Part shown: positions 1 to 64,000 of the stretch, piece by piece
Position numbering within the stretch: the first letter of the stretch is position 1
Layout: every line of letters begins with the position of its first letter
Virus record (IMG/VR): IMGVR_UViG_3300037249_000709
Location: 32,001-96,000 of that record
Length of the DNA: 64,000 bases
Direction: 5' to 3' (one strand)
Origin: a virus
Taxonomy: Duplodnaviria; Caudoviricetes
Made by a program: the position numbers and the translations under genes
Notes under the pieces: model-generated
The model's database searches: none
What the model was told of the DNA's origin: nothing
The model's input: only the letters and a program-made list of their open reading frames with translations

Positions 1-208
1 ACCAGCAGACATATGGGTATGTTTCATCATTCCACTCTTTTTTATCCCACACGCTTATATCTGTTTCCCATCTCCCATTGTATAGATAACCTTCACCATC
101 AAAAGATGTAAACCAACCTTCTTTAATTAACCTCTTAAATTCCTTGCTGTCATAAACTACGCAGCCATCTGCTTCCAGTTCTACTTGGACTTCCTCTAAA
201 TCTTTCAC
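1..208 (-). CDS. hypothetical protein, truncated by window edge
   Basis: GTG at 208 with GGAG RBS; open frame MKDLEEVQVELEADG... runs off position 1. Confidence 0.6.
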   Translation of the reverse strand, partial: MKDLEEVQVELEADGCVVYDSKEFKRLIKEGWFTSFDGEGYLYNGRWETDISVWDKKEWNDETYPYVCW

Positions 209-231
209 TTTTACTTAATCTCCTTTTTTGT

Positions 232-717
232 TTATCCGCCCATATTGGGGAATGGGCATTCCCATTGCCAATCATTATATTTAATTATCTCGTCCAGCGT
301 AACTTCACCGCCGATAATTTCGATTTCGTGACAGAATTGCATACCACATTCGATACCATATAGACGAATATCGAGGTTAAATTTCTTTGATATATCAACC
401 CAATTTTCGGGTAGTAAATCCCACGCTTGTCTTACATTTACTACACAGCAAGATAAATTTTCATCATCTTGGTGAAAGTGTGTTTCTCCGTTGATAAACG
501 CTCGTCGTGTGCCTTCTACCCATGTAGAGCTATCCCCAATTACAATATCTATCCACCCGTCATCTTCTTCGAGGCTAATATAATCATCTCTTGGGAGTTT
601 TGTTACTTCATTTTTTGATAAATCATAAAAAGAACAACTAATCCCTTCTAAAAAGAATCTTTTGATGTCTGCATATTTTCCGCGCAGTTTTAAACTGCCT
701 TCACACCAGTTTGGCAT
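232..717 (-). CDS. YubB/DUF1281-like ferredoxin-fold phage protein
   Basis: MPNWCEGSLKLRG N-terminus typical of this family; GGAGG RBS. Confidence 0.55.
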   Translation of the reverse strand: MPNWCEGSLKLRGKYADIKRFFLEGISCSFYDLSKNEVTKLPRDDYISLEEDDGWIDIVIGDSSTWVEGTRRAFINGETHFHQDDENLSCCVVNVRQAWDLLPENWVDISKKFNLDIRLYGIECGMQFCHEIEIIGGEVTLDEIIKYNDWQWECPFPNMGG

Positions 718-1049
718 TTCAATCCTCCTTGTCCGTTGCTAATTTCATTTAAATCTTCTTCTGTAATTTCTCCGATAGTAGTAAGCAAACAGGGCTTTAC
801 ATAATCATTAAACCATTTCGTGGTTCTTACCTCTTTAGTACAAAATACCATATGAAACCTCATACCAAGTACATTGAGATTATTTTCACCTACCCACAAA
901 AATTCCATCAACGAGTTTTCATATATCAATCTCGGCGTGTTGTATTCCTTACCTGCGGGATAAGCTGCACCCAATTTATACTTTAAGAAGTTCTTTGCCA
1001 TTTCTCGTGTTGGAGTAATGATTGCAACCCTTATTCTATCGTAGCACAT
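690..1049 (-). CDS. hypothetical protein
   Basis: ORF track; tight operon packing. Confidence 0.6.
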   Translation of the reverse strand: MCYDRIRVAIITPTREMAKNFLKYKLGAAYPAGKEYNTPRLIYENSLMEFLWVGENNLNVLGMRFHMVFCTKEVRTTKWFNDYVKPCLLTTIGEITEEDLNEISNGQGGLKCQTGVKAV

Positions 1050-1050
1050 T

Positions 1051-1398
1051 TTAATTCTCTCTTTTATTCACACTGTCTATTTGTCTTTTCGGCAATGCTA
1101 AGTATAGCCAATTACCTTCTATTGTCTTTTCTAACACCCGATATTGCAGACTCTTTAAAACAGAAATGTGTACTGGATGCCCACGCCAATAGAACAGGGT
1201 GTCTTTGCTATTCACAAATTGTTCCATTGATTTAATAGGTTCACCTTCGATGTATTTCCGTTTTGGTTCTAACGTGGTTTCTTCGTACTCTTTGCGAATT
1301 TCACAAGTATCTGACCTCCAGCACTTATTGTGCGTTTGTTTTCCGTTTCTTTTTGTATGTTTATGTGCATATTCGCAATTTCTACAAGGGTTTTTCAT
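1051..1398 (-). CDS. hypothetical Cys-containing protein
   Basis: ORF with GAGG RBS, CxxC. Confidence 0.6.
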   Translation of the reverse strand: MKNPCRNCEYAHKHTKRNGKQTHNKCWRSDTCEIRKEYEETTLEPKRKYIEGEPIKSMEQFVNSKDTLFYWRGHPVHISVLKSLQYRVLEKTIEGNWLYLALPKRQIDSVNKREN

Positions 1399-1616
1399 CT
1401 TACCGTCCTCTTAGATTTTTAAAATGCGTGTTTTATTGTTTTGTACCTATGTAAAATTATAAGGTGCTAAAACCTCAAATTAATAATATTGTTTAGCACC
1501 TATTCACAAAGGTTTTGGCGAGTGCCAATACCTCACCTTTTGGCTGCAAAATCAGCCGTTACTCACGATTTTTAGAAAATCGCTTTCTGTTTAAAGCTCG
1601 TTAGGGCTTAATTTGT

Positions 1617-1871
1617 TTAGGCATTACGCCTTGCCTTTCGTTCTTCTCGTTCTCGAATAATTTTCGCTCTTTCCGACAACTCTTTGGCAATTCCATTAAG
1701 CTGAACTTTCTGCTCAAACAAGTACATCATAGCCTTTTCGAGTTTTGCTCTCTCGGCATTTCCTATCTTAGAATTATAACGACGTTTCTTTTCCTCTAAT
1801 TGCTTTTCGATTTTCAATGCGTTTTGGCGGTAATCTTCCGCCCACTTTTCGTAGTCATCTGCGGTCATCAT
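1617..1871 (-). CDS. hypothetical coiled-coil protein
   Basis: ORF downstream of a class-B motif. Confidence 0.6.
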   Translation of the reverse strand: MMTADDYEKWAEDYRQNALKIEKQLEEKKRRYNSKIGNAERAKLEKAMMYLFEQKVQLNGIAKELSERAKIIREREERKARRNA

Positions 1872-2037
1872 CTTTGCCCTTTCGTGTATGTTTATAATAT
1901 AGTTATTTGGATTGTTTCTTAGAGGCTAAAAAATATGCGAAAAATGTAAAAAAGTCCTCAAAATTCGCTCATTTTTCGTGATTTTATTACACATATTACA
2001 AATTTTGTATAACAAATCTGTCGATAAAACTATTATT

Positions 2038-2391
2038 TTATTTGCACTCTTTTTTATATCTTTCATTTTCTGCCACAAGGAGATTCCAAAGGTCAGATAT
2101 TGATGTCAGTGGTATCGGATTTCCAGCTTCATCTTTAACGCCATATTCCTCCGCCTTTGTGCCACACTCTAATTCGCACACCCAATAGTCTATCCACTCG
2201 TATTTGTCATTGGTGAGCTTTTCAAGAAGTTCGACTACATTATAGGCTAAGTCGGGAAATTCCAGTGAGAAATCACCTGCTCTATTTTCTCGGTAGTATT
2301 TCCTACCCAACTCATAAAGAGCATTCGACAGCTCTGTGATTGAAATTACATCTTTAAGATGTCTTTCAAATTCTTCATAGGTTATTTGCAT
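2038..2391 (-). CDS. hypothetical protein (start re-assigned to MQITYEE)
   Basis: GGAGG RBS precedes ATG at 2391. Confidence 0.6.
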   Translation of the reverse strand: MQITYEEFERHLKDVISITELSNALYELGRKYYRENRAGDFSLEFPDLAYNVVELLEKLTNDKYEWIDYWVCELECGTKAEEYGVKDEAGNPIPLTSISDLWNLLVAENERYKKECK

Positions 2392-2414
2392 CGCAACCTC
2401 CTGTATGTAAAATC

Positions 2415-2598
2415 TTAGTATGACTCTGCTTGTCCCTTCGTGCAGAAGAAGTGGAAACCTGTTGAACACTCTTCATTGCTCATATCGAAATTGTCTATTA
2501 CAACATCATCTGCAAGCATTCATAGCCGCCGCACGAACACGCCAATCCTCGTCTTTCAGCCAACGCTCGATAGTTTCAATAGATAATTCTTTTTTCAT
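2415..2598 (-). pseudogene. internally deleted HEAT-repeat/DUF5758-like gene
   Basis: MKKELSIETIERWLKDEDWRVRAAAMNAC* then, in another frame, DNFDMSNEECSTGFHFFCTKGQAESY* resembling the DUF5758 C-terminus. Confidence 0.5.
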
Positions 2599-2628
2599 AT
2601 TAGTATCTCCTTTAAAAATTTGTATTTT

Positions 2629-2808
2629 TTAATAATTAAAACCTTTCAAATACTCATCAATTCTTGATTGAGCTGCATCCGACAACCTTAGTGTGCCGGA
2701 CTTCCATTGATATATTGCTTGTGGGGATAACCCAACTTTTCTTGCAACAACCGTCATCGGTACTCCAACTTCATCTAAGAACTTGTTAAGTCGTTCGACC
2801 AAACTCAA
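2629..2808 (-). CDS. Cro/XRE-like HTH regulator, 59 aa (not in ORF track)
   Basis: TTG start; MSLVERLNKFLDEVGVPMTVVARKVGLSPQAIYQWKSG...; AAGGTG RBS; promoter upstream. Confidence 0.75.
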   Translation of the reverse strand: MSLVERLNKFLDEVGVPMTVVARKVGLSPQAIYQWKSGTLRLSDAAQSRIDEYLKGFNY

Positions 2809-2913
2809 TGATTTTCACCTTCTTGTTAAATGTTCTTATGATAATAACTATAAAGTATTTTTGTAAATTTAATAGTGCAGGTTGTCTGCACTATTGATTT
2901 CCTCAACATCTTT

Positions 2914-2960
2914 ATTATATCATAAATTCTCAAATTTGTCAAGTAGTTATTTGGGTGTAT
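2914..2960 (-). promoter_or_regulatory. class-A promoter: ACCCAAATAACTAC box abutting TTGACA-N17-TATAAT
   Basis: consensus sigmaA hexamers; related copies at 10478, 13656, 16241, 17931, 20232 (-) and 42871 (+). Confidence 0.85.
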
Positions 2961-2969
2961 TTAAGAAAA

Positions 2970-3836
2970 TTATAAATTTATTTTGCTCCACCGTTTTTTA
3001 TCCCAATACTTCCATTCGATATGTCCGGACATTATTCTGACTTCCACATCTTCTATCTTGTCAAATTGTAGAATATAATCCCTATATATTTGTTTGGTGT
3101 CATTCGGGATATTATATATGCCTGCCCACCTATCAAGTGTGTGGTCAATTTGCTCTATCGACCACTCGACATCGGACAATGCTGCTTGTCGCTCAAATTC
3201 TTTTTCTATTTCATCATATTTAGCTTTTACTTCCTCTGCTGTTTTGCACAAGTCACGGAATTGGACAGTTAAATATGTTGGGTGGTATTTGCCGTTATAG
3301 TTTCTAATAATACGCCACCCCTTATGTTTATCAATCTCGGTTTCAAATCTGCCGTAATCGTTTTCTTGAACTTTAACCAAGATACCATTCTCTATAGCTT
3401 TTCTGATAATTTCTTCCGTTAATGTTCCATTGACACGCAGCACATTTTTATTCTCGTCAAACGGTTCAAATGTTATGTGCATTAACTCGGTGTTGTACGT
3501 CCAACCCTTTGGAAGTTTCTGCCATCGTGTTGGGGTTTCAAACTCATTAGCTGGTACTCCCTCAATAATTCGACATTCTTTATAGTCGTATAGTTGTACG
3601 GTCGTTTGACCACTATAATGTGCTATAACCTCACCAAAGCAAAGATGATATCCACCACCCAAAGGTATTGATGAACCCGAAGGCGAATAATTTGAAAGCC
3701 AAAACACAAAATTACCTATCGGAAATGATTCGCATTGTTTATTGCAGTGGCGAGGGCATAATGTCCAATTCCAATTTTCCGTATCTTCTCGTATAGTTTC
3801 CGGAGTTACTATTGGGGTATATTCAGCCATATTCAA
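2970..3836 (-). CDS. hypothetical protein
   Basis: 288-aa ORF, GAGG RBS. Confidence 0.7.
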   Translation of the reverse strand: MNMAEYTPIVTPETIREDTENWNWTLCPRHCNKQCESFPIGNFVFWLSNYSPSGSSIPLGGGYHLCFGEVIAHYSGQTTVQLYDYKECRIIEGVPANEFETPTRWQKLPKGWTYNTELMHITFEPFDENKNVLRVNGTLTEEIIRKAIENGILVKVQENDYGRFETEIDKHKGWRIIRNYNGKYHPTYLTVQFRDLCKTAEEVKAKYDEIEKEFERQAALSDVEWSIEQIDHTLDRWAGIYNIPNDTKQIYRDYILQFDKIEDVEVRIMSGHIEWKYWDKKRWSKINL

Positions 3837-3852
3837 ACACCTCTTGCATTAT

Positions 3853-4332
3853 TTAGTTATTAACGCACTCGAATCTATATTCCATTATTCCGCTATAATT
3901 ACCTGCCTTGCCATAATCTTCATAGGTTATGCCAAAATCTTTTGTTGCAAAACCTTGACTAATATCATTTGCTGAAAATGACACAAGTGGTGTAACAGTG
4001 TCAACATTGGTGTTTAATGCGTTATTCACAAATCCGCACCTAATAGAACCGCTTCCGCTTTCGTGGGTTAGCGATATGGAATTAGCATCGTCTATGTTGG
4101 TTACATAAACATTAACCGAGCAATCATTTTCCAAATCGGCATCATTTATTGTAACTGGCACATAATTACCACTATTCAAGTCAATGGTTGCCGGAATTGT
4201 AATATTGTATCTACTGTAAATATGTGCTTTGATTTCTGCTTGACCGCTGCCAGCAATGTTTTCAGCATATGCCGTAAATGAGCTACATAAAACCATAGCA
4301 ATAGCCATAATAATTGATATTCTTTTCTTCAT
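3853..4332 (-). CDS. putative secreted beta-rich protein
   Basis: signal peptide MKKRISIIMAIAMVLCSSFTAYA. Confidence 0.65.
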   Translation of the reverse strand: MKKRISIIMAIAMVLCSSFTAYAENIAGSGQAEIKAHIYSRYNITIPATIDLNSGNYVPVTINDADLENDCSVNVYVTNIDDANSISLTHESGSGSIRCGFVNNALNTNVDTVTPLVSFSANDISQGFATKDFGITYEDYGKAGNYSGIMEYRFECVNN

Positions 4333-4338
4333 ATTACC

Positions 4339-4791
4339 TCACTTAGAATTTATTTCAATATTGATTGTACCGCTATTCAAGACGGATTTATCATTTAACG
4401 AATAACACTTATAAGCTAACAAGCAATTTTTGTATAATCCTCTTTTTAGCGGTAATGAAATCTCTATCTCGCTTATTCTTTCGTTCGGCTCGATATAATC
4501 CGACTGCCAAAGCTCTATTCCATTTGAAAGACGTAACTCAATTTTAAAATAGCAGGAGTTTTCTGCTGGATTATAAAAGTCAACTTGCTGCGTTGTTTTT
4601 CCTGCGTCAAAATTCAAACCGCTAACAGCCGGGATTACTATTGTATCTTCTGAATCATATGGAACGAAATCAAGGGTGCTAATATTAGGTATAGCAGTTT
4701 CATCGGGTATCACATCAGTTTCGTTTGTGTCAATGATTACTAATGCTATTACAACCACAACAAAAGCAATTATTCGTCTTTTAATTTTCAT
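4339..4791 (-). CDS. putative membrane-anchored protein
   Basis: N-terminal hydrophobic segment after basic residues. Confidence 0.65.
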   Translation of the reverse strand: MKIKRRIIAFVVVVIALVIIDTNETDVIPDETAIPNISTLDFVPYDSEDTIVIPAVSGLNFDAGKTTQQVDFYNPAENSCYFKIELRLSNGIELWQSDYIEPNERISEIEISLPLKRGLYKNCLLAYKCYSLNDKSVLNSGTINIEINSK

Positions 4792-5029
4792 TAGGACGTT
4801 TTCTCACTTCTTGATAGAGTGCAATAATCGACCGTTGATAAACCTTTTCGGTCATATCCCCCGTGTGCTGTTTCATAAAGCCCGCATATTCACTATTGCA
4901 ATGCTTGCAATTATGTATATAAACTGGATAACCATATCCATTTATATCCTCAACTGTGTTTTCGGGAACATTCTCAAATGTTTCTTGAAATCCACAATTT
5001 GGACAATAAAAATAGAACATTATTTGCAC
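4781..5029 (-). CDS. zinc-ribbon protein
   Basis: CPNC ... CKHC. Confidence 0.6.
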   Translation of the reverse strand: MQIMFYFYCPNCGFQETFENVPENTVEDINGYGYPVYIHNCKHCNSEYAGFMKQHTGDMTEKVYQRSIIALYQEVRKRPNEN

Positions 5030-5030
5030 C

Positions 5031-5810
5031 TCACTCTATTCTTTTTATTTCTTGATATATAACATTGTGCTTTTTATATATGCCATACTCGTTTTTGTGT
5101 AAGTGACCGCTCCACCACTCTGAATATTGCAGTCCATTTTCAATTAACTTGTCAAAGTAATCTCCAAGACTATCCGAATCGTAGAAACCGAACCATTTGC
5201 AAACTTCTTTGTTCGGGCAATGTGTCAGAACATAATCCACTCTATACCCGACCTTTTCTAATTCGCTAATCCCTCTTTGCATTTCTTCCTCGCTCGGAAG
5301 TTCCTCTTTCCACCACGAGATGCCATCAATTCTTAATAGCTCTCCGCTGCGCGTTCTCTTATTGTAATCCCTTGCCAAGTCTTTGAGCGATTTATAATCT
5401 GATGGTTTTAATATTCCGTCTTTAATGTCGTGGCTACTTGCACCGCCCATAGCAAAGAACTTTTTACCCTCAAAATCAAAGATATATCCACGCATTAGAT
5501 GATAGATGTTATCACGAATTTTATGAGCTTTGCCACCGTGAAAATCTACGATAGGAAATTCATCGGTGTAATACCTTGAATGATTCTCGTGATTGCCGTC
5601 TATATAACAGAGAGTAAAAGGTTTATCATTAAGCCAACCGAGCCAATAGTTTTCTTCCGACATATCCATCTTCTCGTTAAACCATACACCACCAAAATCT
5701 CCGAGAATAATTACAATATCATCTTTGGTCAATCCTTTTTGCTCTGGAAACCTTTTTGTTGTAAATCTTCCAAAATCAGCGTGTGTATCTCCCGTTATAT
5801 AGATAGCCAT
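5031..5810 (-). CDS. calcineurin-like metallophosphoesterase
   Basis: GDTH, GDFG, GNHE, THC, GHLH motifs. Confidence 0.9.
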   Translation of the reverse strand: MAIYITGDTHADFGRFTTKRFPEQKGLTKDDIVIILGDFGGVWFNEKMDMSEENYWLGWLNDKPFTLCYIDGNHENHSRYYTDEFPIVDFHGGKAHKIRDNIYHLMRGYIFDFEGKKFFAMGGASSHDIKDGILKPSDYKSLKDLARDYNKRTRSGELLRIDGISWWKEELPSEEEMQRGISELEKVGYRVDYVLTHCPNKEVCKWFGFYDSDSLGDYFDKLIENGLQYSEWWSGHLHKNEYGIYKKHNVIYQEIKRIE

Positions 5811-5818
5811 TGTTTACC

Positions 5819-6508
5819 TCACTTCTTATCTGTAGCTCTTTTGATTGCCTCCGCAAGCACATCAATTAGCTTTTCTGTTTCGGCAGCTTCTCGTCTTGCC
5901 TGCCGTCTTGCTCTCTTTTCTGCCAACTTCTTTGCTCTCTGCTTCTCTGCTTCGTCAGCTCTACGAGCTTCATCTTCCCATTCTCTATTTTCTTTCATTA
6001 CCTTCATAGCGTGACGAATAACAGAGTTGTAAACCTTTGTGCCGCTTACCGAATCACTAACAGACATTAGCTTCTTTGTGATACAAATAGAAATTCCTGT
6101 TTCAAGAGAATACGTATCTTCGTCGCTTAGTATAGCCTTCTCGGTTGTTCCATCTGCAAAATCAACCATAACAACCTTCGGCTCGTCCGTGTTAGGCTTA
6201 TTTACAACTCTAACATCTTCAATATTTGGCATTAGGTAAGCATAATAACCATATGCATCTCTTATTTTAATACTATCGTCACCATAGCGAACATTACTCT
6301 TTTTCTCATTGTTATCATAACCAATAGCTGGTGTTCTTGGTTGTAATGAGGTTATGTTTGGAATAAAATCTCCGACGTAAGATATCCCATAATCATGTTT
6401 CCTAATCGCCTTAATCCAATTAGCTTCGATTTCCTTTTTAATTTCCTCGTTGTTTTTGTAATCACACATTTTAAATCTCCCTTTATTATATTTGTTTTTT
6501 TTGCACAA
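5819..6508 (-). CDS. hypothetical phage protein
   Basis: 229-aa ORF with coiled-coil C-terminus; start may be downstream at MCDYK. Confidence 0.65.
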   Translation of the reverse strand: MCKKNKYNKGRFKMCDYKNNEEIKKEIEANWIKAIRKHDYGISYVGDFIPNITSLQPRTPAIGYDNNEKKSNVRYGDDSIKIRDAYGYYAYLMPNIEDVRVVNKPNTDEPKVVMVDFADGTTEKAILSDEDTYSLETGISICITKKLMSVSDSVSGTKVYNSVIRHAMKVMKENREWEDEARRADEAEKQRAKKLAEKRARRQARREAAETEKLIDVLAEAIKRATDKK

Positions 6509-6539
6509 TACCTTTTAATTATTTAAGGCTTTGTGCATA

Positions 6540-6621
6540 TGGTGAGGCTGGTGGGACTTGAACCCACAACGCTTACGCAACGGGTTTTGAGACCGCCCTA
6601 TCTGCCAATTCCAGCACAACC
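6540..6621 (-). tRNA. tRNA-Leu(CAA), 3' part; interrupted at acceptor positions 3-4 by an IS607-type element
   Basis: GGTTGTGCTGGAATTGGCAGA...CTCAAAA...GTTCAAGTCCCACCAGCCTCACCA; the original 5' GAGG is at 8099-8102. Confidence 0.85.
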
Positions 6622-6790
6622 GTTACTGAAAACTTATAAAAAGTTATAAAGCAAAAACTTTTATGTTCCATTCCTTATTCAACGTGTCCATTTTTGATAT
6701 GACAAGCCATTATCTACTCATGTTTGGTATAACACTCCGAAGGCGTAAATTCCCGACTAACGTATCGGTACACATTAACAGCACTTGTTT
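6622..6790 (-). ncRNA. predicted TnpB omegaRNA scaffold (guide = adjacent tRNA-Leu sequence)
   Basis: non-coding right end downstream of tnpB, where TnpB omegaRNAs are encoded. Confidence 0.6.
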
Positions 6791-6793
6791 TAG

Positions 6794-7954
6794 CTATGCT
6801 GTCAATCCATAATTCATTAAGTTGACACTTGCCTGAAAATCTCTATCAATCGTTAGTCCGCATTCTGAACAATGATAAATTCTGTCAGATAGTTTCAAAT
6901 CGTTTTTGATATTTCCACAACAGGAACACATTTTACTTGATGGATAGTATCTATCTGCTATCACAAGCTCAATGTTGTGCCAATGACACTTGTATTCTAT
7001 CTGTCTGTAAAATTCATAAAAACATTGTTCCTGAACCACTCTTGACAAGTATTTATTTTTCATCATACCGGTTACATTCAAATCTTCTAAAACAATAAAC
7101 TTTGGCTTTCGGTTTATGATTTCGGAAGTGACAGAATGTAAATAGTTATGACGAATATTTGTTAGTCTGTGATTTGCTTTTAAAAGATTTCTTTCACTTT
7201 TTACAATGTTGCGTGTTTTACAGAAACAACCTTCTTCCTTGTTTTTTAAGTATTTTTTAGATACTCTGCGTTGCAACCTACGCTGTTTCTTCTTTATTTT
7301 TCTAATCTTTTCAGTTTTGTTAATATTCGGATAGACATTACCATCAGAACAAATTGCTAAATCTTTGATGCCAATATCAATTCCTATTCCTTGATTTGTT
7401 GGCTTTTCTTGTGATTCTTCACAATCAATTCCAACGGAAATCCACCAATTTAAGCCATCAAAAGTGATTCGTGGATTGGAATATTTTACATTAACGGGAA
7501 TCCTATTAGACTCTGCCAATTTTACATAATTGAATTTCTGCTTGTTCTTCTTTCGGCTTGTTGTCAGCTTTTCTAACTTTACATGAGTAGAAGTAAAACT
7601 GATTTTGGCAGTATCAGCATAAAAAGATGGTCTGGATTTTCTTTTGCTCTTGAATTTCGGAAATCCTGCAATACCTCTAAAAAAGTTTTGATATGCTGCG
7701 CAAGCATCTTTGATGGCTTGTTTTGTAATGTTATTGCTATAATCATTTAGCCATGTATATTTTGACTGTTTTTTCAGTTCTGTGAAAATTCTGCGAAGTT
7801 CGTAATGGGAAATAAACGAATTTTCGGCTTCGTGATTTGCTTTTTCATAGCCTAATGCCCAATTATAGGCAAATCTTGCTGCCCCCACACATTCAAACAA
7901 CTTTGTTTTCTGTTTGTTGTTTGGAAGGAGCATTACTTTGATGGTCTTAATCAT
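6794..7954 (-). CDS. tnpB: RNA-guided endonuclease TnpB
   Basis: RuvC GIDIG / VLEDL / DRD, CSCC-CSEC zinc finger, N-terminal ARFAYNWAL. Confidence 0.95.
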   Translation of the reverse strand: MIKTIKVMLLPNNKQKTKLFECVGAARFAYNWALGYEKANHEAENSFISHYELRRIFTELKKQSKYTWLNDYSNNITKQAIKDACAAYQNFFRGIAGFPKFKSKRKSRPSFYADTAKISFTSTHVKLEKLTTSRKKNKQKFNYVKLAESNRIPVNVKYSNPRITFDGLNWWISVGIDCEESQEKPTNQGIGIDIGIKDLAICSDGNVYPNINKTEKIRKIKKKQRRLQRRVSKKYLKNKEEGCFCKTRNIVKSERNLLKANHRLTNIRHNYLHSVTSEIINRKPKFIVLEDLNVTGMMKNKYLSRVVQEQCFYEFYRQIEYKCHWHNIELVIADRYYPSSKMCSCCGNIKNDLKLSDRIYHCSECGLTIDRDFQASVNLMNYGLTA

Positions 7955-8106
7955 TTTCTGTAAGTTCCTTTATCATTTTTTTACTTTATTCGCACGCTAT
8001 AATAGCAATAACCATTTACACTTTTATGATGTGGTCTTAACTTGCTGGATTTATCCCATTATTACAATATTTTATAGGAATGTTCTAACTATTAAAACCC
8101 TCATAG

Positions 8107-8178
8107 TAACCGGTACGGGACTCGAACCCGCGTCTCCGCCTTGAAAGGGCGATGTCTTAGCCTCTTGACCAACCGGTC
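8107..8178 (-). tRNA. tRNA-Glu(TTC)
   Basis: cloverleaf, loop CTTTCAA, GTTCGAGTC. Confidence 0.92.
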
Positions 8179-8183
8179 ATAAG

Positions 8184-8257
8184 TGGGAAGTATGAGAATT
8201 GAACTCATTCCGACAGTGCCACAAACTGCCGTGCTAAACCATTACACTAACAACCCC
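8184..8257 (-). tRNA. tRNA-His(GTG) with G-1, A73 and two U.U acceptor mismatches
   Basis: loop TTGTGGC; acceptor GGGTTGT/ACTTCCC. Confidence 0.8.
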
Positions 8258-8264
8258 GTATGAG

Positions 8265-8337
8265 CCTGAGTGGTGAGACTCGAACTCACGGCATCTTGCT
8301 CCCAAAGCAAGCATTCTACCAACTGAATTACACCCAG
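8265..8337 (-). tRNA. tRNA-Pro(TGG)
   Basis: cloverleaf, loop TTTGGGA. Confidence 0.9.
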
Positions 8338-8426
8338 ATGTTGCCTTGCGACCAACAAGACATATTTTTTTCATTCGCGGACTCACATCACAAGTCAATT
8401 CGATTGCCGCAAAGGTCGATGTTCAG

Positions 8427-8497
8427 AGTGGATAAAGGGAATCGAACCCTTGTCTTTTGGTTGGAAACCAAGTATTAACCCTCTTAACTATACCCAC
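8427..8497 (-). tRNA. tRNA-Gly(TCC)
   Basis: loop TTTCCAA, GTTCGATTC, U73; short D arm. Confidence 0.8.
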
Positions 8498-8761
8498 ATA
8501 TACAATTTGCGGAGTCAACCTACCCTATCCGCAATCAGAATACCGTACAATTTTGATAATGACTACCAAAACTGCCATATCCCTAACCAAAATTGCACCG
8601 AAATCCACACGGTACGACGAATCACAACCTCTGCAAAGGCTATAATCCTTTTGCCAGACCAACCTTGCAGGATTACTCTGACTTGGATTCGCATTTTAAC
8701 ACTTATGAACGTGTTGGGCTGCTGGCACACCCATCAAGTTTAACGACATTGACAAGTCAAG

Positions 8762-8839
8762 TTTCGAGGATAGGAATCGAACCTATGTTTGCCAATATCG
8801 TGCAAAGAACAGCTGTATAACACTAAGCACTACCTCGAA
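8762..8839 (-). tRNA. tRNA-like gene with non-canonical D and anticodon arms
   Basis: perfect acceptor TTCGAGG/CCTCGAA and T arm ATAGG-TTCGATT-CCTAT; anticodon arm does not fold canonically. Confidence 0.55.
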
Positions 8840-8857
8840 ATATTTATTGAATTTAAG

Positions 8858-8941
8858 TGCCGGCGAAGGGACTTGAACCCTCACGAGTATTTCATCGACG
8901 GATTTTAAGTCCGTTGTGTCTGCCAATTCCACCACACCGAC
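8858..8941 (-). tRNA. tRNA-Leu(TAA)
   Basis: loop CTTAAAA, long variable arm. Confidence 0.93.
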
Positions 8942-9076
8942 ATAAAGAGAACTCAGCTTTACCTCGCCCTTAACGACCATTCTCTTGTTACGGCTAATAC
9001 CGTACTGCCGACTGCCATACTCGCAGCTTTACTACTTCTAATCTTCCCTATTCAAGAGTAGCATTGAATAGCATAT

Positions 9077-9166
9077 TGGCGACAGAGGTAGGATTTGAAC
9101 CCACGGAGGGTTTCCCCCCAACGGTTTTCAAGACCGCTGCTTTAAGCCAAACTCAGCCACTCTGCC
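9077..9166 (-). tRNA. tRNA-Ser(TGA)
   Basis: loop CTTGAAA, long variable arm, G73-CCA. Confidence 0.93.
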
Positions 9167-9172
9167 ACATAG

Positions 9173-9252
9173 TGCGGATAACAGGATTTGAACCTGCACG
9201 CTTTCGCACCAGAACCTAAATCTGGCGTGTCTGCCTATTCCACCATATCCGC
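9173..9252 (-). tRNA. tRNA-Leu(TAG)
   Basis: loop TTTAGGT, long variable arm. Confidence 0.93.
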
Positions 9253-9380
9253 ATATTCCGCAAGACCCTCAAACAACTTGCGGCAATTTGGCTAACCAAC
9301 ATAGAAAGGAGATACTACAAACAAAACACATCAACACAACAAAAACACAAAAGTTAGCCGGGTTTTAACTTATACTCAAA

Positions 9381-10145
9381 TTACAACTGTGAGAAGAATA
9401 AATCCATAAGATTCCATTTTCTTCTACCTACCCAAACATCAGAAGAAAACATTGGTGTGTACCAAATTTCTTGACTTGATGTTGGTGTCGGAAACAATGC
9501 CGATTTTCCGGTCAGCGGATTTGTCAGCGTATCGGCAATCACTACATAGCCTGGACAGCCAAGCAATGAAAGCTGTATATAACACATAAGTCCTGCTACC
9601 CTATCAATATCCTGCGCCACAAACAAGACGTGGTTTTGATAATTGATTTCTCTATCCTTTAACGCATTCGCCATAGCAATTAGCATTGCTCCTGCGCCGC
9701 AAGCAGGGTCATTAACCGAAATCCAGCCTTTTTCTTTTACTTCTTCTTCTGCAAAATCAGCATTGATTGCTGCCATTGTTCTACATACACAGTACGGGGT
9801 GAAGAATTGACCTTTCCAATGGCTACCAAGATTTAGCCCCATAAACAATTCTCCGAGAAAATCCTGCTCTGGATTTTCTTCTAATGCTTCAACAATATAA
9901 GCAAATAGCTTAGAGCTTTTATCTACTCCGCCAAGTCTTTCAATGCAATCTGCATACTCTTTTTCTCGCTTGTCGTGTGTTTCGCCCTCTCTATCAATAG
10001 AGTTTGCAATAGCACAAGCCGTTGCCGCGATAAAATCCGCCCACACACTCCAAGAGCTTCTTGATACGCAAAGTTCTCCAAATGTCTTGATGAAAGATTT
10101 TGCGTAATCGTTTCTTATGATTGTAGTTTTTACTGTTTTAGCCAT
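9381..10145 (-). CDS. N-6 DNA methylase-like protein (no NPPY/F motif visible)
   Basis: GQFFTP and DPACGAGAML SAM-binding motifs. Confidence 0.75.
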   Translation of the reverse strand: MAKTVKTTIIRNDYAKSFIKTFGELCVSRSSWSVWADFIAATACAIANSIDREGETHDKREKEYADCIERLGGVDKSSKLFAYIVEALEENPEQDFLGELFMGLNLGSHWKGQFFTPYCVCRTMAAINADFAEEEVKEKGWISVNDPACGAGAMLIAMANALKDREINYQNHVLFVAQDIDRVAGLMCYIQLSLLGCPGYVVIADTLTNPLTGKSALFPTPTSSQEIWYTPMFSSDVWVGRRKWNLMDLFFSQL

Positions 10146-10170
10146 ACGAACATCACCTCAAAATAATAGT

Positions 10171-10245
10171 GGGTAATTTGGGATTCTCATACTGTTATAA
10201 CTTTAAACCAAATTATGTAATTAGAAGGAAGAATCCCAATAGCCC
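10171..10245 (-). ncRNA. Rot-associated Y-RNA-like stem-loop, copy 1
   Basis: GGG-CUA-UUGGGAUUCU-UCCUUCU-loop-AGAAUCCCAA-AUUA-CCC. Confidence 0.75.
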
Positions 10246-10298
10246 GTTCTCTACTCTCCCGGCGTTCGACCGAGAGAGTGAAATGGTGAGTCGTTTTG

Positions 10299-10373
10299 TA
10301 TCGGAAATTTTAGTTTCTAATCAAATACTTAAAATGGATATTTTTTTAGAAGGAAGAAACTAATTAGCCGATA
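10299..10373 (-). ncRNA. Rot-associated Y-RNA-like stem-loop, copy 2
   Basis: UAUCGG-CUAA-UUAGUUUCU-UCCUUCU-loop-AGAAACUAA-AAUUU-CCGAUA. Confidence 0.75.
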
Positions 10374-10380
10374 ATTTATT

Positions 10381-10461
10381 GGTCGGAAAGGTGGAGTTCT
10401 AAAATCTAATTCTTCAAAATCTGTATTATTCTATAAGAAGGAAGAACTACAATAGCCGACC
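10381..10461 (-). ncRNA. Rot-associated Y-RNA-like stem-loop, copy 3
   Basis: GGUCGG-CUAU-UGUAGUUCU-UCCUUCU-loop-AGAACUCCA-CCUUU-CCGACC. Confidence 0.75.
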
Positions 10462-10477
10462 TCTTGACTACTCTTAT

Positions 10478-10524
10478 ATTATATCATATTTTCTCAAATT
10501 TGTCAAGTAGTTATTTGGGTGTAT
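10478..10524 (-). promoter_or_regulatory. class-A promoter directly upstream of ncRNA copies 3-2-1
   Basis: TTGACA-N17-TATAAT plus ACCCAAATAACTAC box. Confidence 0.85.
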
Positions 10525-10542
10525 TTAAAAAATCAAAAAAAT

Positions 10543-12774
10543 TTATAACATTTCGCCCATATAATAATCAACATCAAACGGAGTGTAGATTTTTACATCT
10601 TTCACTTTCTCAACAACTTCTATCTCTTTGGTTTTTGGATTAACAACCTCAACCTTTTCGGTAACTGGTGTTGTATCAAGTGAAAATATGACATCCGCAT
10701 CTTCTCTCTTAGCAACTATCTCGCCCCTTGCCGCCACATTGAGCTTTACCAAATCATAAAGGTTTGGCTTTCTTAAATGTGTCATAGCATAGCATACAGC
10801 CGTCACGCCTTTAAGATTGCTCTCGATGTTGTTGCCGAAATAATGCGTTCTTGTTTGTGCTATTGGCATTGCAATATCACACCACACAAAACTTCTATCA
10901 ACGCAATCAAACACAACCGGAATACACACCTTACTATCAGAGTTTAAGTCGATATTCATTTCAACTGTTGATGGTTCAAAGATTTCACCTGAGTTCATAT
11001 CTTCTCTTTCCATCCAACCGAACGTCGAATTGGGCATTTGGTTGAAATGCTGCCCTGTGTAGCTATAAACTTGGAAAGCTACATACCTACCGCGTTCTGC
11101 AATTCTGTCAATGTTGATGTCGATAAACTCTGCAACACCTTGTCCATCGGGTGAACCACCATCTGTCCTATCGCCAGAGTGTATAGCAAGTAGGTCAGAT
11201 GAACGCAGCCGAGTATATGAAACGTGTTCAACAAAGTTCCAATGCTCATCATAAATTGCAGCAGACAAATCAAGGTCTACTCTGCCAGACCAGCCGCCAC
11301 ATGGAATGTTTGTCCACCAACAATATGCCCTTACAACATTAGAATTACCCTTGGTGTGTACACGGCTTCCTCTTACAAGATGTTTGCCACTCGTGCTTGC
11401 AGAACGCTGACTAAATGGCACGAGGAAATCCTTGAAGTCGTAGTCGATAAACACCTTGCCAAGATACTCCTTGCTCTTAAATTGACTTATAAGAGCATTG
11501 TTGCAAATTTTGACAATACTATCGCAAACATTTGTGTTAATGGGCGATAAATCATTGCGGATAGAAACAACATTCGAGAGCTTGCCTTTTGGGAAAAAGA
11601 CACGGTAATTATCTTCTTTGTATCTATCTGCGAAGTGCTGCCTAACTTGGAGCAAAACAGGAGTGGAAACTTCTTTCGCTACATTAGCAAAGCAATTTAC
11701 GATATAATTTTTATCCTTGTTATTAGCTTCTCTCAATAACTTATCCAACTGCCTTGCAAAGTCGCCTGGTCTTGACTTCAACATTTCCGCCGCACCCAAC
11801 ATATCCTTATTCCTAATTGCTTGCTGAACAAGTCCGGGTACGAATAGCGGCTTCTTATCATTGCGGATTTTCTGGAAAGCCTCGACAACGCTTTTATACT
11901 TTAACTGCTTGTATTCAGATGGGTGTACAATTTCCCCTACACGAATCCATTCGTATTGGTATCTATACATATCCTCTAAGATATTACCGCAGCCAGCAAG
12001 CAAGTCCATTATCATACGGCGCTCGTATCTCCGCAAGCTCCTATAATGTGTCTTTTCAGCAAGAGAAATGTCTCCATCAGACAAACAGGTGATTAGTCGC
12101 AAAACATCTGTTGCAGTCTTATAATACCTCTGTATCTTGTCTGCTTTCTTAAATGCCGCATTATCCAAAATCAGCTTACCGAGCAAAGCAACATTTTCTT
12201 TAAGAGGAATTTCTTCCGGCAGGACTTCGTAAAAGTTGTAATGTGTACTAATAAATTCCGACACATCCGCCTTGTCCTGCTCACTCAAACTCGTCTTGCT
12301 ACCCAAAAGATTCTTGAATATCTCAACTAAATCCTCATAAGTGCCGAGCGAGAGAACTTTCAGCTTAACATCGTCTATTAGCGGAAATCTTTCTTTTACC
12401 TCATAGCTCGGAACGATTTTGCCGTAACTCCAATAATGAACCATTGCATTGAAAAATAGCTCAAATTCACTTGCTTCGATTACCTGCTGCGGAAAATTCG
12501 GATAGAAAGGTTTATATACCTTGTCAGCTCCCACGAGCTTCTTTAGCTTATTAACAAGGTCAAAATAAAACTCCCTCCTATCATCATCGTCCAAAACCGT
12601 AACTGCATCAAACAGGCTTCTATCGAATGTAAAACCATATGCTTGAATATTTTTCATTATGGTTGCTGTCTGCCTACGGTCGTCATCCGTGCAAAATGGC
12701 AATGGAGCAATCGAGCTTGAAAGCTTTACTTTATTTCTTCGTCTTAGTAACACTTCGTTAATTTCGTTGTACAT
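10543..12774 (-). CDS. Rot-like protein (TROVE/Ro-related helical repeats plus C-terminal TerD domain)
   Basis: YKPFYPNFPQQV, TATDVLRL, RPGDFARQLDKLLR; TerD motifs RVDLDLSA, HSGD, AEFIDI, YSYTG; RBS AAAGGAG before ATG 12774. Confidence 0.75.
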   Translation of the reverse strand: MYNEINEVLLRRRNKVKLSSSIAPLPFCTDDDRRQTATIMKNIQAYGFTFDRSLFDAVTVLDDDDRREFYFDLVNKLKKLVGADKVYKPFYPNFPQQVIEASEFELFFNAMVHYWSYGKIVPSYEVKERFPLIDDVKLKVLSLGTYEDLVEIFKNLLGSKTSLSEQDKADVSEFISTHYNFYEVLPEEIPLKENVALLGKLILDNAAFKKADKIQRYYKTATDVLRLITCLSDGDISLAEKTHYRSLRRYERRMIMDLLAGCGNILEDMYRYQYEWIRVGEIVHPSEYKQLKYKSVVEAFQKIRNDKKPLFVPGLVQQAIRNKDMLGAAEMLKSRPGDFARQLDKLLREANNKDKNYIVNCFANVAKEVSTPVLLQVRQHFADRYKEDNYRVFFPKGKLSNVVSIRNDLSPINTNVCDSIVKICNNALISQFKSKEYLGKVFIDYDFKDFLVPFSQRSASTSGKHLVRGSRVHTKGNSNVVRAYCWWTNIPCGGWSGRVDLDLSAAIYDEHWNFVEHVSYTRLRSSDLLAIHSGDRTDGGSPDGQGVAEFIDINIDRIAERGRYVAFQVYSYTGQHFNQMPNSTFGWMEREDMNSGEIFEPSTVEMNIDLNSDSKVCIPVVFDCVDRSFVWCDIAMPIAQTRTHYFGNNIESNLKGVTAVCYAMTHLRKPNLYDLVKLNVAARGEIVAKREDADVIFSLDTTPVTEKVEVVNPKTKEIEVVEKVKDVKIYTPFDVDYYMGEML

Positions 12775-12823
12775 ATCATATCTCTCCTTTGGTAATTTGA
12801 AAATCATTTTTTTCTTTTAGCCT

Positions 12824-12888
12824 AATCGGAAATTGCGGTTTCATAAAGTTTACCCCATCTTTAGAAGGAAGAAACCGCATAGCCGATT
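12824..12888 (-). ncRNA. Rot-associated Y-RNA-like stem-loop, copy 4
   Basis: AAUCGG-CUA-UGCGGUUUC-UUCCUUCU-loop-GAAACCGCA-AUUU-CCGAUU. Confidence 0.75.
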
Positions 12889-12899
12889 TTTGAGATTAA

Positions 12900-12979
12900 G
12901 CAAGGAAATTTTAACAACTAAATTATAAATTTCAAGTCTATATCTTCACAAATAGAAGGAAGTTGTTAGATAGCCTTGC
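12900..12979 (-). ncRNA. Rot-associated Y-RNA-like stem-loop, copy 5
   Basis: GCAAGG-CUAUC-UAACAACU-UCCUUCU-loop-AGUUGUUA-AAAUUU-CCUUGC; starts 3 nt after tRNA-Lys. Confidence 0.75.
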
Positions 12980-12982
12980 AAG

Positions 12983-13055
12983 TGCGCCAGATGGGACTCG
13001 AACCCATGCTACCACGATTAAAAGTCGTGTGCTTTACCATCTAAGCTACTGGCGC
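12983..13055 (-). tRNA. tRNA-Lys(TTT)
   Basis: cloverleaf, loop CTTTTAA. Confidence 0.93.
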
Positions 13056-13172
13056 AAATTTGCAACAACCGCCATTGATTAGTAGCGATGGGTAGTTTTA
13101 ATTCTTCCCAAGAATACAAGCAGTTTATATACCGTCAGACTGTTAGCGGTAATCTTTGTTGTTGCGTTTTAC

Positions 13173-13247
13173 TGGTACTGAGTAATGGAGTCGAACCAAT
13201 GTCGGTCGCTTATAAGGCAACTGCTCTTACCGTTGAGCTAACCCAGC
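13173..13247 (-). tRNA. tRNA-Ile(TAT)
   Basis: loop CTTATAA, A73-CCA. Confidence 0.88.
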
Positions 13248-13262
13248 GTTTATATTTAAAAG

Positions 13263-13350
13263 CGGAGGGAGCGGGACTCGAACCCACACACCGTTGCCGG
13301 CTACTCACAGTTTAGCAAACTGCTCCCTTACCAATTAGGGTTATCCCTCC
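13263..13350 (-). tRNA. tRNA-Ser(GCT)
   Basis: loop TTGCTAA, long variable arm, G73. Confidence 0.92.
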
Positions 13351-13353
13351 ATT

Positions 13354-13443
13354 TGGCTGGGCGGGTGAGAATCGAACTCACGAGCGACCTTGTGGGTCTT
13401 GCAGGGGTCAAAGTCCTGTGCCTTACCGCTTGGCGACCGCCCA
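13354..13443 (-). tRNA. tRNA-Gln(TTG) with long variable arm
   Basis: U1-A72, loop CTTTGAC, G73-CCA; variable arm GACC-CACAA-GGTC. Confidence 0.85.
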
Positions 13444-13655
13444 ATATTTAACGCATAGATATTATTGCATAGTGCATTTAGCTTACCGCGCCGAGATTCG
13501 CTGCCTGTCAAGTTGCGCATACTTGACTGCCACTAAATGCACTACGGGTTGTTTCTTGGGCGAGATGACAACCAACTCGTTTCATTGAATAAATCCGCTA
13601 ATGTATTTCATTTGTACCTCCTCTTTCTTTTATCTCTCTCGGTTTCTACTCTTAT

Positions 13656-13700
13656 ATTATATCATATTTTCTCAAATTTGTCAAGTAGTTATTTGGGTTT
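13656..13700 (-). promoter_or_regulatory. class-A promoter driving tRNA cluster 2 / ncRNA / Rot operon
   Basis: TTGACA-N17-TATAAT plus box. Confidence 0.85.
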
Positions 13701-13712
13701 ATTTTTAGAAGT

Positions 13713-14492
13713 TTAATTTTCTTCTATATAAATAAGATTGTCAATATATTTACGCCCTTCCCCTTGAAAAATTGGTATCTCGTCATCTATGCTCCAATGG
13801 GGGCGACTACCATCTTCCTCTACTTTCTTTACACAACAGCTTCCCCTTTTATATTTTGTTGCATAACTCTCCCAATCAACGCCGATTGCTGATAGCATTT
13901 CTTTTACTTCTTTGCACGACTTGTTCTGCATATCTCTATGTGAGAAATATACATTACCCACCATATTGATAGAATTTCTCTCTGCATCCTTTTGTCGCCA
14001 CAAAATAACATTGCAGACTTCTTCTTTGGGAACATTGAACACACGGGCATCAAACATTCCGCCACGCTCCCACGCTCTCTGATACGCCAATGTTAGCACG
14101 GGAGATGTGATTTCAAGCTGGTCAAGATTTTTGCGATAAAATTTGTTAAACGCCATTGTAGCCATACTTGCCGCCACACTTGCACACTTCTGGATATTAT
14201 AATCAAACCATCCACAAGTATTTAGTTTGTTATAATCCACAAGCACAAGTGTGATTTCATCAGATTGCGTATAGCCCAACACAACACCCTGTATGTTCTC
14301 GCAAAGATACTTCATTGTGTCCTGCATAGTATCGGACATCAGCTTGTCGAATGGCTTTACAAAACCTCTTGTGAAAGTGTGGAACGCTTTTCCGTCAAGT
14401 CGGATAATAACTGGCGTTCTTTGCGTAAGATAGTTTCGCGTAACTTTTTCGTAACGTTTCATTCTGTCTCCGAACTCATCTTTTCTACACAT
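13713..14492 (-). CDS. tRNA(His) guanylyltransferase Thg1-like protein (3'-5' polymerase)
   Basis: RMKRYE, IIRLDGKAFHTFT, YTQSDEI, FDAR, WRQKDAERNSI motifs. Confidence 0.95.
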   Translation of the reverse strand: MCRKDEFGDRMKRYEKVTRNYLTQRTPVIIRLDGKAFHTFTRGFVKPFDKLMSDTMQDTMKYLCENIQGVVLGYTQSDEITLVLVDYNKLNTCGWFDYNIQKCASVAASMATMAFNKFYRKNLDQLEITSPVLTLAYQRAWERGGMFDARVFNVPKEEVCNVILWRQKDAERNSINMVGNVYFSHRDMQNKSCKEVKEMLSAIGVDWESYATKYKRGSCCVKKVEEDGSRPHWSIDDEIPIFQGEGRKYIDNLIYIEEN

Positions 14493-14504
14493 TGCTTTCT
14501 CTCC

Positions 14505-15161
14505 TTATTCAAATAAATGTGTTAATTTTCTCGGCTGATATTTCCTTGCATTTAAGCTACCGATTGTCGTTTTTACTTTGTCAATCATCGAAGAATCAAC
14601 GGTACATTCACTAAACTGACTTAATACAAAAAGCTCATCCTTTATCTTTCTTCTTTGTCGTAGTCTGTTCCTTAACATATTAAATGCAAGCCAACCTTGA
14701 TAAGCGTTGAATTTTCCAAACTCTATGTAATGATGAATGTCTGTTATTTCCAAATCAATATCGCTTAAATCTCTATTGAGCTGTTGCTTTCTTTCTTCTG
14801 TACTTACCACAAATTCCGAAAATTCGCTCAATTTTTCAGCAAATATATCGAGTTTAGTTTCGGTTATTTCGCTATCGGCAATTTCTTTTGTGGCTTCTTC
14901 TTTGGGCTTGACAAAATATTCTTCTTCTGCGGTACGAGCCTGCTCCACAAATACCTCATCTGCAACCTCGACAACGCGATAACGACCTCTTAAATTTTTC
15001 GCAATACAATTCTGTAATATATTTGTTGCTTTATTGCGCTGTTCCCATACTTCTCCTAATTCTTTTCTTTTTACAGGAACATAATTTCCATTATTATCTT
15101 TGCGAAGATATGTTCCATTTTTTGCTTGTATCATAAACTTAGACATCTCAATCACCTCCAA
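14505..15161 (-). CDS. conserved coiled-coil phage protein
   Basis: DIHHYIEF...RRKIKDE; start likely MSKFMIQ at 15146. Confidence 0.7.
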   Translation of the reverse strand: MEVIEMSKFMIQAKNGTYLRKDNNGNYVPVKRKELGEVWEQRNKATNILQNCIAKNLRGRYRVVEVADEVFVEQARTAEEEYFVKPKEEATKEIADSEITETKLDIFAEKLSEFSEFVVSTEERKQQLNRDLSDIDLEITDIHHYIEFGKFNAYQGWLAFNMLRNRLRQRRKIKDELFVLSQFSECTVDSSMIDKVKTTIGSLNARKYQPRKLTHLFE

Positions 15162-15221
15162 TTAATTACTTGCGTTGTTTCTTGTGGCTTAATCAAAGGC
15201 TGCCGAAGCAGCCAATGATAT

Positions 15222-16211
15222 TTAACCGAATATGGTCAGTGCGTCTTTCAATACCGACATACGCTTCTCTATTACTCCGTATTCTTTGGCGTATTTTGCA
15301 AGCTCCATATTATCCTCTTGATTCTTTTTAGATGTAATGATTTCTTGCACCCTTTCGTTACCTAATTGCTCAACAAGAAAATCATAAAAACCAAGTAAAT
15401 AAATGTTTCTTTGGCTGATATTACTAATCTGCTTGTATCGAATAACATCTAACATTTTGTGGCTTAACGCCCTTGCGAAATCAGCTTTATCTCTTGAATC
15501 AACATCATGCTCTCTTGACGCTCTAATGATGAGCTTAAAATAACCGCCTTTATACGGCTTTGCAACCATCATTCCTTTTGGCGTGTCTATCACACCTAAA
15601 TTATGCACCCATTTCAATAAATCCAGCGTTTTATCTTGTAACTTAACAACTTTGTGAGGAAAATGAACTTCTTTGTTGTCAAAATCTATATCGCTTTCTT
15701 GAAGCTCTACAATCTCTTTTGTGGTAGCAAAGCCATCATATATTAGCATTATTAAACATTCTGCATATTTTGCTGTGTGTTCTCCAATGGTTGCATCATT
15801 GTATATTTTGCGTATAATATCTTCGATAGTGGCGTAGGTAATTGTTTCTTGCTTCTGAGGAAGTTGCTTCATTATGCCATCAATCAGCGCACTACCCCTC
15901 ATTCGTTTGTCGTTCCACGGGTTTTTTATGACTTCCACATTATCAATGTAATAATTCCATAATGCGCGGTAAACAGTAGATATTAGCATATAGGTTTGTT
16001 TCGTAAGTAATTCGCCCGTTCTTATACTTCTAAATGTTACGAGCAGACCAAACAGTTCATCAACATCCATATCAAAAATTGATTTCCCTAATGTTTTTTC
16101 GTATTCGTAAAGCTCTGCCCTATCTACCTGCGCTCGTCCTCTTTCTTCTGTTGACTTAGGTATTGTTTCGTAATACCTATTAAAAACCTCTTTTGTTTCC
16201 ATTTTTGCCAT
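15222..16211 (-). CDS. degenerate tyrosine-recombinase-fold protein, MrpR/YopR-like repressor
   Basis: LIYDGFATTKEIVELQESDIDFDN integrase-like box without catalytic Arg; no HxxR; own class-A promoter; RBS GGAGG before ATG 16211. Confidence 0.6.
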   Translation of the reverse strand: MAKMETKEVFNRYYETIPKSTEERGRAQVDRAELYEYEKTLGKSIFDMDVDELFGLLVTFRSIRTGELLTKQTYMLISTVYRALWNYYIDNVEVIKNPWNDKRMRGSALIDGIMKQLPQKQETITYATIEDIIRKIYNDATIGEHTAKYAECLIMLIYDGFATTKEIVELQESDIDFDNKEVHFPHKVVKLQDKTLDLLKWVHNLGVIDTPKGMMVAKPYKGGYFKLIIRASREHDVDSRDKADFARALSHKMLDVIRYKQISNISQRNIYLLGFYDFLVEQLGNERVQEIITSKKNQEDNMELAKYAKEYGVIEKRMSVLKDALTIFG

Positions 16212-16287
16212 ATAGAATACCTCCATTCTATCTAAGACTAAGAATAACACAAATTAAAAATTTTGTCAAGTAATTATTTGTATAAAC

Positions 16288-16689
16288 TTAACCACAAATT
16301 TCCGCTCTTACTCTTTGAAGAATAGGGAATTGTATAAGCATAGCTTTCCATATAGCATTTAGCAATTCCTCGTTTTCAATAACTCCAATACACTTTTCGA
16401 GACTTTCAATCGGAATCGTTGTAATTTGTTCAATCAGCAATGTACTGGGCTGCCTTAATCCGTACTGCCCATAATCCCATAGCTCAACGTGAATAGGCAA
16501 ATTCCTTTTGTTCATCTTTGTAGTTAGTGGAATTACATTAAGAGTGGGCGCGTATGTATTATTCTTGTCGTTAGATAGAATGAATACAGGTCTATATCCT
16601 GTCTGTACGCTACTGCTTTTAATGGTTATCTGACACATCCAAATTTCGCCACATTTAGGGTTCTTTCCATAGTTGGCTTTAATACACAT
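16288..16689 (-). CDS. PemK/MazF-family endoribonuclease-like protein, no adjacent antitoxin
   Basis: GEIW, SVQTGYRPVFILSND, VIPLTT, LPIHV, EQITTI. Confidence 0.88.
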   Translation of the reverse strand: MCIKANYGKNPKCGEIWMCQITIKSSSVQTGYRPVFILSNDKNNTYAPTLNVIPLTTKMNKRNLPIHVELWDYGQYGLRQPSTLLIEQITTIPIESLEKCIGVIENEELLNAIWKAMLIQFPILQRVRAEICG

Positions 16690-16928
16690 ACTTTACCCTC
16701 CGTTCCTTTTTTAATATGTAACGGAATTTGCACTTTTGGGGAGAAAAGCAGTGCTTGAATGTGCCTATTGTTTTACCTTCTCTTTCGCATATTTAGCATT
16801 GGAATATCTCTCGCTTTTTTTGCACAAAAATACCGTTACCCGATTTCTTGCACATATTAAGATTTAATACCCCAAAACTATAATTATTCTTCACCATCGG
16901 AAGCACCTCTTGTCTTTGTTATCTTGTA

Positions 16929-17891
16929 TTATTTTTGTACATTCTCGACCATTTCCATTAAGGCATTAAATGCGTCGAGATGAACAGTCACACTATCTGT
17001 TTTTGCATTTTCTCGCCCTAATTCGTATGCAGATTGGATTATACTTCTTAAATCATTAACATCAATCGACACGACCGGACTTATTGCTACCTCTTTGTAC
17101 TCTTTTCTGCCTGTTACATAATCATCGAAGAATGTTCCCATATCCTCATAATAAGCATCTGTCTGCTTTTTCGTCAAACCAATATAATGATTAGTTGTCT
17201 TTGCATCACTATGATTATAAATGACTTGTAGCAACTGCATACTATTATGGTCATTCGGGTGCAGCATTCGACTTATCATTCCAAAAGTCTTTCGAGGACT
17301 GTGTGTGCCAACATTATATGTGATGCCCACTTCTCGTGCTGCTTTTTTTAGAGATTTCAAATACCCGCTATCTGAAAGCACAGACCCTTTGAAATTTCCT
17401 GCAAGCTGAATAAACACAAAGTTTTCATATCCATTTTCTTCCGGTCGGCAACCCGTCATCTTAATATATTTCTTGATTGCGTTTCGGCAAGCACTATTGA
17501 TATGCGGATTTGCCAACTTGTCCGTTTTATCCTCTTGGATTTCGAGAATATCATCTCTAAATAGCCCTGTTTGTGGATTGTAAAAGTTAATCCAACGGAG
17601 CGATAGCATATCGCCGACACGTCTTGCGAGATTACAGGAGAGAATAAACACAAGGTACTGCGTCCACATATTCTTGCTTTCAAAATAAGCAATAATCTTT
17701 TTAATATCTTCTATTTCAAAAGCATAGACTTCTGATTTCTGCCCCTTTTTCTTGTTTCCGCTGCAAATGATTTTTCTTGTACCATCTTTTTTGAGTTTTG
17801 GTTGTGGTTGGTCTAAATCATTCGATGCCGGCAAGAGTCTTATTATGTTGTCCTCGCTAACATCAAATCTAACTGCTACCGAATTTGTCAT
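16929..17891 (-). CDS. tyrosine recombinase
   Basis: RVGD, K, HSPRKTF, NHS, YIG: catalytic set intact. Confidence 0.9.
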   Translation of the reverse strand: MTNSVAVRFDVSEDNIIRLLPASNDLDQPQPKLKKDGTRKIICSGNKKKGQKSEVYAFEIEDIKKIIAYFESKNMWTQYLVFILSCNLARRVGDMLSLRWINFYNPQTGLFRDDILEIQEDKTDKLANPHINSACRNAIKKYIKMTGCRPEENGYENFVFIQLAGNFKGSVLSDSGYLKSLKKAAREVGITYNVGTHSPRKTFGMISRMLHPNDHNSMQLLQVIYNHSDAKTTNHYIGLTKKQTDAYYEDMGTFFDDYVTGRKEYKEVAISPVVSIDVNDLRSIIQSAYELGRENAKTDSVTVHLDAFNALMEMVENVQK

Positions 17892-17985
17892 AACTCTCCC
17901 CCTCCCTCACAAGCGTTGAACTTTATTATTATTATAGCACCACTTCATAAATTTGTCAAGTGGTTATTTGGGTTTATTTATAGAA

Positions 17986-18297
17986 TTACAAAATTGTTTC
18001 TTCTATTTTCATTACGCCCCACGGTTCTGATTTGTTTATGCTATATTCTTTCATACCGCAAAAATGCGAATAGCAATCGTTATATATACAGCCTTTTTGA
18101 TAGCCATTAAGTGAGTCAATATTTATTGGCGTTCCGTCTTTGTTTGTCATAATGTATTTGTCCGGAAACATCCCTTCGCCGATAAAAGTTAAGATAGCTA
18201 CAAAACCATTATCAATACTTTCAATTATTTCTTCCGGCACGGAATACTTTTCCCGCAAATACTCAATATCGTCAATGTGGTATGTCACTTTACGCAT
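17986..18297 (-). CDS. hypothetical protein
   Basis: ORF with GAGGTG RBS. Confidence 0.6.
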   Translation of the reverse strand: MRKVTYHIDDIEYLREKYSVPEEIIESIDNGFVAILTFIGEGMFPDKYIMTNKDGTPINIDSLNGYQKGCIYNDCYSHFCGMKEYSINKSEPWGVMKIEETIL

Positions 18298-18308
18298 TCG
18301 TATTCACC

Positions 18309-20180
18309 TCAATCAAAAATTGGCTTATATGTGTTAATTATCGGTCGATGTCCCTGCTTCTTATAGTGTAAAATAGCCACATCATACTGTCCTCTGTCAA
18401 ACGAACCGAACAATGTCATTTTTGTTGTAACGAGAAAGCCATCGCTTTCTTTATGCTCGATTTTATAGAACAATTCTTCGGGCAACTCTTCCAACCATCC
18501 GTTGTATATCAGTACCTCGCTATACAACATCATAGTTCTTTCCTTTCTCGAATTACGCGGTTTAAAAAACAGTTTAACAATGTTATCATACTGTGCATAT
18601 TTGCCTATTGTATAGCCGCAGAAAAGACCACACTGAACGCTGATGCCGCCAAACTCACTAATTTTTACAATCGTGATTTTTTGGTTAGGTAGAAGTCCAC
18701 ATCTTTCAATCTGCGTCTGTGCGCTCTCCGGCTCATTGAGTAACCTATACATAGCCGTTTTTAGCTCGCCTTCGGGCAACATTCTAACTGAATTGATGCT
18801 AAACGGAATTTCATTTTCCCTAATGTATTTGGTCATAGCTGTTTTATAACGGTCGAACTGCAAACTCGACCATGTGATGTCGATTTTTTCTCTTTCGATT
18901 ACTTCCTTACTTGCAAATTCAAGAGCATCTGCTTCTATTTTATATTCCTCTGCTTCCGCTTTGCTTATAGCCTGCGTTGTTTCAAGCTCGTTTCCGTTTC
19001 TTGTTTTCTCATCTACAAAATACACATATCTTGCATATGAATAACCTTCGGGGTCAATTATGATTGTGAGTTTGCCATTTACATAAATGGCTACTGCATT
19101 GTCGATGTACCACTCAACAGTCTTTCTTTCAAGCTCCGACATTCTGCGATAATCTTCCATAGCATTTATGCGGAAGTCATCAGTTGCCGTTCCGCCCTTT
19201 CCGTCAAGAAAGTCATAATCATCAAGTAACTGATTCTTGAAAAGCTCATAAGTTTCAGCACTCATATAGACCTCTCTTGTTACTCGGCAATTCTGGCGAC
19301 GATGTTCAACAGGAAGGTCGCCATCACAATCGTCAAAATAACCATCGGCGGTATCTTCTTTGCTCGCGTTGGTTGAGTCGCAGTCAAGAACATAATAAGG
19401 GGTAACATCTTTTACTTTTACACCTGCCATAATCTTTTCGTGGTTAGATTTTCTTATTACCTGCTGTCTTTTATATTCTTCTTCCTTTTCACGCTGAGTT
19501 TCAAGGTATTCCTGGTACTCTCTTTCCTTTCTTTCGATTTCTGCCTTGTCAAAAGCTGCTTTTTTCTCGGCAAAATCCTGCTCTGCGTTTTCTTCGCCAA
19601 CAGTTGCTTCGCGCTGCTCGTAATCGTAGCGACTAACAATGTTCTGCTCATAAACGCCGTAGAAATTTACATCATAGTAATCGGAGTACGAGTCGCTATT
19701 GTCATAATTATAGCTCTGAGCATACTTGTAAGCATAATGCACTATTGCTTTAAGAATGTCGCTATCAATAGCATAAGGGCTAACCAATAGATTAACATCA
19801 ATACTATTGTAGTCACTTCTTACGCTCCACTTGCACATTGGAAAGCGGCTTCTTAAATGCTTGCGAATAATTGCAGCTATCTCTTTTGTGTCTGTAATAT
19901 GCAGCGTTTCGTAGTGATTTTCAATATCGTCAACTCTCGTAAGTTCCCAAAGGTCAACAATCTCGGTTTTCTTTGCCGGTATTTTGTCCGAAATACTAAC
20001 TTCTCCAAAACCCTTAACAATTTCAAACCTTTCATCGGTATGCTTTGCATACCACATTTTCTGCTTACCACTCCATCGGAAACCATTGGCTTTCAATGTT
20101 TCGAGTACACTACTATCGGGCTTTATTGCAAATCTTACTTCGATGCCGTTTTTCTCTTTGTTCATTGTAATAATTGTCAT
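18309..20180 (-). CDS. polyvalent-type protein with LPD29-like domain
   Basis: LKANGFRWS..KMWYA N-domain; KEIAAIIRKHLR..F...KWSVRS...YNYDNSDSYSDYYDVNFY. Confidence 0.7.
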   Translation of the reverse strand: MTIITMNKEKNGIEVRFAIKPDSSVLETLKANGFRWSGKQKMWYAKHTDERFEIVKGFGEVSISDKIPAKKTEIVDLWELTRVDDIENHYETLHITDTKEIAAIIRKHLRSRFPMCKWSVRSDYNSIDVNLLVSPYAIDSDILKAIVHYAYKYAQSYNYDNSDSYSDYYDVNFYGVYEQNIVSRYDYEQREATVGEENAEQDFAEKKAAFDKAEIERKEREYQEYLETQREKEEEYKRQQVIRKSNHEKIMAGVKVKDVTPYYVLDCDSTNASKEDTADGYFDDCDGDLPVEHRRQNCRVTREVYMSAETYELFKNQLLDDYDFLDGKGGTATDDFRINAMEDYRRMSELERKTVEWYIDNAVAIYVNGKLTIIIDPEGYSYARYVYFVDEKTRNGNELETTQAISKAEAEEYKIEADALEFASKEVIEREKIDITWSSLQFDRYKTAMTKYIRENEIPFSINSVRMLPEGELKTAMYRLLNEPESAQTQIERCGLLPNQKITIVKISEFGGISVQCGLFCGYTIGKYAQYDNIVKLFFKPRNSRKERTMMLYSEVLIYNGWLEELPEELFYKIEHKESDGFLVTTKMTLFGSFDRGQYDVAILHYKKQGHRPIINTYKPIFD

Positions 20181-20450
20181 AATGACACATCCTTTCTTTG
20201 CTTTCGTTTGTTGTGTTTATCTTGTATTAGTATTATACCATAACTTTACACTTTTGTCAAGTAATTATTTGGGTGTATTCAAAATATATTTTTATTGCCG
20301 CCAATCGTGTTTAATTTCACCATTGACGGCGTTATTATTATGTCACTATGACATTGATTCATTCATTTTTTGTAAATAAAAGAGTTGTTTTATCTTAAAC
20401 CAACAACGACAAATGATAAAGTCGCTCATAAGCGAAGCGTTGAGCTACTT

Positions 20451-20590
20451 CATACTAATACATTATTACTATTATAATACTTATAAGAATCTTAATAGTA
20501 TTAGTATGTCTATTAAGAATCTTATATTTATAACTATAGTCTAATACTTATACTATAATATATGATTAAGGAAATGCAATTTCTTAACAT
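20451..20590. repeat. AT-rich palindromic dispersed repeat, copy 1 of 4
   Basis: CATACTAATAC...GTATTAGTATG plus tail TAAGGAARTGCAATTTCTTAACAT. Confidence 0.85.
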
Positions 20591-20794
20591 AGCTATGTAT
20601 AGTAATAAGCTACACTATGTGTTATTGTTGGTTCAAGATTTCCACTTTTTCTATGGTTTTACTTTACACATTTTAACATATGCCCCAAAATCAATTCTAA
20701 GCCGTTTTAAGCCACGATTTAATTAAGGGTGTAACTTTACCTCTTAATGCCATTTCGTTGATTCTGGGGCATCCTGGTGAGCAGGAGAATGCTT

Positions 20795-21073
20795 TTAACT
20801 ATTCTCTCTACTATATGCTGATTTTATCTTTTTCTCTGCGGCTTTGCTTATCGTGCCATCAATGTAATTGCCAAGATACTGTTTGCACTGACAACAATAA
20901 GCTCTGCCATTATATATAACATCGATGCTATCGTATAAATCCTCGTTATGAACGCCGTCCTCCTTGCCGTCAAAGCGCATATTTGGGTATATATATCCTT
21001 TTACCTTTTGCTTTTCGCAAAACATATCACTACCGCAAAAAGGACACTCTTTTAATTCACTAAAAGGCATCAT
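20795..21073 (-). CDS. zinc-ribbon protein (Lar-like N-terminus)
   Basis: LKECPFCG ... CCQC. Confidence 0.55.
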   Translation of the reverse strand: MMPFSELKECPFCGSDMFCEKQKVKGYIYPNMRFDGKEDGVHNEDLYDSIDVIYNGRAYCCQCKQYLGNYIDGTISKAAEKKIKSAYSRENS

Positions 21074-21091
21074 AAAAATCCTCTCTTTGTG

Positions 21092-21412
21092 TTACTCTCT
21101 ATCTCTCACATAATAATCATCTGCTCCCGACTTGTATTTCGCATAATCAATTTTGTGTAGGTTGTCTTTATTCTTACACTGAAATGCTGTTCTGCCAACG
21201 AATCCGACGTATGCAAGCTGTTTGTTTTCCTCGATTGCAATAATGTCGTCCGGCTGGCTATCTGTGGGTTTAATTGCGCCAAAGAGATAGCCTTCTTTCT
21301 CGGCGTCAACAAGAAATTCCTTTGCAGTCTGGTTATCTTTGCAAAAGATGTAGACCTTGCCATTGAGTGTGTTTCTAAGATTTTCGATTTTACGCATTAT
21401 AAATTCCTCCAT
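21092..21412 (-). CDS. hypothetical protein
   Basis: ORF with GGAGG RBS. Confidence 0.6.
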   Translation of the reverse strand: MEEFIMRKIENLRNTLNGKVYIFCKDNQTAKEFLVDAEKEGYLFGAIKPTDSQPDDIIAIEENKQLAYVGFVGRTAFQCKNKDNLHKIDYAKYKSGADDYYVRDRE

Positions 21413-21477
21413 TGAATAAATCTATTTTGAATAACTGATAGTGGTTTTTCATTATCAAAAAATTTTGTAAGAGAACT

Positions 21478-21599
21478 CATACTAATACGTTATTACTATT
21501 ATAATACTTATAAGAATCTTAATAGTATTAGTATGTAATAGTTAGAGTCTTATTACTATTATTATAATATATGATTAAGGAAGTGCAATTTCTTAACAT
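21478..21599. repeat. AT-rich palindromic dispersed repeat, copy 2 of 4
   Basis: near-identical 58-bp core and tail. Confidence 0.85.
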
Positions 21600-21610
21600 T
21601 TTTTGAAATC

Positions 21611-21994
21611 TCAATAAAAATCTACTTGCTTAAATAGTGATTTGTTAAGCTCCGATAATTCTAAGTTTTTGTTTGATTCTGCTTCGCAGTATTCATCTAC
21701 ATCGTCATAATAGTCGTTCTCCGTTTCACAATACCAATCAACCCAATCGTTTTCTTCTTCATTCCACATTTGCAATCCGCCGGCATTACAAAAATCCGGT
21801 TTAATTCGTTGGTTGTATTGGAAACAATCATAAGCAGCAAGAATATCCATAACCACTTTGGCTTCTTCTGGCGTTTTGACTGGTATATGGAATGTCTTAG
21901 CTCCAATTTGTGGCATCCACCAAACCCGCATTTTCTTTTCACTCATTTTATAAAATCCTCCAATCTCTTTTGAGCCGCCTACAAGGCTCGTCAC
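21611..21994 (-). CDS. P22 gp17-like (superinfection-exclusion related) protein
   Basis: MRVWWMPQI...F.IPV..PEEA..VMD.LAAYDCFQY...IKPDFCNAGGLQMW; real start probably MSEKK. Confidence 0.7.
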   Translation of the reverse strand: MTSLVGGSKEIGGFYKMSEKKMRVWWMPQIGAKTFHIPVKTPEEAKVVMDILAAYDCFQYNQRIKPDFCNAGGLQMWNEEENDWVDWYCETENDYYDDVDEYCEAESNKNLELSELNKSLFKQVDFY

Positions 21995-22086
21995 GCCGTT
22001 TTATTTTTAGGGGTATAATACTTTACCTCTTTACCCTAAATCGTCTGATACAGGGCGAATTTGGGCGGTTCTCGGCTATTTATCAT

Positions 22087-22257
22087 TCAACAATCCTGTT
22101 CGACTTCTTCTACTTCAATATCGTCATATGCGGTATTAGCAACTGGGCTTCGCATATCGCTTACAAATTCCATATGAGCTATATCAACCGCCTCATCTTC
22201 CGATTCTGCTTCTACTTCGTATGTGTAGTATTGTGTAAATGTTACCTCAAATTTCAT
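22087..22257 (-). CDS. small acidic DpnD/PcfM-like protein, 56 aa (not in ORF track)
   Basis: MKFEVTFTQYYTYEVEAESEDEAVDIA...; GGAGGTG RBS. Confidence 0.7.
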   Translation of the reverse strand: MKFEVTFTQYYTYEVEAESEDEAVDIAHMEFVSDMRSPVANTAYDDIEVEEVEQDC

Positions 22258-22314
22258 TTATTTCACCTCCTCTGACTTGACTTTCATACTACATAATCGG
22301 CAACTTTGTAGCAC

Positions 22315-22345
22315 AAAAGTAAACTCCTGCCGTTTCCGACAGGAG
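22315..22345 (-). terminator. intrinsic terminator / riboswitch expression platform
   Basis: CTCCTGTCG-GAAA-CGGCAGGAG followed by TTTACTTTT. Confidence 0.75.
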
Positions 22346-22357
22346 CAACTTTCGTTT

Positions 22358-22438
22358 CCTATCGGTCAAGCATTACCACCTTACATAAGCAGGTTGGTGT
22401 ACGGTCATTGAGCTTGTCTCTCGCGCACTCTAAATAGG
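22358..22438 (-). promoter_or_regulatory. SAM-I-clan riboswitch aptamer (P4-less, SAM-I/IV-variant-like)
   Basis: P1 CCUAUU/GAUAGG, UAGAG, P2 with GAGAGA...CUC-AAUGA, P3 ACCAACCU/AGGUGGU, pseudoknot CAAG/CUUG; sigmaA promoter at 22450-22478. Confidence 0.75.
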
Positions 22439-22489
22439 TTTTTTCTTTTATTATAACACACAATTTATTATTTGTCAAGTATTTTTTTA

Positions 22490-22762
22490 TTATTCTTCTG
22501 AATCTTCTTCAACGCAATCCTCGCCGATATATGCGTTAATAGCCTTATGCAGCGGCTCACTTATGGTAATTCCGTCTGCCTTACACTTTGCCTTGTATCT
22601 TTCGGCAATGTCCTTTTTAACCGAAACACTTATCTGTGTGTAGGTCTTTTTATTGTAGCGATTTTTAACTGCCGTTGATGTTGTTCTTTTCTTCTCGTCT
22701 TTATGTTCTCTGTAATATCTTGCTTGATATTCTCGGTCTGCTTCCTTGTCTTTTCGTGCCAC
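22490..22762 (-). CDS. ribbon-helix-helix-like regulator
   Basis: RYNKKTYTQISVSVKKDIAERYKAKC...ISEPLHKAI; paralog of 32277-32537. Confidence 0.65.
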   Translation of the reverse strand: MARKDKEADREYQARYYREHKDEKKRTTSTAVKNRYNKKTYTQISVSVKKDIAERYKAKCKADGITISEPLHKAINAYIGEDCVEEDSEE

Positions 22763-22819
22763 TTATAACTCACCTCAATATAGTTTCTCCTTTTTATCAT
22801 ACCATAATTTTAATTTTTG

Positions 22820-24599
22820 TCAAGCAACTATTTCCGGCTCGATTATCCAACCAATGCCTTCTTCTTTGTATTTTATCCCGCAGTGGTCTAAAATCGGCAC
22901 AATATCGCCGCATATAAACTCGACCGTTCTGTCGCTAACAATGCCGTTATACACTCTAACCAACTCTTGAAAAACATACTGACTTGATATGCCTTTCGGG
23001 AATTTTCCTTTGTTCGTGGCTGTTTCATATACTTTCTCAATGTATGCTTTTAGCTTTTTATTATTCATTAAATATTCCTCCCAACAACTATTTTTTAGGG
23101 ATACGATTTTTCTCAACATCATAATGAGTATGAAAGTGTGCTATTCGTAATAGGTTACTTCTTGCTCTTAAATTTTCCTCTATGATTTTAACTTTCTTCT
23201 ATATTTCCTCTTCTGTAGAATCATCATCGACATAGAACTCAAAGAAATATTTTTCTATTATTCTAACATTAATATACCCCGACACTTTTTTCATAATTAG
23301 ATTTCCCCCATTGCTTCGCAGTATTTGTATTCCCGATTGTTGCACAAGTACAAAGCAATTTTCTCCCTGTCTTATTTTCCTCAGTAATGATAAAGCTACT
23401 CTCACCGTTGTTGATGTGTTTTACAAATTCATCAATAGTTCTCATAATAAATACCTCCTGTTAAAATATTCGTTTTATGTTCTCCAAGCTGATTTACATT
23501 TTCTGACAATATACCAATGTTCACCATAATCCTCAATTCTATCCTCGGTAGGTATTAAATTGTGGCGTAAGCAACATTCAGATATTTCATTTAACTGTTC
23601 TCTCCTTGCGGCGAAATAATCATTAACTGGTAATCCCGAAGGAATTGAATATTTAGGAACAAGAATAACATAATCCATATCATCCCAAAATCCATCAATA
23701 TCAAACTCGACTTCGGATATTCCTTTGATTTTAAGTAAATCATTCTCAAGTTGCTGTAACTTGTTTAAAATTCCAAATCGTTCAGCGGTTTCAATCGTTC
23801 TTTTATCCATTTTATTTTTCCTCCTATAAAATACTTGTTTTATTAGTTTTCTTCCTTAATCGCATAAACATTATTACCTTCTGCTATTATTTCATATCCG
23901 CATTTTTTATAAAAATCTGCGGCACTGCTGTTTATGCGTGAAATTACATGGTTCGGATATTTTCCAAGTAAATGAGCAAATCCGCCTTTTAAAGCTTTGA
24001 GCATTCGTCTATCGCATTCTCTCCACTCTAAACCGTTCTTGTGCTCCAACCAATCCTTGATATAATCCAAAGGCATACATTCTATTCGTTCGATAAAATC
24101 TGTTCCGGCAATCATAGCAAGACCAAAACTTTCATTTGCCGACATTGCAGCATCAGCATATTCCCTCAACCATCCGTATTCAGGGTGTTGGCTAAAGTGG
24201 TTGATTTTCTCGTTAAATAGTTTATACCTACTTTCTTTCCATTCTTTGTAAGAAAGTGCATACATTTTACTCATAATGATATCTCCTAAAAAATTATTGT
24301 TATTATTTCCCTTTTAATGCTCTGTTCATTTCGTCTGAAACATTCAAGCATACCTCTCGTGCTGCATCCCAAATGTCAATCTGTATTCTCAACACTTTCA
24401 TTTCTTCCTTTAGATTGTTGAGATACTTTTCTAAATCGACATATTGTTCATAAGATAAGTTTTTCTTTGCATTTTCTCCTTTTAATCTGGATTCTGCTTC
24501 TAAAAATTCCTTGTGGGTATCGGCGTACATTTTTGAATATTCTACATACTTATCTGAAATAGCTTGACGTACTCTTTTGTTATATCTTTGCTCCTCCAT
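22820..24599 (-). CDS. five small hypothetical ORFs (22820-23122, 23199-23405, 23475-23810, 23843-24274, 24303-24599)
   Basis: co-oriented ORFs, most with GGAG RBS. Confidence 0.55.
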
Positions 24600-24602
24600 T
24601 TT

Positions 24603-25115
24603 TTACGCTCCTTGAATTAGTTTTAATCTTCCGTGACATCTTCCACAAGTATATAATGATGTATGCTTTATAAGGTCGCTCCTTTTCTGCCTTTTTATGA
24701 GTTGTCCGCAGCACTCACATTGAACAATATACTTCGGCTCTACTTGCTTTCTAACTGGCATAGTTTCTTTTTTTACACCTATGCCCGCCGCAGGACAAGT
24801 ACGCTTGATGTCATAGCCGTATGCTCTTTTTACTTTATCCGCAAGCCGTTTCCATTCTGCTCCGTGATTCATACAGCCCTTACAACTATGAAGTAGCTCA
24901 TGTATGATTGTGTTTTTCAAGCCTTCCACATCGTTTCTCTCGTCAAGAAGAATTGCATTGATATTGATTGCAAATCCACCAGGAACTTTCCGACATTGAC
25001 CCCATCTCTTTTTCGCCCTTGTGTTGATAGACCACTCGATGATTTCGCCGTATTTAATTCCTATCTTGTCAAGCTCGGCTTTACACTCGTTTATATACTT
25101 CTGAAAATCTCTCAT
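24603..25115 (-). CDS. SprT-like zinc metalloprotease
   Basis: RWGQC, HELLH, HGAEWK, CECC-CGRC. Confidence 0.9.
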   Translation of the reverse strand: MRDFQKYINECKAELDKIGIKYGEIIEWSINTRAKKRWGQCRKVPGGFAININAILLDERNDVEGLKNTIIHELLHSCKGCMNHGAEWKRLADKVKRAYGYDIKRTCPAAGIGVKKETMPVRKQVEPKYIVQCECCGQLIKRQKRSDLIKHTSLYTCGRCHGRLKLIQGA

Positions 25116-25375
25116 AAGTTATCCCTCATTTCTTCGATTTGGTCGATGATACTTTCACACTCAGCTACGCAAAATTTTAAAGACTTTGCTTCATACGGGC
25201 AATTAGCAAAAATCTTCTGTCCCATCCTCTGAATCACAATTACACATTCATATCCTCTATACATGAACATCTTTTCAATAGCATGGTTTATCATTGTAAA
25301 TTCTCCTCTTTACCATATAATTATTTGGGTTGTTTCTTAACTTAAAAAAAATAATTGGTTTCACTCACCATACTT

Positions 25376-25404
25376 ATTATATCACACTTTTAGTAGTATG
25401 TCAA
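25376..25404 (-). promoter_or_regulatory. class-C sigmaA promoter with CATACT-N6-AGTRTG palindrome in the spacer
   Basis: copies at 31711, 35205, 38365 and variant 41377. Confidence 0.8.
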
Positions 25405-25458
25405 TACTTTTTTTATAAAAAAATAAAAGTTTTTTTGAAAGGTCGTCATCGGGCAAAG

Positions 25459-25626
25459 CTATATAGCCTCGCCCTCGACATATTCCTTTGTTTTGGCATT
25501 ATGTCCAAGATAATACACCAATTCGCCGTGTTCGTCCTCATAGTCGTCCATCAGCTTATAGATACATTCTTTTGTTGTTGAGCCGTGTACTTCGGTTTCA
25601 AAGCCATCTTCAAATTTTCCTGTCAT
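25459..25626 (-). CDS. small acidic protein, 55 aa (not in ORF track)
   Basis: MTGKFEDGFETEVHG...EGEAI*, overlaps the upstream stop. Confidence 0.5.
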   Translation of the reverse strand: MTGKFEDGFETEVHGSTTKECIYKLMDDYEDEHGELVYYLGHNAKTKEYVEGEAI

Positions 25627-25864
25627 CGTCCAGTCCATATATCAATTCTCCCTTGTCGTTTCTTGTTCCTCTGCAAAATCTGCGGATTTCTCCTTCGATT
25701 ACCATTTCTGTATATTCTTTGGGGCTTGTCCCCATATCTTGTGTATAGTATTTTTGAGCTTTTCGCAAGCCGATAAGACCGACTTCATATAAATATGATT
25801 TTTCAATATTGAATTTTTCCGCATATTGCTCTGCTGTTTTAGATATAAATTCCGTATCTTTCAT
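25610..25864 (-). CDS. stand-alone sigma-70 region-2-like mini-protein
   Basis: LYEVGLIGLRKAQKY...Y...VIEGEIRRFCR resembles sigmaF/G region 2. Confidence 0.6.
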   Translation of the reverse strand: MKDTEFISKTAEQYAEKFNIEKSYLYEVGLIGLRKAQKYYTQDMGTSPKEYTEMVIEGEIRRFCRGTRNDKGELIYGLDDDRKI

Positions 25865-25877
25865 AGTTTACTCCATG

Positions 25878-27123
25878 TCAATCCCAGAAAATGTTGTCGG
25901 TTTCGTAATTGCTTACAACAGTTTCGCAAATATAATTCTCATTTCCATCATTACAAGGCAAACCAAACTGATAGGCAAGATTGCCGCCGTCTTTATACGC
26001 CGTATAAACCTCTGCTATCATTGAACTATCCTCATCTGATTCCATTGTGTTGAATATCACATAGATGATTTTCTTATCTTCTGTATCAAGGTCGATAACT
26101 ATTGTCTTTGTCAGTGTTATTTTATAGTTAGCTTTCATTATGCAACACTCCTTTTTATTCTCTCGGTAAATCCAATATGGCATCTACAAATTGTGTGTTC
26201 GGGTAAGACCTAACATACACTTTTCCATTTAATGCAATGACTGGAATAAGGTATTTATCGCTATTAGCAAGGAATATTTTTTTTCCTCGCTCTCCTCCTG
26301 CTCTATCTTTTTGAGCATAAAATAAACATCTTGTGTTGTGTGGTATGTTTCTCCGATATATAAACCCTCAATGTCAAGAGGATTATAAGAAACAATGCGA
26401 CCTTTACGCATACGGATTTTTGTTACATAGTTAGGCATCGCAATTTTCCTCCCAATTTGAAATGATTTCTTCTGCCTGTATGGGTATTTCTTCCCAGCGT
26501 TTTCTGTCTATGTTAAATTTGTATCTTCTTGTTCCCTCCGATGGTTTAAATGGTGGCAACGAATGTCTGGTTGCAGTCCACAAAACTCTATCATCGTATT
26601 TTCCTTTATATGGTGACATATCGAATATTCCGGATGCCCTATGAAAAGTTTTTCCTTTTTTTAGCACCTCGTTATAGTCATACCCACTCGGTTCTGTTCT
26701 ATATCTATTTATATGCTTTCTTGCTGACATATGAAACACCTCGTTTTACCTTTATTATATCATAACATATTATTTTGTTCAATACTTTTATTGGATTTGT
26801 TAGTCTTTAGCAAAAATCATCGCTAACGCCACCGGCACAAGCACTAACATATATGTAACATCTCTTTCTCCCAGTGCAATCATAATTTTGCAAAGAAAAA
26901 TAGAACCTATCAACATTCCAAATCCGAACAATCTTCTTAACATAGTCTGTTCTTTTCTCTTTTTCCTTGCTCTTGCTTTTTCTCTTTCTTCTTTGCGTGT
27001 TTTGATATATGTTTGACTTTTGATTTCATCTACGTATGTTTCCAAATCAAACGGAGTAAAATTTCCGTATTGATTCATTGTATAAACTTTCATAGGTTTT
27101 GTTGTTTTCATTGTTGATTCCAT
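25878..27123 (-). CDS. four small ORFs (25878-26183, 26229-26438, 26431-26739, 26800-27123; the last has 2 TM segments)
   Basis: co-oriented ORFs. Confidence 0.55.
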
Positions 27124-27288
27124 TTATATTCTATCCTCCTTTTAGGTTTACTTTCACACTACATTCTTAATAGTTTTGTAGCATGAAAGTAAACCAATAT
27201 ATATATTCCGAGTGTGTTTCAGAAGTTGCAAGTTATTACGGATATATTACATATTTGTATCAAAAGCGTAACAACGGATTATTCTGTA

Positions 27289-28422
27289 TTAAGCAACATT
27301 CTTAACAAAGCTATGTACTCTTTCTTCATCTTCAGGTTCTGTTCTCAGTGGCACAAGTAGTACAGAACAATCAGAATTTCCGTTAATTTTCCACATTCCT
27401 GCTTGTACATCAATACGAACATTCTCTTTGCCATAAGTTTTCATAACTAATTCTACATATACAGGGTTAAAACTCTGTATATATTTTTCCGATTCCAATA
27501 TTGTGGAATTGTCAACAGTCTGTAAACTATCCATAGTTTGAATGTTGTTGCCAAGAGCCATTGCAGACAATTCTCCGCTAACATTGGTAAATACCATTTC
27601 TGGCGAAATATCCTTATATTCCTTTGCCAATTTACAAATTTCATCTGCATCTATATCAAAAGCACTTGTAAAATTAGCGTTAAAAGATTGTTCCAAATTA
27701 GCATACTTGCCTTCCAACAACCTTGTTACAAATTTAAAATCTTCTCCCTCATAAACAACAAATTTTCCACCGTATGACACCACAATATCACAGTCTTGCT
27801 TGCTATTTTTTGTTCCAGATACACCCTTGATTTCTTTTGATACTTCGGGAATCGTAATTTCAAATGTATCAAAATCTCCGTGTACCTTTTGCCTGATGCC
27901 ATAGAATCCCGAACAACCATAAAATATTCCAAGACCTTCTGCACCAACAATATGAATACCTTTATAAATAAGTTTTGAATCTCTCTTAAACAAATAAGGC
28001 TTGATTTTTGTCATTATTGCCAACAGTTCAGACTGCTTGACAGTGAAAGCGTGTTGTGTTTTTCCAATTGTCGGCAATGAAAAATCTTCTGCCTTATCAT
28101 ACACAAAAAATCGACTTGCTTTCTTTGTAGACTTGACAACACCAGATTTTTCCGCAGATTCAAGCGTAATTCTGCCTTTCATGTTGTACAGGCTTTTAAG
28201 GCTATCCCTGTGAATAACCATAGTTCCTTCCTCGACAACATCGACCTCATTGGTTGCAACTTCCGCATAATAATCAAGGTTATAAGCTTTTGCGACTACC
28301 TTGTTATCACTTGCTTCAATCAGTACAGATTCCATAACAGACGAGCTACCTTTCTTCGCTGTTGCTATTACTGCTCTTTCCGTGATGTTCTTGAAGTCCT
28401 CTGCGTACATTGAAATTTTCAT
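27289..28422 (-). CDS. dnaN: DNA polymerase III beta sliding clamp homolog
   Basis: 377 aa; clamp-like motifs SVLIEA, EEGTMVI, YKGIHI, TRLLEGKY, FNPVY, LLVPLR. Confidence 0.8.
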   Translation of the reverse strand: MKISMYAEDFKNITERAVIATAKKGSSSVMESVLIEASDNKVVAKAYNLDYYAEVATNEVDVVEEGTMVIHRDSLKSLYNMKGRITLESAEKSGVVKSTKKASRFFVYDKAEDFSLPTIGKTQHAFTVKQSELLAIMTKIKPYLFKRDSKLIYKGIHIVGAEGLGIFYGCSGFYGIRQKVHGDFDTFEITIPEVSKEIKGVSGTKNSKQDCDIVVSYGGKFVVYEGEDFKFVTRLLEGKYANLEQSFNANFTSAFDIDADEICKLAKEYKDISPEMVFTNVSGELSAMALGNNIQTMDSLQTVDNSTILESEKYIQSFNPVYVELVMKTYGKENVRIDVQAGMWKINGNSDCSVLLVPLRTEPEDEERVHSFVKNVA

Positions 28423-28443
28423 GTTTTATTCCTCCTTATATAT

Positions 28444-31400
28444 TCAACTATTTTCTATGTCATTTAAAGCATTTTTAATACAATCTAATTTTACACTAAT
28501 CGAAATCAACTGATTGATTGTATAAACTCTTGCATCGTATTTCAACCCTAATTCTAATTCTTCAAAGGCATCAAGAGCTTTATTGACAGATTTTTTCAGA
28601 TTTTCTATATCTTCAATAGTCTGCTGTCTATGTTGCTCAATCAGATTTCTCATATTCATTCCTCCTACAATTTTAATACTATTAAAGCACCTTGTCACTT
28701 TTAGATACGCAAGTGTAGATTACTAATTTTCCATATACTATCCACAACTTAAGAAAAAAATACAAATTTTGTGGCAGACGTTTTGTCGCTCCGTTCCTGT
28801 ATTCTATGCAGTACCGCTTTACTCATAAAATGCTTAAGTTGTGGACAGTGATTCCCGTCTATTGTATTTCCTTCGGCTATTATGCTATCTCAATCCACCA
28901 CAATTTAGGCTTTTCAGCCCAATCTTTAGGATTATCTGCATTAGTCGTTCCCCAATTACGGTAAAGAACAGCAACACCACGTTTGTTCTTGTATACTACT
29001 TCAAGACTTTCACAGTTGTTACCTCTTCTACAACTGCCGGTGTAATCTGCTGACCATATTTTGCCTACCGTAGCCTCTTTAAAATCCTTTGCGTAAAGAT
29101 TAATTTCTTCGCCTCTACCGCCTTGAAAATCGCAAAAGTCACTTCTAAGAGTTACAATCGGAGCTTCTACCAATACACTTGTTTTCATAATGATTCCTCC
29201 TATAATCTTAATTAAAGCACCTGATTACTTTGGATATATCAGTGTAGCTTTACAGCGTGAATATTGTATCCACACTGCCATCAGCGTTATGCTTTTGTTT
29301 ATGATTTAACTGTAATAGTTAGCGTATAACCGTTTTCTTCCGTACATAAATTATTTAATTCCATTAGCTGTTATAAGCATAGATTTGAATATATACATCA
29401 AGGTCGGGATATTCTGTGCCGAAAAATCCGTTAGCCCTACAATTAAAACAGATTTCTGATTCCGCCTTTAAGATTTCAAAATGGTCATTTGAACGGCTTG
29501 CAATCCTCGCAGCGGTCTGACAATCTTCCATGAAGCTCTCTTTGGTTATTTCTTTCATATCATTTATGATTTTCCTAACTTCGGGCATCATATCCAATGT
29601 CAAGTGTTTTCTCATCTCAGGCGTAATTTTAACTTTCATAGCTCATTCTCCTTTGCTTAATACAATTCGTCAAAAGCCTCTATGATTCTCCTTTTGCGTT
29701 CTTCGTCATTGTCCGCAGATGTTTCGTAAATGCTCCAGGTACAGTCAAAGCCGCAGCGATTAGTTACTTCTTCGATTCTGCCGTCAACAATCAGTCGCAT
29801 AAATATCTTTGTGCCGTATGTGTGTTCTGTTATTTTCCGTACCTTATCATCAAGGAAAAATCCTGTTGATTTGTGATTTATTAAATACCTTCTTACGCAA
29901 TCATAAGCCTTATCAATAGTCAGGTAGTTTTCAACATAATCAACATACTCGCCGTTTTCAAACAGCACAACACAAAAACTTCTGCCGTCCTTATTTCTCA
30001 CAACCGTGATTTCGTCGCCATCCTTTGTGGCTCTTATGAGATTATGCAGTTTATTGAAGTATTCCTCACAAGTATAATCCCCATCTATGATGTGCTTAAA
30101 TCTCATTTCTGTCATTTTATCACACCTCCAGTTCTGATAAAGCCGCTGCCAATTCTTGCAGCATACCGTCAATATCTTCTGCATCGTGTACCAATTCCCT
30201 TGCTGACGGAATGCCACTCACGCCGTTTCTTTTTGCCTCTATCCGCATTTCGATATGCTCATCAATATCAAAATCGGCAGCATATTCTCTAACTTCTTTG
30301 ATGATGTTTTCCTTGCCAACTGTAAAGCTAAAATCTTCTCCTGCTGGACTATACTGATAAAACGATACCGTGTCGCCGTCATCTTCTACAGACCAGCCAA
30401 GAGCTTCCGATGTTTTGATTATTTTATTCAACATTGTTATTTCCTCCTTGCTTAATGGAATATTCCCGCTCGTATTCTGTCTTGCTAAGAATTTGATTGA
30501 CGAACCACTCCGCAGTTCTGTTACCTCTGCCCTTGTCGGCTTCTACATTATCCCATACTATTCGTGTTAAATCTTCGCTTTCTTGTCTGTCATATCCTTT
30601 TGCTTGTATCATTTTCATCACTCGGAGAAAATTTCTATGTGTTCGATTTCGCATTTTCATTCCTTACACCTCGTTCCATTTTCCGACTTCATAAGCTGTT
30701 GAGCCGATGCTTATTGTAACAGTTCCTTCGTGTGTGATACCTTGACCTACCAAGTTTATTCTTTTGGTTATTCTGCAAAGCGGCATATTATATAATGACT
30801 TATCGTACACAAGCAGCTCGACGGATTTTCCGCTTTTGGAGATGCTGCATATCTTTATGTGGTCGATGTTCCTTTCCCATCCACCTCTATCTACTATTGC
30901 ACACCTCTCTTTAAGAGGAATAATGCTTCTGTTATATACTGTCATAATCTGTTTCATATTATCCCTCCTGTATTATATTTCCATCTCTGCAAAAGAAGTC
31001 ATCTCAAAAGTCAAATCTTCCGGCGTTCTTGCGAATTTTTCAACCCATACCGAAAAATGCTGCGAAAGATACGATTCAAGATTTTCAAGATTTTCCGGCT
31101 TTTCAGATATAGTTTTGATTGCCTTGCAAAACTGCTCTGCTAATATCTTGTTGTTCGCTTCCATATCATCATCTCCTTGTGTTGTTAGCACTCTTGATAC
31201 TTTAGACTGTCAAGATGTAGCCTTAACAGCAGCTGTTCTGGCTGCTGCCTATCGGTCGTCGTGCGTTTAATATCCATAATGGAGTATTTGTAGGTCGTTC
31301 CACATATCAGGATTAAATCCTTTCAGCAAACCTAAAAACGGTTTTAATCGTCTATAATTATCTCTCTCGATTTCGGATTCCAGCCATTCGATAACCTTGT

Positions 31401-32198
31401 CGATTTTGGCAGATTTTATTTTGTCACCGTATCTATCCCTGCTCGTTGTGTGGTTGCCATCTTCCGCATATATTTCATAATCTATTTCTTCTGTGAATAA
31501 TTTGTAAAACGAATAATCCATTCTACACATTTCCATTGTGGCAATAATTTCTGCATATACTTGCTCAGGCTGATTTTCTGGCTTCCAGCGTGTTACATCG
31601 ACTATAAAAATTTTGCATTCATAACCCATAAATCATTCCTCCATTTATAATATAGTTATTTGGATTGTTTCTTTACTCAAAAAAATAATTTCCATTTACT
31701 TACTATAATAATTATACCATACTTCTATTAGTATGTCAATACTTTTTTTAAAAAAATTCGTTTATTATCTAAAATCATAAAGTTTGCAGTTTTCTTCAAT
31801 CCAATCAATGCCAGAGAATAAGTCAGCCATATTCTCGCCTATATCTTGCCAGTTAGATGGGCAGTTAAATGTTCTTGCCATTTCAGCCATAAGTTGATAT
31901 GCAAATGCTGCCATCTCATAGTCTTTGTGTCTGTACGCCGATGTAATCATATCTTCTATAATCTTTTCCATAATGCAGCCTCCCTAACATCAATTATTAT
32001 TTAAATGGTTTACTCTTACATTCTTTTTAAATAGTCCTGCCGTTCCTTTACCGTCTTAAAGCTCAGCACTTTGTTAAGATGTGCGTTTATATCTTCCGAC
32101 TTAATAGCAGGCTTCGGCGGCATTAAACTTTCTTTAGCTCCGATGATTGCCCATACTATAAGGATTCCTACTATATATAAAATTCCCATTTTATTCAC
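28444..32198 (-). CDS. cluster of small early hypothetical ORFs (28444-28698, 28880-29188, 29364-29639, 29657-30217, 30120-30434, 30424-30660, 30664-30957, 30973-31164, 31267-31629, 31765-31971, 32016-32198)
   Basis: co-oriented, strong GGAGG RBSs. Confidence 0.6.
29215..29294 (-). ncRNA. variant type-P5 twister-like ribozyme
   Basis: P5 AAGCAU/GUGCUU; GCU-GA-UGG; P1 hairpin; UAA-AGCU-AC-A; P4 CUGAU/AUCAG with UCCAAAGU. Confidence 0.65.
31188..31264 (-). ncRNA. variant type-P5 twister-like ribozyme
   Basis: P5 GCAC/GUGC; ACC-GA-UAG; P1 hairpin; UAA-GGCU-AC-A; P4 UCUUGA/UCAAGA with UCUAAAGU. Confidence 0.65.
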
Positions 32199-32276
32199 CC
32201 TCTGTTATAATGTAATTACTTGCATTGTTTCTTACGCTTTATTTTTTAGGGCGGGAGACCGCCCTTTAGCTTGTTA

Positions 32277-32537
32277 CTACTTATTTTTCTCTAAAAAGTC
32301 ATCTATTGCTTCTTGTAAAATCGCACCATAAGAAATGCCAAGCTCATCACATTTTGACTTGTAATTTTCTGCTATTTCTTTCTTAACGCGAACAACAATC
32401 TGTGTGTATGTTCGCTTGTTATAGTCGTTGTTTGCCCTATAACTTGTGCGTTTAGCATACTCTCTTTGCCTTGCGTTTTTTCGTTCTCGTGCTTCTTCTT
32501 CTGTATATTTCCGCTTTGCCATTACATTAATCTCCAT
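32277..32537 (-). CDS. ribbon-helix-helix-like regulator
   Basis: DYNKRTYTQIVVRVKKEIAENYKSKC...ISYGAILQEAI. Confidence 0.65.
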   Translation of the reverse strand: MEINVMAKRKYTEEEARERKNARQREYAKRTSYRANNDYNKRTYTQIVVRVKKEIAENYKSKCDELGISYGAILQEAIDDFLEKNK

Positions 32538-32966
32538 TTACTCAGGTATTCGTGTAGCTCCGTCTGGTAAACTGTCTACCCAATCGGATAACAGCTTTAG
32601 TTTTTCAAATTTGATTTTTTCTGCTTCTTCCAGTGTAACATTTTTAGGCGGTTCAAATAGAATGGCACGTTTCTGTTCTAACCATTTAAAACCATCTGGC
32701 AAATTTTCCGTGTCGATTTGGTCGTACTTCCATGCAAAAGAAATATACATTGTAGTTGGTTCAGTTGCATCATTATGAGATTCGCAACAGCTCCATGTTG
32801 TATATCCCTTATCATTAAGTCGTATTATCATATCTTGCATATTTATGTCAAGCCAGATAAGGTCTTGCGGCGGATAATATTCGCATACACATTTGTTAAT
32901 CTGTCGTAGGCATTGATGACAAACATAATTTTCCAATAGCTTTTTTGACCTTCGTAAATTCCTCAT
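32538..32966 (-). CDS. hypothetical protein
   Basis: LNDKGYTTWSCCESH motif. Confidence 0.6.
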   Translation of the reverse strand: MRNLRRSKKLLENYVCHQCLRQINKCVCEYYPPQDLIWLDINMQDMIIRLNDKGYTTWSCCESHNDATEPTTMYISFAWKYDQIDTENLPDGFKWLEQKRAILFEPPKNVTLEEAEKIKFEKLKLLSDWVDSLPDGATRIPE

Positions 32967-32978
32967 AGATTTTCCCTC

Positions 32979-33557
32979 CTATCTCGAATTGTATTGATTG
33001 TATTCTGTGATGTTATCAATAGAATGCTTCGCAGCGTCATATAATGGTGTAATATCAATTCCGTTTGCTCTGTAACCATCTTCGATTACATTGAAATAAT
33101 AAACATCAGGCGGATAAATACCTTTTCTCTCATCCGTCATAACATAAACCATAGCTTTCTTAACTTCGCCGCTGCAATCCATTGTAACGGGAATTGTTAT
33201 CCTTTTATAGTATAGCGGATAACCTTCATATCTGTCAAGGTTTTCTTTATCTATTTTATTTGTTAAATTCCAAACAACGACCGGTACAAAATCCTCCTCG
33301 TTTCCAGTATGGATTATGTCAGCATGATAATTAAAAACCAACTTCCAGCCGTGCAGTTTTCCGTTGCCGACAACCTTTGTATGTGGGCATCTACTTCTCA
33401 TCTGTTCAATATTCATATTGCTTCCATAGCTAATGTATAACATACCTATTCTCCTTTCTGCCAGATTTTTTGATTTTTGAAAAATGCTATTTTTTAATAT
33501 TACGATTTTTTGATTTTCTTTCCTGTTCTTCAATTTCTTCGCCAAATAGCCATACAA
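32979..33557 (-). CDS. gamma-glutamylcyclotransferase (AIG2-like)
   Basis: YISYGSNM, LDRYEGYP..Y; real start probably MLYISYGSN. Confidence 0.9.
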   Translation of the reverse strand: MYGYLAKKLKNRKENQKIVILKNSIFQKSKNLAERRIGMLYISYGSNMNIEQMRSRCPHTKVVGNGKLHGWKLVFNYHADIIHTGNEEDFVPVVVWNLTNKIDKENLDRYEGYPLYYKRITIPVTMDCSGEVKKAMVYVMTDERKGIYPPDVYYFNVIEDGYRANGIDITPLYDAAKHSIDNITEYNQYNSR

Positions 33558-34256
33558 TATTTTTCAATTCTGAAAAATCCTTTTCGCCGCGATAAACAGC
33601 CTCGCATAACTTTCCGTTTTTCTGTCTTATTTCCTCTGCTTTTTCCTCTGTAACCTCTGTTCCATTGTGCAAATACCATTTCTTCATTTTATTATTCCTC
33701 CCCCTTATGATTCGACTGTTATGTGTAATGTATAATCATTTTCCTTGTTGCATAGATTATTTAGCTCCATTAGTTTATCTCTAAGCCGCTCGTTATCTTC
33801 TTTTGTCAAAACGCCGTCGGCTCTATAATGGATTAACGCTATATCCAATAACTGAATATCATATGTGTGAAGTTTAAATTCCATCTTCATTTTCATTTCC
33901 TCCTTTTATTTAAGACTTCTTGCAAAGTCAAGCATCCATTTTTCGCTAACATAGCCAGCAAAAATGTTTTCTATGTCTGCCATAATAGATTTCAAATTGT
34001 TGTAAATAAACAAATCCTCAAACGCTCCGTTATTCAAATTGCCTTTAATCACTTCCGAAAGATTTACGGTAACGCCTTTGTTCCAATCTTCCGCTACAAT
34101 GGTTAGCTTTTTTGCGATTTCGCGCATAGCTTCATCCCATTCGTCAGCAGGATTTACGCAATCGGGATAAAAGTAAATTTCCACATCATAGTCCTTGTCC
34201 CACACTGTCAGCTCGTCAATATCTTGATGTTTCCGAATAAATTCAAAAAGTGTCAT
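33487..34256 (-). CDS. three small ORFs (33487-33687, 33705-33896, 33906-34256)
   Basis: GGAGG RBSs. Confidence 0.6.
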
Positions 34257-34278
34257 AACTAATTCCTCCTTATTTGTT

Positions 34279-34356
34279 AGCGTACCAGGTACTTTAGACT
34301 TCCTGTGTGTAGCCTTAACAGACGGATTTTCCGTCTGCCTATCGGTCGTTTACGCT
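34279..34356 (-). ncRNA. variant type-P5 twister-like ribozyme
   Basis: P5 AGCGUA/UACGCU; ACC-GA-UAG; P1 CAGACGGA/UCCGUCUG; UAA-GGCU-AC-A; P4 CAGG/CCUG with UCUAAAGU. Confidence 0.65.
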
Positions 34357-34736
34357 CTTTCTACTTGACTTGCCGAAAACCAACAAGCGTCTTTCAAGAA
34401 CATTCTCGACTTGTCGATTTCTTCTCCGTTCTCGTCTATTCCTTTTCGTGTTGTGTATTTCCATATTGCGAATTTAGCAACCGCCTTTTCTCCTTTTCTT
34501 ACGGAATAGCCTAAACTTTTCCACATTGCAAAGGTGTGAATTTCTTCCGGCTCTGCGATTTCCTTTTTGCCGCCGTGTCCGTCATCAACGACGAATATTC
34601 TGCCGGTCGTTCCTATCAAACCTTCCTCCATCAACCTTACTTGCTCGTAAAGGATAATCATTTTGTTAGTCATTGAATATTCCTCCTTATCCGACTTTTC
34701 TGTAAACCGCTTCGCCGTTACTAAATCTTCCGACAC
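34350..34736 (-). CDS. ArdC N-terminal-like ssDNA-binding domain protein
   Basis: HTFAMWKSLGYSVRKGEKA ... FSASQVE. Confidence 0.75.
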   Translation of the reverse strand: MSEDLVTAKRFTEKSDKEEYSMTNKMIILYEQVRLMEEGLIGTTGRIFVVDDGHGGKKEIAEPEEIHTFAMWKSLGYSVRKGEKAVAKFAIWKYTTRKGIDENGEEIDKSRMFLKDACWFSASQVERA

Positions 34737-35175
34737 ATATTATCATATCGTAACCGTATTCCGATGTGATTTTCTGCAACCATTTTTCAATTTTTCTCAT
34801 TTCCGACTTTTCCGCCCTCAATGCCTTGCTTCTACACATATCAAAGTAATAGTGTGCGTCGTCGTTGTCCATTTCCTCGTAGTCGTCAAACCATATGCCG
34901 CTTACAAAGAATTGAAAGCCTTCGTAATATCCGCCGATAACTTCCACTTTGTAGAATTGAAGGCTCTCGTTAAAATCTTCCGCCAGCGATGTTGCTTCGG
35001 CAAAATCATCTTCTGCATACATCTGAAATTCGTATTCAAGTTCTCCTTCCGTCATGTCCTTGCCGTACTCTGCACGGTATTCATTTTTCCAATGCTCTAT
35101 TGTATCGCTGTCATATACTCCGCCGATAACCAAAGGTAAATCATAATCCATTGTTCTAAAATTCGCTGTACTCAT
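34687..35175 (-). CDS. acidic hypothetical protein
   Basis: MSTANF, GYYEGFQF, GRFSNGEAVY. Confidence 0.65.
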   Translation of the reverse strand: MSTANFRTMDYDLPLVIGGVYDSDTIEHWKNEYRAEYGKDMTEGELEYEFQMYAEDDFAEATSLAEDFNESLQFYKVEVIGGYYEGFQFFVSGIWFDDYEEMDNDDAHYYFDMCRSKALRAEKSEMRKIEKWLQKITSEYGYDMIICVGRFSNGEAVYRKVG

Positions 35176-35268
35176 AAGATTTTCCTCCTTGATTTGTTTT
35201 CTTAATTATATCATACTTTTATAAGTATGTCAATACCTTTTCTAAAAATTCTTGAAAAATTTTTCCTT

Positions 35269-35874
35269 TTATCCTCTCGATATTACGGTATAGCCGGTTG
35301 ATTTAATGTATGAAGGCGACATATAACCTCTTTTTCCGATACACAACCACCAATTACGCTTGAATTGATACGCCGGTAACATTTTCTTTAATCTTTCGCC
35401 GTTGCACTCGATAATCGAACCAACGGGTAGATTTTCCAAACTGTCCGGATTCTTCTTTGCTTTTTTCTTTTCCTCGTGCCGCTCTTTGCAACGTCGTCTC
35501 CACTCTTTCGCATTCTCACTTTCCGTTTCAGTTAGCAGATTTAGAATGCTAATAGGGCAGTCGTAATAATATGGATGCATATCTTCTGACATATCCTTAT
35601 AACCAAAGGTGTAGCCGGTAAAATATCCATATGCTTCCTTGCCCGTTGACGTGAGAATAACTACAGCAGAAACATCTTGTTTTTCCGTTGGTATCATCTC
35701 TAATTCCCCGTCAACATATTTTCCGATTCTGCGAATTGCAGCATAATAAACCGCACCAACCATAGCGGATTTTTCCACTCTAAAAACAGTGTCGGTACAA
35801 AGTGCGTCGCACTCTGCCTTTCTATCAACTTTTCCGTTTTTAAAATATCGTGCGCTTCCTACTGTCCATCCCAT
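35269..35874 (-). CDS. DUF6927-like protein
   Basis: MGWT, VYYAA, FGYKDMSEDMHPYYYDCP.SIL.LLT...A.EWR.RC. Confidence 0.65.
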   Translation of the reverse strand: MGWTVGSARYFKNGKVDRKAECDALCTDTVFRVEKSAMVGAVYYAAIRRIGKYVDGELEMIPTEKQDVSAVVILTSTGKEAYGYFTGYTFGYKDMSEDMHPYYYDCPISILNLLTETESENAKEWRRRCKERHEEKKKAKKNPDSLENLPVGSIIECNGERLKKMLPAYQFKRNWWLCIGKRGYMSPSYIKSTGYTVISRG

Positions 35875-35896
35875 AATATAGCCTCCTTTATCTTTC

Positions 35897-38282
35897 TCAA
35901 CAAAACATCAACAGTTTTTTAATATTAAATCTTTTTGATTTTTCCAGAACATTTTCCGTTCTGTCTCTTGCGATTTGCCAGTTCTCGCCGTTCTTTACTC
36001 GTGTGTAAATTTCCTCGCAGTATTCGCCGCTTCCGTCATAGTGTTTGAAATACGATACTCTGCGGTATGTTTCCGTTGTTTCGCTCTCCGAAATTTTCTT
36101 GATAAATGACGGATAGTCATAATCATATGACGGATTGTAAATGTAGTTTGCCAAATCGAATTTATAGCCGTTCGGCGCTTGAATTTTCCGCAGCTTGATG
36201 ATGTATTCCGGTTTCATATTCCTTGACATAATAACGCCTCCTCAAAAATCCTTATCAAAGTAAACTGTTACACGATTATCCGCGATGTCATAGTCATTCC
36301 CGATAAACTCGTAGACGTTGCCGTCGGGATATTGGATTATTACCCGCGCTCCCGTTTCTGCCGGTATGATAACGGAATTTTCCGTTACCGTTGTTTCGGG
36401 CTTGTTGGTAAATCCAACTATTGCCGCCGATGCTGCCAGTATTGCCATAGCTATTGCGATTTTCTTTTTCATTGTAAAATCCTCCTTAATTTTCCGTAAA
36501 CAAGTCGATTATTTTCTGAATGCGATTATATACGGTATTGTAGTTGTTGATGTTCGGTAACAAGTAAATCGCCGTAAATTCCGCCGTGTCCTTGACTATT
36601 CGTACATTCTCCGGCTTCCATTCGTCGGTACAAGCATAAAAAGCAATGCTTGATAACGCGCCGCCGATAATTCCCGTTAAAGCTCTGCGTTCTTCTTCTG
36701 TTGCCTTGCGTTCTTCTAAATCGTGAGTGATAACTGTTGATGAAAAATCTCGTACCGCTTCGGCTCTGATGTTTTGGTCAAAGAAATTATCCGATAAACC
36801 TAATGTGTTAATAAATTTTTTCATTCTGCATTCTCCTTCTGCATTTCTTCCCATAGTGTTTGAATTGTTTTGTCTATCTTGTCAAGCGTGATTTCGCCGT
36901 GTTTGTACATATCCATTGCAAGGTTAAAAGCATCTATTATGTGCCATTCCATTGTATAGCCTCCTTAATAGTTGATGTGCATTTTTGCGTGTTCTAATGC
37001 TATTGCGACTATCTCAGCCGGAAAATTCCCTTCGGGATAGTATCTCTTGATTTGTCCTGGGCGTGCTATTAACTTTGTAACAAGTCTGTTTGTCCTTGCA
37101 TTATAGATGATTATTATTCCGTTCGTTGTGAGAATGTGACGTTCTGCGCCGTTCTTGTGTCCATTATCAACGATAAATTCTGCATATGTAGTGCCTTCGC
37201 CGATTTCCTGGATGTGGCGTTCTCTAAATCTGCGTTCTTTTGCATAGTGTAGACTTTTTCTCATCTTTGCCGCCTCCGTTCTTTTAAACCACCATTAAAA
37301 GCGCTTTTGTCCTCGCTGATATTGCGTATGTAACGCCGGTGTCCTTGTCTCTGATGATGCAGCCGTTCACGCCGAAAATTCCGGTACTGTACATTATTCT
37401 CGTTACTCTGCGTTCACTAAGAAAACGCTTCATTGTGCCGGTGTCGTAGTTTGTAATGTTGACTGCTTCGCCGTCTTTAATCCATCGTCTGATGCGTGTG
37501 TTCGTCACTTTTTCAAGCATAACATATCACCTTTTAAATTTATTACACTAATTTTAGTGTTGGGATGGAGTTGCTTCGGGCGCAGCTCCTCAAAAGCCCT
37601 TTTTGTTACATTTCTGTAACTCCCTTGTATACTATTCGCTTCATATCGTAATAGCACAAATCGGGCGCGTATTCCTTCAAAAACCATCCGATTTGTTTAA
37701 TCGTCGTCATCGAATATGTGCCGGTACACTCGATAAAGCGGCGATTATTGATAATCTGAATAGTGATAACGCGCGTTCTATAGCTGATGAAGTCAACGCT
37801 ATTGTCGTCGTTGATGCAAACATAGCATTGTGCATAGGGATGATTCTTCAAAGTCTTTTTCATAATGGAATACCTCCGATATTTAGTATTTGCAGTTACG
37901 GGCTTGTGACCGTCAACGGCTGCATTACCGGCAGCGGATTCGCCGCCGTCACTCTGCATTAAATGAATTGAATGTTTGCGTAGTTGACACGCTCGTACAT
38001 TATCGACTCTTGATTCAGCTTGACCTTCAGCGACTTGATAATCTCGCAGATTTTTCCGTCAATAACATCATCTGATGCAATTTCGATTCTAAATGATTTT
38101 TCCTTTACGATTTCGCCGTTCTCGTGTCTGTAAACTCCGTAGCACTCGAACATTGTAAAAGCGTAGATATCAAAATCAATCAGCAGCGTGTCCGCGATAA
38201 TCTCGTGTGCGTTCTCTGTGTTGATGAGCTGCGTCTTTGTGATTTTGTCGTTTAATCCGACTGTTAATGTGTACTTTGTCAT
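35897..38282 (-). CDS. small early ORFs (35897-36229, 36242-36472 secreted, 36486-36854, 36965-37264, 37284-37520, 37606-37863, 37959-38282)
   Basis: co-oriented with GGAGG RBSs. Confidence 0.6.
37898..37958 (-). ncRNA. twister ribozyme (canonical core, P1 closed by hairpin)
   Basis: UGCA-GA-GUGA-[CGGCGGCG/CGCUGCCG]-G-UAA-UGCA-GC...ACGG-UCACAAGC-CCGU; T1 GUGA/UCAC, T2 GC/GC. Confidence 0.88.
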
Positions 38283-38689
38283 TGTGATAACCTCCTATAA
38301 TGTAATTACTTGGATTGTTTCTTGGGCGGCTCGTTGTCGCCGCTCGTGTTTCTGTTGTGTCTATATTATATCATACTTTTATAAGTATGTCAATGAAATT
38401 TCAAAAACTTTTTTCAGTTTGTAGCATTGCACAAAATCATAACATTACATTTGGCTGATACGTACAATGTCAAGCAAATTTTCCTTTTCCTTATTTATAT
38501 ATAGCTTGTAGCAGCTCCGCCAACGCTCCGGATATTCCTTTTTTTGTTTTCTCCGTTTTGTTTTTTAATATTGGATTTTTTGTGATGTTCTGAAAATTTC
38601 CTATTGTTTTTTAATATTCCTATTTTTTGTAAATCCATCACGAAATTTCCTGGTTTTTTAAAATTGCTTTTTTCTGTGATGCCTTGCCA

Positions 38690-40430
38690 GTTTTCCGTAA
38701 TTTTGAAAAATGGTAGATTTGCTTTCCATCTTTCCGAATATTCTCGTTTTTCAAAATTCAAATTTTTTGTTGGTGTACAGATTTTCCGAATTTTTAAAAA
38801 TCATTTATCAAATTGTTCTTGTTTTTCAAAATGCAGATTTTCCGGTATGCAATACCAATTTTTCTATATTTTGAAAAATCTTCTTTTATGTTCTGATTCT
38901 CCGAAGAATAACCATTTTTCAAAATTCCGTTTTTCTGTTTGTGTTGTGCGGATTTTCCCAATTTTGAAAAACGCTTTTTTCTGTTCTGACTTTCCAAAGA
39001 ATGAATATTTTTCAAAATCGAATTTTCTTGTTGATGTTCTCCAATTATTTTGAATTTTGAAAAATCCTTTATTTCCGAATAGCTCCGGCAATTTTCCGAA
39101 GTTTTGAAAAATAGATTATTTCCGCACAAAAATTTTGATTTTGAAAAATTCTGAATTATTATAAATCTTCTGCAAATTTTCTTAATTTTGAAAAATAAAC
39201 ATTTCTGTTGTTGGTTTTCCAAAAATCCGAAGTTTTGAAAAATCCTTTTTAATAATCCATCATAAATAATTATTGTTTTTCAAAATTCCGTTTTTCTGTT
39301 GTGCCTCTCCCGTTTCCCGTAGTTTTTCAAAATTAGATTTTTCTGTTTGTTCTGTCCAATTTTTCTTGATTTTGAAAAATTCTATTTTGTTGGTCTGATT
39401 CTCCGACAAAATTCTATTTTTCAAAATTGCTTTTTTCTGTCCGGCAATTCCAATTTTTTAAAATTTTGAAAAATCCAAATTATCCGTGAACGATTCCAAA
39501 AAATCAGCATTTTGAAAAATTCTAAAACAAAACAAAAAAATCCTCGTTTTATTTTCTTGTCCAAAATTTCGAGATTTTGAAAAATTGAAATATCCTGAAT
39601 AGCTCCGCCAAAAATCCGAAGTTTTAAAAAATGATAAATTAATTTCTGATTTACCAAAAAAACAAATTTTCAAAAATGGTTTATATTTGCTCTTTTGCTC
39701 CAATTATTCAAGATTTTGAAAAATGATTTATATTTGTGATGTACTGCCAATTTTTCGGAATTTTGAAAAATTATTAATTATCGAAGAATTTAATTTGTTA
39801 TCAAATTGTAACCAAATTGTAATTATTATTTTCAATAATTCTGAATTTTGAAAAATGAAAAATTATCAACCAAATATAAAATTGTAATCAAATTGTAACT
39901 TTTATATTTAATAAATTTGAATTTTGAAAAATAAGATTTTGCCGGTGAATATATACAAAAAATAATGATTTTGAAAAATTGGGCGCTCTTTATTCTTGAT
40001 TTTTCAAAATTAGAGTTTTTTGTATTTAGTGTGCAATTTTGCATATTTTTCAAAATTGAATATTTTTGTAGATGATTTTTCAATATCGGATTTTTTTCGG
40101 AGTGAATAGCAAATAATCAGAATTTTGAAAAATGATATTTTGATTTTTTCGCTGTTTTTCAAAATTGCTCTTTTTTTGTTTTCGTAAGCAAAAAATATTG
40201 ATTTTGAAAAATGTTTTGTTTGCGGTCGTTGTTTTTCAAAATTGGGATTTTTTGAGCGGTCAATGCTGATTTTGCCGGTTTTTCAAAATTGAGGAAATTT
40301 GTAAACCAATACAAAAAAATTGAATTTTGAAAAATGTAAATTATTGGGCGGTCAAATACAAAAAAGTCGAATATTGAAAAATGGATTGATGCAGCATTCA
40401 AAGAAATTTGATTTTTCAAAATTGGATTTT
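38690..40430. repeat. periodic array of TTTTGAAAAA/TTTTTCAAAA boxes (46-47 bp period)
   Basis: boxes at 38822, 38869, 38915, 38962, 39008, 39055, 39102 and onward; roughly 35-40 copies by eye. Confidence 0.9.
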
Positions 40431-40442
40431 TTGGTAGACAAA

Positions 40443-40468
40443 AAGTAAAGCCGGGATTACTCCCGGCG
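40443..40468 (-). terminator. intrinsic terminator of amidoligase gene
   Basis: GCCGGGA-GTAA-TCCCGGC-TTTACTTTT. Confidence 0.7.
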
Positions 40469-40477
40469 TGTTGGTGT

Positions 40478-41320
40478 TTAGATTTCGATTTCGGCGATTG
40501 CCTTTTCGTACAATTTAACAATTTTGTTTGCGGTAACGTCTGCCTTGTGTTTGCGGTACTCTTTGATTGTTGGATACCGTCTTGTGTCAAACTCGGAGTC
40601 GTTGAAATGCTTGATAAAGTTTTCAATGATGCAGTTGCCAACAGCTTTTATAAACCTTGCGACACGCATCATTTGTGTTGCGTTCTGGTACTTTACGAGT
40701 CTAAATTCAATCGTGTTGGAGTGTTGCAGGTTGATGAAATTCTCGTGTGTCGTTGCGTTCGTGTAGCTATATATTGGAGCTGCCCAATGATTGAAGTCGC
40801 GTCCCCAAAATGCAGCGGTCTTGTCGCTATGTTCTCTGATTGACTCGCAAAGAGGAATAAATAAAGAGTGATAAAAGCGGCGGATATAATCCATAGTTTC
40901 ACGGTTGATGTATTCTCTGTTGCCATAGTGTGTGTGCGTGCCGCAGTCGTCATTGATTTCTAAATGTCCTTCCGCGATGAGCTTATCAAAAGTTGTGAAT
41001 GTTTTGCTGATACTATTCAAACCGTTGTAAATGGGCGACTTGTACTCAACATTCACGGTACAATCGAAAGTCGGGAGAAATTTTGCGGCGATTAATTCAC
41101 CTCTTGCGATTTCGTCAGAATAACTTGTTTCTAATTCCCATCCGAATGTGTCTTTACTAACTTTTGTTTTGCCGTGTCTCTTGTTGTTATCTGCTGAATA
41201 GCTTGCTTTTTCGTATGCGTGAAATTCGCACATATAGGCGTTACGCCCGCCGCGTCTTGCTAATGGTGTTTTGATTGTTGCCGGTGCAGTGCAGCCGGGG
41301 AAAGTACATTTACACATCAT
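40478..41320 (-). CDS. putative amidoligase (COOH-NH2 ligase, Amidoligase_2-like)
   Basis: FGWELE, EYKSP, CGTHTH, INL, TIEFRL. Confidence 0.85.
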   Translation of the reverse strand: MMCKCTFPGCTAPATIKTPLARRGGRNAYMCEFHAYEKASYSADNNKRHGKTKVSKDTFGWELETSYSDEIARGELIAAKFLPTFDCTVNVEYKSPIYNGLNSISKTFTTFDKLIAEGHLEINDDCGTHTHYGNREYINRETMDYIRRFYHSLFIPLCESIREHSDKTAAFWGRDFNHWAAPIYSYTNATTHENFINLQHSNTIEFRLVKYQNATQMMRVARFIKAVGNCIIENFIKHFNDSEFDTRRYPTIKEYRKHKADVTANKIVKLYEKAIAEIEI

Positions 41321-42397
41321 AAAAATGCCTCCTTAAATTCACGCCGTCGGCGTGTGTTTGTTTTGTTGACATCTTTATTTTATCATACTGTTAACAGTGC
41401 GTCAATATGAATTTTTAAAAATTTCGATTTTTTGGTGATATTCGTAACTTTTGCACAAATTATTATTTCTGATTTGTTGGGTTTTTATGTATATTTTCGT
41501 GATTTTAATTCTTTTTTAGAAATAAAAATCGGATAGAGCTGCACCAACTTTTGAAAATCGCCTATTGTATTATTATATTCTTATATAGGCAAATTTTGAA
41601 AATTTTTGCAAGCATTTATTTTCTTTTTGAGAATAAAGGGAATTGTTACATTTTGTAATTGTTGTTACATTTTTGAAGTGTGAATTTGAAAATGATTCTC
41701 ATTTTCATTTTTGAAAATTTCGGCAATAATAAGCATACCGAAATATTTTCTCGAAATTCTATATTATAAAAAAATTCAATTTTGAAAAATCATCATTTTT
41801 TAAAAATAAAATGTTCGTTTTATTGCAATGCTATACAAAACTAAATAATCAAAAATAGGCGGCTTCAAGTCCGAAAAATGCACAATTACGGACTTGTACC
41901 CCTCAATTATTGGTACTTTAAATCACTAAAGCATTGACGGGGGTACTTTTACACTTTAACTCATTAAAGCGATGCGACTCATACCCCTGTGTGCTTCCCC
42001 TCACTCTTTGCTCAAAATTTCCCGAAAATTAAAAAAAGTTCAAAATTCTCAAATTCCCCTCAATAATTGAGGCATTACCGAAATTTATCTCGAAAATAAA
42101 AAAATCCTCAATTTATGAGAGTTTTCGTAAATTTCCCGAAATTCTTTTTGATTTTATAAGTCCTCAATTATTGGTAACTTTTTCGGTATTTTTTAAAATT
42201 ATAAAAATTCGTTAATCAATGCCGGACTTAGATATAAAAAAGTTCTCAATTTAAGGGAACTTTAATTTATTAGCAATAACTATCAAATATATGTTTTAAC
42301 TAATATAACCCGAATTTTAATAGATTTTCGCGACTTAATATTAGCGAAATTTTATAGGATTTTTCTTTAAAAAAGACGATTTTTTAATAAACGAACT

Positions 42398-42543
42398 CAT
42401 ACTAATACATTATTACTATTATAATACTTATAAGAATCTTAATAGTATTAGTATGTTCTTTTAAGAATCTTATATTTATTATTATAGTAATTATAATAAT
42501 ACTATTACTATAATATATATAAGGAAGTGCAATTTCTTAACAT
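42398..42543. repeat. AT-rich palindromic dispersed repeat, copy 3 of 4
   Basis: identical 58-bp core to copy 1. Confidence 0.85.
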
Positions 42544-42743
42544 TTTCATTGTGGGAGCTGCTACTTATATGCCGCAAAGTATTATTTATATTTCCCTATT
42601 GCTTTAAAATTGCCTACAAGCCTTTCTAAGCCACGATATATTTATGGGGTATAGTTTCACATCTTAATTGCATTTCGTTGAATACAGGGCATTCTGGGGC
42701 ATTTTAGAGCTATTTTTAGAAATCATCTTAGGTTTCACATTAT

Positions 42744-42860
42744 AATACTAATACATTATTACTATTATTATCTTTATTAGAATCACAATAGTATTAGTAT
42801 TTAGATAGTGAGAATCCTATTACTATAATATATGATTAAGGAAATGCAGTTTCTTAACAT
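42744..42860. repeat. AT-rich palindromic dispersed repeat, copy 4 of 4 (diverged)
   Basis: ATACTAATAC...GTATTAGTAT plus tail. Confidence 0.75.
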
Positions 42861-42870
42861 TTTTTGAAAA

Positions 42871-42916
42871 CACACCCAAATAACTACTTGACTAATTTTA
42901 ATTTTTATGGTATAAT
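42871..42916 (+). promoter_or_regulatory. class-A promoter of the rightward operon
   Basis: ACCCAAATAACTAC-TTGACT-N17-TATAAT with extended TG. Confidence 0.85.
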
Positions 42917-42945
42917 TATAATAGGATAATATAAGAGGTGGTTTA

Positions 42946-43623
42946 GTGGAATTTGTTAAAGTGCCTCGAAGTTTAATTTATAATATTGGACTTGGCGACA
43001 AGAGGGTTATTGCTTATCTTTCAATCTTGTTCTCTGGGTGGGATGGCAAGAAGGTGTCAGACCTTGCCGCCTATTCCCTATATTCATCTTTTAGAGGAAC
43101 AGGAGGCGTGATAAGTAATTTTAAAATATTGGTTTCTAAATTGCTTTCTTTGGGCGTTCTTGCCAAAACCGAGAAAGGAATTTTTATAGCTCAAACTTGC
43201 GAACAGTTTGGTATAGTGTATCAATCAGAGTTTAATAAAATACTTGCATATAGAAAGGAATGTATGCAACTCGGCAAAAGAATAAACCACGCTCATCTCC
43301 TGCTTCTACTCGCTTATATCCGCCTGCATATGATACATATGCAAGGGCAGCCCTGCTTTTACTCTAATCTACTTGTCCGTATATCAGAAAGCACAGGCTT
43401 ATCCGTTCGTTCAATATCGGCTTGTTTAAATGTATTGGAGCAGTTGGAGATAGTACATAGTGAGGAACTTGCAAGATACCAAACCAAAGATGGTGTGTGG
43501 CATTCAAACGTAAGAATAATAGTAAATATGAAGATTCAAGGAAACATTAAATATGATTGGAAAAGTGAAGCACAAAGAGCAGCATTTTATATTCGTTCTT
43601 TAAGCAGACAAAATGGAGGATAA
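42946..43623 (+). CDS. winged-helix DNA-binding protein (replication-initiator-like)
   Basis: ISESTGLSVRSISACLNVLEQLEIV HTH. Confidence 0.6.
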   Translation: MEFVKVPRSLIYNIGLGDKRVIAYLSILFSGWDGKKVSDLAAYSLYSSFRGTGGVISNFKILVSKLLSLGVLAKTEKGIFIAQTCEQFGIVYQSEFNKILAYRKECMQLGKRINHAHLLLLLAYIRLHMIHMQGQPCFYSNLLVRISESTGLSVRSISACLNVLEQLEIVHSEELARYQTKDGVWHSNVRIIVNMKIQGNIKYDWKSEAQRAAFYIRSLSRQNGG

Positions 43624-43631
43624 ACATAATT

Positions 43632-43952
43632 ATGGATAAATTATATTCGCAAAAACTTGAACAAAGAGTTTTTAAAACACTATCAGATTCAGAGTGGCAA
43701 ACATATTTTCAAATATTAAAAATATTATCGTCGAGTTATATGCAGCATAGTTCATATTACGACAAAAGGTCGGATGATATTCGCAAACACGATTATTGTA
43801 CATTTATTGATAGTGTGCTTTGCTCTTTGAGAGGTGGCAAAACCGATTATTGCTATCACATATATCAAATCGTGGATTTGCTATATTTTGAAAAAGATAG
43901 GTTAAAAACTCGGTGGTTGCCAGAACATAAGTGTTTCGAGGTTTATTTTTAA
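43632..43952 (+). CDS. hypothetical protein
   Basis: ORF with GGAGG RBS. Confidence 0.65.
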   Translation: MDKLYSQKLEQRVFKTLSDSEWQTYFQILKILSSSYMQHSSYYDKRSDDIRKHDYCTFIDSVLCSLRGGKTDYCYHIYQIVDLLYFEKDRLKTRWLPEHKCFEVYF

Positions 43953-43957
43953 CCTGT

Positions 43958-43984
43958 AAGAAACAACGCAAGTAATTATATTAT
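43958..43984 (+). promoter_or_regulatory. class-B motif AAGAAACAAYSCAARTAAYTAYATTAT
   Basis: copies at 1893, 15161, 25316, 31646, 32206, 38296 (-), each just upstream of an RBS. Confidence 0.75.
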
Positions 43985-43999
43985 GTAGAGGATGGTTGA

Positions 44000-46741
44000 A
44001 TGGAGCAAAAAAAATGCTTGCGACTAATTTATAAAATACATAGCAAGCAACTAAAACAATCGAAATGGGAGTTAAACTTGCCTCTTGAAACGGCATTAAG
44101 CGACTGTCCGGAAGTTGTCGTGTCGATAAGCGATAACCAGATGCTAAGATTTATTGACGAGCTAAACGGTGTTGGGGATTTAGACAACCAAATCAAGTCG
44201 CTTCAAAGGAAAATAAAGGTTGAAAAGAAAAAGCCACGCAGCAAAGAAACAAAACTAAATATTAAGAGTTATTATAAAGAGTTATATTGCAAACAGTTTT
44301 TATCAGATTATGTTTGTGTGATTATGGATAGCAACAAAGACTATGACAGAGCTAATTTAGGATTCTCAATCAACGGGAAAAGATATAGGCGTTTTCTTGG
44401 AACTAATGGTGGTATTAAAAATTCAACCATTGTGTATGTTAATGCAGATTTATATGACGAGCTTAAAAGAAGATTGGATAACGGTCGCAATATGAATAAA
44501 TTACTCGTTCCAGCAAAGTTAGAAGCCTATCAAGCATTAGTATGTTCTGGTTCTACCCCTATCCCCCAACCTAACGGAATAATCGTGGTCAAAGATTGTA
44601 TTACTCACTTTCAAGAAGATGTAATACTGATAACAGATGAAGATGAGGGTGAACCTAAACTTACATATCAAAAAGGATATGATATTGAACACAATGATTC
44701 AGATGGATATGGTTTAATGTTGCCACAATATTCAACTCGTGTCAATGAATTTTTAACGGGTAATTCAACTCCATTATCGGGTATGAACACAAGGTATGCG
44801 TGGACTAAGGGTATGGTTTATACTTTTGATTTTGTTGAGTTTGCAGAAAAGATTGCAGGTACTTATGAGATAGAAGATGTCTGGGGTGACAAGCGAGATG
44901 TTCGGGATGCGGAAGTAATTCTGACAGAATCAATGTTGAAGCTGTGGAACTGCTATGATAGTTGGGAAGATTATTATGAGAACTGTCAAAAGAATCATTA
45001 TCAGTTTTCAACGCCAAAAATCACGCCAGAAGAATTAGAAAACAATCGTGATATGAACTATCAGTTCTTGCAAAGTTATGATTTCACTGATGATGATATT
45101 CGAGATATTTGCCAACCAACAATTAATGAAATTGATGATGTTGTTGGTATGGATTACCGAAAGACTTTGGCGTATCTAATGGGTTCAGGTGTGAATGAAG
45201 GAAATGTATGGATAGACAGAGAAGATTATATCAAGGCTTTAATGGTTGAACCTTCTCTAATTAACGATACATTCATTCGCAAAAAAATCTATTCAATGAT
45301 AAAAAAACGAATGGATTGTGCAAAAAAAGGTTCAATTAAAGTTGATGCAAACTTCGCTATGATTTCTGGCGACCCTTACGCATTAGCTCAAAATATGTTC
45401 GGGCTGCCTGTGAGCGGTTTATTAAGCAAGTGGGAAGTTTATCATAAGTATTGGATTGATAAGGGTGCAAATGAAATCGTTTGTTTTCGTGCGCCAATGA
45501 CTTGTCATAATAACATACGCAAAATGCAGCTACACAAGTCCGAACAGGCACAATATTGGTATAGGTATATGAATACTGTATTGATATATAATGCTTGGGA
45601 TTCTGCTTGTGAAGCAATGAATGGTGCAGATAAAGATGGTGACACAAATATGTGTAGTGACAATCCAATTCTTTTGGAGCGTACACAAAACTTGCCAACT
45701 ATAATTTGTATGCAGCGTTCGGCAACAAAGTGTGTGCCAACAGAGGAAGCTATAATAGCCGCTAACAAGCTGGCGTTCAATGACGATATTGGTGTTGTTA
45801 CAAACTATGTTACTTCAATGTTTGATGTACAGGCTAAATTTAAAAGGGGTACACCTGAGTATAATGAATTAGAAAAGAGGATAATGTGCGGGCAACATTT
45901 TCAGCAATTAACGATTGATAGAGCTAAAGGTATAATTGCAAAACCAATGCCTAAATATTGGTATAGTTTACGAGATGTAAAGAACACAGATGAAATTGAT
46001 AAAAATTTTAACGAGCGTATAGTTGCCGCATATAAACCATATTTTATGATTTATGTTTACCCGCACCTTAAACAAACATATAGCCAATATGAGAAAAATA
46101 GCAACAAAAAAGCAATTCGTTCATTCAGAAAGTATAAAATTGGAAGCGTTAAAGAGTTAAAGCAGTATGAGCCGAAAACCCACGAAATGGTAGATTTTTT
46201 ACATTATTACGAATTGAAGAAAAAGGTTAGCAATAATTCTTGCGTAGTTAATCGTATATGTGATGTGTTTGAAACAAAATATCCCAATTATAGCGCCATA
46301 AAAACTATTGGAACATCTTTTGACTACACTATATTGAAATGTGGCGTGGAGTATCTCAAACAGGATTATGATGAATTATCTAAACTGTTACAAGAATATC
46401 GCCACGAATATGATAGTTATAGGGAACAAGCTCGATATAGAAAGAATGAAGATGATAATGACACTTATTCACAAGAAAATTTTATTAACAGGTTCAAAAT
46501 GCGCAGTTTATTAATATGCAGCAACGAGCAAGAATTGTGTGATATTGTTTTAGACCTATGCTACAAGACAGATGGATTAAAACAATTTGCGTGGGATATT
46601 GCGGGCGATACAATAATTCAAAATTTACTTAAACGGAATAATTATACAATCACATATCCCGAATGTGTTGGAAATGAATTTGAATTTGGCGGAAAGACGT
46701 TTACAATGCAAACGATAAAATTGGAAGGTGAGAATGTATGA
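44000..46741 (+). CDS. YonO-like single-subunit RNA polymerase (RdRP-like double-psi fold)
   Basis: 913 aa; DGYG, R..WTKG, FRAP, MNGADKDGD (DxDGD), IGVVTN, IDRAKG; SPbeta-like synteny. Confidence 0.85.
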   Translation: MEQKKCLRLIYKIHSKQLKQSKWELNLPLETALSDCPEVVVSISDNQMLRFIDELNGVGDLDNQIKSLQRKIKVEKKKPRSKETKLNIKSYYKELYCKQFLSDYVCVIMDSNKDYDRANLGFSINGKRYRRFLGTNGGIKNSTIVYVNADLYDELKRRLDNGRNMNKLLVPAKLEAYQALVCSGSTPIPQPNGIIVVKDCITHFQEDVILITDEDEGEPKLTYQKGYDIEHNDSDGYGLMLPQYSTRVNEFLTGNSTPLSGMNTRYAWTKGMVYTFDFVEFAEKIAGTYEIEDVWGDKRDVRDAEVILTESMLKLWNCYDSWEDYYENCQKNHYQFSTPKITPEELENNRDMNYQFLQSYDFTDDDIRDICQPTINEIDDVVGMDYRKTLAYLMGSGVNEGNVWIDREDYIKALMVEPSLINDTFIRKKIYSMIKKRMDCAKKGSIKVDANFAMISGDPYALAQNMFGLPVSGLLSKWEVYHKYWIDKGANEIVCFRAPMTCHNNIRKMQLHKSEQAQYWYRYMNTVLIYNAWDSACEAMNGADKDGDTNMCSDNPILLERTQNLPTIICMQRSATKCVPTEEAIIAANKLAFNDDIGVVTNYVTSMFDVQAKFKRGTPEYNELEKRIMCGQHFQQLTIDRAKGIIAKPMPKYWYSLRDVKNTDEIDKNFNERIVAAYKPYFMIYVYPHLKQTYSQYEKNSNKKAIRSFRKYKIGSVKELKQYEPKTHEMVDFLHYYELKKKVSNNSCVVNRICDVFETKYPNYSAIKTIGTSFDYTILKCGVEYLKQDYDELSKLLQEYRHEYDSYREQARYRKNEDDNDTYSQENFINRFKMRSLLICSNEQELCDIVLDLCYKTDGLKQFAWDIAGDTIIQNLLKRNNYTITYPECVGNEFEFGGKTFTMQTIKLEGENV

Positions 46742-47634
46742 TTATTTTAGATGAACGTAAATATGCAGAAGAATGTTTAGAAAGCGGCGAATTAGATAAA
46801 AAGCCTGCAATTACATTACATATACTTGCGAAATATCTTTACCATATCAAAGGTTTTAGAAAACGGAAAATATACTTATTCTTAATTGAATATATAGAGA
46901 ATAATTATCCGCGTTATAGTAAAAGCAAAAGTTCTTGGAACAAAAGTATTGAAAAAATAGCCACGAAAGCGGGCAAATTTCCTTTATACGAAACCCCAGA
47001 GATTTGGATAACTGAAGACGAGTTAAGAGCTATTGATGAGGTTCAACTAAGTAAAAATCACAAAACCATCGCGTTTACGCTTCTCTGTCTTGCAAAATTA
47101 AGAAATCTAAGAAATCCCAAAAATAACGGGTGGGTTAATAATAGTTCATCGGAGATTTTTAAATTAGCCCATATTGCCACCACATCATCTCGACAAGAAG
47201 AAATATTAGGAGACCTTCTAATACATGGTTTAATTGAGGCGGCGAAAAAGATAGATAATCTTAGCAACCGTGTAACTTTTATCGACAATAATAGTAAAAA
47301 AATACTCCAAGTTGACGATTTTCGAGAACTTGGTTATAAGTATCTTCAATATATTGGAGAAAATATAATATCGTGCCAAAACTGCGGCGTTTTAATTAGG
47401 GGCAATAAACACAACACGCGCAAGTATTGTTCTGGTTGTGTTTGTGGGGAATCCAAAGAATGGAAAACAGTCAGATGTATTGATTGTGGAACATCATTTG
47501 ATGTGCATCCCAAAAATAATAGAACGCATAGATGTGCAGAATGTCAAAAAAAATATCGAGCCAAATATCAAAAAACACTAATGAGAACAAAAAGAGCTGG
47601 AAATGTTAGCACAACAAATCAAAAACCAACTTAA
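46738..47634 (+). CDS. hypothetical protein with C-terminal zinc ribbons, translationally coupled to RNAP
   Basis: four CxxC motifs; ATGA overlap. Confidence 0.7.
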   Translation: MIILDERKYAEECLESGELDKKPAITLHILAKYLYHIKGFRKRKIYLFLIEYIENNYPRYSKSKSSWNKSIEKIATKAGKFPLYETPEIWITEDELRAIDEVQLSKNHKTIAFTLLCLAKLRNLRNPKNNGWVNNSSSEIFKLAHIATTSSRQEEILGDLLIHGLIEAAKKIDNLSNRVTFIDNNSKKILQVDDFRELGYKYLQYIGENIISCQNCGVLIRGNKHNTRKYCSGCVCGESKEWKTVRCIDCGTSFDVHPKNNRTHRCAECQKKYRAKYQKTLMRTKRAGNVSTTNQKPT

Positions 47635-48001
47635 AATTTTGCCCAATAATTGAGTTAAATTTCGGCACTTCAATTTTGTGTTATATGGTATATATAGTAA
47701 ACTCTATATTACTAAATTCTCATTTCTTTATCTTTCTCTTTTCTTTGTGGGGGCTGGTGTGGCAATAGTCACACCAGTTGCAAAGTTAAAGTCGGCTATC
47801 AAAATCTTCCTTCTATTTTGTTTTAATATATTTGGTAAAATAATAGATTTTGAAATTTCCGAACTGATTAGAATTTGAGAATGGTTTAACAAAAAATAGA
47901 TTACAACGCAAAAATAGGACAAAGGATAGCTACCTCTTTTGTTGCTGCAACAACAAATTACTATTTTTGTGTTATAAATAACTTTTGCAGGAGGTATATT
48001 T

Positions 48002-48760
48002 ATGATTGGTATTTATAAATTCACAAACAAAGTTACAGGCGAATCCTATATAGGGCAAAGCACCAATATAAGAAGAAGATACTTGCAACACAAAAATAGA
48101 CATCAAACGCTTAAAGAATCAGGGAAAGCTATTGAAGATACATATTTTCATAGTATGTTAGAACACTATGGTTTTTCAAATTTTGATTTTGAAGTAATTG
48201 AAGAATGTAGTATTGATGAATTAAACGACAAAGAAATATATTATATATTATTATATCAGACACACTATCCCAAAGGCTACAACTTATCGGAGGGCGGGCA
48301 TTTGTCTGGTCATTTTAAATTAGACAAGGAAACTATTGATAAAATATATGAAGATTTAGAAAATTCTGAATTAACAGAACTACAAATTGCAGATAAGTAT
48401 TCTGTTCATCTTAACACTATTTGCCAAATTAACACTGGAAATGCAAGAATAGAAGAAGGCAGAGATTACCCTGTCAGAAAAATCGAAAAGGCTAAATATT
48501 ATTGCAAAAAATGTGGAGATAAATTATATAGCAAAACAAAAACAGGTTTATGTTTAAATTGCTATTGTGAAGAAAAAACATCTTATATTCCAAATAAAGA
48601 GACGTTATATAAACTTTTGTTACATAATTCATTTGTTGCAGTTGGGAAAAAGTACGGCGTTTCAGATGCGGCAGTTAGAAAATGGTGTGTAAAATATAAT
48701 ATTCCGAAGCATAGTTCTTACTATCGAGCATTAAGAATAGACAACACAAAAGTTGCATAG
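48002..48760 (+). CDS. GIY-YIG homing endonuclease
   Basis: GIYKFTN...YIGQS.NIRRR, E, GYN. Confidence 0.9.
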   Translation: MIGIYKFTNKVTGESYIGQSTNIRRRYLQHKNRHQTLKESGKAIEDTYFHSMLEHYGFSNFDFEVIEECSIDELNDKEIYYILLYQTHYPKGYNLSEGGHLSGHFKLDKETIDKIYEDLENSELTELQIADKYSVHLNTICQINTGNARIEEGRDYPVRKIEKAKYYCKKCGDKLYSKTKTGLCLNCYCEEKTSYIPNKETLYKLLLHNSFVAVGKKYGVSDAAVRKWCVKYNIPKHSSYYRALRIDNTKVA

Positions 48761-48795
48761 CAAAATTAAAAACAATTTAAAGGTGGAGAAAAAAA

Positions 48796-48978
48796 TTGAA
48801 AGAAGTAAAGAAGCAGGAAATGAGTGTATTGGTAAATAATGGAGTTATTAAAAATACATCACAAGGATTTATTGATGGTAGAGGTTATCCAGTTGGATTT
48901 TATAGAACAAGGAACAAACGATATTTAGAGGATAGATATGTGGATATGGCTAAAAATCTTTTGCAAGAAAAGGCATAA
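48796..48978 (+). CDS. hypothetical protein
   Basis: GGAG RBS, in operon. Confidence 0.55.
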   Translation: MKEVKKQEMSVLVNNGVIKNTSQGFIDGRGYPVGFYRTRNKRYLEDRYVDMAKNLLQEKA

Positions 48979-48993
48979 AGAAAGGAAAGCCGT

Positions 48994-50433
48994 ATGAGCA
49001 AAAAGAAAATCAAAAACGATGGAATTTACTTTTTGGGCAAAGCATCAGATGATGTAACAGGTTCTCAATACTTAGTTAATTTTGGCGATTACAAAATTTT
49101 ATTAGAATGTGGACTCCATCAATCATCTCGAAACGATTATCTTGATAGTTACAAAATCAATTCCGAAAAATTCAAATTCAAACCGTCAGAAATCGACTAT
49201 GTGTTTGTCAATCACACTCACATAGACCACATTGGGTTGCTGCCGCGACTTGTAAAAGAAGGATTTAAAGGAAGAATTATAGCGACTCAAAAGACGGCAA
49301 TGGTTATGAAACCATTATTGCTTAATTCTTGTTTTATAGTGAATGAAGAATGTCGCATTATTTCAAGAAGATATAAAAGAGAATACAAACCATTGTATTC
49401 AGAGGAAGATGTTTATAGTACACTATCTCTTGTTGATGTTTATGATGAATACAAGCATATATATAAACTAAATGACAGTATTAAATTCCAATGGTTGCCA
49501 AATTCTCATTGCGTTGGCGCTGCGCAGTTGCAGCTTATTGTGTCCAATGCAGATAAAACAAGGAAAATACTTTATACATCAGACATTGGTGCATTAAAAT
49601 CAAAAAATCATTTTGTGCCAGATACATATATTCCCACGACCTTTAACGATGTTGTGATAATGGAATCAACATATGGGTTAAAGCGTGTAAATAAAAAAAC
49701 AAGAAAATTTGATGTTAAGCATTTGGAATCTGCAATAAACACCGTGTTAGAACGTAATGGGTCAGTCATTATGCCGTGTTTTAGTTTCAGCAGAACGCAA
49801 GAGTTATTAGTGGCTTTGTATAGCATATATGGTAAACGAGAAGATTTCACAACCGCAGTATGTGTAGACTCGAAATTAAGTTGTGACATTTGTTCTTTGT
49901 ATTTTAATCTTCTGCAAGATGAGGATTTAGAGTTATGGAAAGATATTATAAACTGGAAGAATCTCAGACTGATTACTGATAAAGAAGAGTCTCAAAAGAA
50001 TGTTAAGGATAGCACACCGAAAATCGTGTTATCATCTTCCGGCTTTTGTACTAATGGTAGAGTAATCAGTTACCTGAAAGAATATATTAGTGACTCCAAC
50101 AATATGGTGATATTTTCAGGATATAGCGGAGATAACCCGACCTATCTCTCCTATCGCATTAAGCATTACAAAGATTATAAAACCATAAGCATAAACAAAG
50201 ACAAATATCCAAATAACGCAGATTGTATAAGTCTATCAACATTTAGTTGTCATGCAGATTACAATGATTTGATTAAATATGGAAGCAATCTAAATACAAA
50301 TAAATTAGTATTGGTTCACGGAACAAAAGAGAGCAAAGAATGTTTGGCTGATGGACTCCGTGAAGCAATTTCCAAGAACGATAAAACATATCGAGTTTTA
50401 ACATCTGTAAAAGATATGAGAATCAGCTTGTAG
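48994..50433 (+). CDS. MBL-fold beta-CASP ribonuclease
   Basis: VTGS, HTHIDHIG, SH, YTSD, ESTYG, SSSGF, FSCHAD, LVHG. Confidence 0.92.
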   Translation: MSKKKIKNDGIYFLGKASDDVTGSQYLVNFGDYKILLECGLHQSSRNDYLDSYKINSEKFKFKPSEIDYVFVNHTHIDHIGLLPRLVKEGFKGRIIATQKTAMVMKPLLLNSCFIVNEECRIISRRYKREYKPLYSEEDVYSTLSLVDVYDEYKHIYKLNDSIKFQWLPNSHCVGAAQLQLIVSNADKTRKILYTSDIGALKSKNHFVPDTYIPTTFNDVVIMESTYGLKRVNKKTRKFDVKHLESAINTVLERNGSVIMPCFSFSRTQELLVALYSIYGKREDFTTAVCVDSKLSCDICSLYFNLLQDEDLELWKDIINWKNLRLITDKEESQKNVKDSTPKIVLSSSGFCTNGRVISYLKEYISDSNNMVIFSGYSGDNPTYLSYRIKHYKDYKTISINKDKYPNNADCISLSTFSCHADYNDLIKYGSNLNTNKLVLVHGTKESKECLADGLREAISKNDKTYRVLTSVKDMRISL

Positions 50434-50442
50434 GAGGAACAA

Positions 50443-51105
50443 ATGAGTATAGAGAAAGAAATAGAGATTACGAATGAGAATGATAAGGCTAATATAGCCG
50501 AAGAAAACGAAAAGATTGTATATAGCTATTGTTATGAAGATAGATTTCAAAGCGAAGATTTAAAAGAAAGAAAACTATTTTTGTATGGAGAAATTGATGG
50601 ATGTGCAATCGACAATGTTGTATATCATATTTTAAGGTATAATCGACTTGATAAAGATACTCCTATTAAAGAAAGAAAACCCATCGTTGTATTTATCAAT
50701 TCCCCCGGAGGCAGCGTGGTTGACGGATTTGGTGTTGTAGATGCCATTCTTACAAGCGAAACGCCTGTATATACTGTTAATGTTGCTTCATGTGATTCTA
50801 TGGGGTTGTTAATATATCTTGCAGGTCAGAGAAGATATAGTATGCCGCATAGTGAATTTCTGCTTCACGAAGGGTATTCGGGTGCTTTTGATAGTTCAGG
50901 CAAAATTCAAGACCGAATTAGGTTTGAGGGTGAGCAGGTCGAAGTAATGGTAAAAGATTTTGTTATAAAGCATTCAAATATTGCCCCAGAAGAATATGAT
51001 AAAAACCTACGCCGCGAGTGGTATTTCTTACCAAAGGAAGGTAAGAAACTTGGTGTAGTTGATTATATTCTCGGAGAGGACTGTCCTCTAAAGGAGATTT
51101 TATAA
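50443..51105 (+). CDS. ClpP-family protease subunit
   Basis: INSPGGSV, CDSMG, FLLHE. Confidence 0.88.
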   Translation: MSIEKEIEITNENDKANIAEENEKIVYSYCYEDRFQSEDLKERKLFLYGEIDGCAIDNVVYHILRYNRLDKDTPIKERKPIVVFINSPGGSVVDGFGVVDAILTSETPVYTVNVASCDSMGLLIYLAGQRRYSMPHSEFLLHEGYSGAFDSSGKIQDRIRFEGEQVEVMVKDFVIKHSNIAPEEYDKNLRREWYFLPKEGKKLGVVDYILGEDCPLKEIL

Positions 51106-51126
51106 TTTCAAGAAAGGTGAAAACTA

Positions 51127-52335
51127 TTGATACAGAGATTGGAAAACGAAAACGAAGAACAATTCCTGTGGCGGCTCGGACAAGCAAAAGATAAAGGTGA
51201 GTTAGATTTAAGTTGGCAAGAAATTGCTGATATTATGAATAAAGAATTTCGAGATGATGTTTCCGAATATTTATCTGAGGCTGCATATCGTAAGCCATAT
51301 CAACAATCTGCACGTTTTTGGAATGCCGGAGCATTCTCTAAATTATCCGAAGATATGTATATTGCGGAATTAAGAGAGGCTAAACACGAATTAAGAAAAG
51401 AAAAACAAAAACTTTTCGATGAGCGGACGGCACTTAACAAAACACTTAGAGAGCAGAGTAGGCTTGAATCAACCTTTGATATAGTCAAAAGAGCTATTCA
51501 AGAATACAAACCAACCAAGTTCAATTATGAATACCATAAAAATATTGAGAGCGACAATGATTTAATAATTCACCTAACGGATATTCATTGTGGCGTAGAT
51601 ATAGATTCAAAATTTAATATTTTTAATTTTGAGATTTTGAAAGAGCGTTTAAAAAAATATATTACTGAAATATTAAATATCAAGTATTTATATAAATCGG
51701 AAAACGCCTATGTAATTATAGGTGGAGATTTAATACAAGGTCTTATTCATGTAAATTCGAGAATTGAAAGCAAAGAGAATGTGGTTGAGCAAATTATGAA
51801 AGTTACTGATTTGGTCAGTAACTTTCTTTTTGAATTAAGCCAGCATTTTAATATGGTAGAAGTACATACGACTGCTGGTAATCATTCTCGTTCCACTGCA
51901 AGCAAAGAAGAAAGTGTTAGAGGTGAAAACTTCGATTTACTTATTCCGTTTGCTGCAAAGAAAGAACTTCAAAATATTACCAATATACACTTTAAAGACA
52001 ACTATCTTGAATGCGACGTTGCTACATTTACGGTTAGAGGTCACACTATTTATGCCACACATGGAGACAAAGACACCCCTCGTAATGTGGTTTATCATAT
52101 GACACAATTTGCAAGAAAAGCTAAAATGCCGCTACCAGATATTTGTTACTTAGGGCATAGACACAAAAACGGTTTATCCACTGTAGACGATGTTAAGGTC
52201 ATTGAAAGCGGCTGTGTGGATGGTATGGATTCTTATGCTATTGATAAACGCTTAGTGGGAACGCCGGAACAGACGGTCACAGTAATTACAGAGAAAAATT
52301 GTATTAAAGCATTATGTGATATTCAAATAAATTAA
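51127..52335 (+). CDS. metallophosphoesterase (YonJ-like)
   Basis: TDIH, GGDLI, GNH, THGD, GHRH. Confidence 0.8.
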   Translation: MIQRLENENEEQFLWRLGQAKDKGELDLSWQEIADIMNKEFRDDVSEYLSEAAYRKPYQQSARFWNAGAFSKLSEDMYIAELREAKHELRKEKQKLFDERTALNKTLREQSRLESTFDIVKRAIQEYKPTKFNYEYHKNIESDNDLIIHLTDIHCGVDIDSKFNIFNFEILKERLKKYITEILNIKYLYKSENAYVIIGGDLIQGLIHVNSRIESKENVVEQIMKVTDLVSNFLFELSQHFNMVEVHTTAGNHSRSTASKEESVRGENFDLLIPFAAKKELQNITNIHFKDNYLECDVATFTVRGHTIYATHGDKDTPRNVVYHMTQFARKAKMPLPDICYLGHRHKNGLSTVDDVKVIESGCVDGMDSYAIDKRLVGTPEQTVTVITEKNCIKALCDIQIN

Positions 52336-52371
52336 AAATATAAAGGGAAGTTTGGGAGAAGAAATATAGAA

Positions 52372-52674
52372 ATGACGAAAGCAGAAATTATTACAAATAT
52401 TACACAGAAAATCAATTCATCAAAATTAGACGATAATAGGATAACTAAAACGGATTGCGAAGCTGTGATTGATTGCTTAATAGATGAAGTGAAATGCTGT
52501 CTCGTAAAAGGTGATAAACTAACTATCAAAGGATTCATCGGGTTAGAAGTGTATGAACGTTCCGAACGAATGGGGCGTAACCCAAAGACGGGTAAAATTG
52601 ATACATTTCCGGCTTCAAAATCTATAAAATGCAAAGTTAGTAAAGCTATAAAAGATGCTGTTAATGGGAAATGA
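52372..52674 (+). CDS. HU family DNA-binding protein
   Basis: MTKAE, GF, ERMGRNPKTG. Confidence 0.92.
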   Translation: MTKAEIITNITQKINSSKLDDNRITKTDCEAVIDCLIDEVKCCLVKGDKLTIKGFIGLEVYERSERMGRNPKTGKIDTFPASKSIKCKVSKAIKDAVNGK

Positions 52675-53215
52675 GGAATATAGTTTGAGAAGATTATTTT
52701 TTGATACTCACGAAGAAGTGAGTGAATATATGGTTTCTATGGCAAAAGATGGAAAATGCGTTGAAGCCGTAGTTTATTATGATGAAGCAATAAAACTAAT
52801 ACGTGATTTTGCTCAATTTGACAATGTAGAATTTGAGGCTATTAGTGTAAAGCCTTATGATTTTGTGGGATATGACAAAGAGTATCTCGTTTATCTTGCC
52901 TCGGATATGGTTTTAAGTGTTGAGCCAGCAAAGATGAATGGCGTATATTTAAATTCGGAAGCAGACATTCATTTGATTGATGCTGATGCGAGTTCTTCAA
53001 TCCTAAAGTCACTTTTAGGTGGAGAGCAGATAGAAATGTATATAGGCAAAAATGATGATGTAGATAACAACATAGATAATGTGATTGATAAATTAAATGA
53101 GATTTTTAGCAAGGCGAAAATCACAAAAGATAAAATGGGAAACATTACAGGTATTGAGATAAACAATAAAGATTTAAAATTTTATTATAAAAAGAATTTT
53201 ATAGATTGGTTTTAA
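52655..53215 (+). CDS. hypothetical acidic protein
   Basis: ORF in operon. Confidence 0.65.
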   Translation: MLLMGNEEYSLRRLFFDTHEEVSEYMVSMAKDGKCVEAVVYYDEAIKLIRDFAQFDNVEFEAISVKPYDFVGYDKEYLVYLASDMVLSVEPAKMNGVYLNSEADIHLIDADASSSILKSLLGGEQIEMYIGKNDDVDNNIDNVIDKLNEIFSKAKITKDKMGNITGIEINNKDLKFYYKKNFIDWF

Positions 53216-53263
53216 TTATTCCCTACATAATTGTAATCGATATTTTTAGTTGAAAGAGAGGAT

Positions 53264-54166
53264 GTGATAGGTATGGGACGAAAACCAAACAATAATGAAG
53301 TAAGTGTTTGTTGCTATTGTCAAACACCTCTCCCCCTTTCATCTTCTTTTATAAAAGCCCGCCATAGCTTATATAGCTCAACGGGATATTTGCCTATTTG
53401 CAAAGAATGCTTTGAAACTCTCGTGTATCGTTATAGCAAAAAATATGGAGATGATATACGCAAGGCAATTATTAGAGTATGTATGTTATACAATCTTTAT
53501 TATAACGACAAGATATTTAATTCTTGCAATGGCGAAGTTGGTATGTACATACGACAATTAAATATGGTTCAATATAGCAAAAAGTCTTTCGATGATACAA
53601 TCTCGGAAGGCTTTTCTTTTTATGAAGAAAATGCGGAAAGCAAAGATGAAAAAGTAGAAGATGAAGATACGCAAGAGTATAGCATTAAGAAAGTGGACAT
53701 CGAAAGATGGGAAGTTGGGTTTGAGCCAGAAGATTATGCGCTTCTCAACAAACACTATAAATATTTAAAAAACGCAAATCCTAATTGTGATAGTAACCAA
53801 GAAATTTTTATTATGGATTTGTGCTATACAAAAATGCAGCAAATGAAAGCTCTGCGAAACGGAGAAGTTGATAGCTTTAATAAATTGACGGAATCATATA
53901 GAAAGTCTTTCCAACAGGCTGGACTAAAAACCACAAGAGATGATTCTGTTGTTGAAGAAGAATCTTGGGGCAAATGGGTATCTCGAATATCTCAATATAC
54001 TCCAGAAGAATACTACAAAAACAAACAGTTGTATAAGGATTATGACAAAATAGACGAGTATTATCAAAGACACGCAGGTCGTCCATTGGATAACATAATG
54101 AATGGAACGGATGTTAGAGATAAAGAGTTCTATATTCACGAAGGTGACGAAGATGAAAACAAGTGA
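53264..54166 (+). CDS. Zn-binding protein preceding terminase (small-terminase candidate)
   Basis: CCYC, PICKEC; position. Confidence 0.55.
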   Translation: MIGMGRKPNNNEVSVCCYCQTPLPLSSSFIKARHSLYSSTGYLPICKECFETLVYRYSKKYGDDIRKAIIRVCMLYNLYYNDKIFNSCNGEVGMYIRQLNMVQYSKKSFDDTISEGFSFYEENAESKDEKVEDEDTQEYSIKKVDIERWEVGFEPEDYALLNKHYKYLKNANPNCDSNQEIFIMDLCYTKMQQMKALRNGEVDSFNKLTESYRKSFQQAGLKTTRDDSVVEEESWGKWVSRISQYTPEEYYKNKQLYKDYDKIDEYYQRHAGRPLDNIMNGTDVRDKEFYIHEGDEDENK

Positions 54167-55976
54167 ATATAGCATAAAAGACCTTGCAGATAAACAACAA
54201 ATGGAATTATACAAACAATTTCCAGCGTCTCATTCATTAAGTAATCCCACAATACTGGATAATTTCTTTAGATGGAATACTTTCTTTAGAAGAAATTTTC
54301 ACAGGTATGCCATTGATTACTTGGGTATCAATTTATACGAATACCAAGCGTTGACGTTGTATGAACTGGGTGCTAACCAACACGTTGCGATTGTGGCTTC
54401 TCGTGCTGCGGCAAAATCGTTCTTAATTGCCCTATATGCTTGCATTAGATGTATTCTATATCCAAATACGAAAATTCTTTTAAGTTCAGCCACAAGAGGG
54501 CAATCTGAACTTATTGTTACAGATAAAATACAAGCGGAGCTAATGAATTGGTCGCCAGTATTAGCAAGAGAAATTATTAGCATTAAAAGCAATCAAAACA
54601 ATAGAACTGTTGTAAAGTTTGCAAGTGGCAGCCAAATTACAGTTGTTGTTGCTAATGATAACGCAAGAGGTTGTCGTTCAAACGCTATTGTTCGCGAGGA
54701 ATGTAGACAAATCAACAAAGCTATAGATGATAGCGTTCTTTCGCCTTGTCAGGTATTGAGGCAAGCACCGTATATGTTGAAAGAGCCATATTGCAATATG
54801 CCAGAGTTAAAAGAAGAACCCGTCGATGTGTATATCACTTCAAGCTGGTTCGATGGACATTGGATGTGGCAAATTGTAGACACATACTATGATGAAATGA
54901 AGGCTGGCAAACCATCTTGTGTATTAGCTTTTGATGAGTCTGTTATTTTAAAGCATAATATTAAATCACAAGAGCAGTTGATAGGTGAGCGTAAGAAACA
55001 GGACAAGATAACGTTTTCTTTGGAGTTCTTGAATTTGAGGCTTCGTGAGAATAGCGCTGCCTTCTTTACATATGCTATGTTGCAGCAAAACCAAATCGGA
55101 AAGCAGCCCTTTTATCCTCGTAAAAACGAAGATGTATTGATGAACAAAAAGAATCCGTATGCTATACCCAAGCAAAAGGGCGAAATTAGAATAGTGGCTT
55201 GTGATATAGCTTTTGTTACAAGAAAAGGAAATGATAACTCTATATTTAGTTGTATGAGGTTATTACCCGAAACCGAAACCCATAGTGGTAAAGACCAAAA
55301 AAGTATTGAAATAGACACTGGTTATCGTAGAGTTGTAAGTTGGATTGAAAGTCGTCAAGGTGGAGACATTGATGCACAAGCATTAAGAATAAGACAGTTA
55401 TTTAATGATTGGGATGCCGATTATATTGTACTCGATATGCGTAATGGTGGCGTAACAATTTATGATAAACTTGCAAAGATAATGTACGATGAAGAACGCC
55501 GGCTGGAATATTCGCCGCTTACTTGTATGAACGATGAAACAATAGCTTCTCGTGTAAAAAGTAATGGTGCAGTACCTTGTATATATGTTGTTAATGCAAC
55601 TCAAAAGTTAAATAGTGATATAGCTATGGACTTTCATAGAGTTCTTGAACAGAAGAAGATAGATTTCCTTATACCTTTTGAAACAGCAAAAGAAGAAATC
55701 CTATCAAAGAACAAAGATTACTTGGCTGCATCCGACGCTGAAACTCAATTATTCTTTGAAAGACCGTTCCTTGAAACTCAGGCTTTTATTAATGAAACAA
55801 TAAGTTTAACATACGAAAAGAAAGAGCAAACAGGATTTATCGTTATTCATGAGCAAGGAACTAATAGGAAAGACAGATACACGAGCTGTAGCTATGGCTC
55901 TTATTTTGCAACCTTGTTAGAACAAGATTTATTTTCAAATAGTGAAGATTATGAATTTGTAACATTTATTAATTAA
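54153..55976 (+). CDS. terminase large subunit
   Basis: ASRAAAKS Walker A, ARGCRSN..VREE, nuclease ACDIA, NDNS, VLD, KDRY. Confidence 0.9.
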   Translation: MKTSEYSIKDLADKQQMELYKQFPASHSLSNPTILDNFFRWNTFFRRNFHRYAIDYLGINLYEYQALTLYELGANQHVAIVASRAAAKSFLIALYACIRCILYPNTKILLSSATRGQSELIVTDKIQAELMNWSPVLAREIISIKSNQNNRTVVKFASGSQITVVVANDNARGCRSNAIVREECRQINKAIDDSVLSPCQVLRQAPYMLKEPYCNMPELKEEPVDVYITSSWFDGHWMWQIVDTYYDEMKAGKPSCVLAFDESVILKHNIKSQEQLIGERKKQDKITFSLEFLNLRLRENSAAFFTYAMLQQNQIGKQPFYPRKNEDVLMNKKNPYAIPKQKGEIRIVACDIAFVTRKGNDNSIFSCMRLLPETETHSGKDQKSIEIDTGYRRVVSWIESRQGGDIDAQALRIRQLFNDWDADYIVLDMRNGGVTIYDKLAKIMYDEERRLEYSPLTCMNDETIASRVKSNGAVPCIYVVNATQKLNSDIAMDFHRVLEQKKIDFLIPFETAKEEILSKNKDYLAASDAETQLFFERPFLETQAFINETISLTYEKKEQTGFIVIHEQGTNRKDRYTSCSYGSYFATLLEQDLFSNSEDYEFVTFIN

Positions 55977-55995
55977 AAAAGAGAGGAGGATTATA

Positions 55996-57636
55996 GTGTC
56001 AGATTCAAATAACAAACCACAACCCACTAAACAGAAACATTATAATCGTCCTCGTGGAAAGAGGACTGTTGAACAAAATACCCAACAAAAACAGGTTAGA
56101 AACGAGTTTAACACATACCATAGTTCAGTAGCTTATTCAGATTATTATTTTGGTTTAAATATATTTGATTTATATAATCCGCAGGAGCTTGCCGAGTTAG
56201 TAAAAGACCCGATGGCGAACAATGAAATGCTCCGCGAAATATCTTTAATACTATATGGTACAAACGGTGTTTATACAAACACTGTTGATTATATGACTGC
56301 TATGCCAACATTGGACAAGGTTGTTGTCACTCACGGTAGGAATGCAAAGAGAAAAGAAAAAAATAAAAGTTTAATGGAGTCCACACTTCGTACAATCAAA
56401 GACAAAGAAATAATTCGTGATGCTTTATTTCGAGGAATGATTGAAGGTGTGGCTTTTTATTATTTTGAAACAACCACAAGACCGCAATCATTACAGAAAA
56501 ATCTAATGGACTATGAGGTTGAAAACATTATTGAAATCAATGAGGCTGGAATTAACGCAAGCGTAATCTCTTTGCCCGCCAAATACACAAAAATTGTCGG
56601 TATTAAAAATTCATCGTATGTAATTGCTTTTAATCTTGATTATTTCGATATAGCAAGTGGCGAGTCTTGCGAGAAAAAGTTAAAGAAATATCCAAAAGAA
56701 ATTAGGGACGCTTATACGAACAGAAAGAAGAATAATACCAGCGGTAATTGGCTTGTATTGGATAATACGAAAACGATTGTCCATAAAATTCGTTCTAAGC
56801 GAGAAGAAAAATACGGTAGACCACTGGTTCTTGCAGCCATAACAGATATTCTATATGGAGATTATTTCACCAAAACTAAGCGCAATGTATTGGATGAAAT
56901 CAACAATAGGATTATTTATCAAACATTTCCAGAAGGAAAAGAAAAGGGATTATCGGCACTAACAAGTAAACAACAGGAACAACAACATACTTCTGTTAAG
57001 AATGCCGTAATGAATAAAAACAATCGTGGTGGCATTTCGTTTTTCTCTGTTGCGGCAGGAACAAAGATAAATGCGTTAGAAGCTGCAAATACCGACATTT
57101 TTGATGATAAATATGAATCTAATTTAAATGACAGAATATCGCTGGATATGGGCATTGCTTCTTCCCTATTGAATGGTAGTTCGTCTGGTAGTTATTCCGC
57201 ACAAGAAAACAACCTCGAATTAGTAACTGCTCAAATTATGCAATGGGTAGGACAAATTGAAGAAGAATTAAATAAGTGCATATCCCACAATGTAATAAAA
57301 GATAATACGAACTGGGTTGAGTGTAGGTATTTACCCATTACCCATGTAAACAAGAGTAAAATGGTGGGCTATGCAAAAGACTTGTATTTACAAGGCAAGG
57401 GTAGTCTATCATTGTGGTCATCGGCTTGCGGCATTTCCCCAGATATATTTTTTGCTTTATTAGACCAAGAGCTTGAAGCAAATATTGAGGATAAATACCC
57501 TGTTCATAAGACAAGTTATGTTTTATCAAGTAAAGATGGAAGTCAAGGTAGACCAACAACTGATAACCCAACAGAAAATACTATAAAATCTCGTGAGGGC
57601 GGAAAGAACTCTATACCTTCTCCGAGTGATACATAA
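55996..57636 (+). CDS. portal protein
   Basis: 546 aa after terminase; YGRPL; GRPT tail. Confidence 0.75.
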   Translation: MSDSNNKPQPTKQKHYNRPRGKRTVEQNTQQKQVRNEFNTYHSSVAYSDYYFGLNIFDLYNPQELAELVKDPMANNEMLREISLILYGTNGVYTNTVDYMTAMPTLDKVVVTHGRNAKRKEKNKSLMESTLRTIKDKEIIRDALFRGMIEGVAFYYFETTTRPQSLQKNLMDYEVENIIEINEAGINASVISLPAKYTKIVGIKNSSYVIAFNLDYFDIASGESCEKKLKKYPKEIRDAYTNRKKNNTSGNWLVLDNTKTIVHKIRSKREEKYGRPLVLAAITDILYGDYFTKTKRNVLDEINNRIIYQTFPEGKEKGLSALTSKQQEQQHTSVKNAVMNKNNRGGISFFSVAAGTKINALEAANTDIFDDKYESNLNDRISLDMGIASSLLNGSSSGSYSAQENNLELVTAQIMQWVGQIEEELNKCISHNVIKDNTNWVECRYLPITHVNKSKMVGYAKDLYLQGKGSLSLWSSACGISPDIFFALLDQELEANIEDKYPVHKTSYVLSSKDGSQGRPTTDNPTENTIKSREGGKNSIPSPSDT

Positions 57637-57712
57637 CCAATATTAAGAGAATCAGCAAGTCTGTTGGTTCTCTTTTTATATATATTCGCACGAAAGGCGG
57701 TGAAAAAGAAGT

Positions 57713-58885
57713 ATGAGACGATTTGAAATTTCAAGTAAAAAGTCAAAGAACGGCAGGAGAAAATTCAAGGCTATTTTGTACACAATTTTTCCAGACTCTT
57801 GTGTAGATGAAGAAAATCAAGTTGGCACTGAGTTCAATAGGAACGGTATAACGTGGATAAGAGAGTATTGTGAAAAGGCGCTTTCAAGTATTGAGGGTAT
57901 GAGTCTAAGAGTTGAATTTACAGATGATGAGCGTACCGAAATATTAGGTCATGGAGAAACAGGAATAGTAGATAATGAACCTACTTATGAAAACGCTGTC
58001 CAGATAGGTACTTTTACAAAAGGATATATAGATGAAATTGAAACAGATGAGGGAATAATCACTGCTTGTATTGGTGAAGGAGAAATAGATGCTCAATGCT
58101 ATCACAACTATGTAACAAAATTAGAAAATGATGCCGCACAGGGCATTTTCCCAAATGGTAGTGTCGAGATAATGCACTCCGAAAATAATAAATATATCAT
58201 TTACAAATACGGTTTCAAAGAAGAAGGCAGAATACCTATGGACTTTATTCACTCAGGGTATGTTCTTTTAGGTGTTGCACCGGCTGACGATAATGCTAAA
58301 TTGATTGAACTTAATAACAATAGTAACAAGGAGGATTTAGACAAAATGACAGATGTTGAGATGAAGGCACTTATCACTCAGGCAATCGAGGAATTTTCTA
58401 ATCAGACTGCCGAGATGAATAAATGCAAAGAGGAATGTCAAGCAAAAGTTGACGCAGTAATTGCAGAGAAAAACGAAATTGTAGCAAGTTCGGCTGAAAT
58501 TCAGGCTGCTCTGGATAAAGTTCGTGCCGAGTACGAGGCTCTTGATAAGAAGTATAACGAACTTTGGGCAGAAAGAGAAACACTTAGTAAAGCTCTTGCC
58601 GAAGCAAAGGCAAAAGAAAGAATAGGTGAACTCAATAAGGCAATTAGCGATTTCTCTGAGGACGAAAGAAAATATGCAGAAGCAGAAATTGAGGCATTTA
58701 ATGATGACCCAATGTCTTGCGAAATCAATACTGTAGTAGACAAGATTTGGCAGGAAATTGGAAAGAATGCAAAAGCTACCGAAAAGAAAGTGGCAGAGCA
58801 GAATAATGATACCGTTGCAGTTGAAGATATTTTTAGCGAGGTAATTGACACTGCGGAAGCTGCCGAGGATGTTAATATCTTTTAA
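57713..58885 (+). CDS. prohead protease/scaffold
   Basis: GHG, GSVEI; coiled-coil acidic C-terminus; position. Confidence 0.65.
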   Translation: MRRFEISSKKSKNGRRKFKAILYTIFPDSCVDEENQVGTEFNRNGITWIREYCEKALSSIEGMSLRVEFTDDERTEILGHGETGIVDNEPTYENAVQIGTFTKGYIDEIETDEGIITACIGEGEIDAQCYHNYVTKLENDAAQGIFPNGSVEIMHSENNKYIIYKYGFKEEGRIPMDFIHSGYVLLGVAPADDNAKLIELNNNSNKEDLDKMTDVEMKALITQAIEEFSNQTAEMNKCKEECQAKVDAVIAEKNEIVASSAEIQAALDKVRAEYEALDKKYNELWAERETLSKALAEAKAKERIGELNKAISDFSEDERKYAEAEIEAFNDDPMSCEINTVVDKIWQEIGKNAKATEKKVAEQNNDTVAVEDIFSEVIDTAEAAEDVNIF

Positions 58886-58906
58886 TTAAGAAAGGAAGGA
58901 AATAAA

Positions 58907-59359
58907 ATGATTAAATTTGAAACTATCGGAATGTTTGATACTGCTAAGAACAACCCTGTAATTACTTCTACAGGTGCAGTAGCAAATTACTCTTTTATTA
59001 CTTATGATGGCGACCTTTACTTCATTAGCAATATCGTAACAGGCGATGCAGCTTATGTTGATAATACAACATTCGCAGCAGGCGAAAAGTTAAGAGGTTT
59101 CCTTGTAAAATCGCTCGAAGGTCAGAAACTTGTAGCAGACGAAAAGCATATCAAGTACGGTGATTCCCAGACGTATGCAAGCATTACTGCTGGCACAACC
59201 CTAATGGGAGTCGATTCAACAACTGGTAAATTGCAGATTATCAATTCTGCACCTACTTCTGGTATCTATTTTAAGGTTACAGATAAAACGACTCTCACAG
59301 GCAACGCTGTTAAGATTAAGGTTATTGTCGTTGACAAGGACACCGTATCAGAAGGCTAA
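58907..59359 (+). CDS. capsid decoration/stabilising protein
   Basis: small G/T/A-rich ORF just before capsid. Confidence 0.55.
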   Translation: MIKFETIGMFDTAKNNPVITSTGAVANYSFITYDGDLYFISNIVTGDAAYVDNTTFAAGEKLRGFLVKSLEGQKLVADEKHIKYGDSQTYASITAGTTLMGVDSTTGKLQIINSAPTSGIYFKVTDKTTLTGNAVKIKVIVVDKDTVSEG

Positions 59360-59390
59360 TAAAACAATAATGAAAGGAAGGACGTAAATT

Positions 59391-60512
59391 ATGGACGCAA
59401 TTTTTGAAATGAATAACATCCGCAAGGACGCAGATTTTGCAAACGGTAAAATCACAAAACACTCTCCTGTTGTAGAAGTTTTTGCAGCTATGTCCAACGG
59501 TGAATCTCTTGATAGATTTGGCAAGAAAGCAGATGTAGCAGTTAAATATATTCAGAAACTCGGCGAGAGAGCTGAAATGGGTGATTTCTCCGCAGTTGCA
59601 GAGCTTAACACAATTAGACGCTTTGTAATCGAAACACCTATTATGGAGGAAATGAAACTACTTTCCATTTTCGGCACATATCAGAATGTCGGATATGATG
59701 AAACAATCGAGCGCGAGATTTATAAGCACGTTGGCGAACGTTCTCGTGAGCAGGCTGATGGCGGCGATGTAGTATTCCCTGCTATCGAGAAAGAAGTATA
59801 TCCTGTTGCAACGTTTAACATTTCTGGTGGTTATGCAGTAGATTATCGTAGAATCCAGAAGGGCGATATGACAAAGGAAAATGAGGGTATGAATCAGGTT
59901 AAGATTGATATTCTCAATAGAGCAAAAGCTGCCATCGTTAGAAAGGTTTATAATGCTATTAAGAACGCAGTTGGCATTAAATATGTGTTCGAGGGTGCAG
60001 GTCTTACAAAGTCTGGTGCAGACGGCGTTATCAACGCTGTTCGTAGAAACGGTAAACCTTCTGTAATTGGCGACTATGCTATGCTTGCACAGTTTACGCC
60101 GTGGCAGGGTTATGTAGGTACAATCGGTGCTAATACAATTACCGGTATTTCTGATGACATTATCAATCAAATCGCACAGACTGGCATTCTTGCTTCTTAT
60201 AATGGTGCAATCCTTGCAGAGATGGAGAATCCATACAACGAGTACGATATGACAGGTTCTTGGACTGATGGTACTAACACATATACTAACTTTGGCACAA
60301 TGCTGCCACAGGGTCTTGCATTTGTTATTCCAAGCGGCGCTAAGTCGCCTATCGCTACATATACTCGTGGCGGTCTAACATCTATGACTGGCAATGATGT
60401 CAAGACTGGTAAGGTCTTAACAAGATTTGACCTTGCTGTTGGTGTTGATGTTGCCAAAGGTCAAGAGCATAGAATCGGTATGCTAAGAGACACAAATCTT
60501 GGCTCTCTCTAA
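59391..60512 (+). CDS. major capsid protein
   Basis: 373 aa, biased codon use, strong RBS, followed by terminator. Confidence 0.75.
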   Translation: MDAIFEMNNIRKDADFANGKITKHSPVVEVFAAMSNGESLDRFGKKADVAVKYIQKLGERAEMGDFSAVAELNTIRRFVIETPIMEEMKLLSIFGTYQNVGYDETIEREIYKHVGERSREQADGGDVVFPAIEKEVYPVATFNISGGYAVDYRRIQKGDMTKENEGMNQVKIDILNRAKAAIVRKVYNAIKNAVGIKYVFEGAGLTKSGADGVINAVRRNGKPSVIGDYAMLAQFTPWQGYVGTIGANTITGISDDIINQIAQTGILASYNGAILAEMENPYNEYDMTGSWTDGTNTYTNFGTMLPQGLAFVIPSGAKSPIATYTRGGLTSMTGNDVKTGKVLTRFDLAVGVDVAKGQEHRIGMLRDTNLGSL

Positions 60513-60525
60513 TATGTGATTTAAG

Positions 60526-60560
60526 ATAGGTTGCTTTACATTCTGTAGGGCAACCTATTT
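60526..60560 (+). terminator. hairpin terminator after capsid gene
   Basis: ATAGGTTGCTTTACA-TTC-TGTAGGGCAACCTAT-TT. Confidence 0.7.
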
Positions 60561-60586
60561 CAATTAAGAAAAGGGATTGAAGTTCA

Positions 60587-60775
60587 ATGAGTGATAAATC
60601 TAATTTTTATTGCTACTCCTTCAAACTATATCATTTTTTATGTGCGTTTGGAGAAAGTTGCAAATTAACAAAGAAAAATCCCACAAGTGGCAATCGTTAT
60701 TGGGTATTTGCAAAATCGAAAAAACTCGATGAGATTATTTCGCTTTATAATAGCGTGAAACATAAGATTAGTTGA
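60587..60775 (+). CDS. DUF5659-like small protein
   Basis: FYCYS.KL..FL...G...YWVF. Confidence 0.55.
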   Translation: MSDKSNFYCYSFKLYHFLCAFGESCKLTKKNPTSGNRYWVFAKSKKLDEIISLYNSVKHKIS

Positions 60776-60807
60776 CATCTAAAAGTTTTAATTGAAATTG
60801 GAGGAAT

Positions 60808-63308
60808 ATGAAAATGACAGATATAAGCAAAACAGAGGTTGTAGAGCAAGAATTAAATCTTGATAAAAAGGTAGTTGTTAAAAGTATAGCCGGCTGGACA
60901 GTGGGTTTCGCCCGGCTTGATGGATTTGGGGATATTTCTATTGCACCAGAAGGCAGGACTTCTTTATCAAGGAATGAGATAATTGCACAGGTTCAAAGTG
61001 GAAATAAACTTTTTGCTGGAATTGATGGAATGGGAAGCCACGCAACAATTTATATTGAGGATGCTCCCACTCGTAGGGAAGTTGACTTTGAAAGCGACGA
61101 TGGTAAAACTAAACAGGTGTTTTTCTCGGATAATGCAATTAAGAAGATTTTCGATATTAAATCACAGGATGCTTTTGAGGAAGCGTTTAAGAAAACAATC
61201 GTTACAAGAGCAGAAAAATACGCAGCCTCTAAAGCTATCAAGAGATTAGGAATAAGCGATTATTCTAAGATAGTGTTTGCAGTAGATTACACGGGTTATA
61301 AAATTTAATAGATTGGTGGTGAGCCGCTATGAGCGTAACAAGCGCACAAGATATATACCAAAGTTTTGAGGCATCTTTTCGTGATAAGACCGAAATACCC
61401 GAAAGTTTGGAACACGAATGGCTCTTAAAGGCGATAGCTCGTTATTCCGTTGAATTGTCCACATTGAATTTTGATGAAGAAAATTCCGTGTTTGATATTA
61501 AGCTCGATAGATATGTAATAGATTCGCTTGCGGCATTTATGAAGCAAAGCTACCAAGAAAGAGAAGTATCAAAGGCGAATAAGCGAGTTTCTATTGTGGG
61601 CAAAGACATTAGCATAAATTCTGGTGGACACGATAAAACCGCTGCCCGTAACGAAATGGAATATGATAAATCTAAGTCCTCACAAATGATACAAAACCAA
61701 AAGCAAACCGCTTATGTATAAGGTGGTGGATAAATGTCAAAAGAATGGTATTTAATGAAGTCACCATATGACCAATTAAGTGGATTTGAAGATGATGCCT
61801 TATTGGATTTTGCACAAGAAGGGTTTGAGGAAATTCAAGCATCGGAAATGGCGGAAACGGTGGAGTTATATAACTATGATTTATCAGAGTGTCAACAGCT
61901 TAGAGTTGTAATTCAAGATAAGGTAACAGACACAAAATTGAAAACCTTGTCAAGATTGATGCTGGCACGTATAGGTAGTTGCAAAGCCGGTATGTATGTT
62001 AAATATAAAAACCGCTTTTGGCTTATTGTTGGTTTAGTCGATGATAATAAGATGTATGAAAAAGCCGTTTTGTCATTGTGTAATTACTTGCTCACATGGA
62101 TAAATAAAGAAGGCAAAATTATTCAGCGGTGGGTGAATGCTGTTTCTGCTTCTCAATATAATAATGGCGAGACAAGCACAAGATATTATTATTTAAGAAG
62201 TGACCAGCTCTTGATTATAGCTCCTGATGACGACGAGTGTATATTACTCCAACAAGGCGATAGATTTATTATTGATAAACGGTGCAAGATATATGAAAGG
62301 GCTATGCCGGAAGATGCAACTTTTGATACAAGCAATCCTGTTATTACATACGAAATTACACGTGTTGACTCTGTATTATATGATTATCAAGACAGCGGAC
62401 ACTCCGAATTTATGGTTACTGAAACCGAACAGCATAAAGAAGATGGCTTTTATAGAATAGATGGAAAAGGTTATTGGCTATGCAAGTGTCCACAAATAGA
62501 TGATAAAACCGCACTTTTATCGACAAAAATTAAATACGAGACGAATGAAATTTGCAATGGTCTTGAACCCTGCGTTTTTGTTGCAAGGTTTTTTGATGAG
62601 AGCGGGAAAATAGTCGAGGGCGTTGAAGCGGAATGGTCTATCGAGTGTGATTTCAAAGATAAGTTGGATATTGAGCAAACAGACAATAGCATTTCTATTT
62701 TTGTTGATGATAAATCGTTGCTGAACAAGTCGTTAAAAATAACGCTTTCAGCAGACGGATATGAGCCTTCTACCGTCACTGCATATATTCGAGCATTTTT
62801 GTAAGGTGGTGATTGAGTGAGAGAAAGGCAAAAAGATACATCAGAACTTGGCAAGTTTAAAGACGAAATACACTCTACGCTTTATAAAAGCAAAGATATA
62901 ATTGAACTCTTGCTTGGAGATACAAGTGGACTGAGTGCAGCAGAAATTCGTAAAGAGTTTAAAAATCACGTTAAGTCACACCTTTTTATAGACGACACAA
63001 TTCAGGAAACGGAAACGTTTATTTTTTATGATGTCACTCTCTCTAAGATACGCTCTAATACAAAATCCTGCAAGGTGGTTATGTACTTAATAACACACGC
63101 TGATTTGCTGGATAATTATTTCAAAGAAGGTTATTACGGTAACAGGATAGATATTCTGGTGGAGATGGTTGAAAACGCATTGATAAATGACGAAGAAGTT
63201 TCAAGGAGTTTTGGAATTGGAGAACTTTCATTGGACAGCGTGGATATTTACAATTCCAAAAGGTTTTATGGGCGCATAATGATTTTCGATGTGCCTAATT
63301 TCCGATGA
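60808..63308 (+). CDS. head-completion/neck genes (60808-61308, 61329-61721, 61734-62804, 62817-63308)
   Basis: position after capsid, RBSs, tight packing. Confidence 0.6.
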
Positions 63309-64000
63309 ATAGATTAGATTACGGAACACAAATTAGCTTCGCCCCTATTAGGCTGTCTATTGGTAATATAAGGAAGCCCACTTTGGGAGAGATTGCTGAT
63401 ACTGAAAAAATGGGCTTTGATAAATTCTACTTTATGGAGTTTTTGGCTAAAATGACTCCTAAAGATTATTTTACCAAATTATTAAAAGAGGCGGATGGCG
63501 TAGAAAAATGGGAGAGTATTCCCCAATCCACAAGGAATAATCTCGATATTTTTAATTTAATTATTGCCGATAAACAATTACAAAAGTTGTATTTAGAATT
63601 GCTCAACTTTTTCTTTGAGGAAACCGTCATATATGCGAACGGATATTTTTTTATACTTCAAGATGGAAGTGAAAACAAATCTATTGAACAACTACAACAA
63701 GAAGATATAAAGGGGCTTTTGGGAAAAGAGTTTTTACCAAAAGTTCTTTTTATTATACAACAAATTTGCGGCATTTATTCGGAAGAAGATGATGTCGAAA
63801 ATATGGTGTTCAAAAACGAAAGAATAAAACAAAAATACCTTAAAGCGCAACAAGAAGAAAGAGAACAGAATAGAAAGTCAGACATCAATATGACTATTCC
63901 AAATCTTATTTCATCTGTCAATGGCAAACACCCTTCATTGAATTATACAAACATTTATAAACTAACAATATATCAATTATTAGATACATTTAGTCGTTTA
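63305..64000 (+). CDS. virion-module protein, truncated by window edge
   Basis: ATG at 63305 overlapping the previous stop; MNRLDYGTQISFAPIRLSIGNIRKPTLGEI... Confidence 0.65.
   Translation, partial: MNRLDYGTQISFAPIRLSIGNIRKPTLGEIADTEKMGFDKFYFMEFLAKMTPKDYFTKLLKEADGVEKWESIPQSTRNNLDIFNLIIADKQLQKLYLELLNFFFEETVIYANGYFFILQDGSENKSIEQLQQEDIKGLLGKEFLPKVLFIIQQICGIYSEEDDVENMVFKNERIKQKYLKAQQEEREQNRKSDINMTIPNLISSVNGKHPSLNYTNIYKLTIYQLLDTFSRL

Follow-up and report, generated by a model that had tools for sequence, protein, structure and literature searches.

When an element that encodes an RNA-guided nuclease interrupts a phage tRNA gene, does the tRNA become its guide, and against which DNA would such a guide be directed? 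These questions are raised by a locus in a phage of cattle-gut origin, of which a stretch of 64,000 nucleotides (the window) was analyzed. Here a 1479-bp element (6620-8098, minus strand), the only copy in the 166.8-kb phage record, lies between the genes for tRNA-Glu and tRNA-Leu(CAA), and the latter is left without its first two acceptor bases. The reading that we favor, at a probability of roughly 0.72, is that of a homing TnpB element in tRNA-Leu whose guide would derive from the tRNA and whose target would be the empty alleles of sibling phages. It starts from the anatomy of the locus, the family of the element, its occupied and empty alleles and the match between guide and target, and extends to a predicted nuclease activity, homing and tRNA fate.

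On the minus strand, tRNA-Glu(TTC) (8106..8178; called by ARAGORN, and by Rfam tRNA at 63 bits), the gene immediately 5' of the insertion, is followed by TAT, by GAGG (8102-8099) and then by the element, which opens with G|TTTTAATAG...; its 3' terminus, ...TTTTCAGTAACGG, stops at 6620, and next come TTGTGCTGGAATTGGCAGAT... and later ...CAGCCTC-A-CCA (to 6540). This GAGG formed nt 1-4 of tRNA-Leu(CAA) before the insertion and contains the GG that serves as IS607 crossover core. Comparison of the filled site (GAGG|G...ACGG|TTG) with the empty site (GAGG|TTG) revealed that each junction has a GG core and that the donor joint is precise, without target-site duplication; owing to the GG repeat, the boundaries are fixed only to within 2 nt (6620-8098, 6621-8099 and 6622-8100 being equivalent). 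The left end is a non-coding segment of 144 nt (7955..8098, minus strand), delimited by comparison with the left ends of two relatives (L021, L022) and with a third (L004) in which tnpA is intact. A sigma-70 scan of this segment yielded no convincing promoter, its matches being at the level of shuffled sequence. Lacking a recognizable promoter of its own, the element must be transcribed by read-through from the tRNA operon.

The disrupted tRNA-Leu(CAA) (6540..6623, minus strand; Rfam tRNA 29.5 bits) retains an intact body and its encoded CCA, while positions 1-2 are an AC supplied by the right end of the element. As the original prediction had stated, these bases are mismatched: the A and the C face C72 and U71 respectively. 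ARAGORN made no tRNA-Leu call on the filled sequence but called tRNA-Leu(CAA) once 6620-8098 had been deleted, which restores all 7 bp of the acceptor stem (GAGGTTG/CAGCCTC); the program folded this reconstructed tRNA, and its 31:39 mismatch is present also in two of the empty-site relatives (L017 and L020). When the tRNA and the guide-RNA/tRNA transcript were folded by MFE, the z-scores lay near +0.9. The same prediction had placed the start of tRNA-Leu 4 nt after tRNA-Glu, which agrees with the Rfam end of the latter, whereas the ARAGORN end leaves 3 nt. Since the phage also encodes tRNA-Leu(UAA), the split tRNA is probably both impaired and expendable.

The empty site exists in nature. Six contigs from three related phage lineages (L014-L018 and L020) lack the element at exactly this point and carry an intact tRNA-Leu(CAA) 3 nt after tRNA-Glu. 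In five of the six (L014-L018) the junction reads TATGAGG|TTGTGCTGGAATTGGCAGAC, identical to the reconstruction, and the alleles (...CCGGTTACTATGAGG|TTGTGCTGGAATTGGCAGAC...) equal the predicted rejoined site. Thus the rejoined GAGG junction and the restored acceptor stem, for which empty alleles had been proposed as the check, were both recovered from natural sequences, and such alleles with the exact predicted junction establish that the anatomy did not arise by chance. Moreover, in a strain with a nearly identical flanking protein (215 of 216 residues; ERZ1029110), the gap from the methylase to the flanking gene is 1420 nt versus 2908 nt, a spacing which suggests that this strain lacks the element. 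Relatives of the flanking gene were found neither among GenBank phages nor in IMG/VR. Within the tRNA array of one relative (L014) there is an HNH endonuclease gene.

The element encodes one complete protein, a TnpB of 386 aa (P0001; 6794..7954, minus strand) with the Pfam domains HTH_OrfB_IS605 (PF12323), OrfB_IS605 (PF01385) and a Cas12f1-like zinc ribbon (PF07282). Its best PDB match is the ISFba1 TnpB (8iaz; E=3.4e-69 over residues 2-380), at ~45% identity as read off the printed alignment. The RuvC triad, described earlier as intact, is indeed so (D193/E290/D372) and aligns with the catalytic positions of ISFba1, and the zinc ribbon is intact with two CxxC pairs. One otherwise identical TnpB copy from a different sample (on a second filled contig, ERZ27256908) carries E290D at the catalytic glutamate, which could reflect relaxed selection on cleavage. 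As for tnpA, it has been cut down, again as first described, to ~8 terminal codons (ATGATAAAGGAACTTACAGAAAATGAT) that overlap the start of tnpB and are similar to the 3' end of tnpA in Enterocloster phage CB457P1, where the gene is intact; this remnant includes neither the MerR-like HTH nor the resolvase domain of a serine-recombinase TnpA. Judged by its gene content, the element (6620..8098) is a non-autonomous derivative without tnpA. A TnpA with both MerR and Resolvase domains is encoded by the closest full-length relative (L004:888-1553), and a MerR-type tnpA fragment persists in copies from Twort-like Staphylococcus phages.

Placement of the element in the IS607 family, with a RAGATH-18-type TnpB system, is supported by the RAGATH-18 RNA described below, by the match to 8iaz and by the MerR-resolvase TnpA of the closest full-length relative, as well as by the GG core at both junctions and by a right end (...AACGG) shared with relatives that diverge beyond it; the family named in the original prediction is therefore retained. 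RAGATH-18-type guide RNAs are restricted to the IS607 TnpB clade, and the ISFba1 TnpB has been shown to be an RNA-guided DNase with a G-rich TAM (PMC11061315). The Pfam label OrfB_IS605, together with the loss of the transposase gene from the window copy, would also be compatible with an IS200/IS605 element that moves by a Y1 transposase through single-strand peel-and-paste, but this assignment is barely credible: the closest full-length relative encodes a serine recombinase with a MerR HTH rather than a Y1 (HUH) TnpA, the guide-RNA type is specific to the IS607 TnpB clade (PMC11061315), and the two GG junctions with their G-rich flank are not of the TTGAT/TTAC type.

Could the insert instead be an IStron or a group I intron, spliced from the tRNA precursor so that the tRNA is restored at the RNA level? 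Group I introns are known to reside in phage tRNA genes. Fusions of IS607 elements with group I introns also exist, with splice sites at the transposon ends (10.1101/2023.11.20.567912). However, Rfam detected no Intron_gpI match within 6300-8400 even at E<=10, the left end has just 144 nt, most of it homologous to the intron-less left ends of relatives, and the 5' exon would terminate in G, where U is usual. We thus regard splicing of this insert as extremely improbable.

Immediately 3' of tnpB, and in the same orientation, lies a RAGATH-18 RNA, as expected of an IS607 guide RNA. Its core (6743-6671) scores 73.1 bits against RF03064 (E=2.9e-14; Rfam gathering score 44.9) and ends 50 nt before the right end; the predicted guide-RNA (omega/reRNA) scaffold (6620..6790, minus strand, 5' limit approximate) has the layout of the ISFba1 reRNA and terminates in ...CAGTAACGG. 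The right-end motif TTTTCAGTAACGG (6620..6632, minus strand) was recognized by cross-element homology, being identical in five related elements (L004, L005, L006, L021 and L022) and similar in two (L007 and L002); its carriers include Enterocloster phage CB457P1, human-gut phage contigs, an SPbeta-like phage contig and a bacterial chromosome. Since this motif (ending ...AACGG) is shared and unrelated DNA follows each copy, the right-end boundary is independently defined. The motif occurs in at least 112 viral contigs. Among viral contigs, 111 related right ends with 62 distinct guides were compared, and not one adjoins a tRNA gene; thus tRNA targeting is no habit of the subfamily. In the window, the first 20 nt beyond the conserved right end, the predicted guide TTGTGCTGGAATTGGCAGAT (6600..6619, minus strand), are nt 5-24 of tRNA-Leu(CAA) and span the end of the acceptor 5' strand and the D arm.

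At the other end, the putative TAM is the left-end flank TGAGG (8099..8103, minus strand). In the window copy and three relatives (L021, L022 and L126) the left end begins with (G/A)TTTTAA straight after NGAGG, and NGAGG also flanks the left ends of L007, L136, L062 and L038 (a strict regular expression retrieved one extra element, and short-BLAST a few more). NGAGG therefore abuts the left end of eight independent elements, the window copy and seven relatives, all with the AACGG right end. According to the published rules for IS607 TnpBs, the core is GG, the TAM abuts the left end, and the right end differs from the TAM at -3 (bioRxiv 10.1101/2023.11.20.567912). The guide start and (T)GAGG TAM that had been proposed conform to these rules and to the left-end flanks of the seven relatives, and are to this extent supported. 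The measured TAMs of 23 RAGATH-18-type TnpBs are AGGAG or GAGGG (PMC11061315); NGAGG literally equals neither, so the TAM register could be off by one. An ACGG at the right end in place of the GAGG TAM would provide self/non-self discrimination.

Which DNA, then, would this guide match? The proposed target, the IS-free tRNA-Leu allele of sibling phages, pairs with the guide at 19 of 20 positions beside GAGG in four contigs (L014, L015, L017 and L018) and at 17 of 20 in L020, where the flank is CGAGG and guide positions 1, 6 and 20 are mismatched; one sibling allele with seed mismatches may be resistant. The tRNA-Leu(UAA) paralogue was considered as a self-target (guide match 17/20) and rejected, as it is preceded by GTCG. 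Host tRNA-Leu genes had been suggested as a further place to search for GAGG plus the guide: in 185,579 species-representative genomes, GAGG followed by the first 15 guide bases was found in no tRNA gene, and its 11 occurrences, against ~4 expected by chance (as estimated from collection size), were all outside tRNAs. This absence of host-tRNA matches points to the phage allele as the target. Exact scans of IMG/VR with the guide and with the tRNA 3' half gave no match, and the guide found only six chance matches, outside tRNAs, in JGI metagenome contigs.

Taken in order, the favored mechanism would run as follows. A tnpA-less IS607-family TnpB/guide-RNA element would have recombined at the GG of GAGG within nt 1-4 of tRNA-Leu(CAA), splitting off acceptor-stem positions 1-2. 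The guide RNA would be transcribed from the right end and run on into the flanking DNA, so that its guide segment would be a sense copy of tRNA-Leu nt 5-24. Guide and left-end GAGG would direct TnpB to cut sibling phages at their tRNA-Glu/tRNA-Leu junction, which is uninterrupted, and likewise the phage's own genome if the element were lost, while the occupied site would be spared because ACGG replaces GAGG. Repair of the cut in a co-infecting sibling from the occupied copy would let the element home; otherwise the rival genome would be destroyed. Were RNase P to cut at the tRNA 5' end, guide and scaffold would be parted; thus, as follows from the anatomy, guide RNA and tRNA would be mutually exclusive products of any one RNA molecule.

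Strains from other metagenomes bear on whether the element still behaves in this way. It was present at the same site in all four other metagenome studies examined, and contigs bridge its left junction in 4/4 runs and, in X4 and X5, its right junction as well. No contig in the four runs joined the flanks without the element, although contigs drop rare variants and minority empty alleles could escape. The element differs from that of the window by 0-0.7% (0/263 and 1/739 in X3; 3/791, 0/432 and 0/236 in X4; 11/1611 in X5), while DNA 0.3-1.5 kb away differs by 4-9% (for example, 80/1250 in X4; 56/616 and 24/300 in X5; 16/371 in X3) and the nearest flanks fall in between (4/352 in X4, 16/762 in X5). 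Such a gradient fits the pattern predicted by homing with co-conversion; purifying selection on the element or strong conservation of the neighboring tRNA genes could account for part of its low divergence.

The same data can be read as those of a dead relic: an immobile leftover whose TnpB does not cut or serves another role, beside a tRNA-Leu(CAA) pseudogene, and shared among strains through vertical inheritance. All close strains examined have the element at one site, as vertical descent would produce, the loss of tnpA means that it cannot transpose by itself, and the E290D variant alters a catalytic residue in one sample. On the other hand, there is no damage to the ORF, to its RuvC triad or zinc ribbon, to the RAGATH-18 scaffold or to the right-end motif; vertical descent free of selection predicts equal divergence of element and surroundings rather than the contrast observed, and a near-identical strain, by its gene spacing, probably lacks the element. 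We therefore consider a relic unlikely, and homing the better account of the locus.

What becomes of the mismatched tRNA is a separate issue, on which the original prediction had offered a repair idea. A gene for a Thg1-like protein (13713..14492, minus strand; Pfam PF04446, E=8.3e-31), noted here as context only, lies 5.6 kb upstream in the same tRNA region. In principle the insertion could be silent if RNase P cut the mismatched precursor before G3 and the Thg1-like protein rebuilt G1/A2 by templated 3'-5' addition of A2 and G1 opposite U71 and C72, so that the tRNA stayed functional, in a functional analogue of IStron splicing. Thg1-like proteins do extend 5'-truncated tRNAs by template-dependent nucleotide addition (PMC4820378), and in the filled allele the tRNA body has decayed no further than in intact siblings, but a recent insertion accounts for the latter equally well. 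Furthermore, an orthologue occupies the same place (L025:5406-6185) in an empty-site relative with an intact tRNA-Leu(CAA); the gene does not co-occur specifically with the mismatched tRNA, and thus was neither acquired nor kept for repair here. Miscleavage by RNase P is an assumption, and we know of no enzyme in bacteria or phages that trims mismatched 5' nucleotides. Repair is accordingly very doubtful. Mitochondrial tRNAs of Acanthamoeba and Dictyostelium undergo 5' editing by Thg1-like proteins. The locus resembles such editing, and repair by bacterial TLPs (PMC4820378), in that mismatches are confined to the first acceptor positions with a Thg1-family gene nearby, but differs in that nothing ties the gene to the mismatches, that the gene is also present beside an intact tRNA and that no 5'-trimming step is known in this setting. 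If repair did take place, intron-free transposon life inside a tRNA gene would be possible, and a single transcript would be shared out between guide RNA for DNA cleavage and repaired tRNA.

The homing reading can be set against systems already characterized. The ISFba1 TnpB (8iaz; Ren et al. 2024, PMC11061315) aligns end to end with that of the window (387 versus 386 aa), and the two systems share a RAGATH-18 core 50 nt before the guide, a scaffold wholly downstream of the ORF, a G-rich flank and a lysine that reads the last TAM G (K78 in the window TnpB). They differ in the residues that read TAM positions -4/-5 (T123/H124 here, N121/N122 in ISFba1) and in setting, the window copy being in a phage tRNA gene; the natural flank NGAGG also departs from the AGGAG or GAGGG measured for RAGATH-18 systems. 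The C. botulinum IS607 IStron (Zedaveinyte et al., 10.1101/2023.11.20.567912) likewise has a GG core and a precise donor joint composed of the TAM and the guide-matching target, and its right end copies the TAM but for position -3 (TCGG versus TGGG, as compared with ACGG versus GAGG here); there too a tnpA-less copy is kept by TnpB and each transcript has two exclusive RNA fates. Its host gene, however, encodes a protein rather than a tRNA, and the window element has no group I intron, so that the fate competing with guide production would be tRNA maturation by RNase P instead of splicing. Phage T4 SegB and free-standing homing endonucleases (PMC2330249, as cited in PMC13565253) offer a third parallel: according to that account, a selfish nuclease gene resides in a phage tRNA cluster and SegB cleaves the tRNA region in related phages that co-infect, which leads to preferential inheritance with flank co-conversion. 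SegB, as described there, reads DNA through protein contacts and interrupts no tRNA gene, whereas specificity here would lie in an RNA copy of the tRNA.

Our searches of the literature turned up no TnpB element described as taking its guide from a tRNA gene. Persistence of TnpB elements is generally ascribed to cleavage of the empty site followed by copying of the element back into it; that they spread in this way between co-infecting phages is a proposal based mainly on theory (PMC13565253). The phage population studied here supplies natural test material: an occupied allele, empty alleles that match the predicted guide at 19 of 20 positions beside the right motif, and a pattern of divergence like that of co-conversion. 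The locus would moreover pit RNase P acting on a tRNA against maturation of a guide RNA within a single transcript.

The IMG/VR phage record (166,766 bp, with the window at 32001-96000; rated complete by CheckV) was found mainly in public runs from bovine or other animal gut metagenomes. Read along the minus strand, the locus opens with tRNA-Glu(TTC) (8178-8106), followed by TAT, GAGG (8102-8099), a non-coding stretch of 144 nt, an ORF of 386 aa encoding TnpB (7954-6794; three Pfam TnpB domains) and a non-coding RNA-like stretch of ~170 nt, which ends ...TTTTCAGTAACGG at the right end of the element (6620). Beyond that end the body of tRNA-Leu(CAA) runs from TTGTGCTGGAATTGGCAGAT... to ...CAGCCTC-A-CCA (to 6540), and a flanking protein gene (5819-6472) lies directly downstream. 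Rfam identified a RAGATH-18 RNA (RF03064) at 6743-6671 on the minus strand (73 bits, E=3e-14), but no group I intron in the element even at E<=10. The element is present once in the phage genome.

Several lines of evidence place the insertion inside the acceptor stem, as the original prediction had proposed: i) ARAGORN called 11 tRNAs across the window but none at 6540-6623, where the Rfam tRNA model scored 29.5 bits, barely at threshold; ii) in the filled sequence tRNA positions 1-2 are mismatched, A and C facing C and U; iii) without 6620-8098, GAGG meets TTGTGCTGG, which restores the acceptor stem GAGGTTG/CAGCCTC, and ARAGORN calls tRNA-Leu(CAA) on this reconstruction; iv) homologues of the flanking protein (72-81% identity) led to six contigs of related phages (L014-L018 and L020), all six with an intact tRNA-Leu(CAA) 3 nt after tRNA-Glu. 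The junction of these empty-site alleles was as predicted in L014, L015, L017 and L018 (...CCGGTTACTATGAGGTTGTGCTGGAATTGGCAGAC...), being the window minus 6620-8098 and identical over the bases shown bar the last; L016 shares the tRNA layout of the others, and the junction in L020 reads TACGAGGCTGTGTTGG.... The prediction thus withstood the refuting test set for it in advance, namely a different junction at empty sites. The tRNA body in the filled allele is no more degenerate than in intact siblings, as expected whether the insertion is recent or the tRNA is still in use.

As judged by comparison among copies, the element ends are set independently of the tRNA argument. The right-end ...TTTTCAGTAACGG is common to the window and five sequences with related elements (L004, L005, L006, L021 and L022), that of L007 is ...GACAACGG and that of L002 ...GTAACGG; the DNA beyond the GG is unrelated from one relative to another. 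Left ends start (G/A)TTTTAA right after TGAGG (window, L021 and L126) or AGAGG (L022), with further flanks of AGAGG (L007, L136 and L038) and GGAGG (L062). These ends match the rules of an IS607 element of C. botulinum, in which the crossover core is strictly GG, the donor joint is precise, the TAM abuts the left end and the right end copies the TAM except at -3 (TCGG vs TGGG), leaving the occupied site uncut (10.1101/2023.11.20.567912); the pair here is ACGG vs GAGG. In L007 (Staphylococcus virus vB_SurM-PSU6, Twort-like; 1640-1670 and 3290-3320), the IS607 relative lies at the extreme end of a protease gene (GAAGAGG followed by TGTATATTTAA). Its left end opens with 11 nt that recur directly after the right end, which lets the interrupted gene retain its natural last codons and stop.

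The IS607 assignment rests on these ends together with the RAGATH-18 RNA, the structural match of TnpB and a serine TnpA in a relative. The best solved relative of TnpB was 8iaz (E=3.4e-69, residues 2-380), which is ISFba1 TnpB, the enzyme taken as reference for the IS607 TnpB clade with RAGATH-18-derived RNA guides (PMC11061315). The RAGATH-18 core ends 50 nt from the right end, like that of ISFba1 (-51 to -122 relative to the guide; PMC11061315). TnpB has two CxxC pairs and, by alignment, the intact RuvC D/E/D previously noted (D193, E290 and D372). In the closest annotated relative, Enterocloster phage CB457P1 (68% protein identity), a 221-aa IS607 serine transposase (MerR-HTH plus resolvase) lies upstream of tnpB, and Twort-like Staphylococcus phage copies retain a MerR fragment; in the window tnpA is indeed a remnant, ~8 codons of its 3' end, and the element therefore lacks the ability to move by itself. 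The family is very large, with >7,900 proteins at E<=1e-60 and the right-end motif on at least 112 viral contigs, and within it this non-autonomous element is unremarkable; relatives at 84-87% identity lie on an SPbeta-like phage contig and a bacterial chromosome. A contig of ERZ27256908, from another sample (P0080; gene order as in window 5000-7954), carries the filled allele; its TnpB differs from that of the window only by E290D, which alters the RuvC-II catalytic glutamate and may mean a weakened nuclease or a first step of decay.

Under IS607 rules the guide would be the 20 nt beyond the right end, UUGUGCUGGAAUUGGCAGAU, that is, tRNA-Leu positions 5-24. It matches L014, L015, L017 and L018 at 19/20 positions beside TGAGG, and the sole mismatch (position 20) is outside positions 1-13, over which ISFba1 TnpB is mismatch-sensitive (PMC11061315); by analogy these alleles should be cut. 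The L020 allele, mismatched at positions 1, 6 and 20, should by the same analogy resist cutting or be cut poorly. In the phage itself, tRNA-Leu(UAA) (8857-8941) matches the guide at 17/20 but is preceded by GTCG rather than GAGG and, on its sequence, is probably safe. Among 185,579 species-representative genomes, no tRNA gene had GAGG followed by guide bases 1-15. Taken with the sibling match, this points to the unoccupied allele of related phages as the target, in line with the original prediction. Between sibling tRNA-Leu(CAA) genes (L017:478-561 and L020:1091-1174), bases have changed in pairs in the acceptor and anticodon stems: L017 has G1-U72, and L020 has C5-G68 and a recoded anticodon stem. 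Those of L020 lie in the guide seed, where changes would be expected if selection favours escape from cutting.

An RNase P cut at the tRNA 5' end (6624/6623) would fall four bases before the guide, so that one RNA molecule could yield guide RNA or tRNA; from this anatomy it follows that the two would be alternative fates. The proposed rescue of the mismatched tRNA draws on Thg1-family enzymes, which rebuild 5'-truncated tRNAs with the 3' strand as template (PMC4820378), and the phage does encode a Thg1-family gene (13713-14492). However, an orthologue occupies the same place in a relative with intact tRNA-Leu (L025:5406-6185), so the gene is not tied to the insertion, and repair of tRNA-Leu by this enzyme is very unlikely. 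The IS-bearing phage and its IS-free relative both have this Thg1-like gene (3'-5' polymerase family) at the head of the tRNA region. The phage also encodes tRNA-Leu(UAA), which can read the same codon by wobble; thus loss of tRNA-Leu(CAA) may cost little.

In runs from four other studies, contigs bridged the left junction in 4/4 and the right junction in two (strains X4 and X5), and none skipped the element; one further sample (that of ERZ27256908) had the same gene order with TnpB differing by one residue. Divergence from the window was low within the element (0/263 and 1/739 in X3, another filled strain; 3/791, 0/432 and 0/236 in X4; 11/1611 in X5), and was 4/352 (X4) and 16/762 (X5) in the nearest flank and 80/1250 and 16/232 (X4), 56/616 and 24/300 (X5) and 16/371 (X3) in DNA 0.3-1.5 kb away. 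Such a gradient is what co-conversion would give, and the population data are consistent with, though not proof of, spread by cutting empty sites, since conserved neighbouring tRNA genes add to the trough. In a near-identical strain (flanking protein 215/216 identical), 1420 nt separate the methylase gene fragment from the flanking gene, vs 2908 nt in the window, a difference equal, from gene spacing alone, to the element size. Contigs of X3, X4 and X5 also skip two short segments of the window, one at 8500-8865/8900 (~364-399 nt) and one at 8938-9071 (132 nt). Two features remarked on earlier, a GC-richer non-coding stretch and an odd tRNA-like gene, therefore vary between strains by presence or absence.

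The unusual feature is the insertion site: 0/62 other guides of related phage-borne copies abut a tRNA, and we found no description in the literature of a TnpB element with a tRNA gene as guide. The empty-site relative L014 carries an HNH_3/NUMOD4 homing-endonuclease gene, absent from the window, between tRNA-Ser(TGA) and tRNA-Leu(TAA) (4830-5357) and, 5 kb downstream, a different, larger TnpB gene (11625-12699); the tRNA region of these phages accumulates selfish nuclease genes. T4 SegB, a homing endonuclease with protein guidance that cuts the tRNA region of related phages, is the nearest functional analogue (PMC2330249, as cited in PMC13565253). The setting of the element is uncommon and attractive for experiments.

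Follow-up and report, generated by a model that had tools for sequence, protein, structure and literature searches.

Six small structured elements in the genome of a gut phage belong to one RNA family, and five of them flank a gene for a 743-amino-acid (aa) protein known only as a 'TerD family protein'. We judge it probable that these elements are stable small-RNA genes of a previously uncatalogued family whose dedicated partner is the flanked TerD-domain protein, with RNA and protein together forming a ribonucleoprotein (RNP) that resembles those built on Y RNAs. The arguments for this reading come from the structure and conservation of the RNAs, their strand-specific linkage to the protein gene in distant phages and bacteria, and tRNA-like modules carried by related RNAs.

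A co-varying family of small RNAs

The DNA analysed is a 64,000-nucleotide stretch of the phage genome, hereafter called the window. A first-pass annotation had reported five RNA elements on its minus strand, copies A to E below; all five are present at these positions, fold on their own and match a covariance model called R1. The features that bear on the argument are as follows.

10171–10245, minus strand: scaffold RNA copy A (R1 48.9 bits; fold z −2.57)
10246–10300, minus strand: GC-rich 11-bp hairpin between copies B and A (−20.3 kcal/mol; z −4.51)
10299–10373, minus strand: scaffold RNA copy B (R1 68.0 bits; fold z −3.38)
10381–10461, minus strand: scaffold RNA copy C, with an imperfect inner stem (R1 63.9 bits; fold z −2.13)
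10478–10506, minus strand: promoter of unit 2 (12/12 match to consensus, extended −10)
10543–12774, minus strand: gene for the 743-aa 'TerD family protein' (ORF; PHROG 33734, E 4e-86)
12824–12888, minus strand: scaffold RNA copy D (R1 56.7 bits; fold z −3.32)
12900–12979, minus strand: scaffold RNA copy E (R1 68.2 bits; fold z −2.88)
12982–13055, minus strand: tRNA-Lys(UUU) (ARAGORN; Rfam 73.9 bits)
13656–13684, minus strand: promoter of unit 1 (12/12 match to the sigma-70 consensus, TG extension)
47790–47863, plus strand: scaffold RNA copy F, a sixth full copy in sequence and fold (R1 58 bits, E 5.4e-12)

From the outside in, the scaffold RNAs share an outer stem closed by GG/CC, a GGCUA(U)/(N)UUUCC internal loop, an 8–10-bp inner stem, the sequence UUCCUUCUA, a variable loop and UA. 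Folded singly, copies A to E each adopt this architecture, from the outer stem through the internal loop and inner stem to the loop (z −2.1 to −3.4), and their R1 scores range from 48.9 to 68.2 bits (E 1e-9 to 1.6e-14). The stem pairings that had been quoted for A, B, D and E are correct, the inner stem of C being imperfect, and the loop-base sequence that had been called invariant, UUCCUUCU, is indeed identical in all five copies.

A scan of both strands of the window with R1 returns copies A to E, copy F and nothing else, and a search of the whole phage genome (166,766 bp) finds exactly these six. Copy F, which the first-pass annotation had missed and the covariance model uncovered, lies 35 kb away between genes, on the strand that carries the local genes and upstream of a GIY-YIG ORF. 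A 'collapsed sixth copy' that had been suggested at 12791–12822 instead scores only 2.0 bits with R1 (E 4.4, filters off) and is no more stable than shuffled sequences (z +0.26); we discard it. This segment is the 5′ UTR of the protein gene, together with its ribosome-binding site. The GC-rich hairpin between B and A, for which none of 200 shuffles was equally stable, falls outside the scaffold RNA family.

The R1 model was built from 42 copies, five from the window and 37 from related loci. For these 42 copies RNAalifold proposes 14 pairs, 13 of which show compensatory changes, and the covariation score of 0.934 (0.183 when shuffled) is reached by none of 500 shuffles. In an independent set of 77 model matches from loci outside the seed, compensatory changes occur at 12 of 13 pairs, and covariation is 0.825 versus 0.180. 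The fraction of cells that are paired is 98.5% in the 42 copies (55.6% in shuffles) and 97.1% in the 77 copies (65.1% in shuffles), percentages that are inflated because the script that chose the seed copies demanded pairing and the test copies were aligned by fitting them to the model; the variety of pair types is not inflated. Sliding the registers of the 42 copies by 1–3 columns lowers the paired fraction to 36–50%. The covariance model that the first-pass annotation had suggested building from the copies thus yields covariation far above shuffles and recovers further copies. These results support a genuine family of co-varying RNAs in which the scaffold is fixed and the apical part varies; it has no entry in Rfam 15, and the evidence is good enough for its submission as a new family.

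The copies near the protein gene fall into two units. Unit 1 runs through tRNA-Gln, tRNA-Ser, tRNA-Ile, a structured spacer, tRNA-Lys, RNAs E and D and the protein gene, and unit 2 through RNAs C and B, the GC-rich hairpin, A and then a methylase-like ORF. The promoter that had been claimed at 10478 for three copies is borne out by its consensus match with an extended −10, and the promoters of the two units are the same 29-mer, letter for letter. The window phage would accordingly be expected to make its RNAs from two identically driven units, one of them a tRNA operon. Because only 2–3 nucleotides separate the end of tRNA-Lys(UUU) from RNA E, tRNA 3′ processing may release the 5′ end of E, and enzymes of tRNA or RNA processing probably excise the RNAs in general. 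A Thg1-like tRNA repair gene adjoins the cassette in the window.

Two contigs hint at expression of the scaffold RNAs. One, a 301-nucleotide contig from an RNA library, covers 12665–12965 and so includes D, part of E and the first ~110 nucleotides of the ORF. The other, of 297 nucleotides, spans exactly 10169–10466 and comes from a run filed as metatranscriptomic but flagged 'probably DNA'; both are assembled contigs only, which carry no transcript ends, strand or abundance, and a lack of cover elsewhere in the RNA-labelled runs carries no meaning.

Linkage to a gene for a TerD-family protein

The RNAs and the gene are linked elsewhere in whichever direction the search is made. When the gene is the starting point, R1 gives 328 matches (E≤0.01) at 81 loci, comprising 79 IMG/VR loci, MT835874 and Weasels2, and all 300 of the viral-set matches listed lie on the gene strand. 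The same strand is used by all 156 matches (E≤0.1) from 79 bacterial-genome loci, XacN1 and Weasels2. A regular-expression motif is present at 71 of 79 viral loci (308 forward versus 1 reverse occurrences) and at 76 of 79 genomic loci (151 versus 9). When the RNA is the starting point, the motif GGCTAT-N8-CTTCCTTCTA retrieves 31 IMG/VR stretches, and in 25 of them the protein gene lies no more than 3.5 kb from the motif and always on its strand. Co-occurrence in other genomes, which the first-pass annotation had put forward as a check, is therefore found in both phages and bacteria.

This linkage spans 23% to 63% protein identity and several bacterial phyla. The large phage XacN1, whose protein is 23% identical, retains UUCCUUCUA and CUUUCC, and the large phage Weasels2 (32% identity) carries a variant scaffold with the same fold. 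Chromosomes that bear both RNA and gene include those of Paenibacillus, Priestia and Acidobacteria, and in Bacillales there are usually two RNA copies just upstream of the gene (20 of 30 loci). There are no conserved protein neighbours; the flanking genes differ in all five bacterial genomes examined, and the cassette thus appears to be self-contained. Pfam TROVE matches are missing from the window phage, from five other phages and from five bacterial genomes with the cassette. A TROVE gene was not found in five of eight cassette-bearing bacterial genomes, and canonical Ro60 would be unavailable as a partner in most cases; two cassette genomes do encode genuine TROVE proteins. These observations support a tight linkage of the scaffold RNAs to the 743-aa protein family over distant phages and bacteria.

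The ORF as listed begins at 12807, and the ATG at 12774 is the likely start since it yields 743 aa, as in homologues, which are mostly 735–745 aa long among the matches listed. The protein has a helical-looking N-terminal region of ~470 aa followed by a TerD-like domain at about residues 480–700, and its family, named 'TerD family protein' at NCBI, counts 2872 representatives at 50% identity. Pfam TerD (PF02342) matches the window protein with an E value of 0.008 and 16.1 bits, under the cutoff of 25.3, and matches 15 of 54 family members (best E 1.4e-9). The family profile also finds the PDB entries 3ibz (E 5.6e-4) and 2kxt (E 1.7e-3), and the TerD alignment takes in DxDxS and GD...G...E/D stretches. 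Profile similarity thus points to a TerD-like C-terminal domain, faintly for the window protein and clearly for the family.

The gene had been described as 'Rot-like', that is, TROVE-related plus TerD. The TerD part stands on the family profiles, but the TROVE part does not: the window protein has no Pfam TROVE match (PF05731, PF25045), nor does any of the 54 family members scanned at E≤1, and the comparison with Ro60/TROVE profiles that had been suggested gave an hhalign probability of 1.0% (E 0.053) against 14 genuine TROVE proteins, from alignments shallow enough (Neff 4.2 and 3.5) that a remote homology could escape them, and 0.4% against a single Rsr. A PDB profile search with the protein revealed no TROVE similarity, and an ESM Atlas search with the N-terminal 470 residues returned no named family. 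The C terminus matches TerD and not a von Willebrand factor A (vWA) domain with a MIDAS site, whereas genuine Rsr controls do match vWA_Ro60.

A further relative is NF041916, the MXAN_6230/SCO0854 family RING domain-containing protein, to which residues 314–693 are similar with 397 bits (E 1.8e-118). This score falls short of the 600 bits set as the cutoff for NF041916, and the best stretch corresponds to profile positions 391–764 of 842, as would be expected of a homologue that shares the central and TerD parts and is not a member. Among 151 genomes sampled, no full NF041916 member was found, only non-RING forms, and the locus tags SCO0854 and MXAN_6230 were not found in a literature search.

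Roles proposed for the RNAs and their rivals

In relatives of the window RNAs, a tRNA-like module can replace the variable loop. A strict regular expression detects it at 23 viral and 8 genomic loci, out of 79 of each kind, and never on the reverse strand. The module is a permuted tRNA-like structure consisting of a T arm, an acceptor-like hairpin and a D arm, and it is also seen in the Weasels2 fold. Relatives' modules match the YrlA model RF02553 with 51, 38.8, 37, 36.3, 35.9 and 34.6 bits, among others; the best score is 51 and the rest lie between 26 and 39 (E down to 1.5e-8), short of the gathering score of 69. The alignment covers the T arm, the acceptor-like hairpin and the D arm, and the stem part of the model is matched poorly. 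None of the six window copies has the module, and the single RF02553 match in the window (17.7 bits) lies over tRNA genes. The suggested comparison with Rfam Yrl models thus reveals a likeness, below the gathering score, that belongs to the relatives and not to the window copies. YrlA itself carries a Ro60-binding motif, GNCGAA(N)G, close to its 5′ terminus (Chen et al. 2014, PMC4201824). The relatives' YrlA-matching RNAs lack GNCGAA, and the consensus of the scaffold family is GGCUAU ... UUUCC.

We propose that the GG/CC-closed GGCUA(U)/(N)UUUCC loop, the 8–10-bp inner helix and the UUCCUUCUA...UA from which the apical loop springs form a putative protein-binding handle. The apical part would then be an exchangeable module, a short AU-rich loop in the window phage and a YrlA-type permuted tRNA-like domain in many relatives. 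By analogy with Ro60/Rsr, the RNA may gate the protein or tether it to RNA-handling factors such as exoribonucleases and tRNA enzymes. The first-pass annotation had envisaged an RNP with one ring protein and several interchangeable RNAs; of this idea, the RNA family, the gene linkage and the analogy to Y RNAs are supported, but the relation to TROVE finds no support at the sequence level. A more specific version, which we offer tentatively, is a second Y-RNA-type RNP without TROVE, in which the N-terminal domain would bind RNA through the GGCUA/UUCCUUCUA handle, the TerD domain might act as a sensor of metal or a ligand, and interchangeable RNAs, some of them tRNA mimics, would be loaded. Large phages might multiply the RNA genes inside tRNA operons and so take over host RNA decay or tRNA surveillance.

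Two further ideas in the first-pass annotation concerned the loops and their base. As address labels for targets the loops find little favour: in five of the six copies the longest complementarity to the phage genome is 11–15 nucleotides (shuffles average about 12.5 and reach 16), and loop sequences from different phages are no more alike than shuffled controls. Copy C does have a 17-nucleotide match at genome position 152404, which we treat as chance because six copies were tested. We rejected address-label loops on these shuffle comparisons of complementarity and conservation. The notion of a Shine-Dalgarno decoy fares no better, since UUCCUUCUA is unchanged in a Xanthomonas phage, Clostridia phages and Paenibacillus chromosomes, a constancy across hosts more easily explained by contact with a protein or by a universal target than by mRNA leaders specific to each host.

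Several features of the loci could also be explained if the RNAs were cis-acting UTR sites in the mRNA of the TerD-family gene, through which the protein or another factor controls translation or stability and from which no free RNAs arise. R1 matches share the strand of the gene and seldom lie more than a few hundred bases from it; the RNA-library contig joins D and part of E to the ORF; and in locus L134 a third, degenerate copy abuts the ATG. In Paenibacillus and Priestia the RNAs follow a promoter-like site and precede the start codon, so that a leader role in cis is possible in bacterial chromosomes. As an account of the family, however, this is unlikely. In the window, three copies lie downstream of the gene with their own consensus promoter, one directly follows a tRNA, and a full copy is 35 kb away, with a similar distant copy on another phage contig (L212 versus L215). 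Copies occur solely downstream of the gene in some loci (for example L037, L049 and L062), arrays reach 8–9 copies, and some members bear tRNA-like modules. Quite improbable, too, is that the RNAs serve host Ro60/Rsr, or that they regulate independently of any protein as tRNA-like or antisense RNAs, their proximity to the gene reflecting shared regulation, not partnership. Rsr is the known partner of YrlA, which relatives' modules resemble, and two cassette genomes do encode TROVE proteins, but a TROVE gene was found in none of six phages and not in five of the eight bacterial genomes, the Rsr-binding motif of YrlA is absent, and the RNAs stay linked to the TerD-family gene over protein identities of 23% to 63% in several phyla. 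As regulators, the RNAs would have loops with no conserved or complementary targets.

It is likewise doubtful, if a little less so, that the RNAs are decoys, with UUCCUUCUA imitating a pyrimidine-rich rRNA or tRNA target of an endoribonuclease such as a MazF-type toxin, the arrays serving phage counter-defence and the protein presenting or protecting the decoy RNA. Some mycobacterial MazF toxins cleave rRNA at UUCCU or UCCUU. The motif is constant whatever the host, and phage arrays are expanded and set in tRNA clusters, with tRNAs in the flanks of 33 of 79 viral loci and all 121 of them on the same strand. In the window, a MazF/PemK-like gene, also present in the two closest complete relatives, lies 3.5 kb off, and the Thg1-like gene is adjacent. 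However, MazF is missing from three of five other phage records and is 15–18 kb from the cassette in the remaining two; as it never adjoins the cassette in these records, we set MazF co-occurrence aside. Moreover, the cassette stands alone among unrelated neighbours in many bacterial chromosomes, no PADLOC defence family matches the 743-aa protein, and the resemblance to the rRNA site is short. The reading that we prefer is still that of small RNAs with a dedicated TerD-domain partner.

Relation to TerD proteins and Ro60–Y RNA particles

The pairing of these RNAs with TerD was not found in Rfam or in the literature searched. No publication joining YrlA with TerD was found, TerD is absent among the matches listed for TerD with RNA motifs or covariation, and, judged by title and abstract, none of the papers retrieved for YrlA and bacteriophages concerns an RNA–TerD system. 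Those listed as containing the motif string are likewise unrelated. To our knowledge, Ro60 with its Y RNAs is the sole well-known ring protein regulated by modular tRNA-mimicking small RNAs. The cassette ties the same RNA logic, which in relatives extends to the YrlA-type tRNA module, to another protein, and a very common one. If the predicted binding is true, a large family annotated without function acquires both a partner and a role that can be tested, TerD domains become connected to RNA biology in a first RNA-linked role for this enigmatic fold, and phage tRNA clusters acquire a new kind of cargo. Direct bench testing is possible because the cassette occurs in culturable Priestia megaterium, Bacillus toyonensis and Paenibacillus.

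Classical TerD proteins of the Ter cluster are about 190 aa long and located in ter operons, and we know of no RNA partner for them. In the 743-aa family the C-terminal ~200 residues match their profile (PF02342; 3ibz, 2kxt), but this family has the extra ~470-aa N-terminal region, is encoded outside such operons as a stand-alone gene and has linked RNAs. For jumbo phages of actinobacteria, stand-alone TerD genes have been described as part of superinfection exclusion, in passages that make no mention of RNAs (Iyer et al. 2021, PMC7824862).

The scaffold RNAs and their gene differ from Ro60–Y RNA particles in several respects. Neither TROVE nor a vWA domain like that of Ro60 is detectable in the protein, whose C terminus is TerD-like; the candidate handle is GGCUA/UUUCC with UUCCUUCUA, not GNCGAA or GGUCCGA; and arrays grow to 8–9 copies. 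Unlike YrlA, no scaffold RNA reaches the gathering score, most members, including all six here, lack the tRNA-like module, and the neighbouring gene encodes a TerD-family protein, not Ro60/TROVE. As the N-terminal domain has no sequence similarity to TROVE, it is the RNAs and the gene order that carry the analogy to Ro. Both vWA/MIDAS and TerD domains bind divalent cations, and the 743-aa protein, like Ro60, would thus end in a domain of a metal-binding class. Both the cassette and the loci of Ro60 (Rsr)–Y RNA particles place small structured RNAs, from one to several, beside a single large protein gene and on its strand. Like Y RNAs, these are modular, with a conserved stem and a variable effector part that in relatives takes the form of YrlA's permuted tRNA mimic, with a closed acceptor-like hairpin. 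As with phage Ro60 systems, the cassette occurs in large phages among tRNA genes, and its gene order parallels that of Thermus phage phiLo, in which two Y-like RNAs (Yrl1 and Yrl2) lie upstream of the Ro60 gene (phiRo60) and form a complex with host PNPase (PMC12135203).

Arrangement of the RNA elements and the protein gene

The scaffold RNA copies A to E surround a gene for a TerD-family protein, and each of the five, when taken alone, adopts the shared architecture of fixed scaffold and variable loop that the first-pass annotation described. The locus reads as follows.

Features of the locus, in order of transcription
13684-13656, minus: perfect sigma-70-type promoter, upstream of a four-tRNA cluster
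After this promoter, minus: tRNA genes Gln, Ser, Ile and Lys
13056-13172, minus: structured spacer of 117 nt between tRNA-Ile and tRNA-Lys
12979-12900, minus: element E, starting 2-3 nt past tRNA-Lys
12888-12824, minus: element D, next after E
12807 (listed start) to 10543 (end), minus: TerD-family protein ORF
10506-10478, minus: second promoter, directly past the ORF stop codon and letter-for-letter the same as the first
10461-10381, minus: element C, transcribed from the second promoter
10373-10299, minus: element B, transcribed from the second promoter
10300-10246, minus: strong GC hairpin between B and A, in the second promoter unit
10245-10171, minus: element A, transcribed from the second promoter

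Between D and the ORF lies a short leader carrying a good ribosome-binding site, and an in-frame ATG at 12774, preceded by a AAAGGAGAG site, yields a product of 743 amino acids; listed homologues are mostly 735-745 amino acids long. The supposed collapsed sixth copy at 12791-12822 is this leader, scoring 2.0 bits with R1, our covariance model of the scaffold RNA. The 29-base promoter occurs three times on the minus strand of the window (2914-2942, 10478-10506 and 13656-13684; two identical, one with two mismatches), where no repeats are expected by chance, and short pieces of it are present in many other metagenome contigs.

The 117-nt spacer adopts a long closed multi-branch fold (-26.7 kcal/mol, z -2.4), has no Rfam match and falls outside the scaffold family. 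The 303-nt second unit consists of independently folding modules (z -4.56); its GC-rich hairpin is very stable (z -4.5) and lacks a T-run, and a methylase-like ORF begins 26 nt after A.

Expression was assessed from the assembled contigs of public runs. A 301-nt contig from one RNA-Seq metatranscriptome covers 12665-12965, extending from within E through D into the beginning of the ORF. A weak indication that the second unit yields a discrete transcript of three RNAs comes from a 297-nt contig covering exactly 10169-10466, which begins at the start site predicted for the second promoter and ends 2 nt beyond copy A; the run that holds it is filed as metatranscriptomic and flagged as probably DNA. 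Contigs from a DNA run continue across both ends of this interval.

Several genes of RNA metabolism lie near RNA copies, encoding a MazF/PemK-like endoribonuclease (16291-16689, minus), a Thg1-like tRNA-His guanylyltransferase (13716-14492, minus) and a beta-CASP metallo-beta-lactamase RNase-type protein (48994-50430, plus). The window also carries a RAGATH-18 RNA (6671-6743, minus, 73.1 bits) just downstream of a TnpB/IS605 OrfB-like gene (6797-7954, minus), a weak tRNA-like match (6543-6623), a type-P5 twister ribozyme (37898-37958, minus, 58.5 bits, above the gathering score) and a SAM riboswitch aptamer (22356-22440, minus, 48.8 bits, gathering score 44.4).

Covariation and distribution of the scaffold RNA family

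The scaffold RNA family is real, with the consensus nnnGGCUAU-[8 bp ending in C]-UUCCUUCUA-(12-30 nt)-UA-[G + 8 bp]-nnUUUCCnnn, and Rfam 15 returned no match to its elements with a cutoff of E<=10 or with the gathering threshold. Five window copies were aligned with 37 others taken from a set of 79 IMG/VR loci that encode relatives of the protein, 42 in all, and RNAalifold predicts one helix of 6 pairs and another of 8, with compensatory changes in 13 of the 14 pairs. Paired cells make up 98.5% of this alignment versus 55.6% in shuffles, its covariation score (0.934 versus 0.183) was reached in none of 500 shuffles, and each slid register falls to 36-50% paired. Because the seed copies had been picked by a script requiring pairing, R1 was built from them and then tested on loci absent from the seed, giving 77 matches at 36 loci (34 from bacterial genomes or MAGs, one from an IMG/VR phage and one from the Xanthomonas jumbo phage XacN1). 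These are 97.1% paired versus 65.1%, with compensatory changes in 12 of 13 pairs; since this alignment is fitted to R1, the variety of pair types is stronger evidence than the percentage paired.

Scanning the window with R1 recovered A to E and one more full copy, F (47790-47863, plus strand, 58 bits), which is intergenic and lies ahead of a GIY-YIG ORF. The complete 166,766-bp phage genome has these six copies and no more.

The RNA and the protein gene travel together. Starting from the protein, 81 phage loci gave 328 R1 matches at E<=0.01, and all 300 among the matches listed lie within the flanks on the gene strand; 79 bacterial-genome loci, together with XacN1 and Rhodococcus phage Weasels2, gave 156 matches at E<=0.1, every one on the gene strand. 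A simple regex for the motif gave 308 forward matches and 1 reverse match across 71 of 79 viral loci; for the genomic loci the figures were 151 and 9, in 76 of 79. Starting from the RNA, GGCTAT-N8-CTTCCTTCTA occurs in 31 IMG/VR stretches, and the protein is encoded within 3.5 kb in 25 of them, with motif and gene sharing a strand every time. Of the six that differ, one is an outlying additional copy comparable to F, on a contig whose protein gene lies 18 kb away.

This pairing is kept down to 23% protein identity. XacN1 retains UUCCUUCUA and CUUUCC, Weasels2 (protein 32% identical) has four variant elements downstream of the gene, and the faecal phage contig MT835874 (45%) has at least four upstream of it. 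A tmRNA gene (808-1108, 94.2 bits) also sits inside a tRNA cluster just upstream of the MT835874 array. Chromosomal examples come from Paenibacillus, Priestia megaterium, Bacillus toyonensis, Neobacillus, Brevibacillus, Acidobacteria, Armatimonadota and Microscillaceae. In Bacillales a pair of copies typically sits just ahead of the gene (two copies at 20 of 30 loci), and phage loci have up to nine. The five bacterial genomes compared share no flanking genes around the cassette, and thus the RNA-plus-gene unit is self-contained. At one Paenibacillus locus (L134), a third, degenerate copy (1417-1479, 24 bits) runs right up to the start codon, and no ribosome-binding site is evident between the two; this arrangement may bear on translation control.

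The TerD-family protein and the TROVE question

The protein belongs to PHROG 33734, where its function is unannotated, and to a family of 2872 representatives at 50% identity that NCBI names "TerD family protein". The window protein reaches only 16.1 bits against Pfam TerD, which is matched by 15 of 54 family members (best E 1.4e-9), and the family profile matches the TerD structures 3ibz and 2kxt; judged from these similarities, the C-terminal part is probably TerD-like. Residues 314-693 are strongly similar, at a sub-threshold score, to the MXAN_6230/SCO0854 RING-domain family of NCBIfam.

The proposal that the protein is TROVE-related found no support. Pfam TROVE matched neither the window protein nor any of the 54 family members scanned, PDB sequence searching gave no TROVE match, and hhalign of the family returned probabilities of 0.4% against a single Rsr and 1.0% against 14 genuine TROVE proteins from bacterial genomes, in both cases from shallow alignments. 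Such alignments may miss a remote structural relation to the Ro ring. This phage and five other cassette phages lack canonical TROVE genes, as do five of eight cassette-bearing bacterial genomes; two of the eight have both cassette and TROVE gene. One Bacillota genome encodes two TerD-family paralogues (773 and 723 amino acids) and a genuine TROVE/vWA Rsr.

A candidate ribonucleoprotein and its likeness to Y RNAs

Loop lengths across the scaffold family are bimodal. Long-loop members carry, in place of the variable loop, a T arm, a closed acceptor-like hairpin and a D arm, permuted in that order, the arrangement that characterizes YrlA (Chen et al. 2014, PMC4201824). The Rfam YrlA model scores such members at 51, 38.8, 37, 36.3, 35.9, 34.6, 32.9 and 26.4 bits (E 1.5e-8 to 0.2), all below its gathering score of 69, and the alignment covers their tRNA-like domain, not the YrlA protein-binding stem. 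A strict regex locates the module at 23 of the 79 viral loci and at 8 of the 79 genomic ones; the opposite strand gave no match. One Weasels2 member has it, and regex and Rfam YrlA searches found it in none of the window's six copies.

The invariant nucleotides form two clusters, in the internal loop and at the base of the apical loop, spaced by a helix of fixed length, the kind of pattern expected of a rigid handle that a single protein surface recognises. Taken with an apical part that is free or swappable, this pattern leads us to read the system, by analogy, as most likely a Ro/Y-type RNP. The protein would be loaded with one of several RNAs through the scaffold handle, the apical part could vary freely or be exchanged for a tRNA mimic, and the module carried by each RNA would recruit or block other factors.

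Alternatively, the elements could act in cis as a leader or serve as a nuclease decoy, or the RNAs could work with a host Ro60. The earlier suggestion that the loops are decoys or address labels for mRNA leaders is not favoured, because the motif is constant across hosts, the loops are unconserved and their complementarity to the phage genome is no better than chance. Rfam 15 and the literature searched, which lay outside the supplement of Iyer et al. 2021 and Burroughs and Aravind 2016, yielded no description of these RNAs as a family or of any RNA that partners the protein family; an earlier computational mention of the system is possible. Iyer et al. 2021 (PMC7824862) report ROT/TROVE proteins in a few jumbo phages and, separately, stand-alone TerD genes in actinobacterial phages as parts of Ter systems.

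The Ro/Y-type reading has a counterpart in Thermus phage phiLo, which encodes phiRo60, Yrl1 and Yrl2 in the same order, with the small RNAs upstream of the protein gene (PMC12135203). There, Yrl1 and Yrl2 assemble with the host PNPase (PMC12135203).

Follow-up and report, generated by a model that had tools for sequence, protein, structure and literature searches.

The locus analysed here raises the question of what a phage could gain from a riboswitch of the SAM-I class placed ahead of small genes outside of methionine metabolism. It lies on a 166,766-bp IMG/VR virus record of a rumen phage, 100% complete according to CheckV, of which we analysed the 64,000 nucleotides from base 32001 to base 96000 (here called the window, to which positions refer unless stated otherwise). 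The record holds a single SAM-I match, and near-identical DNA is found in bovine and goat gut metagenomes of ∼13 studies. The original prediction had described a promoter, a SAM-I-clan aptamer, a terminator hairpin and the genes behind them as one phage-borne unit through which SAM gates counter-defence or exclusion. Based on the evidence collected in this study, the unit is very likely a working SAM-I riboswitch devoid of helix P4, OFF at high SAM, that at low SAM would release four genes whose products may restore the SAM supply or compensate for its lack. Its elements and those around it are compiled in Table 1.

Table 1. Coordinates of the riboswitch unit and of other features of the phage and its relatives
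Feature	Position	Strand	Basis or remark
Sigma-70-type promoter, TTGACA-17-TATAAT, extended TG	22478-22450	-	12/12 consensus matches
SAM-I aptamer without P4	22440-22356	-	Rfam RF00162, 48.8 bits vs gathering score 44.4
Antiterminator	22365-22336	-	CCGAUAGGA (22365-22357, P1 3' strand) pairs UCCUGUCGG (22344-22336, terminator 5' arm)
Intrinsic terminator	22346-22313	-	10-bp hairpin, 6 G-C pairs, tail UUACUUUUGU
Gene 1, 56-aa highly acidic protein	22257-22087	-	ORF, GGAGG ribosome-binding site
Gene 2, 111-aa GP17-like protein	21946-21611	-	Pfam PF17420, 81.6 bits vs cut-off 25; phrog_1510, 2.6e-27
AT-rich intergenic element, ∼130-210 bp, 11-bp inverted repeat (CATACTAATAC/GTATTAGTATG)	21473-21608		separates genes 2 and 3
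Gene 3, MRTI family protein, 106 aa	21412-21092	-	likely start is the second Met, 21397
Gene 4, 92-aa zinc-ribbon protein (CPFC...CCQC)	21073-20795	-	phrog_9107, 2.7e-10
Further copies of the AT-rich element, same orientation, between small-gene cassettes	20450-20590, 42393-42456, 42500-42546, 42745-42869
RAGATH-18 RNA	6671-6743	-	73.1 bits
Twister ribozyme, type P5	37898-37958	-	58.5 bits
13 tRNA genes, two clusters	6543-13443	-
Phage MetK (SAM synthetase), 355 aa	G000 contig 1 ∼29057-30124 (L151:3057-4124), outside the window	-
FGase-like amidohydrolase as first gene behind the switch	loci L040, L077, L078, L080, L088, L091, L102, L122, L129, L138, L140, L144

Aptamer structure and class

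The covariance model of SAM-I aligns to the window RNA over its whole length (E = 3.9e-8 over the 64-kb window) with a score above the gathering threshold, so that the check with the SAM model came out in favour of the original assignment. The RNA of 85 nt comprises P1, P2 with K-turn-type GA/UGA bulges, P3, J3/4 and both strands of a putative CAAG/CUUG pseudoknot, all as previously drawn. A custom covariance model (R1) gives it 86.4 bits, and its relatives score 52-60 bits with RF00162. The fourth helix of SAM-I is missing, as had also been noticed: the 18 model positions of P4 shrink to 1 base in the window alignment, and all 136 relatives present merely a G...C around CUUGA(A/C) at that site. 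The SAM-I/IV model (RF01725), which the original prediction had put beside SAM-I as a suitable check, gave 22.9 bits against its cut-off of 41.1, and SAM-IV (RF00634) had zero matches in the window; both identities were rejected, and from the clan it is the SAM-I assignment that stood.

The fold is borne out by covariation among 136 distinct aligned aptamers. The proposed partners are paired in 90% of cells, compared to 26-39% when they are slid against each other by 1-3 columns, and double-sided changes amount to 324 cells vs 103 ± 12 in shuffles. Fourteen pairs vary on both sides, and compensatory changes are found in P1, P2a, P2b and P3. The paired fraction is 97.6% in P2a, 100% in P2b (A-U 73, G-C 62) and 93% in P3, the basal pair of which is C-G in the window and mostly G-C in the relatives (GC 116, CG 6), in line with the compensatory exchange suspected from the window alone. 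The CAAG of the P2 loop is complementary to the CUUG of J3/4 in every sequence, with both strands fixed by the search patterns so that covariation is not visible there. Among the 136 sequences, CAACC, GGUG and the A-U/U-A pairs of P1 are invariant and the AGAG of J1/2 is at least 90% conserved. The conserved core (J1/2 AGAG, the bulged A in P3, GGUG, P1 A-U/U-A) we take to make the SAM contacts seen in the 2GIS structure, and the aptamer as a whole is under clear purifying selection.

Natural SAM-I aptamers without P4 exist, are included in the RF00162 family and are reported to respond to SAM with lower affinity; designed P4-less aptamers respond to SAM as well (PMC12714719). The lack of this helix hence does not speak against function or family membership. 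One could suppose that P4 was lost together with a shift in ligand, to SAH or to a SAM derivative, given a compact architecture unlike the canonical four-helix junction and downstream genes that are mostly not those of the classical S-box. Such a shift is highly improbable, however, considering that the core just described is retained throughout the relatives, that metK is regulated at 13 loci of the same lineage, and that P4-less aptamers, natural and designed, respond to SAM (PMC12714719). Recognition of SAM, with shut-off at high SAM, is the strong expectation from homology, because family membership, a conserved pocket, a balanced switch and placement of the same lineage before metK all point to it. 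The reduced affinity reported upon loss of P4 (PMC12714719) suggests by analogy that the set-point of the switch may differ from that of the four-helix form.

Expression platform and proposed working

The promoter matches the consensus at every position, just as predicted, and an equivalent layout is found upstream of homologous riboswitches at other loci. The predicted GC hairpin with its U tract is an intrinsic terminator, the hairpin proper extending over 22346-22323 and being followed by TTACTTTTGT; it is the sole minus-strand terminator of such quality from the riboswitch promoter to ∼20440, and no further terminator was found between it and that position. The 5' arm of the terminator can pair alternatively with the 3' strand of P1. 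The minimum-free-energy structures predicted for the leader and for the nascent RNA both contain this antiterminator, and RNA in which the terminator is still incomplete folds as P2, P3 and antiterminator. The calculated energy of the antiterminator fold is -46.4 kcal/mol, compared to -43.8 kcal/mol for P1 plus terminator, ligand and tertiary contacts not being counted. These calculations suggest read-through as the default state, from which the ligand must tip the switch toward termination, and the architecture is accordingly modelled as that of a classical S-box OFF switch that would terminate once SAM stabilises P1. A terminator was detected in 133 of 142 distinct related leaders. Complementarity between the 3' strand of P1 and the 5' arm of the terminator, counted at -7 kcal/mol or better, is found in 106 of the 133 terminator-bearing relatives, compared to 23 with shuffled strands.

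To proceed through the unit, transcription is envisaged as follows. Host RNA polymerase would read from the consensus early promoter. When SAM is plentiful, its binding would lock P1, CCGAUAGGA would be occupied, the terminator would form, and transcription would end ahead of the genes. At low SAM, CCGAUAGGA would pair with UCCUGUCGG and the polymerase would continue into the four-gene unit, leading to production of the 56-aa acidic protein, the GP17-like protein, the ∼100-aa MRTI protein (the name given here to a family after its usual N-terminus) and the zinc-ribbon protein. The purpose would be for the phage to notice when the infected cell runs short of methyl donor and to respond with proteins that restore the SAM supply or compensate for its loss. 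Detection of a SAM shortfall is the most likely purpose because the phage encodes a SAM synthetase (MetK) of its own together with five or six DNA methyltransferases, of which at least two are C5 and three are N6/N4 enzymes (clustered at 5-22 kb of G000 contig 1, outside the window). For the same reason SAM supply should matter to this phage, which from its gene set appears to be a heavy SAM user. No riboswitch was found upstream of the phage's own metK.

Lineage and cargo of the switch

The riboswitch lineage is large and highly conserved. It takes in ∼40 IMG/VR phage contigs (27 from two pattern scans and 12 from a protein-based scan) and a single Ruminococcus phage from GenBank; a scan of GTDB genomes with a pattern that demands the P4-less junction added at least 120 loci. 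The GTDB matches listed come nearly all from gut or rumen MAGs, mostly of Bacillota, with Elusimicrobia, Gastranaerophilales, Synergistes and others also represented. Of the SAM-I copies in five GTDB genomes, the P4-less one (84-92 nt, 52-56 bits) stands beside a canonical copy (∼100 nt, 71-80 bits) or is the sole SAM-I. A BLAST search of 50,697 GenBank phage records returned one relative, Ruminococcus phage NatCom_28274 (PV036439.1; RF00162 59.9 bits), in whose record the riboswitch (L001, 3970-4074) appears as a 34-aa hypothetical CDS, XTK83980.1. The "P4" that cmscan draws in this RNA was discarded, reading of the sequence showing the antiterminator pairing instead. In rumen metagenomes, contig depth on the aptamer segment is 5-50x that of the flanks, which argues for many other replicons in the same samples carrying the aptamer. 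Among the listed runs containing this stretch there was no RNA run; a single run labelled metatranscriptomic, and probably DNA, covers only the aptamer-like part, via other contigs.

Two variations of layout were observed within the lineage. At three loci (L045, L092, L139) two P4-less riboswitches share a strand within 500-950 nt, and each precedes a small gene of its own. Leaders of the Heliusvirales type (L001:4125-4175, L003-L015) have a second hairpin of ∼-16 kcal/mol 3' of the terminator, in which UACGCUCUUU pairs AAAGGAGCGUA; it may cover the ribosome-binding site of MRTI and so add translational control.

The linkage of a riboswitch to genes is among the most reliable routes to the function of unknown genes. 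At 140 riboswitch sites the first downstream gene belongs to the MRTI family in 60 cases, encodes an FGase-like amidohydrolase (PF05013) in 12 and MetK in 12-13, with singletons for the remainder. The original prediction had proposed a survey of genes behind homologous switches: it uncovered non-metabolic cargo in abundance, yet also metK, and genes 1 and 2 of the window were shared with close relatives of this phage only. The reverse test, starting from the MRTI protein, found the switch directly upstream at a spacing of 80-170 nt in all 33 loci (24/24 from IMG/VR and 9/9 contigs of divergent members with enough upstream sequence), among them an FGase-MRTI fusion with plain bacterial surroundings. 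MRTI behind the switch also occurs at ordinary chromosomal sites of bacteria (neighbours SmpB, PPIase, SpoIIP, YebC), and the window protein is 38% identical to the product of the gene right behind the NatCom_28274 riboswitch (4179-4475). In Heliusvirales phages, riboswitch and MRTI form a lone one-gene unit. As judged from these linkages, MRTI appears to be the ancestral, near-obligate cargo of the switch, and the connection would tie the family to SAM shortage.

The MRTI family comprises 446 clusters at 50% identity, mostly of 90-130 aa, with zero matches in Pfam, PHROG or PADLOC. Two AF2 models were obtained (pLDDT 77 and 89.9, the latter a confident one). The best PDB match by Foldseek, at E 0.94, was the row of a MetQ methionine-binding protein and is not significant; a wide VIA-align comparison gave a best Z of 3.7-3.9, with no match to a solved fold; comparison of a profile with the sequences in the PDB stayed at E >0.4; and the ESM Atlas search returned unnamed clusters of ∼100 aa only. 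Complex prediction of the phage MetK with MRTI returned a score of 0.00, which counts neither way. No conserved second gene was found 3' of MRTI, and recurring "ORFs" at that place were dismissed as antisense readings of a convergent gene. Among fusion partners, FGase alone looked meaningful, being fused to MRTI in some GC-rich bacteria (P0135, L183-L186); a 2-hydroxyacid dehydrogenase-MRTI fusion was set aside as it may be an artefact of gene calling.

The metK gene stands directly behind a P4-less switch at 13 loci, and in six cases the MetK shares 56-62% identity with the phage's own. Because the same switch heads metK, the lineage is employed where control by SAM is to be expected. Linkage to metK and the amidohydrolase, together with occurrence in bacterial chromosomes, suggests that the core response concerns SAM or methionine supply. 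One viral contig (L018) has the switch before a 732-aa protein whose N-terminus is extremely acidic (5922-8120 -), followed by a phage metK (5544-5900 -). Our study has importance in that a well-understood SAM-I sensor is found tied almost without exception to a widespread, unannotated protein family without recognisable fold; its linkage, along with that of the FGase-like proteins, provides a testable entry into the SAM and methionine physiology of gut and rumen anaerobes. Speculatively, MRTI could itself be a low-SAM effector not previously described, and the switch a checkpoint of methylation capacity that turns on MRTI together with lineage-specific proteins for raising SAM or for protecting under-methylated DNA; we regard this extension as doubtful.

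The unit in this phage and its likely purpose

In the phage studied, MRTI comes third. Both the acidic ORF and the gp17-like gene named by the original prediction were recovered, the latter just beyond the segment first flagged, its match spanning positions 2-94 of the 98 in the PF17420 profile. Searches of Pfam and PHROGs with the four window genes returned no methionine, cysteine or SAM genes, consistent with the expectation of non-metabolic genes directly behind a phage-borne switch. The first strong promoter beyond the unit is at 20260. Gene 1 matches PHROGs of unknown function weakly, and its homologues (65-98% identical) are confined to close relatives of this phage, where they too follow the riboswitch. 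The IMG/VR search for related loci with the GP17-like protein gave zero relatives, and the literature on the function of P22 gene 17 yielded nothing usable. Genes 1, 2 and 4 were found behind no other riboswitch copy, close relatives of this phage excepted. One relative (L187) retains the order of switch, acidic gene, GP17 and MRTI, with MRTI 85% identical, and its aptamer has few differences from that of the window, the helices remaining paired (G-U to G-C); in another (L188), an unrelated 154-aa ORF takes the position of GP17. From this distribution, genes 1 and 2 appear to have joined the switch-controlled unit within this phage lineage.

The bacterial occurrences invite consideration of a passenger switch, that is, a riboswitch-MRTI cassette acquired whole from a bacterial host with SAM sensing useless to the phage itself. 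The identical cassette in bacterial contexts, with at least 120 MAG loci in several phyla, and the lone one-gene unit of Heliusvirales phages fit this scenario. Retention in ∼40 viral contigs does not, however, nor does the insertion of two phage genes under the switch in an order that a relative with 85% protein identity has preserved, nor the clear purifying selection on the aptamer; in our assessment, mere carriage is quite improbable.

The counter-defence role deserves separate discussion. According to it, low SAM, whether felt as weak protection by methyltransferases or as depletion by a competitor, would call up acidic DNA-mimic-like, GP17 and Lar-like proteins as back-up. PF17420 and phrog_1510 carry a superinfection-exclusion label, the 56-aa protein is very acidic, gene 4 shows weak Lar-like matches, the phage invests in its five or six DNA methyltransferases, and the unit is placed among early small-gene operons with strong promoters. 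The Lar matches of gene 4 are under threshold, however (PF14354, 19.6 bits vs cut-off 28.6; phrog_599, E 0.003), so that the Lar assignment was rejected, and PADLOC defence models gave zero matches to the four genes. The acidic and GP17-like genes, moreover, stand behind no other switch copy outside the phage's close relatives, the conserved cargo MRTI follows the switch at ordinary bacterial chromosomal sites too, and the same riboswitch lineage controls metK. The SAM-I unit of the original prediction thus held, whereas the counter-defence role ascribed to it has labels and sub-threshold matches in its favour, and we consider it unlikely as the main function. It is compatible with management of the SAM supply, and both could coexist. 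Taken across the family, the evidence suggests low SAM as the signal and a response more like SAM-supply management, with defence cargo at most added in this lineage; the acidic, GP17-like and zinc-ribbon recruits leave room for back-up protection when the phage methyltransferases lack SAM. On the supply reading, which we prefer, the phage would listen to the methyl-donor pool of its host while carrying a SAM synthetase and several DNA methyltransferases, which is of interest for the balance that phages strike between evading restriction by methylation and the supply of metabolites.

Regarding known systems, there exist clear analogies with the classical S-box or SAM-I riboswitches (RF00162; Bacillus subtilis yitJ and metI, Thermoanaerobacter tengcongensis metF). 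The phage switch shares with them the P1-P2-P3 core, K-turn-type bulges, complementary P2-loop and J3/4 strands for a putative pseudoknot, the core bases, the terminator/antiterminator OFF platform and the sigma-70 promoter. Unlike them, it has no P4, measures 85 nt as compared to ∼105-120 nt, is carried by a phage and precedes small proteins rather than enzymes or transporters of methionine, cysteine or SAM. The natural P4-less variants in the Rfam alignment, reported for a group of Actinomycetota (PMC12714719), have the same SAM-I core and P4 absent or vestigial, whereas the lineage described here resides in gut and rumen Bacillota, in other gut phyla and in their phages, and features an invariant CAAG/CUUG (fixed by the search patterns) together with MRTI, FGase-like, metK and ORFan genes. 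SAM-I/IV and SAM-IV are of the same clan, have a similar binding core and likewise lack an internal P4, but they possess a 3' helix and a second pseudoknot; the hairpin after P1 in the phage switch is the terminator. Host-type metabolite sensors before phage genes are also represented by the glutamine (glnA) riboswitches of cyanophages and pelagiphage-like phages such as Melnitz, described as rare (PMC9004378), whose ligand and fold differ from those of the SAM-I switch. Our literature search found no published description of a SAM-I riboswitch in a phage, though one may exist elsewhere. The RNA is best classified as a member of an established class, in a P4-less form that is likewise known already; what is new is its near-obligate tie to MRTI and the phage's own SAM-consuming gene set.

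One reservation concerns the coupling of MRTI to the switch. In the AT-rich segment between genes 2 and 3, neither a terminator nor a strong sigma-70 promoter was detected. The segment may be a promoter or operator for a phage polymerase, or a recombination joint, and in the case of a promoter for the phage's own polymerase it could partly uncouple MRTI from the switch here. In metagenomes, the same segment shows extra contig depth and indel variation.

Follow-up and report, generated by a model that had tools for sequence, protein, structure and literature searches.

Three intergenic RNA elements of a 166,766-bp (~167-kb) gut phage probably belong to a conserved subfamily of type-P5 twister ribozymes that occurs in large gut and rumen phages and that would cleave itself co-transcriptionally between U and A. 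The three elements, here called copies A, B and C, lie in the window analysed, a stretch of 64,000 nucleotides from this genome. The reading as a twister subtype, already proposed in an earlier note on this DNA, is strongly supported: the core positions are kept, both pseudoknots covary, intermediates lead to copies recognised by the Rfam model Twister-P5, and the elements share arrays with twister and pistol ribozymes. As aligned, the subtype is marked by three linked features, namely a GU/AC pairing in pseudoknot T2, an A.A apposition closing L4 and an extra conserved A-N-A on the 5' side of L4. The hosts of these phages are probably Clostridia.

Three variant copies with the twister order

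Copies A (29215 to 29294), B (31188 to 31264) and C (34279 to 34356) lie between early genes, and their RNA is on the minus strand, the sense strand of all genes in this region. Coordinates and strand are as the earlier note had them. The order P5, P2', GA, T1', P1 hairpin, UAA, P2, AC-A, P4 with U-NNN-AA-GU and P5' was found in all three copies. Minimum free energy folds of A, B and C agree with that of the phage's canonical twister in the helices P5, P2, P1 and P4, with z scores of -4.2 (copy A), -1.5 and -3.1. A reading of the plus strand was rejected, as its folds are weaker and inconsistent and G.U pairs would turn into C.A. The core TACTTTRGA-N(3-12)-GTAG occurs three times in the window, where 0.01 is expected by chance, and the 166,766-bp genome as a whole contains exactly three occurrences. 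R1, a covariance model trained on B, C and two homologs of viral origin but not on A, detects copy A with 38 bits (E 4e-7). With a second covariance model (R2), the scores are 72.4 bits for A, 53.8 bits for B and 60.6 bits for C.

The sequence differences between the copies preserve the pairing. Compensatory changes are present in P5 (AAGCAU/GUGCUU, GCAC/GUGC, AGCGUA/UACGCU) and in T1, which is CCA/UGG in copy A and CUA/UAG in copies B and C, and the sequences of P1 and P4 also differ among the copies. The deviations from the twister consensus that had been described are equally real. T2 is GU/AC in A, B and C, and L4 is enlarged by three extra bases 5' of the U and has A.A where a closing G-C is expected. 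P2 is weak in B and C, with CC/GG plus a G.U pair; in A it has three base pairs, a bulged base and one further base pair. The predicted cuts at 29252 (U)/29251 (A) in copy A and at 31225/31224 in copy B coincide in position with the U^A of UAA; the predicted cut in copy C is at 34317/34316.

Each copy is followed by a Shine-Dalgarno sequence and an ATG at a distance of 23 to 27 nt, in agreement with the ribosome binding sites noted before. The gene downstream of A (28883 to 29188, minus strand, 102 aa) has the Shine-Dalgarno sequence AGGAGG and its ATG 27 nt past the 3' end of the ribozyme. The genes downstream of B (30976 to 31164, minus strand, 63 aa) and C (33909 to 34256, minus strand, 116 aa) both start 23 nt past it. 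No Pfam families were found in these three genes. The 5' end of copy C reaches into the stop codon (34350) of the preceding gene.

Promoter-driven units, a canonical twister and a decayed copy

The same phage encodes a canonical Twister-P5 ribozyme at 37898 to 37958 on the minus strand, with T1 CAC/GUG, T2 GC/GC, L4 closed by G-C and the cut at 37927/37926. It scores 58.5 bits with Rfam RF02684, compared to a gathering score of 37.6 bits. Three perfect extended sigma-70 promoters each head a minus-strand unit with at least one ribozyme between co-directional genes, closely ahead of a ribosome binding site. The promoter at 38365 to 38393 (minus strand; TTGACA-17-TGnTATAAT, 12/12 with the TG present) is followed by a gene at 38282 to 37962, the canonical twister and a gene starting at 37863. 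Downstream of the promoter at 35205 to 35233 (minus strand) lie two genes, copy C and a gene starting at 34256. The unit of the promoter at 31711 to 31739 (minus strand) reads gene (31629 to 31270), B, six genes, A, gene (29188 to 28883), D and a gene starting at 28653. The region consists of several promoter-driven units and not of one early polycistron, as had been assumed in the earlier note. A megablast search of 12 kb against GenBank phages gave no match, so that this phage has no close cultured relative there.

The decayed fourth copy, D (28686 to 28752, minus strand), is a true paralog of A. Both are 71% identical over 107 nt, with an alignment score of 75.5 compared to 31 +/- 4.8 for shuffled sequences. 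D has lost GA-UGG, the pairing of P1 and the P4 stem, and carries an insertion within L4. The match of the covariance model is confined to the 3' half of D (11.4 bits, E 1.3), and no stable fold of D was found (z -0.2). By its sequence, D is a dead remnant, and activity is not expected because GA-T1', P1 pairing and P4 are missing. A and D have the downstream ribosome binding region in common, from which it follows that cassette duplication does occur. The 17-nt inverted repeat reported at D spans 28737 to 28849 (arms 28737-28753 and 28833-28849, spacer 79 nt); it is complementary at 16 of 17 positions, and its proximal arm overlaps the former P1 of D. A repeated mobile element was rejected as its identity, as the genome holds only one instance.

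Homologs and covariation

The collection of homologs comprises 92 distinct sequences on ~80 contigs (viral, MAG and metagenome) of human gut and rumen, including phages of 95-167 kb; 52 sequences come from viral contigs and MAGs and 40 from metagenomes. Infernal alignments were used, since those made with MAFFT were structurally wrong in P1. The catalytic GA and the scissile UAA are present in 92/92 sequences. U-NNN-AA-G is invariant in all 92 as well (52/52 in the viral and MAG alignment); for copies obtained by pattern search, this invariance follows in part from the patterns used. T1 was unpaired in the models and left free in the scan patterns, and it is complementary in all 92 sequences, which use the three triplet pairs CCA/UGG, CUA/UAG and UCA/UGA. 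T2 is paired in 91 of the 92, with GU/AC in 86 and GC/GC in five, these five having been found with T2 left free or by model alone; the one exception is an A.C mismatch (L324).

Overall, 96.6% of the cells in the alignment are paired. The corresponding values are 66.4 +/- 0.9% for shuffles and no more than 38% when the partners are slid. Double-sided changes are observed at 20 of 23 pairs and in all four helices, of which P5 is paired in 98% of the cells, P2 in 87%, P1 in 99% and P4 in 98%. The top 15 pairs by mutual information are all among the predicted pairs. The strand is fixed by the 32 sequences whose P1 has a G.U pair at its base.

The closure of L4 is the most distinct trait of the collection. 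It is A.A in 85/92 sequences, and a G-C pair is found only in two canonical copies of contig L329. In the alignment of 52 sequences, closure is A.A in 45, A.G in three, G.A in two and G-C in the two L329 copies; among the new metagenome copies it is A.A in 40/40. We searched for a pairing partner of the extra A-N-A in L4 and found none, and the active-site geometry of the variants may therefore differ from that of canonical twisters.

Relation to known twister ribozymes

Type-P5 twisters were described by Roth et al. 2014, as reviewed in PMC5408937. With the Rfam family RF02684 (clan CL00120), the variants share the circular permutation, the order of elements, P1, P2, P4 and the outer P5. They also share two pseudoknots of L4, T1 with three base pairs to the strand 3' of GA and T2 with two to the dinucleotide behind P2, as well as the U^AA, the GA with the catalytic G, the U-NNN-AA-G of L4 and the phage and intergenic context. 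They differ in that RF02684 has GC in L2 and GC in L4, whereas the variants have AC and GU in 86/92 sequences with the pairing kept. Further, L4 is closed by G-C in RF02684 and by A.A in the variants, which in addition have the three extra L4 bases (A-N-A) and a bulged P2 base.

The search with the Twister-P5 model, proposed in the earlier note as a check, retrieved the canonical copy of the window at the score given above and gave no match to A, B or C even at E<=10. Variant-type copies lie below the gathering threshold of RF02684. The two copies of contig L329 bridge this gap: they combine the 5' half of the variants with a canonical L4 and score 56.4 and 52.7 bits with Rfam Twister-P5 and 43.3 and 32.7 bits with R2. 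Intermediates between variants and Rfam-grade twisters are also represented by L328, L246:649 and L406:9563.

In all crystal structures, P4 is extended by the G-C pair that closes L4, a pair described as "essentially invariant" (PMC5408937). The change in T2 had been put forward as a deviation; it is real but less unusual than the lost L4 closure, because published descriptors allow 'NC' at this position (PMC11662667). Watson-Crick swaps in T2 are tolerated by Osa-1-4 mutants, as is C31U (PMC5113685). Twisters generally tolerate bulges and imperfections in P4, whereas paired pseudoknots and catalytic residues are required, and imperfections at the L4-closing position lower the mean fraction cleaved of natural twisters from 0.76 to 0.58 (PMC11662667). 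Natural twisters in CHiTA (PMC11662667) and Osa-1-4 mutants (PMC5113685) are active with the same kind of change as the variants. Compared by published description, their imperfections are scattered and individual, whereas the set found here is fixed in at least 90 distinct sequences, which argues for a selected subtype. The T-variant twisters of Schistosoma mansoni (PMC8501958) are likewise missed by standard models; experiments showed that they cleave and allow the ORF behind them to be translated. They differ from canonical twisters in P1 and in the number of A residues at the cut site, have canonical L4 and T2, and are eukaryotic and tied to retrotransposons (PMC8501958).

Placement in related phages is equally regular. 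A Shine-Dalgarno sequence and start codon follow 14-42 nt downstream in 55/62 copies, with a median of 26 nt. Related contigs carry variants in alternation with Rfam-confirmed Twister-P5 and Pistol ribozymes, all on the same strand and at equivalent positions between genes. Contig L341 has one twister and five variants within 2.7 kb, and in contig L342 the order is variant, twister, variant, variant, pistol.

Alternative readings

The loss of the L4 G-C closure, the new conserved A-N-A that lacks a partner and the failure of Rfam models on variant copies would all be expected if the elements were twister-derived structured RNAs that no longer cleave. The double-pseudoknot fold would then act as a 5'-UTR element, for instance one that enhances or insulates translation, binds a protein or blocks nucleases, and the tight spacing to the start codon would suit such a translational role as well. 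We consider this unlikely. Residues that serve only the chemistry are invariant throughout the collection, namely the guanine of GA and, in UAA, the adenine just 3' of the cut. The array positions of the variants are also those of canonical twister and pistol, with which they would have only self-cleavage in common, and intermediates connect them to Rfam-grade twisters.

A different class would have to be either another twister-like ribozyme such as twister-sister (RF02681) or a new, unrelated class with a chance resemblance to twister, and both are very improbable. Twister-sister vaguely resembles twister in sequence and secondary structure (PMC5408937) and is found in the same phage-associated neighbourhoods, and the variants do escape the twister models. 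However, twister-sister lacks pseudoknots and is cleaved on the opposite strand (PMC5408937); in the variants, both pseudoknots covary. No Rfam family, with twister-sister and the rest of the clan among those scanned, was matched at E<=10 by copies A, B and C or by their variant-type relatives. Because these permissive scans were empty for variant-type copies, twister-sister, pistol, hatchet, hammerhead and RAGATH motifs were rejected as identities. Moreover, the 5' half of the variants equals that of Rfam-grade Twister-P5 copies position for position.

That the elements are paralogous intergenic repeats without function at the RNA level (duplicated gene-start cassettes, DNA-level sites or chance similarity) draws on the cassette duplication seen for A and D, but it is contradicted by the covariation of 92 distinct copies whose stems vary with pairing kept, by G.U pairs that make the structure strand-specific, by a pattern 300-fold over chance in the window and by the decay that D illustrates once constraint is lost, and is the least credible reading of all.

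Proposed mechanism and significance

As a self-cleaving twister subtype, the variants would use the mechanism of the canonical ribozyme. The catalytic G of twister is the G of GA, located between P2-3' and T1' (G45 in O. sativa, PMC5408937). In the variants, the corresponding invariant guanine would serve as general base or would stabilise the transition state, and the general acid would be the A of the invariant U^AA. Self-cleavage between U and A would take place during transcription and leave the upstream cistron with a 2',3'-cyclic phosphate. The downstream mRNA would begin with a 5'-OH end, and its first ~35 nt would form the folded remnant of P2-3', P4, L4 and P5-3', ~26 nt before the start codon. 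Stability and translation of neighbouring early genes under one strong promoter could be uncoupled in this way.

The earlier note had also suggested that the ribozymes divide early transcripts into units. The anatomy fits, and we infer from position that they may do so. For gut and rumen phages in general, we put forward, tentatively and as a possibility that we hold to be somewhat doubtful, that up to six ribozymes (variant and canonical twister, pistol) stand in an array in which almost every cistron of an early operon is preceded by one, and that they act as punctuation by which a single transcript from a strong promoter is resolved into separate 5'-OH mRNAs. On the punctuation reading, the A.A and GU/AC subtype and the diversity of T1 (CCA, CUA, UCA, CAC) would exist because tandem copies must not mispair, and the subtype may cleave with other kinetics or react to a factor via the extra A-N-A.

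The subtype is conserved in nature, was previously unmodelled and breaks the rule of a near-invariant G-C closure of L4; it therefore tests what the twister fold requires. Because the standard models do not detect it, counts of twisters in phage and gut data are too low. The covariance model and the alignment of ~90 sequences are ready for annotation. Processing of polycistronic mRNA by self-cleaving ribozymes of bacteria and phages has so far only been suggested (PMC6765202). The repeated anatomy with ~26 nt to the start codon, perfect early promoters and mixed-class arrays makes the idea of operon punctuation directly testable. The mixed arrays of related phages, located just upstream of gene starts, would be a good natural system for studying ribozyme function.

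Results

The three variant twister copies A (29215-29294), B (31188-31264) and C (34279-34356) lie on the minus strand, which carries all genes from about 27 to 39.5 kb; the window covers bases 32001-96000 of a virus record that comprises 166,766 bp and is rated complete by CheckV. Rfam gives no match at these three sites, neither at the gathering threshold nor in a permissive scan at E<=10. Sequence reading and MFE folds recover in each of them the element order claimed by the earlier note: P5 / P2' / GA / T1' / P1 hairpin / UAA / P2 / AC-A / P4 5' / NNR-U-NNN-AA-GU-A / P4 3' / P5'. The four helices in these folds are also those of the canonical type-P5 twister of this phage (37898-37958, minus strand; Rfam, 58.5 bits, above gathering threshold). 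The core common to A, B and C occurs three times against 0.01 expected by chance, and the whole genome holds exactly these three copies. The cut sites predicted earlier, 29252/29251 in A and 31225/31224 in B, fall at U^A within the invariant UAA; in C the predicted cut is 34317/34316. The covariance model R1, seeded with B, C and two viral homologs from a pattern scan and leaving the pseudoknots unpaired, matches A, which is absent from the seed, at 38 bits (E 4e-7).

A fourth copy, D (28686-28752, minus strand), had been called decayed, and rightly so. Over 107 nt, RBS region included, it shares 71% identity with A, and R1 matches only its 3' half, at 11 bits. GA-T1', the P1 pairing and P4 are lost and L4 carries an insertion, so that D is a dead remnant. 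The inverted repeat of 17 nt reported to overlap it is real and unique in the genome, with its proximal arm on the former P1 of D. The 3' half of D contains a promoter-like site, GTGACA-17-TAAAAT (10/12; 28670-28698, minus strand), which is closely followed by the next RBS.

Other Rfam-detected RNAs in the window, all on the minus strand, are a RAGATH-18 RNA (6671-6743, 73 bits), a cluster of at least 12 tRNA genes (6543-13443) and a SAM riboswitch aptamer (22356-22440; 48.8 bits, just over the gathering score), which here occurs within a phage genome. According to PMC11061315, the RAGATH-18 motif gives rise to the guide RNA of IS607-type TnpB nucleases, and a TnpB-like gene may therefore lie upstream.

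Homologs were collected by further pattern scans, one with T1 and T1' free and another that left open T2', the second base of T2 and the closing base of L4, each followed by scoring with covariance models, as well as by whole-record searches and a scan of bacterial genomes. From 42 sources, this yielded 62 copies that represent 52 distinct sequences. Another 40 distinct ones came from human-gut and rumen assemblies in a metagenome scan. Carriers with complete records are phages of 95-167 kb, several bearing terminal repeats. Matches in MAGs are labelled Lachnospiraceae, Ruminococcus and Clostridia and sit mostly on contigs of 124-160 kb, which are probably binned phages. In one 78,740-nt metagenome contig (L356:3028-3063, minus strand), the available sequence of a variant copy breaks off exactly at the first A past its predicted scissile U^A; this may be a contig end or just a truncated record, and we do not count it as evidence.

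Covariation was measured on an alignment of the 52 distinct sequences, annotated with both pseudoknots. Standard pairs fill 96.6% of cells, compared to 66.4 +/- 0.9 in shuffles and at most 38% with slid partners, and 20 of 23 pairs change on both sides. T1 is paired in 52/52 sequences (CCA/UGG 31, CUA/UAG 14, UCA/UGA 7) and in 92/92 with the metagenome copies included. T2 is paired in 51/52 (GU/AC 47, GC/GC 4), the exception being one A.C mismatch, and in 91/92 of the pooled set. The letters GA, UAA and U-NNN-AA-G are invariant, which is partly imposed by search patterns that fixed parts of the core; the covariation of T1 and T2 is not imposed, as these positions were left free or the copies were found by the model unaided. 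The top 15 hits of a mutual-information scan are all predicted pairs. The scan also identifies a fourth pair in P2, beyond a bulged base (columns 7 and 65 of the alignment; A-U 40, U-A 4, C-G 3), and found no pairing partner for the extra L4 bases. In 32 sequences P1 has a G.U at its base, which identifies the gene-sense strand as the one that carries the RNA.

Discussion

The defining features of twister are P1, P2 and P4, two pseudoknots (T1 and T2), a conserved A on the 3' side of the cleavage site, a catalytic guanine (G45 in O. sativa), a conserved GC in L2 and an "essentially invariant" G-C pair that closes L4 (PMC5408937). Counted on the published sequence, G45 corresponds to the guanine in the GA that separates P2-3' from T1'. 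The variants have all of these features except the GC in L2 and the G-C closure of L4. Their T2 is GU/AC (47/52) with pairing retained, L4 is closed by A.A in 85/92 distinct copies, and an extra A-N-A stands 5' of the conserved U in L4; the deviations named earlier, an altered T2 and an enlarged L4, are confirmed. Whereas P2 is a continuous 4-bp helix in the canonical twister, the fourth pair makes it 3 bp, a bulge and 1 bp in most variants.

Homology to twister is shown by bridging forms. Two copies on contig L329 join the 5' half of the variants (AGCU-GA-UGG-P1-UAA-AGCU) to a canonical L4 (G-U-CCA-AA-GC-C). With Rfam Twister-P5 they reach 56.4 and 52.7 bits, and with the variant model 43 and 33 bits. 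Three further copies (L328, L246:649 and L406:9563) have T2 GC/GC and retain the A.A closure. Thus, the subtype forms a derived Twister-P5 branch beyond the reach of the Rfam model, and homology, covariation and context all support the earlier assignment as a twister subtype.

Self-cleavage of the variants is likely. The invariance of residues needed only for chemistry and the retained pairing of both pseudoknots favour activity. So does the known tolerance of twisters: T2 accepts Watson-Crick swaps and C31U is tolerated in mutagenesis (PMC5113685), and a survey of natural twisters finds bulges and P4 mismatches tolerated; with an imperfect loop-proximal P4 pair, the cleaved fraction averages 0.58 instead of 0.76 (PMC11662667).

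Indirectly, activity is best supported by the ribozyme company in related contigs, where variants occupy equivalent intergenic slots on one strand, alternating with Rfam-confirmed twister and pistol. Four arrays, each mixing classes from among variant twister, canonical Twister-P5 and Pistol, comprise 3-6 ribozymes with one small ORF between neighbours: twister and five variants within 2.7 kb (L341:4500-7186, minus strand); variant, twister, variant, variant, pistol (L342:4238-7247, plus strand); variant, twister, variant (L337:292-2019, minus strand); and pistol, variant, variant (L121:9711-10968, minus strand). To our knowledge, self-cleavage is the sole feature common to pistol and twister.

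The variants sit just upstream of an RBS, as had been noted: a Shine-Dalgarno sequence and start codon follow 27, 23 and 23 nt downstream of A, B and C, and 14-42 nt (median 26) past the ribozyme 3' end in 55 of 62 copies. Perfect extended sigma-70 promoters (TTGACA-17-TGnTATAAT, 12/12) lie at 38365-38393, 35205-35233 and 31711-31739, all on the minus strand. In the units starting from them, the ribozyme comes after the first or second gene, and the 31739 unit contains B as well as A. Most of the genes around the ribozymes, all of them small, belong to no family. The gene upstream of C encodes an ArdC-N-like anti-restriction domain (34353-34736, minus strand, 27.8 bits), and the one preceding the canonical twister has a weak, sub-threshold SAM-lyase-like match (37962-38282, minus strand), in keeping with an early or anti-defence region. 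Processing of operon transcripts has been proposed for bacterial ribozymes and never established (PMC6765202). For the variants, we infer that they probably serve to cut the operon transcript immediately before certain cistrons; cleavage would leave the downstream mRNAs with a 5'-OH and a structured leader.
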